Sequence record: SRR16203515_1898
DNA length: 32,258 bases
Reading direction: 5' to 3' (one strand)
The notes below the pieces were generated by a model. It did not search any database. It was not told where the DNA came from and saw only the letters and a program-made list of their open reading frames with translations. Position numbers and translations under genes: made by a program. Positions 1 to 32,258 of the stretch are shown here, one piece after another (position 1 is the stretch's first letter; every line of letters begins with the position of its first letter).

Positions 1-29
1 TGACGGTTCAAGTCCGTCCTCAGGTACCA
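1..29 (+). tRNA. 3' end of a tRNA, probably tRNA-Leu (truncated by the window start)
   Basis: T-arm GACGG-TTCAAGT-CCGTC, then acceptor strand CTCAGGT, discriminator A and encoded CCA at 27-29. The anticodon is outside the window, so Leu is inferred from sequence style only. Confidence 0.8.
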
Positions 30-42
30 TTATCAACAAAGC

Positions 43-67
43 AACCTGCCATCGAGCAGGTTTTTTT
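43..67 (+). terminator. Intrinsic terminator after the tRNA
   Basis: AACCTGC-catcga-GCAGGTT stem-loop followed by a T run. Confidence 0.8.
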
Positions 68-181
68 ATGCCTGAAATTTGGTCATTTGTTTAGGTGAGC
101 AGGTTTAGCTGACTTTTAGCTAAAACCAAGACATGAAAAAGGGCAATCAATGAGTGCCCTTATTATATATTCTGCTAACGC

Positions 182-1315
182 TTAGCTCTTTAAGATCTCT
201 AACGGCAATGCCAGCATTTGATCGCCAGAGGCAGCAAAGTACCAGATGATGCCGATTAGTGCGCCAACAGTTAAGAAGTACCAAACGGCTGAGAAGATTT
301 GGCCGTATCTGTCTAGCGGTAACAGGTGGCTTTGGTGACGGGTTTTCCATTCAAATACGATTTCTGCACTACCAATCAATAGTAAGAAGCCGAGTAGGGC
401 CAAACCAAGGGAGTAACTAATATAAACCCCGACCGCCGCACCTAAAATACATGCGATTAAGCCCATCACACTGTTCATTGAAAAGCTGATGCTCTTTAAA
501 ATATGGCCGCCATCAAGCGGTAATATAGGGAGCAGGTTGAATAAGTTTAATAAGGCATTAAAGGTGGCTAGGCCGGCAAAGAAGATATTGCCTGTGATCC
601 AGTAAGCAATAAGCGATGCTATCGACATTAATAGGCCGAAGGTTGGCCCCATGATTGAAATCACCACATCTTGCCAGCGAGTATTAATTTTCTCGTCACT
701 GAGCGCAAGGCCTCCCATAAATGGGATGAGGTAAATACCTTTAGTCTTCATGCCAAAATACTTCATTGCGCGAATATGGCCGTACTCGTGGAAAACCAGG
801 CAAGCAATTAACGCGAGTGCAAACTGAAATGAAAATAACCATGAGTAGGCTGCTACGCTAGCTCCGGCTAAAAGCACTTTAATTACCTTGGCGCTTTTCA
901 GCAGTTTAAAACCAAGTGATGCTAAGCCGATAACGCTGAATTGTCTTTTCTCGGCAATAGCAACGGTTGGTGTTTGGCGTTCAATGTCTTTAGTCGTACG
1001 TTGGCCACTGGTGATTACTTCATCGTCTTTGAGTAAACGGTAATCGATGACAAAAGGTTGCCACTGTAAGTCGGTTTCTAAAGTAATTTTTATCGTTGGA
1101 GTGATAATAGCCTCTGCAGACTCTGAGCCTTCAAAGTCTGCGGGAGTAGGTGCTTGGGTTGCCAGTTCAAAGGTATGGCTTTTTAGCCCTTCATTATCAG
1201 GGCTTGCTTGAATGACGGAGACTAAAGCATCGCCCCAAAATAGTTGCTGCCAGCCTGCGAGTGAGCCTTCAAGGCGCAGTGGTTTCCCAAGGCAATCGAT
1301 TTTCAATAATTCCAC
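182..1315 (-). CDS. Site-2 protease (peptidase M50) family membrane metalloprotease with a soluble N-terminal extension
   Basis: HEYGH zinc motif, NLLPILPLDGG motif, several hydrophobic helices; GTG start. Confidence 0.9.
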   Translation of the reverse strand: MELLKIDCLGKPLRLEGSLAGWQQLFWGDALVSVIQASPDNEGLKSHTFELATQAPTPADFEGSESAEAIITPTIKITLETDLQWQPFVIDYRLLKDDEVITSGQRTTKDIERQTPTVAIAEKRQFSVIGLASLGFKLLKSAKVIKVLLAGASVAAYSWLFSFQFALALIACLVFHEYGHIRAMKYFGMKTKGIYLIPFMGGLALSDEKINTRWQDVVISIMGPTFGLLMSIASLIAYWITGNIFFAGLATFNALLNLFNLLPILPLDGGHILKSISFSMNSVMGLIACILGAAVGVYISYSLGLALLGFLLLIGSAEIVFEWKTRHQSHLLPLDRYGQIFSAVWYFLTVGALIGIIWYFAASGDQMLALPLEILKS

Positions 1316-1428
1316 GTTTTATCTCTAAAGCGAAAAGTCAGTTAATTATGCCGTGAATAGCCAGCGTATTGAAAGTCGAAAGCATACAAAAGGCCTATCG
1401 AGCCTGATGTACTGACAATAATTGACCA

Positions 1429-3093
1429 TTAGTTGCTGTAATCGAAATAGATCTCTTGGTTTTTATTGTGGATATGACAAGGACCATGCTCTCTTTGTGT
1501 ACGCTGAAAAACATTGCCGATATGGATTTCGACATTAGAATAAACGTGCTTGAGGGCGTGGACACAATAGTTTTTATAGTAGTTATCGACTTCAAGTTTT
1601 AGCGCGTCGTGCTCTAGTTCTTCTTGCGCTCTAATAGTTGCCATTCTGCGCTTTTCATCAAGCATTACGGTAACTTGCTCAACCATCATCGCATCCCCTT
1701 GCCATTGCTCTTTTGGTGGCAGCTTTCTTAATTGCGCTTCAATATTTAGCATGGCAACGACCATGGACTTAATACTCTGATCCAGTTGCTTGAGCTGTGA
1801 TTTGAGTTCACTGAGATCCATGGCACAAAACACTTCAGTTTTGGTGTCTGCGGTAGCGCCAATGGCTACGGCTTGTATACCTTTATTGGCCTCTGCTTTG
1901 CCACCGACTAGATCGCCACGTCTGCCTGACGAATCGCTAACAATAAGCTGTTGCTGAGTTTGGCTATGGCTGTGTAGCAGTTGTTTAGTTACCAAAATAT
2001 TAGCCTGTGCCTGTAAGCGAGAATATTGCACAAACTGCGCACTAATCTGCCCTTGAGCGACTAACGTTGTTGATAGGCTGAGATCTTTTAATTGACGACC
2101 AATGACACCTTTACTGACGGTGATATCGCCTTTTGCATGCAGTGTGGCTGAATCGACAAAGCCCATTACAGTAATGTCGCCCGTACTTTTGACGACCATG
2201 CCTTCGCATACATCGCCTGTGATTAAAATACTGCCTTTGAAATCGACGTTGCCATAGCCCACATCGACGTTTTTTATCTGCAGTACGTCATCAACTTGCA
2301 TACCTGTTTTATTTTCAACAGGTTGGCCAGCCACAGTGGCAATAAGTTGATTAGGGTTTTTAGGGTTGAGTTCCGTGCCTGAACCTGCAGTGAGTTTTAG
2401 ATCTTTTCCGGGTTTAGCGATTAGCTTTTCACCATGAACGTTGTAGCCATCAGTCCCAGGTGTTGCCGGTGTTTTTTCAATTAATAAACTGCCAGGCTTG
2501 ACCATTATCATTGCGCCAAGGTTACGCATATCAACAGTGCCATCACTGTTAGATTGTGGCTGCAATAAGCGCTCTCTCGCTAAAGATACTTTACGCTCTA
2601 ACTTGGCTGCTATGCCGTTAATGGCTGCACGGCCACTGGCAATAACGCCTGCGCAGCTTTTACCCGGAGCAAGTGTCGCAAACTCAGTTAGTAAGCTATC
2701 GATTTTGGCTTTACTGAGCCCCATGCTTATTCGTTGCAACTTAAGGTTTTGCAAGATATCTCTGATATCAATACTCTTACCACCATAAGCGGCCGTGAGT
2801 TGCATGCTAGCTTGCATTTTATCATCGCTGATCTCAAAGCTAATCGCAGCATCACGTTTATCAGCAATTTCAAAAAATAGCTCTATATCGCCATCGGGTT
2901 GGTTATTTAATTGATTAACTTGAATAACAGCTTGAGTGATTTGCGCTTGAAGGGGGAAGAGGTAAGCAAAGTCTGGCAGGGTTAATAATTGCTGCAGATC
3001 TTGCTCTGAAATCGGCCCATGTGTATTAGGGATGATTTTTAATTCGGCTTTTTGTTGATCATGACTTAGCTCTATGAGCCCAGGATGTAGCAT
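1429..3093 (-). CDS. DUF342 family protein (flagellar-assembly FapA-type; unrelated to amyloid FapA)
   Basis: 554 aa; GTVDMRNLG, GNVDFKGSILITGDV, beta-helix-like repeats and a C-terminal coiled coil typical of DUF342; GAGG RBS. Confidence 0.85.
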   Translation of the reverse strand: MLHPGLIELSHDQQKAELKIIPNTHGPISEQDLQQLLTLPDFAYLFPLQAQITQAVIQVNQLNNQPDGDIELFFEIADKRDAAISFEISDDKMQASMQLTAAYGGKSIDIRDILQNLKLQRISMGLSKAKIDSLLTEFATLAPGKSCAGVIASGRAAINGIAAKLERKVSLARERLLQPQSNSDGTVDMRNLGAMIMVKPGSLLIEKTPATPGTDGYNVHGEKLIAKPGKDLKLTAGSGTELNPKNPNQLIATVAGQPVENKTGMQVDDVLQIKNVDVGYGNVDFKGSILITGDVCEGMVVKSTGDITVMGFVDSATLHAKGDITVSKGVIGRQLKDLSLSTTLVAQGQISAQFVQYSRLQAQANILVTKQLLHSHSQTQQQLIVSDSSGRRGDLVGGKAEANKGIQAVAIGATADTKTEVFCAMDLSELKSQLKQLDQSIKSMVVAMLNIEAQLRKLPPKEQWQGDAMMVEQVTVMLDEKRRMATIRAQEELEHDALKLEVDNYYKNYCVHALKHVYSNVEIHIGNVFQRTQREHGPCHIHNKNQEIYFDYSN

Positions 3094-3271
3094 CGAACAC
3101 CTCTAGTATCTTTTATTGTTTTAAGAGATTGCTAATACCAATATAACCATATAAAAGGTGGGTAAAAAAGCTTCAAGCACAAATAGTGTGAATCAAATAA
3201 AACAAGCGATACTAGTCGCCTAAGTTGCTGATAGTGCCAACAACTAAGGCGATAGACAATAAGGGCGGTAA

Positions 3272-4300
3272 TTAAGCTTTAGTGTTGCTATAAATTTTGT
3301 ATTTGTTGTTTTCTGCAGCGACATTAACTGAACCGAAATATTCCGCTATGGTGTCTGAGTATGGTAGGTGACGATTGGCAACAATGTGAAATAAGCCGCC
3401 AGACTGCAAATTTTTAGCGCTGTCTTTAACAAAGGTGGTTGCGATATTAGTGGTGCTTGCTAAGCCATCGTGAAACGGTGGATTTGAAATAATACCATCG
3501 TAGCGATTATTGGTTTGTGCAAGTCCATCAGAGGCAAAAACCTTAGCGCTAAAACCATTAGCTGCAAGGGTTAACTCACAAGAAGCTAAAGCCATCGCAT
3601 TAATATCAACACAATCTATTTTTAACTCTGGCTGCACTTTTAATAATGCCGCGGCAATAACACCAGCGCCGCAACCAAAGTCGAGCACTTTTCCGCGCAT
3701 CTTCGGTAAATTTTCAAGTAGCAGCTGCGTGCCTTCATCAAGCTTTTTCTCGCTAAATACACCAACTAGATTACAGATAGTAATTTGGCCTTGAGGCGTA
3801 TCAAGTTGGTACTTACTTTGCCAGTCAGTAAGAGTTAACTTTGGTGCAGCGGCATTTAGCTCACTTAAAAATACAACACAGTGACGTGCGTTATCGGCTT
3901 TAAATGGCTTGTCAAAGTAGCTAGGGAGCTGTTTAGGCAGTGACTTGATACCACCTTTGTTTTCACCAACGACAATCAACTGGCCTTGAGATTTTAGGTG
4001 CTTTGCTGCCAAGTTAAATAGGTAAGGTGCTAAAGCTTTAGCTTTAGGAAAATAAACAATAACCGTATCAAAGCTATCGTCATTAGGTAGTTGATGACCA
4101 AAGTGCAACGTTAAGTTTTTAGCTGCATAAGGCAACATCATCAAGTGGTGGTGATAATCTAATGCTAACCCGCACACACTGCTAGCAGTGTTGAGAAGTT
4201 CTTTTGGTAGGTGGTCACTTTCATAGTTAATAACCAATACAGATTGGTCTTTAACGAGTTCACTATTTCTGAGAAGGACTTGCGAAGCGTTGGTTAGCAT
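3272..4300 (-). CDS. rsmC: 16S rRNA m2G1207 methyltransferase
   Basis: [12 protein letters not shown] motif, ISNPPFH, YFPKAK and GENKGG in the N-terminal domain; 342 aa. Confidence 0.93.
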
Positions 4301-4384
4301 GAGTTTTCAAGGTCGAGGTTTAATTGGCTGCAATTATACCGTAACGGCTTTGGAATGCGAATTTGATAATATCGAAGCTTGAGC

Positions 4385-4412
4385 AAAAAAAGACCGCTAA
4401 ACTAGCGGCCTT
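4385..4412 (-). terminator. Intrinsic terminator downstream of the alkaline phosphatase gene
   Basis: Minus strand: AGGCCGCTA-gtt-TAGCGGTCT followed by T7. Confidence 0.75.
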
Positions 4413-4459
4413 ATGAGTTTGTTCTGCACCTTGAGTGACGCGTAACTTTGTGGGATGTG

Positions 4460-5764
4460 CTATTTAGTCCACGGCAATAAGCTCATCATCTTTTCAGCAA
4501 TATCGGTATTGTCTTGATTGCCTTTGAAAAGATCGGCTGCAGGGCCGGCTGCAAATACCTGCACATCGCCACCAGTGTGACCTGTTGTGGTCCAGCCGGT
4601 AAAGCTGCGGGTATCAATCAGCTGTTTTAAGCTAGTTTCCAATGCTTGTTTGCCTTGCATACGCGCATTGCTTAGTCGTTGTAATTCAGTGTCAGTGACT
4701 TCAAAACCAAGCTTGTCGTTAATGAGAGTTTGCCAGCTATCAATAGCAATGGCTTGCTCTGCAATACTTGCTGGGCTGGCTTTAATGCCCTGCAGTAGTT
4801 GGGTATCCCAAGCATACTCTCCGTTAGCACCAATAGATAAACCGCCAGTATTATGGTCGGCGGTTACCACCATTAAGGTGTCTGGATTGGCACGAACAAA
4901 TTGCTCTACCACTTCAATAGCGTTGGCAAAACCATGCATTTCACCCATTGCCGTGGCGATATCATTATTGTGGCCAGCCCAGTCAATTAGGCTACCTTCA
5001 ACTAACAACACAAAGCCTTTGTCATTTTGTGACAATAAATCAAGCGCTTTTTGAGTGAGGAGGCTGAGCTGAGTTGAGTCTTGCGTGTCGATAACCCAAG
5101 GCAGTTGCACCTCGGCAAACAGTCCAAGCGCTTTGCCTTGGGTGATACTATTTAGCTGTGAAAAGTCATCAATGTGTTGATAACCTTTCGCTTTAAACTG
5201 TTCAAGCAGAGCCTCTGAAAAGTACTTTTGTCCACCGCCTAGAATCACGTCAGCGTCAGCGTCTAAGTAACTTTTAGCTATTTCATCGTAATTGCGGCGG
5301 CTTTCATTATGCGCTAAATAGGCCGCCGGCGTAGCATGGTTAACTTGCGAGGTAACAGCAACACCCGTTGCCATACCGCGCTCTTTAGCCATTTGCATTA
5401 TGGTGGTTAACGGACGCTTGTTAATATCAACCGATATCGCGCCGTTATAACTTTTGACGCCTGTAGCTAATGCTGTTGCTGAGGCGGCTGAGTCGGTGAC
5501 AAAGCCACTTTGTCTTGCCGGGTAGGTTGAAGCCATACCGACAAGTAACCTATCAAAAACTGTTTGCTCTATCTCTTCAGTGTCAGGGTTATTTTGGTAA
5601 TAACGATATGCACTGGTATAGGCAGGCCCCATACCGTCACCCACCATGATAATCATGTTTTTAGGGCGCGACGGCGCATCATGAATATCGAGATTTGCCG
5701 CAGCAAATAGAGGTAACATAACTAGGGCGCTAATGGCCCAAGTTAATGTTTTTGTTAAGTTCAT
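4460..5764 (-). CDS. phoA: Alkaline phosphatase (PhoA family), exported
   Basis: Signal peptide; GDGMG, TDSAAS (catalytic Ser), HATPA, VEGSLIDWAGH, TADH and HTG metal-ligand motifs. Confidence 0.92.
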   Translation of the reverse strand: MNLTKTLTWAISALVMLPLFAAANLDIHDAPSRPKNMIIMVGDGMGPAYTSAYRYYQNNPDTEEIEQTVFDRLLVGMASTYPARQSGFVTDSAASATALATGVKSYNGAISVDINKRPLTTIMQMAKERGMATGVAVTSQVNHATPAAYLAHNESRRNYDEIAKSYLDADADVILGGGQKYFSEALLEQFKAKGYQHIDDFSQLNSITQGKALGLFAEVQLPWVIDTQDSTQLSLLTQKALDLLSQNDKGFVLLVEGSLIDWAGHNNDIATAMGEMHGFANAIEVVEQFVRANPDTLMVVTADHNTGGLSIGANGEYAWDTQLLQGIKASPASIAEQAIAIDSWQTLINDKLGFEVTDTELQRLSNARMQGKQALETSLKQLIDTRSFTGWTTTGHTGGDVQVFAAGPAADLFKGNQDNTDIAEKMMSLLPWTK

Positions 5765-5778
5765 GCCGATTCCTTTGG

Positions 5779-6732
5779 CTAAGCTGTTTTATTTATACGG
5801 GCTTCAATAGCATCCATTAGCATGCCGGTGATATCTACATCGAATGCTGCTTGAATTTCCTTAATGCAAGTTGGGCTGGTAACGTTAATTTCAGTTAGTT
5901 TGTCACCAATAACATCAAGACCTACAAAAATCAGGCCGCGCTTTTTCAGTTCTGGGCCAATAGTGCGAGCGATATGCCAGTCAGACTCCGAAAGTGGTTG
6001 TGCTACTCCGCGACCACCTGCTGCTAAGTTACCGCGGGTTTCACCTTTTTGTGGAATACGCGCAAGCGAGTAAGGCACTGGTTCGCCATCTACCACTAAA
6101 ATCCGCTTATCACCTGCTGTGATATCTGGGATAAAGGCTTGTGCCATCGCGTATTGGGTCCCTTCTGCAGTAAGGGTTTCGATGATAACACCTAGGTTAG
6201 GGTCATCTTTTTTCACTCTAAAGATTGAGCTACCGCCCATGCCATCTAATGGCTTAAGGATGATGTCACCTTTAGCTTGATGGAAAGCGCGAATTCGCTG
6301 CTCATCGCGGGTAACGATAGTTTCTGGGGTGAACTCAGAAAACCAAGCTGTAAAAAGTTTTTCGTTAGCATCACGCAGGCTTTGCGGCTTGTTTACAATC
6401 AAAACACCTTGTTCTTCTGCACGCTCTAGCATGTAAGTGGAGTAAACAAATTCGGTATCAAATGGTGGGTCTTTACGCATTAAAATAACGTCTAGATCGG
6501 CAAGCGGCGTGTCGATAGCGTCTTCTAGCTGGTACCAATTTTTTGGGTCGTCTTGAACCGTTAACGCGCTCATGGTCGCCATTGCCTGGCCGTTAACCAT
6601 GGCGAGGTCTTTCATCTCCATGTAGAAAAGCTGATAACCACGGGCCTGCGCGGCCATTAACATTGCAAAGCTAGAATCTTTCTTGATGTTTATGTCGCTG
6701 ATGGGATCCATCACGATGCCGAGTTTAATCAT
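5779..6732 (-). CDS. gshB: Glutathione synthetase
   Basis: IVMDPI...KDSS, MRKDPPFD, KPLDGMGG, RGNLAAGG, TEINVTSPT; lies downstream of rsmE. Confidence 0.97.
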   Translation of the reverse strand: MIKLGIVMDPISDINIKKDSSFAMLMAAQARGYQLFYMEMKDLAMVNGQAMATMSALTVQDDPKNWYQLEDAIDTPLADLDVILMRKDPPFDTEFVYSTYMLERAEEQGVLIVNKPQSLRDANEKLFTAWFSEFTPETIVTRDEQRIRAFHQAKGDIILKPLDGMGGSSIFRVKKDDPNLGVIIETLTAEGTQYAMAQAFIPDITAGDKRILVVDGEPVPYSLARIPQKGETRGNLAAGGRGVAQPLSESDWHIARTIGPELKKRGLIFVGLDVIGDKLTEINVTSPTCIKEIQAAFDVDITGMLMDAIEARINKTA

Positions 6733-6830
6733 GGAGCATTTCCTTATCTTATATTCGTTTCAACGATGAATATGGGGGCTATGTTGCCGGTTTTCCAGCG
6801 TTTAACCGATAAACTTTTACTAATATAGCG

Positions 6831-6859
6831 AGTGGCAAATCAATTAGGTATTTGCCACT
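6831..6859. other. Inverted repeat between rsmE and gshB (possible mRNA hairpin or operator)
   Basis: AGTGGCAAAT-N9-ATTTGCCACT perfect 10-bp stem with no U tract. Confidence 0.5.
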
Positions 6860-6883
6860 GCATGACAAGCGATTAATCAATCT

Positions 6884-7615
6884 CTAGCCGATATCACCGA
6901 ATTTAAGCTGCAGCGCACTGATGGTGGTGAGCGCGGCTGTTTCAGTACGAAGCACTCGTGGGCCAAGCAATACGTCGGTAAATTGATGTTCTTCTGTCAT
7001 GGCGATTTCAGGGCCTGATAAGCCGCCTTCTGGGCCAATAACCAGTCTTACGCGATTGTTTGGTAGTGTTAAGCCGTTGACACCATGAGAAGCTCGCGGG
7101 TGCAAGTTAAGCTTCACCGCATCAGATTGTTCTGCGCACCAGTCTACTAATTGCATTGCTGGGCGCACAATTGGCACCACGCTGCGACCTGACTGCTCAC
7201 AAGCGCTAATAACAATCTTTTGCCATTGCTGAATTTTCTTCTCTAAACGTTCGCCTGTTAGCTTTACACCACAGCGCTCTGAAAACAGAGGTGTAATAGT
7301 GTTAACACCCAGCTCGACCGACTTTTGAATGGTAAAGTCCATTCTGTCACCACGAGAGATCACTTGGCCTAAATGCAAGTTAAGTGGCGACTCACTATCG
7401 TTGGCCTCACAACTAAGGACCTTAACTTCAACGTTTTTCTTACTGGCACTGACAATTTCAGCAAGGTAATCATTTCCATCGCCATTAAATAAGCTAACTT
7501 GCTCACCTGAAGCCATTCTTAATACGCGGCCTACGTGACCAGCCGCTTCTTCATCTAAAGCAACCGATTGGTCGACAGTTAATGTTGATTGTTGATAAAT
7601 TCTTGGCACTCTCAT
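6884..7615 (-). CDS. rsmE: 16S rRNA m3U1498 methyltransferase
   Basis: [40 protein letters not shown]. Confidence 0.97.
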
Positions 7616-7628
7616 GATGTTACAAGCC

Positions 7629-8372
7629 TTATTCTGCGTAAGTCGTTGAGTTATTTAGGCGCTGACACTGAGCTTGAACAAACTCATTGTGGTTGCCTTG
7701 TACTTTGGCAATCTCTTGGTCACGTCGACATTCCATAGTATCAACTGGGTAGGTTTTATCCCATGCTTTAAATAACTTTAATTGGCTGCTGGATATTTTC
7801 AATCCGTAAGCTTGTTGCATATAGAAATAGGTGCGAGCAATTTGGCCACGAGTATGGGCTGGTGGTTGTACTTTACGGCCTTTGAAATCAACAGTGAATT
7901 GGCACTCACCATATTGAGTTGGCTTGGCATTCCACTGACTAAAGCGATAGTTACTGCGGTCGCCGTTCACTTCGCCAATTGCTGGTACTAAATTGTGTAA
8001 ATCTGATTCCATTTTTTTAAAGGTGCGATCTTTTCGGCCACAGTTTTTACGACCACCTTCTTGCCAGCAAAGTAATTGATGGCCGAACTCCCAAGCAGGA
8101 ACAACATGTTTCCATTCTATGCGTGAGGCGCGCACTTTTTGTTTACGAATTTCATAGCCACAAGTATCAAGCTCTGGGATCCATTTCTTGCCTTTCACTG
8201 TGATATCACAGCCGCAGTAAAAACTGGTTTGTGGCAGATTATTGAGGTAAATCTTACGTATATTTTTTTTCGCTTGGTTAAAGCTTTTTGCATGACCGGT
8301 TGAAGCATAAGTTGTTTGAGGTAACAGCCACATAAGGCCGAGCGCTACTGCGAGCACTTTGATAAATGACAT
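7629..8372 (-). CDS. endA: Periplasmic endonuclease I with an E->K change in the EWEH motif
   Basis: Signal peptide, FYCGC, RIEW(K)[39 protein letters not shown]; sprT-endA-rsmE-gshB order. Confidence 0.93.
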
Positions 8373-8629
8373 CTAAAAAATCCCTAAAAAATATCGCGAT
8401 GACGAAACGTATGTTCGTTTGGGCGGGATTGTAAGTGAGCAGCGCGTTAGCTGCAATGGTAGAGAGAGCTGCAAAGCGATTACCGCATTGTTTATTGTCA
8501 TTTACGAATTCGTTATGACAAGCGTTGGCTGTTTGCTCTTTTTGCCCGAGGTGCTTGAGATGGCTTAAATAGCGGTATTTATTCGATATTACTTAGGTAC
8601 GAAACTTAGGTACTAGTAATGGTTCTGAC

Positions 8630-9187
8630 TCAATTTGACTGTAACTGGCTGCCGCACTTACGACAGCGATATTGAGTTTCTCCTCGTAATACTTTGTTAT
8701 GTCTGCGGACACTGAGCTTTATTGGCCCGCAAAGGCAGAAATAGTCAAAGGTTTTGCCTTCAACGGCTGTGGTATCAAAGCTATGTGTGGTGCGAGGTTG
8801 TAGGTTAAATACTTGCAGCATAAGGCTTTGCCATTCGCGGCCGTGGGGCTTTACTCGACCAAAAACTTGTGCGGCGAGTAAGTGGCAAATTTCGTGTGGC
8901 ACCACTTCATCAATAAAGGCTTGATGATTAGTTTTAAGTAACGTGGCATTAAAGCGCAGCTTGTTTAGCTGCAAGTGAGCAGTGCCCGCACTTTTGCCTC
9001 TAAGTGCAAAATTGATCTCTGGCCTTGGAAAAGAGCGATTAAGTTTCGTTTCGGCTATTTGATAACAATGCTCTACTTGCTGGGCGATCAGTTGCTGCTG
9101 CGGGTCGTTAAATGTCAAAGTCTGGCTGTTTTTTGCACGGATAGGCGTATTGGTTCGCGATTTAAATGGATTAAGCGCTTTGAACAT
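8630..9187 (-). CDS. sprT: SprT family zinc metalloprotease
   Basis: RGKSAGTA, HEICH, PHGREW, C-terminal CxC and CxxC. Confidence 0.92.
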   Translation of the reverse strand: MFKALNPFKSRTNTPIRAKNSQTLTFNDPQQQLIAQQVEHCYQIAETKLNRSFPRPEINFALRGKSAGTAHLQLNKLRFNATLLKTNHQAFIDEVVPHEICHLLAAQVFGRVKPHGREWQSLMLQVFNLQPRTTHSFDTTAVEGKTFDYFCLCGPIKLSVRRHNKVLRGETQYRCRKCGSQLQSN

Positions 9188-9293
9188 GAGTAATTAAATT
9201 GATTTGATGAAGCCTTAGTAAGCATTCTAACTGAGCGTACAGAGGCTGACCAGTTGGTCTGATCCAGCCTCAAAGATTTATTAATGTAGCGCT

Positions 9294-10454
9294 TTAAAGG
9301 GTTGCGGCCGCAGCCTTAACCATGTCTCTGACCTGATTGACTATATCGGTTTCAATTTTTGCATCGTAAGCTGCAATTCGTGGAGTATGGATATGGCCCA
9401 CTGGAATGCTGCTATTAAATTGGTTTTTCAGCAATATAGCTCGGTATGAGATCTCATTAGATAAGTATCCGCCGCCAGAGCCTTCAACGGAAGTGGCGTT
9501 GGTTAGTTGCGCTAATGATTTGGCTTTAAATTCGCCTTGCTCCAAGGTTGATACAGTGTGGTTATCGATAACTTTCCATGGCCCTTGAACACTTTGCATA
9601 GCGTTAATTGGCAAAGAGAACTCGACAAATTCAGGCCCAGTTAACTTACTGCCGTTAAAAGGCGGGGCGATAGGGGCTTGTTTGTTTGCGCCTGTAAGCA
9701 CATTGAGGTTGTCTGGGGCCGCAGCACTGCGATTTAAGCCTGGAAAGCGTTCAATATCAAAATCTTCACGCCCCATACTCACAGTAAAAATCATATCCAC
9801 ACTGTTATCGCGATAAATGGGGGTGAGTAACGACTCAATCATGCCCTCATCGAAATCGGCAAAGCGAACAGGGATCATTACGGTTTCAATTTGCACTTGT
9901 TTGCCATTAACCTTAAAGCGATAACCATCAAGCGCTAAAGCGGTTAACCCAGAGGGGTTGCTTTGGTCGATATTTTTATCAAGAAAGAAAGGATCAAAGC
10001 CCGTTAGTAGGATTTTGATATCGTTATCAGTTTTAAAATCAATATCACTAAATCCACGAGATGACTTCTCTACGGCATCAACTAAAATATCACGCTGCCA
10101 AGCGGCTAATGCAAAGTTAGGCTGTTGAGTTTTAAGTTTTTCACGGATGGCTAAGCGGCTCCAATATAAAGAGCGGTCATCTTGATGGCCTGATTGCACA
10201 TCACGCACGGCTTGTTGCCATAATCTTAAGCCTTGGTTGGCAACCATTTGGGTTATTTTAAGCTCATCAGAGTGACGGCTGTACTTGTCACTAAGCTGAC
10301 TAACAAAAACTTGATAACGGTCAACGACTTCAGGTATGGCTTGTTTTGCTGTAGGTAGACGTGACTCTTCAACATCTAATTTTGCCCAAGCTGGTTGACA
10401 TATTGCTGCCATGGCGAGAGTTGCGCTAAATAAAGCCGTATTAAAAACAGTCAT
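9294..10454 (-). CDS. Exported pyroglutamyl-peptidase I (C15)-like protein with Ser in place of the catalytic Cys
   Basis: Signal peptide; ILLTGFDPF, SNPSG, DIERF, GGGYLSNEI, GHIHTP. Confidence 0.8.
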   Translation of the reverse strand: MTVFNTALFSATLAMAAICQPAWAKLDVEESRLPTAKQAIPEVVDRYQVFVSQLSDKYSRHSDELKITQMVANQGLRLWQQAVRDVQSGHQDDRSLYWSRLAIREKLKTQQPNFALAAWQRDILVDAVEKSSRGFSDIDFKTDNDIKILLTGFDPFFLDKNIDQSNPSGLTALALDGYRFKVNGKQVQIETVMIPVRFADFDEGMIESLLTPIYRDNSVDMIFTVSMGREDFDIERFPGLNRSAAAPDNLNVLTGANKQAPIAPPFNGSKLTGPEFVEFSLPINAMQSVQGPWKVIDNHTVSTLEQGEFKAKSLAQLTNATSVEGSGGGYLSNEISYRAILLKNQFNSSIPVGHIHTPRIAAYDAKIETDIVNQVRDMVKAAAATL

Positions 10455-10828
10455 TGTGGGTCCTTTCTAACGATGGGTACTGTATCAGTTACGGGTGAAG
10501 CCAACCCATAATTGGTGGCACTTTTTAACCTAAAATTTGCAGTTAAGTATGCCTGACAAGATGGATGATGAAAAGTTGTCCACTTTTAGGCAGAGCTAAG
10601 TAAATGATTAACCTTGAGTGTTAGCTTGATGGTTCAGATTTATGTTCTGATCAACAAACGTATGGCTGAGATCGTTACTATACTGTCATACACCGCGATA
10701 AGTGATGGCCTACAGATATCAACTCGACCAAGTATATTGATATGTAGTTTTGTGCGGCTTATGCAAAGCATACAGAACAGCAGCCAGCATTCGCTCAGAC
10801 TGATTGAACATCTAAGTCTAGGGAGTAG

Positions 10829-12175
10829 ATGATGAAACGTGTCAGTATTATTGGCCAAAGTTATGACGACTTCTTATGTGAACAGTTAAAGCGTAGAGAA
10901 ATATTTGCTGAATACTGTGCAGTTGATGAGCTAGAGCGCTTTAATTTTAGTTGTCATCTATTGTTACTCGATCTTCGATGCTTTGAACAAATCGTTTGGG
11001 CTGAATCAGTGATCCGCAAGTTACATAAGCATACCTTGGTATTAGTGTTGATTGACCGGCAGCAGCTAAAGTGCGATTCAGTGCAGCAACTTATCGGTCA
11101 GCACGCGTGGGATTATCATACCGCCCCTTTTGAAATAGACAGACTTGCACGCTTAATGGGCCATGCAATTGGTGTAATTCAGATTCGCCAACAATGCATG
11201 AAAGAAGGCGGAAGTAATACTAATCATTCTGGCCCTGTAAACCCTGTAAACCCTGTAATGCGCTCTGCAGCCATGCAAATGCTAGCAAAAAATATCAATC
11301 GAGCAGCCCCTACCGATATTCCTATTTTAGTTCGTGGTGAAAGTGGCACAGGTAAAGAGCTCATTGCCCGAAAAATTCATACCCAATCCTCTCGGGCTGA
11401 CGGTCCATTTGTGGCTGTTAATTGTGGTTCGCTAATTTCAGGGGTTGTGCAATCAGAACTGTTTGGCCATGAAAAGGGGGCATTTACCGGGGCGGTAGGT
11501 AGTCATAAAGGTAAAATATCACAAGCCGATGGTGGGACACTTTTTTTAGATGAAATTGGTGATCTACCGTTGGAGCAGCAAGTGAATTTACTGCGTTTTT
11601 TACAAGAAGGAACATTTGATACGGTTGGTGGTACGTGTGCGCAGTCATCGGATGTGCGCGTGGTTGCTGCTACCCATATTGATTTGGAGTTGGCGATTGA
11701 AAGAGGTGAATTTCGTTTAGATCTTTTTTACCGTCTTAACGGTATTACAATCGAATTACCTCCATTGAGAGAGCGACAAGAAGACATCATTCCGTTGGCG
11801 AGTTATTTTTGTGAAAAGTATGCTCACGAATACAATGTAGGCAAATGTCAGTTAAGTAAAGATGCTTGCTATGCCCTGTTAAAGCATGAATGGGTAGGTA
11901 ATGTGAGGGAACTTATCAATCGCATTAGAAGAGCGGTATTGTTATGCGAAAATGGATTAATTAAAACTCAAGATCTCGAGCTTAAAGAAGTCATAGTGCA
12001 GCCTTGTTTTGCCCAAGGCCTTAAAACGATAAAAGATGAAGTGGAAAAAAATGCTTTAGTTACCGCAATTCAAAAACATAACGGAAAAATGGACATTGTT
12101 GCTAGTGACTTACAGATCTCCCGTGCCACCTTGTATCGACTTATCGATAAGCATGAGATTTGTGCGGCTGAATAA
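10829..12175 (+). CDS. Sigma54-dependent enhancer-binding protein with VpsR-type N-terminal domain and Fis-type HTH
   Basis: GESGTGKE Walker A, ELFGHEKGAFTGA, LFLDEIG Walker B, FRLDLFYRL, WVGNVREL, ISRATLYRL; N-terminus QL..DSVQQLI....DYHTAP....L...GHAIG resembles the Vibrio VpsR atypical receiver domain; AGGGAG RBS. Confidence 0.9.
   Translation: MMKRVSIIGQSYDDFLCEQLKRREIFAEYCAVDELERFNFSCHLLLLDLRCFEQIVWAESVIRKLHKHTLVLVLIDRQQLKCDSVQQLIGQHAWDYHTAPFEIDRLARLMGHAIGVIQIRQQCMKEGGSNTNHSGPVNPVNPVMRSAAMQMLAKNINRAAPTDIPILVRGESGTGKELIARKIHTQSSRADGPFVAVNCGSLISGVVQSELFGHEKGAFTGAVGSHKGKISQADGGTLFLDEIGDLPLEQQVNLLRFLQEGTFDTVGGTCAQSSDVRVVAATHIDLELAIERGEFRLDLFYRLNGITIELPPLRERQEDIIPLASYFCEKYAHEYNVGKCQLSKDACYALLKHEWVGNVRELINRIRRAVLLCENGLIKTQDLELKEVIVQPCFAQGLKTIKDEVEKNALVTAIQKHNGKMDIVASDLQISRATLYRLIDKHEICAAE
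11233..11259 (+). repeat. In-frame 9-bp tandem repeat, about 3 copies (CCCTGTAAA), encoding PVN-PVN-PVM
   Basis: ccctgtaaa ccctgtaaa ccctgtaat, in the linker before the AAA+ domain. Confidence 0.85.
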
Positions 12176-12180
12176 ATAAT

Positions 12181-12196
12181 TTCTCAGTTTTGAGAA
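12181..12196. promoter_or_regulatory. Palindromic enhancer site 1 (VpsR-type box TCTCA-N4-TGAGA)
   Basis: TTCTCA-GTTT-TGAGAA, about 120 bp upstream of the sigma54 -24 element. Confidence 0.7.
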
Positions 12197-12240
12197 TGCA
12201 GTAATTAATTATGAGTCTAATTAATTCAATGGGTTAACTT

Positions 12241-12273
12241 AAGACAGTCTCAGAAATGAGATTGTCTTTTTTT
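12241..12273. promoter_or_regulatory. Palindromic enhancer site 2 (TCTCA-GAAA-TGAGA), which also forms a terminator-like hairpin
   Basis: AAGACAGTCTCA-GAAA-TGAGATTGTCTT followed by a T run. Confidence 0.7.
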
Positions 12274-12313
12274 ATGTAAAAATTAAGTCCATGAATTACT
12301 TTGTTTTTATTGT

Positions 12314-12331
12314 TTGGCGTGCTGTTTGCTA
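12314..12331 (+). promoter_or_regulatory. Sigma54 (-24/-12) promoter of the fap operon
   Basis: TTGGCGT-GCTGT-TTGCTA: GG(12316-17)-N10-GC(12328-29), about 40 bp before the fapB ATG and directly downstream of a sigma54 activator gene. Confidence 0.8.
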
Positions 12332-12369
12332 CTTGTTTGACACGGTTTTGATGATAGTTAGAGTGTTGA

Positions 12370-12975
12370 ATGAAGTTAAGCAATGTTCCAATGTACTTAT
12401 GCCTATCCCTAGTAGGTTTTTCATCTGCTGTTTGGTCGGACAGTGATGCAAGTACGCTTACTCAACACATTGATAATCGCTCTACCGTAGGTACGAAGTC
12501 TTTTAGCAACAACACTGGACGTATCGCAATCAATCAGGCAGCTGGTGATAGCAACCTGCAATCAAATAGCCATGCTATTGCTGATCAAGTCATTATCTTA
12601 TCGGATCAACAAAATCCTTACCTAAAACTGTTAGATGAACATACGGCATATAACCTTACTCATATTGAAGAACTTGCATTTGAAAATGCACAAGGGCTTG
12701 TCAGTATTAATCAGGTTAGTGGTCAAGGAAATATTCAAGCCAATCTTGGAGCTATCGCTCTGCAGTCTGTGATTGGTTTAGGTCTTGATGATAACGCACT
12801 TGATAATATTGTAAGCCCTACCACCTTACCTCTCGAACGTAACGATACAAACCATGCAGTTATTGCTCCGGACAGTTTTGAAAATGCCCAAGGCATAGTT
12901 CAAATCAATCAAGTTTCTGGCGATGGTAACAGCGCCATAAATCAGTTCTCGCTGCAGTTACCTAGTGGGAATTAA
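12370..12975 (+). CDS. fapB: Fap amyloid minor subunit/nucleator (FapB-like)
   Basis: Signal peptide; three Fap repeats (SFSNNTGRIAINQAAGDSNLQSN; AFENAQGLVSINQVSGQGNIQAN; SFENAQGIVQINQVSGDGNSAIN); position in the operon. Confidence 0.85.
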   Translation: MKLSNVPMYLCLSLVGFSSAVWSDSDASTLTQHIDNRSTVGTKSFSNNTGRIAINQAAGDSNLQSNSHAIADQVIILSDQQNPYLKLLDEHTAYNLTHIEELAFENAQGLVSINQVSGQGNIQANLGAIALQSVIGLGLDDNALDNIVSPTTLPLERNDTNHAVIAPDSFENAQGIVQINQVSGDGNSAINQFSLQLPSGN

Positions 12976-12992
12976 ATTGCTCAAATGGAGAT

Positions 12993-14093
12993 ATGAAAAT
13001 GGAAATGAAAAAATTAACCCTAGTCATGTGTATCGGTGCGGCGGTTAGTGCGCCAGCATTTGCTAACGGAAATGACTCTTCTGAGTCTAGTTCTGAGTCG
13101 AACAGCTCTGTTGAATTGAAGAAAGAAGTAACCGTTAAAAAAGATGTGGAATTTTCAGGTAAAGTCAAAATAGACGGTGATATTCGAGTCAATGGATTAG
13201 GTATGGCAGTTGTCGATAATGTGCAGACTACTGGAGCCAATGGTGTTGGCAATTCATACGTAGAAAACTCAGCAAGCATCTCAGGCTCAGCATTTAATAA
13301 TGCCAGCGGTAACATTGGCGTTAACCAAGCTGCTGGTGACTATAATGTGCAAGGTAATTCTGCTGCATTAGCGTCAATAGACCAAAGTTTTGCTTTTGGT
13401 TCTGGTGATGCCGAGATCTTCAGTACTCAACGTGGTTCATTTAATTTAACCAATAACTATGCAACAACCAATGATGCCAGCATTAAAGGTGATGCCTTTA
13501 AAGGTGCCTCAGGTAACATTGGGGTAAACATTGCTGCTGGTGGCAATAATATTCAAGCTAATAACATGGCTGCATCTGCACACAATGGTAGTTTAGGTGA
13601 AGCTAGTGTATCTAACTCGCAAGTCTCGGCCCATAACGGGATTAATAACGAAAGTGTTGTTCAAAACTCAGCAGAATCAGTAGAAGTTACTTTAGGTTTT
13701 GGTGCCATAGGCGGTTATAGCGGTACGTCTGAACAGACTGGTAGTTACTACCCTGAGATTTGGAAAGATGACGGTTCCCACGCTAATGGCGATGATGCTG
13801 AACTTTGGGGACATCTAGATATGGACGCTAATAATCCAACCGGAGATTCAGGTTTAACTTTTGAAGAGGAAGGTGTTATCGGTTTACTTGGTGTTGTGAG
13901 TGGTGAGCTACCTTTCTATATTGAGACAGTAACTCAAAAAACCACCAATACAGCATCTCTGAGCGGAAATGCTTTCCAAAATGCCTCAGGTAACATTGGC
14001 GTTAATATGGCGTCTGGTAATGGTAATTTACAGTCAAATAACCTATCACTTACTAGTATGACCGGAGGAGCCATTGTTTCAGAAGCTCCTTAA
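12993..14093 (+). CDS. fapC: Fap amyloid major subunit (FapC-like)
   Basis: Signal peptide; three repeats NxAS(I/L)xGxAFxxASGNIGVNxAxGxxNxQxN starting at 13266, 13470 and 13947; N/G/S/A-rich; GGAG RBS. Confidence 0.88.
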   Translation: MKMEMKKLTLVMCIGAAVSAPAFANGNDSSESSSESNSSVELKKEVTVKKDVEFSGKVKIDGDIRVNGLGMAVVDNVQTTGANGVGNSYVENSASISGSAFNNASGNIGVNQAAGDYNVQGNSAALASIDQSFAFGSGDAEIFSTQRGSFNLTNNYATTNDASIKGDAFKGASGNIGVNIAAGGNNIQANNMAASAHNGSLGEASVSNSQVSAHNGINNESVVQNSAESVEVTLGFGAIGGYSGTSEQTGSYYPEIWKDDGSHANGDDAELWGHLDMDANNPTGDSGLTFEEEGVIGLLGVVSGELPFYIETVTQKTTNTASLSGNAFQNASGNIGVNMASGNGNLQSNNLSLTSMTGGAIVSEAP

Positions 14094-14117
14094 TCAACAC
14101 TAACCATTAGTGTGATA

Positions 14118-14144
14118 ATCGGCCTGGGCATTGCTCAGGCCGAT
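14118..14144 (+). other. Intergenic stem-loop after fapC (putative mRNA stabiliser or partial attenuator)
   Basis: ATCGGCCTGGGC-att-GCTCAGGCCGAT, 12-bp stem with one G-U pair, no U tract. Confidence 0.65.
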
Positions 14145-14163
14145 ACATACAAGGAAGTCATCT

Positions 14164-14847
14164 ATGAAACGCTCGTTTGTTATCTTAATTACCTTTTTAT
14201 CTTTTAATGCGTTTGCTGCAGACATCATCTTGACAGGCATGATCCCTGGAATGGGTAACTACAGCAAAAATATTCAAAGTATCAGAGAGCAAAAGTTTGA
14301 ATATGTTGTGCAGCAAAGAACAGACTTTTCCTGTGGTGCAGCTAGTTTGGCAAGCATTCTTAAATATGGCTACGGCAACCAAACAATAACCGAACAAGAA
14401 GTGTTATTGGGAATGCTAAAAGTATCTGACATTGAACTTGTTCAACAGCAAGGCTTCTCCTTATTAGATATGAAGCGATATTTAAACTCACAGAATATGC
14501 GTGGGCGCGGCTACCGTGTAGGTATTGCAGAGCTCCAGCAGTTAAAAATTCCTGCGATAGTGCTATTAAATGATGGTGGTTATAGCCACTTTGTCGTGAT
14601 GAGAAGGTTCACCGGGAATCAAGTTTATTTAGGCGATCCCGCGTTAGGGAATCGTATCTTAACTTTTGACGAGTTTACCGATAAATGGAATGGCATCGTA
14701 TTTGTGGTGATAGGTAATCAATACATTAAAGATAACCCTCTATTACACCCTCGGCCGCAGTTGACTTACAAGATATTGGATCCCTTGCAGCCATTATCCG
14801 ATGCTGAATTATTAGAGTTTGGTTTCGAGTATGCAGACATGCTCTAG
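14164..14847 (+). CDS. fapD: C39 family cysteine peptidase (FapD-like)
   Basis: QRTDFSCGAA (catalytic Cys), YSHFVV (His), GDPALGN (Asp). ATG 14164 chosen over TTG 14131 because it has an AAGGAAG RBS and yields a clean signal peptide. Confidence 0.9.
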   Translation: MKRSFVILITFLSFNAFAADIILTGMIPGMGNYSKNIQSIREQKFEYVVQQRTDFSCGAASLASILKYGYGNQTITEQEVLLGMLKVSDIELVQQQGFSLLDMKRYLNSQNMRGRGYRVGIAELQQLKIPAIVLLNDGGYSHFVVMRRFTGNQVYLGDPALGNRILTFDEFTDKWNGIVFVVIGNQYIKDNPLLHPRPQLTYKILDPLQPLSDAELLEFGFEYADML

Positions 14848-14855
14848 GAGGCAAA

Positions 14856-15584
14856 ATGAAATTTTGCTTTATGACAGGATTAGTTACAGGTGCAGGGATA
14901 TTACTGGCTAACACAGTATTTGCATCTGAAGTTCCGTTAGAGGCTTTTGCTGGAAAGTCGCCTTTACTGGATCAAGAGCTCGCTGAAATGCGTGGTAAAT
15001 ACACCGAGAATGGCCAAGATTTTTATTTTGGTCTTCACATGCAAACCCACTATATCAATGAGCAGGGGCTGTCGCAGCAAGTTCATATGCAAGTGGAGCT
15101 TGCGAATGCGGAAAGTGGCCCAGCTATGCGCATTACCATTGCCGATAATGTATTAAATGCTAACGATAGCGTTAACTTATCTGCTAACGGTCAGCAGCGG
15201 GGACTGCAACAATCGATTCAAATCGCGGGGGATTTTAATCAAGTAAATAATCAGTTTGATTTAGAGCAAGGTCACTTAGCGCCATTAAATAATGGAGTTG
15301 AAATCGTTATCGGTCAGACTTTAGTTAACAGTCGCGGTGACGTGGTTTATTCAACCGCCAGTGGTCAGCTTGGCTATGAGGTTGGTATGTCTTCAGCTTC
15401 TTTTGCGCAAGGGGTTGCATCACAAGGTGGTAATGGTCAATTGGTGCAATCGATTAAAATTGATGGTGCATTTCATCAAGTCTCGAATCACTCTTTGATC
15501 CGTTATAACGGTATTAGTTTAGGTGTAAAACAGCGTCAATTATTAGGGATGCAGGTACGCGATATTATAGGTATTGGACTATAG
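14856..15584 (+). CDS. fapE: Fap minor subunit (FapE-like)
   Basis: AGGAGG RBS, signal peptide, ELAEMRGKY, GLQQSIQIAGDFNQVNN and QLVQSIKIDGAFHQVSN repeats; lies between fapD and fapF. Confidence 0.78.
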   Translation: MKFCFMTGLVTGAGILLANTVFASEVPLEAFAGKSPLLDQELAEMRGKYTENGQDFYFGLHMQTHYINEQGLSQQVHMQVELANAESGPAMRITIADNVLNANDSVNLSANGQQRGLQQSIQIAGDFNQVNNQFDLEQGHLAPLNNGVEIVIGQTLVNSRGDVVYSTASGQLGYEVGMSSASFAQGVASQGGNGQLVQSIKIDGAFHQVSNHSLIRYNGISLGVKQRQLLGMQVRDIIGIGL

Positions 15585-15616
15585 TTTTTTTAAAGTATAA
15601 AAATAGGGAACAAGAA

Positions 15617-16984
15617 ATGGATTTTAAATGGACTAAAGTGGCGCTACTGGTATCCATTTCGAGTATGCCAATGATGACTTTTTCTGTTGATGCAAACCAA
15701 GCTCAGATGACTGAAGCCGAAGAGCTACAACTATTAAAAAAACAGCTTATTTTGCTCAACCAGCAATTACAGATGCAGCAAAGAGCCATTAATCAAATGG
15801 CTCAAAAAGTCCTGTCTAAAGAGGCGCAGCTGAAGCAAGCTCAAACAGCTAACACCACTCAAACTAAAGCCGCTCAAGCTCCCCAAGTTACTGCGCAGCA
15901 AGCGCGGGTATCAACATCTTCTCAAGCGCAGCCTCAAAATCAACAGGCGGCAATCGAAAGAGCGCCACAACAACCAACCCAAATTGCTAATTCACAAGCA
16001 CAAAGTCCAACTCAGGCTGCTGTGAAAAAAGAACCTGAACGCTCGCGTAGTACTGAAGATGTGCTGCAAGAAGCGCACAATGTATTTGATCGTAAACTGA
16101 CGATTGAGCCCTCTTTAACCTACAGCTACTACGGGCGAAAGGATTTAGTATTACGTGGTTTTTTAGCCTTGGATGCGATTTTCCTCGGTAACTTAAATTT
16201 GGATCGCATTCGCTCAAATACAGTGCAGCTGGATCTCACTACTCGCTATACGTTAAACGATAGCTGGCAGTTTGAAATGGCGATGCCATTTGTGTACCGC
16301 CTAAACAAGTATGAGTCAGTAGGTGAAGGTAACTCGAGCCAGCTTTATGAATCAGCTGATGTAGAAGGTGCGCAAATTGGTGACATGAGCGTTGCCGCCT
16401 ACTATCGAATAATGACAGAAGGTGATGGGTGGCCAGATTGGGTGTGGAACGTAAGAGTGCGAATGCCAACCGGAGATGATCCATTTGGTATTAACCTTGA
16501 GTCGTCTGAATCCGGTAATTTGACCTATCCCGATCAAATCGCTACAGGTGCCGGTGTGTGGGGCATTTCAACCGGGTTTAGTTTAGCTAAAACCTATGAC
16601 CCCGCCATTGTGTTTTTTAACCTTAATTACGGTACTTTTCTTTCGGAAGAGTATGGTGATTTATCAGGCCTTCCAGGATTATCTCCAGGAGAGATTGATT
16701 TAGGTGACTATATTGATTACAGCTTAGGGTTAGCGTTTGCTGTGTCAGAGCGCATGAGTATAGGGATGAGCTTTAATCAGCGCTTCTTTACTAAAACCCG
16801 CCAAAAGCCCTTGGGTGGTCAGTGGCAAGATATTGCACGTACTGATACCAATACGGCTAATCTAGGTTTAGGTGCCACGCTAGCCTTGACTGAAAACTTT
16901 TCTATGGTCACCAGTATTGGTGCTGGTTTAACGGAAGATTCACCCGACTATCAGATTAGCTTGCGTTTCCCTTACCGTTTTTAA
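15617..16984 (+). CDS. fapF: Outer-membrane amyloid secretion channel (FapF-like)
   Basis: Signal peptide, N-terminal coiled coil, Q/A/P-rich linker, GFLALDAIFLGN, PTGDDPFGI, amphipathic beta strands, C-terminal ...LRFPYRF. Confidence 0.88.
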   Translation: MDFKWTKVALLVSISSMPMMTFSVDANQAQMTEAEELQLLKKQLILLNQQLQMQQRAINQMAQKVLSKEAQLKQAQTANTTQTKAAQAPQVTAQQARVSTSSQAQPQNQQAAIERAPQQPTQIANSQAQSPTQAAVKKEPERSRSTEDVLQEAHNVFDRKLTIEPSLTYSYYGRKDLVLRGFLALDAIFLGNLNLDRIRSNTVQLDLTTRYTLNDSWQFEMAMPFVYRLNKYESVGEGNSSQLYESADVEGAQIGDMSVAAYYRIMTEGDGWPDWVWNVRVRMPTGDDPFGINLESSESGNLTYPDQIATGAGVWGISTGFSLAKTYDPAIVFFNLNYGTFLSEEYGDLSGLPGLSPGEIDLGDYIDYSLGLAFAVSERMSIGMSFNQRFFTKTRQKPLGGQWQDIARTDTNTANLGLGATLALTENFSMVTSIGAGLTEDSPDYQISLRFPYRF

Positions 16985-17019
16985 TGGCTTAAGTAAGCAT
17001 TGGTTTGCACGGATAAATT

Positions 17020-17043
17020 AAGCGCCTTGATAGGCGCTTTTTT
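17020..17043 (+). terminator. Intrinsic terminator of the fap operon, between converging fapF and lysR
   Basis: AAGCGCCT-tgat-AGGCGCTT followed by TTTT. Confidence 0.85.
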
Positions 17044-17069
17044 ATGTCAGCATGTTTACATCTGCTGAT

Positions 17070-17981
17070 TTACATCATTAGTGACTGTAACGACTCTTGG
17101 CTAGTAAAGCGCTTATGAAAGAAGTCTAGAAACACGCTGATGTTAGTCGCTAATTGACGACGGCTAGAGTACACGCCATAAACCTTAAAGGCTTCCATAG
17201 GCCACTCTTGTAAAATAGGCACTAGCGAGCCGCTAGCTAGCTCATTTTTACAAACGGAGTTGGATAGCATGGCAATGCCAAAATCATCCATAACTAATTG
17301 TTTTACCATTACAGCGCTATTGACCCTGACTTTACGCTGAAAATTAACCATGGTTTTTCTAGCGCCTTTACCAAGTGGCCAAATCGGCGCGGAGCGTGAA
17401 GTACCAAGTAAAATACCGCTGTGTTCAGCCAAGTCTTGCGGGGTTGCTGGTGTGCCATGGATTTTTAAATAGCCGGGGCTGGCAACTAAAATAGGTTGGC
17501 GCTCGAACAGTAATCTCGCTACCAAGTCTGATGATTGCAGCGGACCATATTTAATTGCAATATCGTAGCCTTCACCCACTAAGCCAACTTCACTATCGGT
17601 AAACTGCACGTCAAGTTCAACATTGGGGTAGAGGCGTAAGAAACCACTACAGAGAGTCGCGATTAGTTCTTGGCTGAAAGATACTGGAATAGCGATACGC
17701 AGCAAGCCTGAGACATCATTGTGAGTATTTTCAACCGTGGCTTTTGCAGCTTCAATTTCATCGCTTATACTGGAGCAGTGCTGATAAAACAGCGCACCGA
17801 CCTGAGTCAAACTCAAATTGCGCGTATCTCGCTGCAAAAGTCGTACACCTAGCTGCTCTTCAAGCTGGGCAACCTTACGACTAATGGTTGATTTTGGCAT
17901 GCCTATTTCACGGGCAGCTTGAGAGAAACCTTTGGCTCTAACTACCGCCGCAAAGAGCATCATACCGTTTAAATCTGGCAT
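17070..17981 (-). CDS. LysR family transcriptional regulator (CrgA/DmlR-like), divergent from the carboxylase gene
   Basis: HTH GFSQAAREIGMPKSTISRKVAQLEEQLGVRLLQR; GGAG RBS. Confidence 0.92.
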   Translation of the reverse strand: MPDLNGMMLFAAVVRAKGFSQAAREIGMPKSTISRKVAQLEEQLGVRLLQRDTRNLSLTQVGALFYQHCSSISDEIEAAKATVENTHNDVSGLLRIAIPVSFSQELIATLCSGFLRLYPNVELDVQFTDSEVGLVGEGYDIAIKYGPLQSSDLVARLLFERQPILVASPGYLKIHGTPATPQDLAEHSGILLGTSRSAPIWPLGKGARKTMVNFQRKVRVNSAVMVKQLVMDDFGIAMLSNSVCKNELASGSLVPILQEWPMEAFKVYGVYSSRRQLATNISVFLDFFHKRFTSQESLQSLMM

Positions 17982-18103
17982 GTTATCTCCACTGTCTCAA
18001 ATATGGAACAAAGCGTCTAGCGCAGTTTAATAGCAATTGACGGGATAACAAAGTTATATTTACCAGCTAAAAATTTCAGAGGCTAAAAGCAGAGGATCTT
18101 TAG

Positions 18104-21100
18104 ATGACCAGCCAAAATCAGCCCGCTAACACGACTCAAGTGCAAACTGCCGATCCGCTTTTTCTAAAAGCAGAGCAGCTAGCTAAAGACTTTTCCTTGT
18201 TCCCTGAACACAGTAAGCAGTCGCTTTCTGACGAAGTTAAAGGTCTTTTAGACGACGACGCGATTCAAGCCAACCTTAAAGATTTGGCCCAATTAGACGT
18301 CGATGGTTACGTCACTAAGGTTATTCAACCTACTCAAGATAAAAACCGCCCTGGTGCTAAGCGCATCATTGCGGATCTTAAAGGTAAGCTCATTACCGAA
18401 ACTCATATTGGCCCTTTTTATAGTGCAGAGATCGAACTGAATTTTGGTTCTCGTACTCGCCGTATCGGTTTTGTAGCGCAAGAGCGTACAACTTCAAATG
18501 GCGCTTGGATGCCTGAGCACCATATCGCTTGCTGTAAGGCGATTCGTCATTTTGCTGAATTGTCTATGCCAATTGTTTACCTTATCGACACCCCTGGTGC
18601 TGATGCAGGTGAAGTGGCTAACAGCCAAAACCAAGCACACTCAATTTCTAAAGCGATTGCTGAGAGCGCAAACGTTGACGTACCGACTGTCGGTATCGTT
18701 ATCGGTGCGGGTTACTCTGGCGGTGCGATTCCACTAGCTGCAGCAAACATTTTGCTATCGCTACGTGACGGTATTTTTAACACCATTCAGCCTCAAGGTT
18801 TGCAAAGCATTGCGCGCAAATACAACCTATCTTGGCAAGAATGTGCTAAATCAGTGGGTGTTTCGCCTGAAGAGCTATACACCTCTGGTTGTATTGACGG
18901 TATTGTTGATTTCTCGCCATCAGATAAAGATGAGCGTCAGCACAACCTACGTCGTGCAATCATTAGCAGCATTGAAGCTGTAGAAAAAGCGGCGGTTAAC
19001 TTTGTACGCGAATCAGAAGACTTACGCGAGCATTACGATCGCAGTTTAACGCGTTTCCTTAGCCCATCTAAGAACCTTGAAGCGCTAGAGCTAAATGCAG
19101 AGCTTGCGGTTGCTAACAACCCAACCATGCATTTAAACCTATTTGGTAGCACATACCGTTACCTACGTTACCTAACCCTACGTAGCCGCATCCATTCAAT
19201 CTCGCAAGAGCAGTATGGTCGTCTATCTAAGGTGAGCGTACCAGAAGGTGATTTGCTAGCGCGTATTCAGCAAGAGCAAGATCGCGTATTCCAGTCTTGG
19301 TTATCAAGCCCTGATAAACTGGTTTACGACGAAGAGCTAAACAAGCTTTGGGGTAACTTCATCGCTAAGCGTGATGACGTATCTACTGAGCGTAATATGC
19401 TGACTCGTTTGATTTTGGGTGAACCAAAAGAGAACTACAAAAAAGCTCGTAAGGCGCTTATCTTTAACATCAGCTGGTCTCTATACCACCGCTGGAAAGG
19501 TAACGCAGAAAACAACTTTAAGGGCCTTATCAACTACCTAGAGACGCTTCCATCAGAAGTGACTCAAGCTGATTGGCCTGAGCTAAACAAGCTGACGGTA
19601 CTTGACGTGATCATTCACGACGAGCTACGTGAAGACTTTATTTGGCAGTGTCATAACATTCTTGTATTCAACGCACTTTACGACAACGTAGTAGGCAATT
19701 TAGCATCTATCGCTAAAGAAGCCATGATGTCTAAGAGCTTGTCACGTAACTCAGTTGATAACCTGTTGCATGAGTCGATTGACCGTGCTTTATCAACCCA
19801 AAACGTTGCTAACGACAAGAGCAAGTTCTACAAGTGGCTGAAGTACTTTATGACTCAGTCAAACCGTGCAGAATTATTGACTCGTACAGAGCAGTGGAAG
19901 AGTGTTGGTTTCCCACAGCTGAACGACAGTCTATTCGTTATTCTAACTTACTTCTTCGAACGTCTACTGCCAGAGTATTTCGACAGCGAAGAAGAAAGCA
20001 GTGAATACACGGGTGCAATTAACCCTGTGCGTATCGGTCGTCGTAAAGACTTCTGGAACCGTTTAACTATGGGTTACCAAGATTTGCTAATCCAAAAGGT
20101 TCTGCGCGATGAAAAGCGTGCGGGCAAAATGGGTTGGGATGCAATTGTTGCTAAGTTCTTCACTGAGTTTGAAGAAATCAATGGCGATAAGATCTCTGCT
20201 AACTTGCTTAACTTCCCTGGTTTCCGTCTATCTATTGAAGATGCGCTAGACAAAGGCATTCGCCCATGTGGTTTAATCACAGGTCTTGCTGATTTTGACC
20301 ATAACGGTCAACCAATGCGCGTCGGTGTAGCGGTATCAAACACAGCATTCCAAGCGGGTGCATTTGATATGGCTGCTGCAGAGAAGTTCAGCGCGCTGTT
20401 AATCGAGTGTGCTAAGCGTAAGCTGCCAGTAATTTGTTTCATCAGCTCTGGTGGTATGCAGACTAAAGAAGGTGCAGCAGCACTATTCTCAATGGCTGTT
20501 GTCAATGACCGTATTACTCGTTTTATTCGTGATAACGAGTTGCCAGTATTGATGTTTGGTTATGGTGACTGCACTGGTGGTGCACAGGCGAGTTTTGTGA
20601 CTCACCCATTAGTGCAAACTTACTACCTATCAGGCACAAACATGCCATTTGCTGGCCAAATGGTTGTACCTGCATACCTACCATCAACTTCAACGCTATC
20701 TAACTATTTGTCGAAAGTACCGGGTGCGATGGATGCATTGGTGACTAACCCGTTTAGCGACACAATTGACGCTCAGCTACAAAGCATTGATCCATTAATG
20801 CCTAAGCCAACAGCTAAGATTGTTGATGTGATTAGCAATGCGGTTTCTACTTTAGTGCCAGAAAGACTAGTCGCTGAAGAAGAGATTGTTCAAGACGATC
20901 CACGTCAGCTAATGAAGCCGATTGAAAAAGTATTGGTACACGCTCGTGGTTGTACTGCGGTTAAGCTTATCCGTAAAGCGCACGACAACAACATCAATGT
21001 GGTATTAGTTGCATCAGATCCTGATATGACTTCGGTACCAGCAGACATGCTTAAAGGCGACGATAAGCTAGTTTGTATCGGTGGTAACACTTCTGATGAA

Positions 21101-22660
21101 AGTTACCTAAACGCATACTCAGTACTAAAAGTTGCTGAATATGAAAACGTTGATGCCCTGCACCCTGGTATTGGTTTCTTATCTGAAAGCCCACAGTTTG
21201 CCGCACTTTGTGTAAACAATGGCGTTAACTTTGTTGGCCCAAGCGTGCACAGCATGACAACTATGGGTAACAAGTCGAACGCGATTAAGACTTCTCAAGC
21301 GCAAAATGTACCGGTAGTTCCAGGTAGCCACGGTATCTTGAATAACGCAGAGCAAGCGGTAAACGTTGCGAGCGAAATTGGCTATCCAGTATTGCTTAAA
21401 GCAGTACAAGGTGGTGGCGGTAAAGGTATTCAGGTTGTTGAACGCCCAGGCGACATGATCTCCTTGTTCCAAAAGACGTCTACCGAAGCGGCAGCAGCAT
21501 TTGGTAACGGTGACTTGTACCTAGAGAAGTATGTTACTTCACTACGTCACATCGAAGTTCAGTTGCTGCGTGACCAGTTTGGTAACACCAAAGTACTGGG
21601 TCTACGTGATTGTTCTGTACAGCGTAACAACCAAAAAGTGGTTGAAGAGTCTGGTTCAACTATGTTGCTAGATGAACTTAAGCAACGCGTGATGGAATAC
21701 ACTCGTGCACTAGGTGACGCGACTGACTACATGGGCGCAGGTACGGTTGAATTTATCTACAACTTAGACGCTAACGAAGTCTACTTTATGGAGATGAATA
21801 CTCGTCTACAGGTAGAGCATCCAGTAACTGAGGCTACTTCAGGTATTGATATCGTAAGCGCAGGTTTTGATATTGCAGCTGGTCGCTCGATTGCAGAGCT
21901 TGAGCCGCAAGAAATTGGCTACGCGATGGAAGTACGTGTAACTGCTGAGAAAGCGGCGCTTGATAGCAATGGCGTTCTACAGCTATTACCACACCCAGGT
22001 TTGATTACTGAATACCAAATGCCAGAGCGTGATGACATTGAAATCATCTCTATTGCGGGTGAAGGTAAAGAAGTATCACCATACTACGATAGCTTAATTG
22101 CACAGATCATTTGCCGCGGTGAAAGCCGTGAAGACGTAATCACTAAGCTACATGATTACCTAGCAAATCAAGTTGTGATTAAAGGCATTGCGACTAACAT
22201 TCCATTGTTAACGCGCATTCTTAAAGATGGCACGTTCAACGAAGGTGTTTACGACACTAACTACCTACCGCGCTTTATGGCAGAGCTAGATGTACCAGAG
22301 CTAATTGCTGAAATGGAAGCGGCGGCTGAAACTGTAGGTGTTGACACTGCATCACTGCGCGTTGGTGAAAGTAACGAGCTTAAAGTTATGGCACAGGGTG
22401 CGGGTATCTTCTATACCTCTCCAGCGCCTGGTGAAGCTGACTTCGTTAAAGAAGGTGACATTGTTACTGTAGATCAGACTTTAGCGCTTACAGAAGCGAT
22501 GAAGATGTTCTCGCAAGTAACCCTTGCCGGCTTTAACCGTAAGAATGCGGTACTTTACCCTGAAGATCAGCAGTATCGTATTGAGCGTATTCTTAATAGT
22601 AACGGCCAGCAAGTATCACAAGGTGAACTACTATTTGTAGTATCACCAGTGACTAAGTAA
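18104..22660 (+). CDS. Single-chain biotin-dependent acyl-CoA carboxylase (AccA-like CT, helical insert, AccD-like CT, biotin carboxylase, BCCP); probable acetyl-CoA carboxylase
   Basis: LIDTPGA and GYSGGA (CT alpha); SSGGMQTKEG and CTGGAQAS (CT beta); HPGIGFLSE, GGGGKG, RDCSVQR, EMNTRLQVEH, YYDS (BC); EAMKM biotinylation site; GAGGA RBS. Confidence 0.92.
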   Translation: MTSQNQPANTTQVQTADPLFLKAEQLAKDFSLFPEHSKQSLSDEVKGLLDDDAIQANLKDLAQLDVDGYVTKVIQPTQDKNRPGAKRIIADLKGKLITETHIGPFYSAEIELNFGSRTRRIGFVAQERTTSNGAWMPEHHIACCKAIRHFAELSMPIVYLIDTPGADAGEVANSQNQAHSISKAIAESANVDVPTVGIVIGAGYSGGAIPLAAANILLSLRDGIFNTIQPQGLQSIARKYNLSWQECAKSVGVSPEELYTSGCIDGIVDFSPSDKDERQHNLRRAIISSIEAVEKAAVNFVRESEDLREHYDRSLTRFLSPSKNLEALELNAELAVANNPTMHLNLFGSTYRYLRYLTLRSRIHSISQEQYGRLSKVSVPEGDLLARIQQEQDRVFQSWLSSPDKLVYDEELNKLWGNFIAKRDDVSTERNMLTRLILGEPKENYKKARKALIFNISWSLYHRWKGNAENNFKGLINYLETLPSEVTQADWPELNKLTVLDVIIHDELREDFIWQCHNILVFNALYDNVVGNLASIAKEAMMSKSLSRNSVDNLLHESIDRALSTQNVANDKSKFYKWLKYFMTQSNRAELLTRTEQWKSVGFPQLNDSLFVILTYFFERLLPEYFDSEEESSEYTGAINPVRIGRRKDFWNRLTMGYQDLLIQKVLRDEKRAGKMGWDAIVAKFFTEFEEINGDKISANLLNFPGFRLSIEDALDKGIRPCGLITGLADFDHNGQPMRVGVAVSNTAFQAGAFDMAAAEKFSALLIECAKRKLPVICFISSGGMQTKEGAAALFSMAVVNDRITRFIRDNELPVLMFGYGDCTGGAQASFVTHPLVQTYYLSGTNMPFAGQMVVPAYLPSTSTLSNYLSKVPGAMDALVTNPFSDTIDAQLQSIDPLMPKPTAKIVDVISNAVSTLVPERLVAEEEIVQDDPRQLMKPIEKVLVHARGCTAVKLIRKAHDNNINVVLVASDPDMTSVPADMLKGDDKLVCIGGNTSDESYLNAYSVLKVAEYENVDALHPGIGFLSESPQFAALCVNNGVNFVGPSVHSMTTMGNKSNAIKTSQAQNVPVVPGSHGILNNAEQAVNVASEIGYPVLLKAVQGGGGKGIQVVERPGDMISLFQKTSTEAAAAFGNGDLYLEKYVTSLRHIEVQLLRDQFGNTKVLGLRDCSVQRNNQKVVEESGSTMLLDELKQRVMEYTRALGDATDYMGAGTVEFIYNLDANEVYFMEMNTRLQVEHPVTEATSGIDIVSAGFDIAAGRSIAELEPQEIGYAMEVRVTAEKAALDSNGVLQLLPHPGLITEYQMPERDDIEIISIAGEGKEVSPYYDSLIAQIICRGESREDVITKLHDYLANQVVIKGIATNIPLLTRILKDGTFNEGVYDTNYLPRFMAELDVPELIAEMEAAAETVGVDTASLRVGESNELKVMAQGAGIFYTSPAPGEADFVKEGDIVTVDQTLALTEAMKMFSQVTLAGFNRKNAVLYPEDQQYRIERILNSNGQQVSQGELLFVVSPVTK

Positions 22661-22665
22661 AGGCT

Positions 22666-22699
22666 GTAAAGCTGAGCAATTAAAGTTGCTCAGCTTTAC
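22666..22699 (+). other. Long stem-loop immediately after the carboxylase stop codon
   Basis: GTAAAGCTGAGCAAT-taaa-GTTGCTCAGCTTTAC. Confidence 0.7.
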
Positions 22700-22708
22700 T
22701 GAACAAAT

Positions 22709-22742
22709 AAAAAGCCCGCTAATTTGATTAGCGGGCTTTTTT
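22709..22742. terminator. Bidirectional intrinsic terminator
   Basis: AAAAAGCCCGCTAAT-ttg-ATTAGCGGGCTTTTTT. Confidence 0.9.
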
Positions 22743-22774
22743 GTATTTAGTTAATTGGTGTTAGTTGATTGGTA

Positions 22775-22981
22775 TTAGTTATTTGGGTACTTAGGTCGCT
22801 TTTTAGCTTGATGTTTAGCTATTACGCGTTGGCATTTACCGCGTATGCTGGCAAACAGGTCGCTATGAGTGGTCGATTGAGACACTTGGGAATAGACCTT
22901 AAATTTATTCGGCCCGTGACGACGGCTAATATTAAACTGCGGATATAAGCTTTGTAGGTGCAGAGCAATATTTAATGGCAT
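22775..22981 (-). CDS. Possible small basic hypothetical protein (68 aa from ATG 22981; 74 aa from the track start at 22999)
   Basis: Non-overlapping ORF in an intergenic gap that ends just before the bidirectional terminator; no clear RBS and no recognised family. Confidence 0.3.
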   Translation of the reverse strand: MPLNIALHLQSLYPQFNISRRHGPNKFKVYSQVSQSTTHSDLFASIRGKCQRVIAKHQAKKRPKYPNN

Positions 22982-23146
22982 ATTTAAATCTGCAATCAAC
23001 TTAATTTAATTGTAGTTTATCTTATAAAGGCGGCCATTAAGTTATTTTTGCGCAAATGAGAGTTAATTCAGACGTCAGCTAATATTCAAATGTTAATCAA
23101 TAGTTGTTAATCTTTGTATTGATTATACGGGCATGGAAAGTAACTG

Positions 23147-24148
23147 GTGGAAATCAAACAAAAGTGTTCACTGTTTCAGGCTGAGATAGATAAACAACTT
23201 GCTGAGCTAAAAGCACAGAACCTCATTTTGCAGCGAGATAATCAGCGACTTAGGCAGCAAAATAGCTTGTTAGAACAGAAGCTCAATGTTGCACTTGATG
23301 GTACGGGGCTGTGTGTTTGGGAGCAGCATATCCCTAGTGGAAACCTGACTATGTACAACATGGAGTGGGGCTCACTTTTAGGCTACACCATAGATGAACT
23401 TGCTGCGCACATAGATAGCTGGAAAGGCAATTTGCATCCAGATGATCGCGATTGGGTAATTGCCAATTTTGACGATCATATCAGTGGTAAAACTGATTCC
23501 TACGATGTTACTCATAGAATGCTGCATAAAGATGGCTCAGTTAGCTGGGTGTCGGATAGAGGTCGAGTCATAGAGTTTGATGATAATGGTAAGCCATTAA
23601 GAATAATGGGAACCCATATCGATATCACCAAAGAGAAGCGTTATGAACTAGAGCTAGATAAGCTGGCGCATAGAGATCCCTTAACGGATTTACTCAATCG
23701 AAAGGCATTACTAAAAGCCTTTGAGCGTCAACGTAATAGTATTGGCTGCGGCGCTCTCATGTTTATTGATTTAGACGATTTTAAATCTCATAACGATCGC
23801 TATGGGCATAAGTTTGGCGACTGTTTGTTGATGCAAATAGCCAGCACGCTGCAACACATAATCGAAGAGTCGAACAATATTGCTCGTCTTGGAGGCGATG
23901 AGTTTGTGATTTTATTTGAGTCGTTGCAGCAGGTTGAACTAGCAAGTATTGCTGATAGAGTTCTAACAGCTTTTGCGGCTATCACCCATGTAGAGGGACG
24001 AAAAGTTAATATTGGTATGAGTATTGGGATCTGCGCATTTACTGATCAAAGTTTTACTCAAGTCTATGAGCAAGCAGACCAAGCTATGTATAAGGTTAAG
24101 CGTCAAGGCAAAAATGCCTATCACTTCTATTCAGATCCTCTTGTATAG
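23147..24148 (+). CDS. Cytoplasmic PAS-GGDEF diguanylate cyclase
   Basis: N-terminal coiled coil, PAS/PAC (LHPDD, HKDGSVSWVSDRG, GTHIDIT), DPLTDLLNR, FIDLDDFK, ARLGGDEF. Confidence 0.92.
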   Translation: MEIKQKCSLFQAEIDKQLAELKAQNLILQRDNQRLRQQNSLLEQKLNVALDGTGLCVWEQHIPSGNLTMYNMEWGSLLGYTIDELAAHIDSWKGNLHPDDRDWVIANFDDHISGKTDSYDVTHRMLHKDGSVSWVSDRGRVIEFDDNGKPLRIMGTHIDITKEKRYELELDKLAHRDPLTDLLNRKALLKAFERQRNSIGCGALMFIDLDDFKSHNDRYGHKFGDCLLMQIASTLQHIIEESNNIARLGGDEFVILFESLQQVELASIADRVLTAFAAITHVEGRKVNIGMSIGICAFTDQSFTQVYEQADQAMYKVKRQGKNAYHFYSDPLV

Positions 24149-24228
24149 TATAGTTTTTAATTAGCTCTCCAGCAAAACGCGATGTCACTAGTTGCCTGCA
24201 TTCACTTCAAGCAAAATCTTAGTTTAGG

Positions 24229-25122
24229 CTAAATTGTTGTCGGGTTTAATTCTTGGCTTAATTTAATAAAGCTGTCAGCAGCAGGCGTTAACGGTAAATT
24301 CTTACGCCAAATTAATGCAAGATCCCATGTGAGCGCTGGTGCTAGTGCACGATAAGTTAAATTCGGCGAATTAATTTTATTGCAAATAGGTTCTGGCAAT
24401 ATCGCGAGCCCCATTTGTGCGTCTACCATAGTAGCAATAAAGTCCCATTGGCCACTTTGTGCTGTAATGTTTAATTCAATATTGGCTTTATGGGTTAGTC
24501 TGCGGATCAGTTTAGCGAGAGAAAAGTCATCGTTGTAAAGTATAAACGGGTATTGAGCGAGATCAGTCCAAGAGATGCTGCTGTTTAGTGCGAGTTTATG
24601 CGCTTTAGGTAAGCAGGCTAATAGTGGGTAACCTTGTAAGTTATGACTACAAAAGTCTTGCGTATGAGTGGTTGGTAGCGCGGTAAAGGTCAAATCAAGG
24701 GTATCGTTAAGTAGAGCTTGTTCAGCGGCATACCCACCAAGTTCAACAATAGTTACATCGATTTTAGGAAAGCGTCGACGATACTCTGACAGTAGTTCAA
24801 TAATCATTTCGCCCATCATGGGACAGACGCCTAAACGTAACTGCCCAGTTTGAAGTCCATTTAAATTATCCATCTCCTCTTGTAGCCGATGCCATTGCCC
24901 GACAATTTGCTTTGCACTAATTGCTAGCAATTGCCCCGCTTCAGTGGCGAGCACTTTTTGATTATTACGAATAAGTAAAGGCTGCTCAAGATGCTCTTCA
25001 AGCCGCTGGATAATTTTAGTTAAAGTGGGTTGAGTTAAATGCAGTTTTTCTGCCGCGCGGGTGTAGTTGCCAACCTCAACTAAGGTAAGGAAACAATATA
25101 AGTTTTTGATTTGAATATCCAT
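24229..25122 (-). CDS. LysR family transcriptional regulator (CidR-like)
   Basis: HTH NYTRAAEKLHLTQPTLTKIIQRLE; SGQWDF motif in the effector domain. Confidence 0.9.
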   Translation of the reverse strand: MDIQIKNLYCFLTLVEVGNYTRAAEKLHLTQPTLTKIIQRLEEHLEQPLLIRNNQKVLATEAGQLLAISAKQIVGQWHRLQEEMDNLNGLQTGQLRLGVCPMMGEMIIELLSEYRRRFPKIDVTIVELGGYAAEQALLNDTLDLTFTALPTTHTQDFCSHNLQGYPLLACLPKAHKLALNSSISWTDLAQYPFILYNDDFSLAKLIRRLTHKANIELNITAQSGQWDFIATMVDAQMGLAILPEPICNKINSPNLTYRALAPALTWDLALIWRKNLPLTPAADSFIKLSQELNPTTI

Positions 25123-25166
25123 GCCAAAATTGAATCCATTTGATGCTAACTATTCATTTTACTAAT
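25121..25166. promoter_or_regulatory. Tandem LysR T-N11-A boxes in the divergent promoter
   Basis: ATGC-CAAAATT-GAAT (25121-35, overlapping the lysR start codon), ATGC-TAACTAT-TCAT (25143-57), ATTC-ATTTTAC-TAAT (25152-66). Confidence 0.55.
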
Positions 25167-25250
25167 AACTAAGAGGTGGTTACTTTAGCAGCAATTAAGT
25201 CAGTTTGTCGGTTTTTTTAACGTTCAGTGTATTGAGCGAAAGGAAAAGAA

Positions 25251-25391
25251 ATGAAGTCATATCAAGGTTTGTTTGCACAAGCCCTTTACCTAGCGGCAAA
25301 ACCGTTAGATAAAGAGCAGAAGCAAAAGCTAGCAGCTAAATCAATAAACAGCCAAAAGTCTGAGAAAAAGCGCCACTTTTTCTCTTTCTAA
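25251..25391 (+). CDS. Small 46-aa basic protein MKSYQGLFAQALYLAAKPLDKEQKQKLAAKSINSQKSEKKRHFFSF (not in the ORF track)
   Basis: AAGGA RBS about 6 nt before ATG; TAA at 25389-91; fills the gap divergent from lysR. Confidence 0.65.
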   Translation: MKSYQGLFAQALYLAAKPLDKEQKQKLAAKSINSQKSEKKRHFFSF

Positions 25392-25414
25392 GGTAGTAAA
25401 TGGCTTGGGCTGGC

Positions 25415-25630
25415 TTATTTCCAGCCCTGAAGCCAAACTTTGTAGTCTGTTAGCTCACGCCAATCAATTATTGACTCTTTGCGAGTAAGAACCGCTTCTA
25501 TCAAGCACAAGCTTACCTCACCATCCTCATCAAATTTCACCTTAGTGACTAAAAAGTGTTTCTGCTTATTTAAGGGCTCAACCGCGGTCCATTTGCTATT
25601 CAACAGCTTTTTTGGATTTATTCTATTCAT
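25415..25630 (-). CDS. Conserved Trp-rich small protein (TIGR02450-like), 71 aa
   Basis: MNRINPKKLLNSKWTAV..NKQKHF...EAV...IDWREL....WLQGWK; the family start matches ATG 25630, not the track start at 25666. Confidence 0.85.
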   Translation of the reverse strand: MNRINPKKLLNSKWTAVEPLNKQKHFLVTKVKFDEDGEVSLCLIEAVLTRKESIIDWRELTDYKVWLQGWK

Positions 25631-26108
25631 ATTGATTATTACGAATAACAATTGATGAAGGATCAATCAATAGATAATTAGTTATCTAAAACTAGAGGGT
25701 AGTTATCTTGAAATTGAATATGTATCAATAATTAGTTTTGTATAAATACCCTTTCTTATTTGTTGTTAATAATAGCCAGCCTCAGTTTATAGCGTCAGTA
25801 TTTTGTCTTTAGTTTTGTTTAGTTGAAAAAACGTTCTGTTAATCAGTAGTCTTTGGTTTTTTATTTAGAAGTTAATTTGTATGCTCGAGAATATAAAATC
25901 ATTATTAATGTTGACCGTGATTCTATATTATTAACTGCTTTTTTGTTTTTCCTTTATCTCTTTTGGTTAAAGGGATGTTCGTGTTGGTTTATTGTGTTGA
26001 GTTGAATTAATCGTTAAGTGTTTACCTCTGCATTTCAACCTTTCTATTTGTGTGACTTAGAACACTTTTTGTAATTGTTTTTATCAATCGAGTTTTAAAT
26101 GTCTGTTG

Positions 26109-26125
26109 TTGGCATGTTTTTGGCA
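26109..26125 (+). promoter_or_regulatory. Candidate sigma54 promoter upstream of the SPOR gene
   Basis: TTGGCAT-GTTTT-TGGCA, GG-N10-GC spacing; the -12 element is imperfect. Confidence 0.35.
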
Positions 26126-26245
26126 GGATGCTTAATTATTGGTTGGTTTAGCTTTAAACTAGTGTCAGTTTTTATATCATCTTAGGCATAGGTTTAATTT
26201 ATACTGTGCTAATGCATTTTTTTAATTAATGAAAGAGTTAATGAA

Positions 26246-26968
26246 GTGAGTCTTTTTACTAAATCATTAAAAATTAATTATAGCGATTTTTACTCACTTG
26301 TTGTCGCTACCGTGGTTTCGATTTGGTTATGTGCCTTTACTGCATCTAGCTATGCAGCTGAAACTAAAGATACTGAAGCAGGCCAGTTAGTGGCACTGAC
26401 TGCTGAGCTGTTGTATGTAAAACAAGAGCTTGAAGCTTGGAATAAGTTAAAGCCAGCGATAGAGCGATTGGTTGAGAATGAAGCGGATCTTGCTTTATTG
26501 ATATCCGAGCTGAGTAAAGTTGTCGAGATTCAGCAGCAACCGGTTAAGTTTGTCGTACCTAAAGAACCGCTAGCTAATAAAGGTTTTATTGAAGGATTTA
26601 TTTCTACTGAAACTATGAATAAAAAAAATACAATTAAACCTAAAGTCGTTAATAAAGTAGAAAGTGTTAAGAAAAGTAATTTGGTGACCGAAAGAAAAAA
26701 TGCTCCTAATGCTTATGGCGTTCACCTGTCTTCCTACTCTAAAAGTAATAACCTAAAGGCAGGTTGGCTTAGCTATAAAAAAAAGTTTCATGATTTATTG
26801 GTTGATGGTCAACCAATTAAAGCCGATTTTGTTAGTAAAGGTAAGAGTTTTTCTCGGTTGGTTTATGGGCCATTCTCGAGTAAAAAATCGGCATCATCAA
26901 TATGCCGTCTATTAAAAGTCGAAGGGCAGTACTGTGCCGTAGTTGAATATAAGGGGGAGAGAATATAA
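26246..26968 (+). CDS. Exported SPOR-domain protein with an N-terminal coiled coil
   Basis: Signal/anchor segment, coiled coil, Lys-rich linker, C-terminal YGVHLSSY...GW...SRLVYGPFSSKKSASSICRLLKVEGQYCAV (SPOR with a Cys pair); start codon uncertain. Confidence 0.8.
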   Translation: MSLFTKSLKINYSDFYSLVVATVVSIWLCAFTASSYAAETKDTEAGQLVALTAELLYVKQELEAWNKLKPAIERLVENEADLALLISELSKVVEIQQQPVKFVVPKEPLANKGFIEGFISTETMNKKNTIKPKVVNKVESVKKSNLVTERKNAPNAYGVHLSSYSKSNNLKAGWLSYKKKFHDLLVDGQPIKADFVSKGKSFSRLVYGPFSSKKSASSICRLLKVEGQYCAVVEYKGERI

Positions 26969-27016
26969 AGGATTTGCTGAAGTATTATGGAAAAATAACT
27001 TTGTTGTAAATTTAAT

Positions 27017-27043
27017 TAAAGTTAAATTTTATAATGCCGATTA
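27017..27043 (+). promoter_or_regulatory. Candidate sigma28 (FliA) promoter upstream of the major pilin-like gene
   Basis: TAAA-GTTAAATTTTATAAT(N15)-GCCGATTA versus consensus TAAA-N15-GCCGATAA. Confidence 0.65.
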
Positions 27044-27175
27044 GTTATCTAGCTTTATCTTTTCTATTTTTAGCCTGAGTTTAACTTGGTTTGTTGTCAC
27101 CTTTGGTTTTTATTTAGTCAAAGTGTGTCTTGGCGTTATTTATTAAATACAATAATGTGTAAAATGGAGTTTTAA

Positions 27176-27811
27176 ATGAAAAATATTTCTATGGTGGCAA
27201 AAGCTGTTGGCTTAGCATTAGTTATGGTTGCATCTGCGCCAGTTATGGCTGCTGAAACAGAGAATGCTACAGCTTCTGTTACTGTTAAAAATGCTTTTGA
27301 AATGGTTGTGGCTAAGCCATTAAACTTTGGTGAGATAACCGCAGTAGTCGATTTAACTGAAAGTGCAGGTGTTAGTGCCAGTATTACAATGTCGCCAAAC
27401 CCAACTGAGCAGGCAACAGTGGTTAACGGCGCTTTGAATGCGGCAACCATTAGATCATTAGTACCAGGTGAGCCAGGTGAAGTTACTGTTGCTGGTGTTG
27501 CACCATATTCAGAGTTAAGCGTGACTTTACCTGAAGCGGACGATAAGACTAACGTTGTTGCGCCTTCTGCACCTCCAGGATCACCTAAGTTTGTGTTAAG
27601 CGCTATTACTGCATACATCACATCAGGCGATCATGATGGCACACCTTATGCTGACGATAATAAGTTGACTGCAGATGGTCAAGGAAATGCAAGTTTTAAC
27701 TTTGGTGGTACGTTAACGACTGATGTGAATGTCGCTGGCACCAACGTAGTTGATAGACAATATCAAGATGGTGAGTTTACCGGCACTTTTCCAATTACTG
27801 TTAGCTACTAA
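27176..27811 (+). CDS. DUF4402-type putative major fimbrial subunit
   Basis: GGAG RBS, signal peptide, ATASVTV N-terminal strand, PLNFG, FNFGGTL, C-terminal GEFTGTFPITVSY; no Cys. Confidence 0.8.
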   Translation: MKNISMVAKAVGLALVMVASAPVMAAETENATASVTVKNAFEMVVAKPLNFGEITAVVDLTESAGVSASITMSPNPTEQATVVNGALNAATIRSLVPGEPGEVTVAGVAPYSELSVTLPEADDKTNVVAPSAPPGSPKFVLSAITAYITSGDHDGTPYADDNKLTADGQGNASFNFGGTLTTDVNVAGTNVVDRQYQDGEFTGTFPITVSY

Positions 27812-27825
27812 GTAAAAATAGACTT

Positions 27826-27853
27826 AGGTGGCGAAACATATGTTTAGCCACCT
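27826..27853 (+). other. Stem-loop between the two pilin-like genes
   Basis: AGGTGGCGAAACATATGTTTAGCCACCT, a near-perfect inverted repeat with one mismatch. Confidence 0.7.
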
Positions 27854-27870
27854 TATATATAAGGCTAGCT

Positions 27871-28320
27871 TTGAAATCTATTTTATTTTTGGTTTTAACA
27901 ACGGTCATTTTTGACGTAAGTGCAGATGTGTATTTTGAACAACCGCTGTCGTTTGGCACCATAGTGATACGTGATAACAGCATTCAAAGTAGTGTGGTAG
28001 TGCCTACCTTTGGCTATAGCACTTCTTCAGGACAGCTGTTGATCATTAAGCCCGGACAAGCAGCTGAAATGGTCATTACTGACTATCCACCTTATGTCGA
28101 TCTTTCAATTACTCCCATGTTGCCTGTTATAACGACTGTTGCATCAGGAGATACTGAACAATTCACCTTAAGTGAGATCTATATTGAGCAGAATATTCGT
28201 ACAGACAGTGCAGGTATGGCTATCGCTCAAATGGGTGGCAAGCTGATGACCTCAGGTAATGGTAAGCATTATCTGAATACTTCCTACCAAGCCGTTTTTT
28301 ATTTAGATATTAGTTATTAG
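27871..28320 (+). CDS. DUF4402-type putative minor fimbrial subunit
   Basis: TTG start, signal peptide, PLSFG, QMGGKL, C-terminal YQAVFYLDISY. Confidence 0.75.
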   Translation: MKSILFLVLTTVIFDVSADVYFEQPLSFGTIVIRDNSIQSSVVVPTFGYSTSSGQLLIIKPGQAAEMVITDYPPYVDLSITPMLPVITTVASGDTEQFTLSEIYIEQNIRTDSAGMAIAQMGGKLMTSGNGKHYLNTSYQAVFYLDISY

Positions 28321-28414
28321 TTCAGTCAACAACTACAGAGTAACTCTGTAATTTTATAGGGCCTAGACCCCATCACTAGAGTGAATTATATTCCATTTGT
28401 TTTGAGTATTTTCT

Positions 28415-29254
28415 ATGTTTAAGCGCTTATTAAAAGCTACTTTTTTTGTGTCAATATGCTTATTTTCATTTATCAATTCAGCTCAGGCTAGCTTATTGGT
28501 GTCTCCTATCCGGGTTGCTTTTGAGGGACGCGAAAGATCCCATGAGATTGTACTTATAAACAGCAGCTCTGAAGTCAAAACATACCGTCTTGCGTGGCAA
28601 GAAAAGTTAGCTTTACCAAGTGGTGGATACAAAGACTTAACTGCAGAAGAAGCGGTTGGTTATCCATCAGCTAGCAAAATGCTGCGTTTTAGTCCGAGGC
28701 AGGTGACTTTGAAACCTAATGAGCGTCAGATTGTTAGGTTGGGTCTAAGGCGCCCTAAAGATCTTGCAGATGGAGAGTATCGCTCGCATTTAAAGTTAGA
28801 AGCGTTACCGCCTAAACGTGCTAAAAAGCCAGATGGTGAAATGTCGATTAATTTGGACGTTTTGTTAAGTTACAGCCTGCCAGTAATCGTTAGGCAAGGA
28901 AAAGCTAACCCTAAAGTTGAGATTTCGTCAAAGGAGCTCCGCTTTGATCAGCAGAGTGGCAAAACTCTGCTAAATGTTAATTTAACTCGAACTGGTGAAT
29001 ATTCTACTGCCGGGAATTTAGTTGCGTATTGGCTAGGTGAACAAGGAACTGAGCAAGTTGTTGCGCGCTTAAATAACGTCAATATATATCCAGAGGTTAG
29101 TCAAGCTGTTAAGTCTATGGCTTGGATTGCAAAGGATTTCACCCCGTCTAATGGTCAGCTGCGTATTGTTTATGAAGGGCAGCAAGAATTTAACGGGCAA
29201 GTTTTTGCAGAGAAAGAGTTTGCTGTAACCGCAGAAGCATTCACTAACAACTAG
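28415..29254 (+). CDS. Periplasmic fimbrial chaperone (PapD/EcpB-like)
   Basis: Signal peptide, LLVSPIRV, LRFSPRQVTLKPNERQIVRL, LADGEYRSHL, YSLPVIVRQG. Confidence 0.87.
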   Translation: MFKRLLKATFFVSICLFSFINSAQASLLVSPIRVAFEGRERSHEIVLINSSSEVKTYRLAWQEKLALPSGGYKDLTAEEAVGYPSASKMLRFSPRQVTLKPNERQIVRLGLRRPKDLADGEYRSHLKLEALPPKRAKKPDGEMSINLDVLLSYSLPVIVRQGKANPKVEISSKELRFDQQSGKTLLNVNLTRTGEYSTAGNLVAYWLGEQGTEQVVARLNNVNIYPEVSQAVKSMAWIAKDFTPSNGQLRIVYEGQQEFNGQVFAEKEFAVTAEAFTNN

Positions 29255-29323
29255 CTATTTTGGTGGTGGATGTTGACCGGAGTTGGTGAATACTTTGCTG
29301 TTATTCGAATTTAAGGGAAAGTA

Positions 29324-32258
29324 GTGCGCTATCGCCTAAGTTACGCATTACTTTTATCTCTGCTTCTCAGCTATGCAGGCTCCGCAAGTGCGCAGCCTGC
29401 TTTTATTGCTTTTATATCGTCTCAACAGACCTTACCTGTAATTATTAAATCAGAGCAAAACGTTCAGCTTGCCAGTTTAAATAATGCCGACGTTGCGCGC
29501 ACTTTAGCGAGGCTGAAGCAAAGTTACAGCTTGTCACTGCAGGAGCTACAATCCCAAGCTGCAGTTTTAGCATCTACAACTGATGACGCTAGTGTAAACA
29601 TAGAACTCTCCGGCGAGCAGTTGGGGATTCCCGAAGGGGAGGAGTTACTGCTATCTCTTTATGTCGATAATCATTATTTGTCAGATGTGTTTGCTATCAA
29701 AAGTAAGCAAAATGCGCAATTTAGTTTAATTGGGCTATTTGAGTTAATTGATTTTCCAATTGAAGGCGACTTTGACAATCGCATGGTTAAAGGCTGGTAT
29801 TTAGATGAGACTCGTCAATTTTTAATGCGCCTACCTGAAGCGGGAGAGGAAGTGGTTAATGTCTCGGTTAACCAGCAGGATTTCGAATTAGAACCTAGTC
29901 ATTACACCCTTATGGCTGATGATATTTATATTGCCGGCGATGAGATTGAACAGTGGTTTGGTATCACTTTTGACTATAGTTTTTCAGATTTAAAGGTAGA
30001 AATTAGCAGCTCCTCGCCGTTACCTGTACAACAAAGGTTAGCGCGAAAAAACCGTCAACTAAATCAAACTGTAAGTCGCAATAGAGAGGCTGTGTTGCCT
30101 TGGAAAGAATCTAATTATCAAGCGATATCCTCTCCTTTAGTCGATGTGCAGGTTAACGCTGCAGTGACAGAACACAACAATTATCAAAGTTACTCGATAA
30201 TTGGCGGTCATGATTTCGCATTCTTAAGTAGTGAGTTCTATGCCAGCGGCAATAGTAATGATGCATTGACGGACTTACGTTTAACCTTATCAAAAGAATC
30301 GGCAGCGGGGGACTTACTAGGCCCATTAAAGGCGACAGAATTTAGACTAGGTGATATTACTCCTGTGAGCGTCGGAGTTGATGGCACGCTCGGTCAAAGT
30401 CGCGGTGCTTCAATAACGAATGATAAAACAGGTGTATCGGCCAACAATAGAACCATCAATCTCAGTGGTGATATTCAACCTGGCTGGGATATAGAGCTAT
30501 ATCAAAACGGTTTACTGATCAGGCAGGCGCTTAGTTTGCAAAATGGTCGCTATGAGTTTAACGACATCGAATTGCTGTATGGAGATAACCAATTTGAGAT
30601 GATCGCTTATGGCCCGCAAGGACAGGTTAAAACCGAAACTAAACAAGTTTATGTTGATAGTAATAAGCTCAAAGCTAACGAGAGCAGCTATAGTGTTTCG
30701 CTTGCTGAAATTGGTAAAGGTTTATCGGGTATCTCTAGTACACCTGATGATAATGAAACGGGTTGGGTGCTAAGCTCGACCTATGAGCGCGGTTTAACTG
30801 ATTGGGCATCGATTAATTTAGGCGTTCAAGAGCAGTTATCAGAGCAGGGCACTTCTGTCGATACTTATGCCATTGGTGGTAATTTTAATCTGTTTGAACG
30901 TTTTCTTATTGATGCTGATTATCAAATTAAAGGCCATCAAGACAGCACATTTGCTGTTTCAGGGCGAACCCAAATCGGTGACCAATCCTTAAGCTTGCGT
31001 TATCAGGTATCAGAAAAGACCTTAGAAAGTTTAAGTCAGCAACAACATACAGAATATAATTTTGACCACAGTGGATATATTTTTCAAGGCTCTCCCTATC
31101 GTTTAAATTATCGAAATCATTGGCGACAAACTCAAACGAGTAATGGCGCAAAGCACGACGAGTTTGGCAATTTGCTCGCGATAAGTACTGGTTGGGCAAA
31201 CATTAATAACCAATTAACTTGGTATACGGGCCACTCTTCTAATGACGCAGCTTTAGATGACTCGCTTACAGGGCAATTACAGCTACAAAAGAGTTTTGGT
31301 TGGGCTTTTAGCAGGGTGAAACTAGATTATTTTATTCAGCCAGAAGCTGAAATTTCTCGCTTTTCTACCGAGCTATCCATTCCAATTAATACTCACCTAC
31401 AGTCTGAACTTGAGCTTGATTACTACCCTATAACTGACCTGTTAAGTAGCAGTGCTAGCTTAAGCTGGCAGCATAATGCATTTAGTCTTAATTCTACTGT
31501 TTCTTATGATAATACTGGCGACTGGTCATTAGGTTTGTATGGCCGCTTTAGCTTTGGTTATGAGCCGCAAACAGAGCAAGTGTTTATGTCATCGCGTAGC
31601 TTATCTGGTGCGGGAGCCTTAATGGTGCGAGTGTTTGAGGATGACAACCTTAATGGACGGTTTGATGCTGGTGAGGCTGTAATTGAAGGTGCAAGAGTCA
31701 AAGGTGTGCAACAGTACCGCTATGGCACGAGTAATCAAGATGGCGTGGCGATGTTAACCTCAATGTCTAGCCAGAAGAAAACTGATATTGTGCTTGACCA
31801 AAAAAGCTTAGGCGATCCTTTCTTAATTCCGTTTATTCCAGGGGTTTCAATCACGCCAAGACGAGGTCATATACAGACTTTAGATTTCCCTGTCGTTAAC
31901 GCCGCAGAAGTTGAAGGTACCGTGTATGTGCGTGAAGCCGATGGTAGCGAGTCTATTGCGCCTTATGTCACTGTAAACTTGGTTAATATTGCAGGTGATA
32001 TTGTTGCAACCACGGAAACAGAGTTTGATGGATATTATCTGTTTACTGATTTGATCCCGGGCGATTACCAGTTATCTATCGATGCAAACTACCTTGAACG
32101 TAAGAAGTTACGTGGTGAGTCACAAATGGCGATTACCTTGCAAAATAATGGCGATGTAATGAATGGTGCTGACTTTACGTTTGCAGAAATCATGATGACC
32201 AAAGGCTATGTAATGAACCTAGGTAAATTTAACTCACTGGCAATGCTCAAAACCTATT
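29324..32258 (+). CDS. Usher-like outer-membrane fimbrial assembly protein, >978 aa, truncated by the window end (not in the ORF track)
   Basis: GTG 29324 after AAGGGA, with an upstream in-frame TAA at 29312. The frame is open to the end of the window. Signal peptide MRYRLSYALLLSLLLSYAGSASA; GWDIELYQNG..YEFNDIELLYGDNQFEMIAYGPQG; beta-strand region; VFEDDNLNGRFDAGE; TEFDGYYLFTDLIPGDY. Confidence 0.85.
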   Translation, partial: MRYRLSYALLLSLLLSYAGSASAQPAFIAFISSQQTLPVIIKSEQNVQLASLNNADVARTLARLKQSYSLSLQELQSQAAVLASTTDDASVNIELSGEQLGIPEGEELLLSLYVDNHYLSDVFAIKSKQNAQFSLIGLFELIDFPIEGDFDNRMVKGWYLDETRQFLMRLPEAGEEVVNVSVNQQDFELEPSHYTLMADDIYIAGDEIEQWFGITFDYSFSDLKVEISSSSPLPVQQRLARKNRQLNQTVSRNREAVLPWKESNYQAISSPLVDVQVNAAVTEHNNYQSYSIIGGHDFAFLSSEFYASGNSNDALTDLRLTLSKESAAGDLLGPLKATEFRLGDITPVSVGVDGTLGQSRGASITNDKTGVSANNRTINLSGDIQPGWDIELYQNGLLIRQALSLQNGRYEFNDIELLYGDNQFEMIAYGPQGQVKTETKQVYVDSNKLKANESSYSVSLAEIGKGLSGISSTPDDNETGWVLSSTYERGLTDWASINLGVQEQLSEQGTSVDTYAIGGNFNLFERFLIDADYQIKGHQDSTFAVSGRTQIGDQSLSLRYQVSEKTLESLSQQQHTEYNFDHSGYIFQGSPYRLNYRNHWRQTQTSNGAKHDEFGNLLAISTGWANINNQLTWYTGHSSNDAALDDSLTGQLQLQKSFGWAFSRVKLDYFIQPEAEISRFSTELSIPINTHLQSELELDYYPITDLLSSSASLSWQHNAFSLNSTVSYDNTGDWSLGLYGRFSFGYEPQTEQVFMSSRSLSGAGALMVRVFEDDNLNGRFDAGEAVIEGARVKGVQQYRYGTSNQDGVAMLTSMSSQKKTDIVLDQKSLGDPFLIPFIPGVSITPRRGHIQTLDFPVVNAAEVEGTVYVREADGSESIAPYVTVNLVNIAGDIVATTETEFDGYYLFTDLIPGDYQLSIDANYLERKKLRGESQMAITLQNNGDVMNGADFTFAEIMMTKGYVMNLGKFNSLAMLKTY

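Follow-up and report, generated by a model that had tools for sequence, protein, structure and literature searches.

The 32,258-bp stretch of DNA analysed here (hereafter, the window) comes from a Shewanella close to Shewanella sp. 1CM18E and, with a probability that can be put at roughly 0.8, carries a fapBCDEF functional-amyloid operon governed by a dedicated BrfA-type σ54 activator, which is encoded directly upstream; this reading rests on sequence comparison. A bacterial enhancer-binding protein (bEBP), two inverted repeats 66 bp apart, a -24/-12 promoter and five fap genes had been listed in a first-pass annotation, and all of them lie at the coordinates given there. From a broader point of view, the fap-linked activators and VpsR, the regulator of cholera biofilms, are members of one family and use the same DNA site.

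The operon is encoded on the plus strand and comprises fapB (12370–12975, 201 residues; NCBIfam FapB, E = 1.5e-17), fapC, for the major amyloid subunit (12993–14093, 366 residues; FapC, 3.4e-53), fapD, for a C39 peptidase (14131–14847; FapD, 1.7e-73; Pfam Peptidase_C39, 2.3e-22), fapE (14856–15584, 242 residues; FapE, 1.7e-15) and fapF, for the outer-membrane amyloid transporter (15617–16984, 455 residues; FapF, 1.8e-105), whose product is 100% identical in the nearest genome, G001. For fapD, the in-frame ATG at 14161 (MKRSFVILITF...) is a more likely start than the listed TTG at 14131. For all five ORFs the best match is the corresponding NCBIfam Fap model, with all scores under the equivalog cut-offs (181.4 bits against 195 in the case of FapC), which fits divergence from Pseudomonas. 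The terminator predicted 3' of fapF was also found, just outside the end coordinate proposed for the module: an intrinsic terminator on the plus strand (17020–17045) with an 8-bp stem at 17020–17039, five G-C pairs and a T-run. The gene order from fapB to fapF, the matching Fap models and the single-operon organization are those of the Pseudomonas fapABCDEF system (Dueholm et al. 2013, PMC3792158), except that fapA is absent from the window's operon; Shewanella is among the genera departing from fapABCDEF, and the loss of fapA is the commonest departure (PMC3792158).

Of 13 Shewanella loci, 12 have the regulator gene directly 5' of fapB, and the thirteenth is cut by a contig end. A bEBP gene was present within the retrieved stretch at 15 of the 18 fap loci that were sampled from gammaproteobacteria, in contrast with a 2018 review according to which there are no regulatory proteins among the products of the fap operon (PMC6173800). 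In the window, this gene (10829–12175, plus strand) encodes a BrfA-type, VpsR-family σ54 enhancer-binding protein of 448 residues, with Pfam matches to Sigma54_activat (2.1e-65), AAA_lid_14, HTH_8 and the VpsR domain PF20161. The AAA+ σ54 interaction domain (11258–11755, plus strand) retains Walker A (GESGTGKE), Walker B (LFLDEIG, with its DE pair), the R-finger region and the GAFTGA loop (residues 217–222, nucleotides 11477–11494), and the C-terminal Fis-type HTH domain (HTH_8; 12038–12148, plus strand) has the recognition helix SRATLYRLIDKH, against SRATMYRLLNKH in VpsR. The N-terminal, receiver-like domain (residues 5–122; 10841–11194, plus strand) is homologous to that of VpsR: hhalign aligned the Shewanella domain with the Vibrio VpsR N-terminus over 116 columns (97.4% probability, E = 1.5e-11), and PF20161, which matches residues 65–111 only, scores 30.4 bits (cut-off, 23.7). 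The proposal that the regulator is a relative of VpsR is thus upheld, both by this alignment and by a common clade (support 100/97).

The N-terminal domain would act as the gate of the ATPase, with c-di-GMP as the most likely signal, because BrfA and VpsR, both characterised relatives, respond to this messenger. Alternatively, the activator could be an orphan response regulator dependent on phosphorylation of Asp48 by an unlinked kinase, its signal being other than c-di-GMP, a possibility that appears unlikely although part of the evidence speaks for it. Asp48 occupies the phospho-acceptor position, lies opposite D59 of VpsR in the profile–profile alignment and is invariant in the 12 Shewanella proteins compared; moreover, this Asp has been lost in many members of the family, including the bEBP of the Pseudomonas-like locus L052 (Arg), so that its retention here may be functional. 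However, a Pfam search of the window's protein gave no Response_reg match at E ≤ 0.01, and no kinase gene adjoining the locus was found in the window's ORF list. Receiver domains carry a canonical Lys-Pro pair, whereas in the HTAPF stretch that ends this domain the Lys before the Pro is missing. The response of both characterised relatives to c-di-GMP, for BrfA according to its description as a c-di-GMP-sensing enhancer-binding protein (PMC13101488), also argues against this alternative. Within the main reading, phosphorylation of Asp48 may be an alternative or additional input.

Two inverted repeats precede fapB, the distal box 1 (TCTCAGTTTTGAGA, 12182–12195) and the proximal box 2 (TCTCAGAAATGAGA, 12248–12261), centred at about -152 and -86 from the predicted start site, respectively. 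They are the sole TCTCA-N4-TGAGA matches in the window (2 versus 0.03 expected, a number reached in 0 of 100 shuffles), and the 4.9-Mb genome G001 contains four such sites, two of which are the fap pair, against one for a reversed-pattern control. When the window was compared with 11 other Shewanella species, two TCTYA-N4-TRAGA dyads 65–67 bp apart were found in all 12 intergenic regions, 23 of the 24 boxes being perfect and the remaining one having a single mismatch, while the sequence around them has otherwise diverged. A motif scan at other fap loci found the same layout in a different family, at L116, where TCTCAAATTTGAGA lies 68 bp 5' of TGGCACCTCCATTGCT. The claim that the whole regulator–operator–promoter–operon wiring can be read from the sequence agrees with the joint conservation of these elements in Shewanella. 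A spacing of 66 bp is wide for bEBP enhancers. Between the boxes there is an IHF-consensus-like site, ATTCAATGGGTTA (12224–12236, plus strand), with one mismatch to the IHF consensus, WATCAANNNNTTR. In 8 of the 12 Shewanella regions the best plus-strand match lies 23–25 bp 5' of box 2 (four perfect, four with one mismatch) and three further regions have a two-mismatch match at the same place; a shuffled segment would contain a perfect match with a probability of 0.0055.

Box 2 and its flanks also form a hairpin (12241–12268, plus strand) with a 12-bp stem and a GAAA loop, followed by TTTTT (whole feature, 12241–12275), and the structure is scored as a rho-independent terminator for the regulator gene. 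Among the 12 regions, only those of the window, S. pneumatophori and S. marinintestina combine a hairpin of -13 to -19 kcal/mol with a T-run, and their stem extensions covary (ACAG/TTGT in the window, with one G-T pair, and ACAG/CTGT and TCGG/CCGA in the two closest relatives). Box 2 probably doubles as a terminator stem in the window's subclade, and its conservation in the closest relatives could in part reflect that role. That the palindromes are not operators at all, box 2 being just this terminator and box 1 a chance or structural repeat, is nevertheless very improbable, since the 5-N4-5 dyad is kept in all 12 regions at 64–68 bp from the promoter despite a weak hairpin (0 to -8.3 kcal/mol, in most cases without a T-run) in nine of them, and since box 1 repeats it at the distance given above. 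Furthermore, the dyad occurs at L116, where the regulator gene is divergent and no terminator is needed, and the dyad is also present upstream of vpsR in three of three Vibrio genomes.

It is equally hard to credit that the dyads are bound by another protein, either a global regulator or the LysR-type regulator whose gene (17070–17981) neighbours the operon, with the bEBP acting elsewhere. A LysR gene does flank the operon in the four Shewanella loci with listed ORFs; however, it is the bEBP that the dyad accompanies, rather than the LysR gene, no LysR neighbour being found among the listed ORFs of L116. In addition, the recognition helix of the bEBP nearly matches that of VpsR (SRATLYRL versus SRATMYRL), the dyad pair occurs in G001 at fap only, and the box positions are typical of enhancers upstream of a σ54 promoter.

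The predicted σ54 promoter, TGGCGTGCTGTTTGCT (12315–12330, plus strand; GG at 12316–12317, GC at 12328–12329), would direct a start near 12340–12342. The -24/-12 pattern alone is not significantly enriched in the window (3 matches versus 1.19 expected), but TGGC-N7-TTGC[T/A] occurs in all 12 Shewanella regions, 64–68 bp past box 2, L116 has the element too, similar elements are found in the fap loci of other families, and rpoN is present in G001. Transcription of fap mainly from a σ70 promoter, or through extension of the regulator gene's transcript, with a fortuitous -24/-12 match, can be largely discounted, for although a σ70-like TTGACA-16-TAGAGT (12337–12364, 10 of 12 matches) overlaps the leader, its -10 stops 6 bp short of the ATG, σ70-like sites in the region number fewer than the shuffle mean (12 versus 15.6), the regulator gene and fapB have a terminator-like hairpin between them, and the -24/-12 element keeps its fixed distance.

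In the mechanism proposed, activator dimers would bind the two (G)TCTCA-N4-TGAGA(C) dyads through their C-terminal Fis-type HTH domains, and a DNA bend, probably introduced by IHF at its consensus-like site, would bring the dyads together and allow AAA+ assembly. The GAFTGA loops would then contact the σ54 holoenzyme at the -24/-12 element, and ATP hydrolysis would open the promoter, yielding a transcript that starts at about 12341, covers fapB-F and ends at the 17020 terminator, with amyloid as the expected output.

Such wiring is not new, being already known from Pseudomonas fluorescens. The fapA promoter of strain PF07 is a -24/-12 element mapped by 5'-RACE, fap expression is lower in rpoN and brfA mutants, and a Fis-family σ54 activator adjoins fap, as in the window, with the promoter before the first fap gene (Guo et al. 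2022, PMC9207406; PMC13101488). BrfA-RpoN control of fapA-F in P. fluorescens PF07/SBW25 is also described in a preprint (bioRxiv 10.64898/2026.01.27.702051). The locus L052 is taken as a Pseudomonas because only its FapF exceeds the NCBIfam cut-off. Its BrfA-like protein, encoded by a 1,326-bp ORF that lies 3' of fapF in the opposite orientation, the arrangement published for brfA, joins the window's protein in the tree (100/97), and both have the Pfam VpsR-type N-terminal domain. Control of fapA-F by BrfA-RpoN in P. fluorescens was reportedly shown by Guo et al. in 2024 as well. L052 also has two related dyads 5' of its -24/-12 element, GTCTCACGGTTGATAC at -80 and GTTACACAACTGATAC at -150 from the GG, with a pattern chosen post hoc. 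The two systems differ in that the window's regulator gene is upstream and co-directional, whilst that of BrfA is downstream and opposite; in the lack of fapA; in the half-site, TCTCA/TCTTA as opposed to mostly T(A/C)TCA...GATAC on the Pseudomonas side; in the Asp kept where L052 has Arg; and in the proximal dyad that doubles as a terminator hairpin.

The link between BrfA and VpsR is possibly unpublished. In the tree, the fap-linked bEBPs and the window's protein form one clade (100/97) that contains Vibrio VpsR (V. cholerae, PDB 7v2b; the VpsR of one of the three Vibrio genomes was confirmed by a PDB match, E = 1.8e-218). The operator is shared as well, as had been claimed: the box upstream of vpsR in the three Vibrio genomes is a perfect TCTTA-N4-TGAGA, and VpsR footprints begin TCTCA and TCTTA (PMC6158489). 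Both proteins control biofilm matrix. However, the GAFTGA loop has been lost from VpsR, and its Walker B reads ND instead of DE, as seen in the alignment and reported previously; VpsR activates polysaccharide genes with σ70 RNAP, binding near -35 at PvpsL (PMC6158489), whereas the window's bEBP has all the σ54 and ATPase motifs, enhancer distance from a -24/-12 promoter and one amyloid operon. It is plausible, as had been suggested, that the window represents the state from which the VpsR circuit arose, VpsR being placed beside the Shewanella-type regulators under a mixture model (96/89); yet its exact place within the clade is not robust, since a position of VpsR outside all other members is not rejected in an AU test under LG+G4 (p = 0.548).

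Finally, the flagellar regulators of Shewanella and Vibrio, among which FlrA was not singled out, fall outside the fap/VpsR clade. FleQ and FlrA are, like the window's protein, biofilm-related bEBPs, and they bind c-di-GMP. FleQ (5exx) is the best PDB sequence match, through the AAA+ core (5.8e-73), but it has a different N-terminal domain, the match beginning at residue 145 of the window's bEBP.

The ORF at 10829-12175 encodes, according to its Pfam domains, an NtrC-type enhancer-binding protein of 448 aa, with a σ54 interaction domain (PF00158, 2.1e-65), an AAA lid and, at the C-terminus, a Fis-type HTH_8 domain (9.6e-06). GESGTGKE (Walker A), LFLDEIG (Walker B, DE), GAFTGA and VRVVAAT (R-finger region) are all intact, which bears out the GAFTGA-bearing bacterial enhancer-binding protein (bEBP) that a first-pass annotation of this DNA had read here. 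These AAA+ motifs, the Fis-type HTH and a -24/-12 promoter at enhancer distance together place the product among the σ54 enhancer-binding proteins. The DNA belongs to a Shewanella: in the nearest genome compared, that of Shewanella sp. 1CM18E, the regulator is 98% and FapF 100% identical, and rpoN is also found.

The Fap amyloid is a major component of the biofilm matrix. The five ORFs that follow the regulator gene had been credited with Fap hallmarks and a terminator, and this reading stands: each has its own NCBIfam Fap model (FapB, FapC, FapD, FapE and FapF) as best match (E 1.5e-17 to 1.8e-105, all five below the equivalog cut-offs), FapD is of the C39 type, the intergenic gaps within fapB-F measure 8-37 bp, and a terminator lies after fapF at 17020-17039. 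The island is flanked in the window by a pyroglutamyl-peptidase-like gene (9294-10454) and a LysR gene (17070-17981); of three further Shewanella loci with ORFs listed (L005-L007), two show the same pair of flanks, and the LysR gene is present in all four. Further on, at 18104-22660, one ORF of 1,518 aa looks by eye like a fusion of carboxyltransferase-like, biotin-carboxylase-like and biotinyl (EAMKM) parts. A fapA gene at the operon head is absent from the window, since the 39 bp between the promoter and the fapB ATG leave no room for an ORF. Shewanella is among the genera described as departing from the fapABCDEF order, loss of fapA being the commonest departure, and Fap-dependent biofilm formation still occurs after fapA deletion (PMC3792158). 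When named genomes were scanned with a FapF alignment, which reached Shewanella only, 13 fap loci were obtained, and the regulator gene stands directly upstream of fapB in 12 of them, the 13th ending at a contig edge. FapF is present in only 4 of the 37 Shewanella genomes sampled, a patchy distribution that points to a single site at which the island was either gained or lost repeatedly.

Between the regulator gene and fapB lie two TCTCA-N4-TGAGA dyads, box 1 at 12182-12195 and box 2 at 12248-12261, exactly at the coordinates first assigned to them; they are the sole two matches in the window, where 0.03 would be expected and none of 100 shuffles yields two. The 4.9-Mb 1CM18E genome contains four such sites, two of which are the fap pair. 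The other two, one intergenic between isocitrate dehydrogenase and pseudouridine synthase genes and one inside a DUF1090 gene, were discarded as chance occurrences, and no -24/-12 element was seen near these stray dyads in the one of the two stretches that was read. In the window, the element TGGCGTGCTGTTTGCT occupies 12315-12330, 67 bp past box 2, where a σ54 promoter had been proposed; although the -24/-12 pattern alone is not significant in the window (3 matches versus 1.19 expected), it is kept in 12 of 12 Shewanella regions, as TGGC-N7-TTGC[T/A] positioned 64-68 bp past the second dyad. This conservation set comprises the window and 11 other species, the 1CM18E copy having been left out as near-identical, with boxes the same as those of the window. 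All 12 intergenic regions carry a pair of TCTYA-N4-TRAGA dyads (of the 24, only one departs from the pattern, by a single mismatch), with half-sites that are either TCTCA or TCTTA and a dyad-to-dyad spacing of 65-67 bp that is 66 bp in eight. Outside the conserved elements, little reaches 7/10 identity in an alignment of ten sequences anchored on box 2, namely nine Shewanella regions and L116, a fap locus of another family in the same order. There the regulator is divergently transcribed, TCTCAAATTTGAGA is found 68 bp before TGGCACCTCCATTGCT, and a further TCTTA-N3-TGAGA lies about 64 bp more upstream. Thus, comparative support for a predicted two-site enhancer combined with a σ54 promoter is strong.

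The same boxes were also looked for upstream of fap in other genera. The strict TCTYA-N4-TRAGA pattern has no match in 10 non-Shewanella fap promoters, whereas GTMTCA-N4-TGAKAC, with up to three mismatches, gives 13 matches in nine of the 10 (shuffles give 1.9, and none of 500 reaches 13), in fap loci of other families, where the dyads sit roughly 80 and 150 bp ahead of the -24 element; as this wider pattern was picked after viewing the sequences, it is a lead only. In L052, a Pseudomonas-like fap locus, a σ54-like site at 5674 was rejected as lying within a coding region, and CGGCACGCCTTCTGCT at 6154, immediately ahead of fapA, was preferred.

Box 2 with its flanks (12241-12275) also forms a hairpin with a 12-bp stem followed by a T-run, which scores as an intrinsic terminator. 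Among the 12 Shewanella regions, a strong hairpin (-13 to -19 kcal/mol) with a T-run is restricted to the window, S. pneumatophori and S. marinintestina (L010 and L012), in which the stem extensions covary as ACAG/TTGT (with one G-T pair), ACAG/CTGT and TCGG/CCGA. In the remaining nine species the dyad persists, accompanied by a weak hairpin at most, and because the strong hairpin is confined to one subclade, box 2 seems to be an operator that has additionally been recruited there as the terminator of the regulator gene. A second feature may bear on DNA bending. The consensus for IHF is WATCAANNNNTTR, and its best match on the + strand starts 23-25 bp before box 2 in eight of the 12 regions, four matches being perfect and four, including that of the window at 12224-12236, having one mismatch; three further regions show a two-mismatch match at the same position. 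Shuffled segments yield a perfect match with a probability of 0.0055. This IHF-like site is placed between the two dyads, not between enhancer and promoter, and seven of the 12 regions have a second, weaker match some 30 bp ahead of the -24 element. Downstream of -24/-12, a σ70-like TTGACA-16-TAGAGT at 12337-12364 overlaps ACGGTTT, which is kept in the close relatives of the window; instead of a promoter, this may be a piece of the leader.

The closest described counterpart of this arrangement is the BrfA system of Pseudomonas fluorescens. The fap operon had been regarded as being without a regulator of its own, a view that stood until 2022 (PMC6173800). In strain PF07, according to PMC9207406, the fapA promoter is of the -24/-12 type, mapped by 5'-RACE, fap expression is lower in rpoN and brfA mutants, and brfA, 1,326 bp long, lies downstream of fapF in the opposite orientation. 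A class-wide sample with the NCBIfam FapF model gave matches in 32 of 400 genomes; 18 of the best loci were fetched, and a bEBP was found inside the fetched stretch in 15, the other three loci being truncated or partial. L052, the sole locus whose FapF exceeds the NCBIfam cut-off, has a regulator ORF of 1,326 bp downstream of and opposite to fapF, and from this length and gene order we infer that its regulator is BrfA. Of 17 additional regulators linked to fap, 11, that of L052 among them, have the VpsR domain at a score above the Pfam cut-off.

Phylogenetic placement was based on 51 proteins. The 29 σ54 activator paralogues encoded by one Shewanella and one Vibrio-like genome contributed 21 of these, five paralogues on long branches having been excluded. 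A clade of 28 (UFBoot 100, SH-aLRT 97) holds all 21 fap-linked regulators, two VpsR proteins and five other VpsR-domain proteins, and shuts out the 23 other bEBPs in the tree, of which 21 are Shewanella or Vibrio paralogues. Because this clade unites all 21 fap-linked regulators, the regulator of the window is, on phylogenetic grounds, of the BrfA type, and its locus is orthologous to the BrfA/RpoN/fap circuit already published. The circuit type is known from that work; the window differs from its Pseudomonas counterpart in gene order, in the absence of fapA, in its operator variant, in the retention of Asp48 and in its dual-use terminator. L064 and L065, two fap-linked activators with GAFTDA for GAFTGA and no detected VpsR domain, are the first branches of the clade, on a long branch, and TGG[CT]-N7-[TC]TGC was not matched upstream of their fapB genes.

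The tree also bears on the relationship with VpsR, the activator of biofilm polysaccharide genes in Vibrio, for which VpsR sequences were taken from Vibrio-like genomes, one of them matching PDB 7v2b (VpsR) at E 1.8e-218. The first-pass annotation had called the regulator a VpsR relative, and this holds up well: the two share the 100/97 clade, their recognition helices are nearly the same (SRATLYRL in the window, SRATMYRL in VpsR), and their N-terminal domains are homologous. Pfam detects VpsR domain PF20161 at 30.4 bits against a cut-off of 23.7, covering residues 65-111 only, whilst hhalign, run with a profile of 12 Shewanella N-termini against the VpsR N-terminus, extends the match to full length, aligning residues 5-122 with VpsR 14-133 (97.4%, E 1.5e-11, 116 columns). 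VpsR has been described as being without the GAFTGA loop and with a changed Walker B (PMC6158489), and in a 33-row alignment of the clade the loop deletion and a Walker B ND are indeed seen only in the three VpsR rows. The atypical traits that set VpsR apart are the missing GAFTGA, the degenerate Walker B and the use of σ70; the window's regulator has GAFTGA and DE intact and is therefore a relative of VpsR and not a VpsR in function.

As for the operator, a VpsR motif was reportedly defined by Zamorano-Sanchez et al. in 2015. Reading TCTCA-N4-TGAGA as a putative "VpsR box" draws on indirect checks: a perfect TCTTA-N4-TGAGA occurs 111-153 bp upstream of vpsR in three of three Vibrio genomes, against a background of 0.1 dyad matches (with up to one mismatch) per kb, and the VpsR-protected sequences quoted in PMC6158489 start TTTCTCA and AGTCTTA. 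Common family and common operator for the regulator and VpsR are, at the sequence level, supported. The mixture-model tree places VpsR as the sister group of the Shewanella-type regulators together with L075, a further member of the clade (96/89). That the Shewanella circuit represents the ancestral state of the VpsR circuit, as first proposed, is a reasonable hypothesis and is kept at that strength because an AU test (38 rows, LG+G4) does not reject a tree in which VpsR branches off before the 26 other members of the clade (p 0.548). We assign a probability of about 0.4 to a reading in which VpsR would be a derived offshoot of the fap-amyloid BrfA-type family, with the Shewanella-type regulators as its nearest σ54-dependent kin; it would have kept the sensor domain, the recognition helix and TCTYA-N4-TRAGA while losing the GAFTGA loop and the ATPase, its operator would have moved from enhancer distance to -35, and sensing of c-di-GMP would be ancestral to the family. 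If so, the Shewanella locus would show, in a present-day organism, what preceded VpsR. More generally, amyloid regulators and VpsR have their clade, their sensor domain and a putative operator in common, which offers a concrete route from a σ54 to a σ70 activator.

BrfA has been described as c-di-GMP-sensing (PMC13101488), and the homology with both BrfA and VpsR makes c-di-GMP the most likely input to the regulator, at somewhat better than even odds. Phosphorylation of Asp48 is a possible alternative. Canonical receiver domains have a conserved Lys-Pro motif; Asp48 is retained at the phospho-acceptor position and aligns with VpsR Asp59 by hhalign, but the domain ends in HTAPF, lacking that Lys, and Response_reg (PF00072) gives no Pfam match in the regulator at E<=0.01. 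Judged by Response_reg match, acidic pocket and conserved Lys, it would not count as a canonical two-component receiver. In the proposed mechanism, activator dimers would occupy both dyads, near -152 and -86, and a bend between them, probably made by IHF, would help the AAA+ ring to assemble. Its GAFTGA loops would then remodel the σ54 holoenzyme at 12315-12330, giving a fapB-F transcript predicted to start near 12341 and to end at 17020. Dyad binding, RpoN dependence, signal and amyloid output are all proposed for the organism of the window from its sequence.

The locus thus forms a genuine, coherent regulatory unit that is very well conserved and carries the BrfA/RpoN model over from Pseudomonas to marine Shewanella. 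Its enhancer layout, in which an IHF-like site separates two dyads spaced by 66 bp and a -24/-12 element follows, is readable, strongly conserved and directly testable, and the locus provides a tractable non-pathogen system for the way in which a VpsR-type domain reads its signal. In the library searched, no paper names BrfA and VpsR together and none was found on fap regulation in Shewanella. The family link between fap regulators and VpsR, with a common operator, may be new, although a 2024 paper by Guo et al., reportedly the primary one on BrfA, may already cover it.

Other loci for surface structures or secretion may also be under the control of the BrfA/VpsR family. Three clade members from the order Enterobacterales (L115, L117 and L118) bear GAFTGA, do not adjoin fap and are divergent from GspA-like genes, that of L118 being followed by a GspB-like (T2SSB) gene. 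Their neighbours include large M11-peptidase/cadherin-like and SpaA-like surface proteins, and the surroundings of L115 also include gidA-gidB-parA-parB. Finally, the VpsR-bearing Vibrio-like genome has a second clade member (L104/L120), long-branched and with GAFTGA intact, which lies about 460 kb from vpsR and adjoins a DUF1439 protein and a 594-aa protein without a Pfam family.
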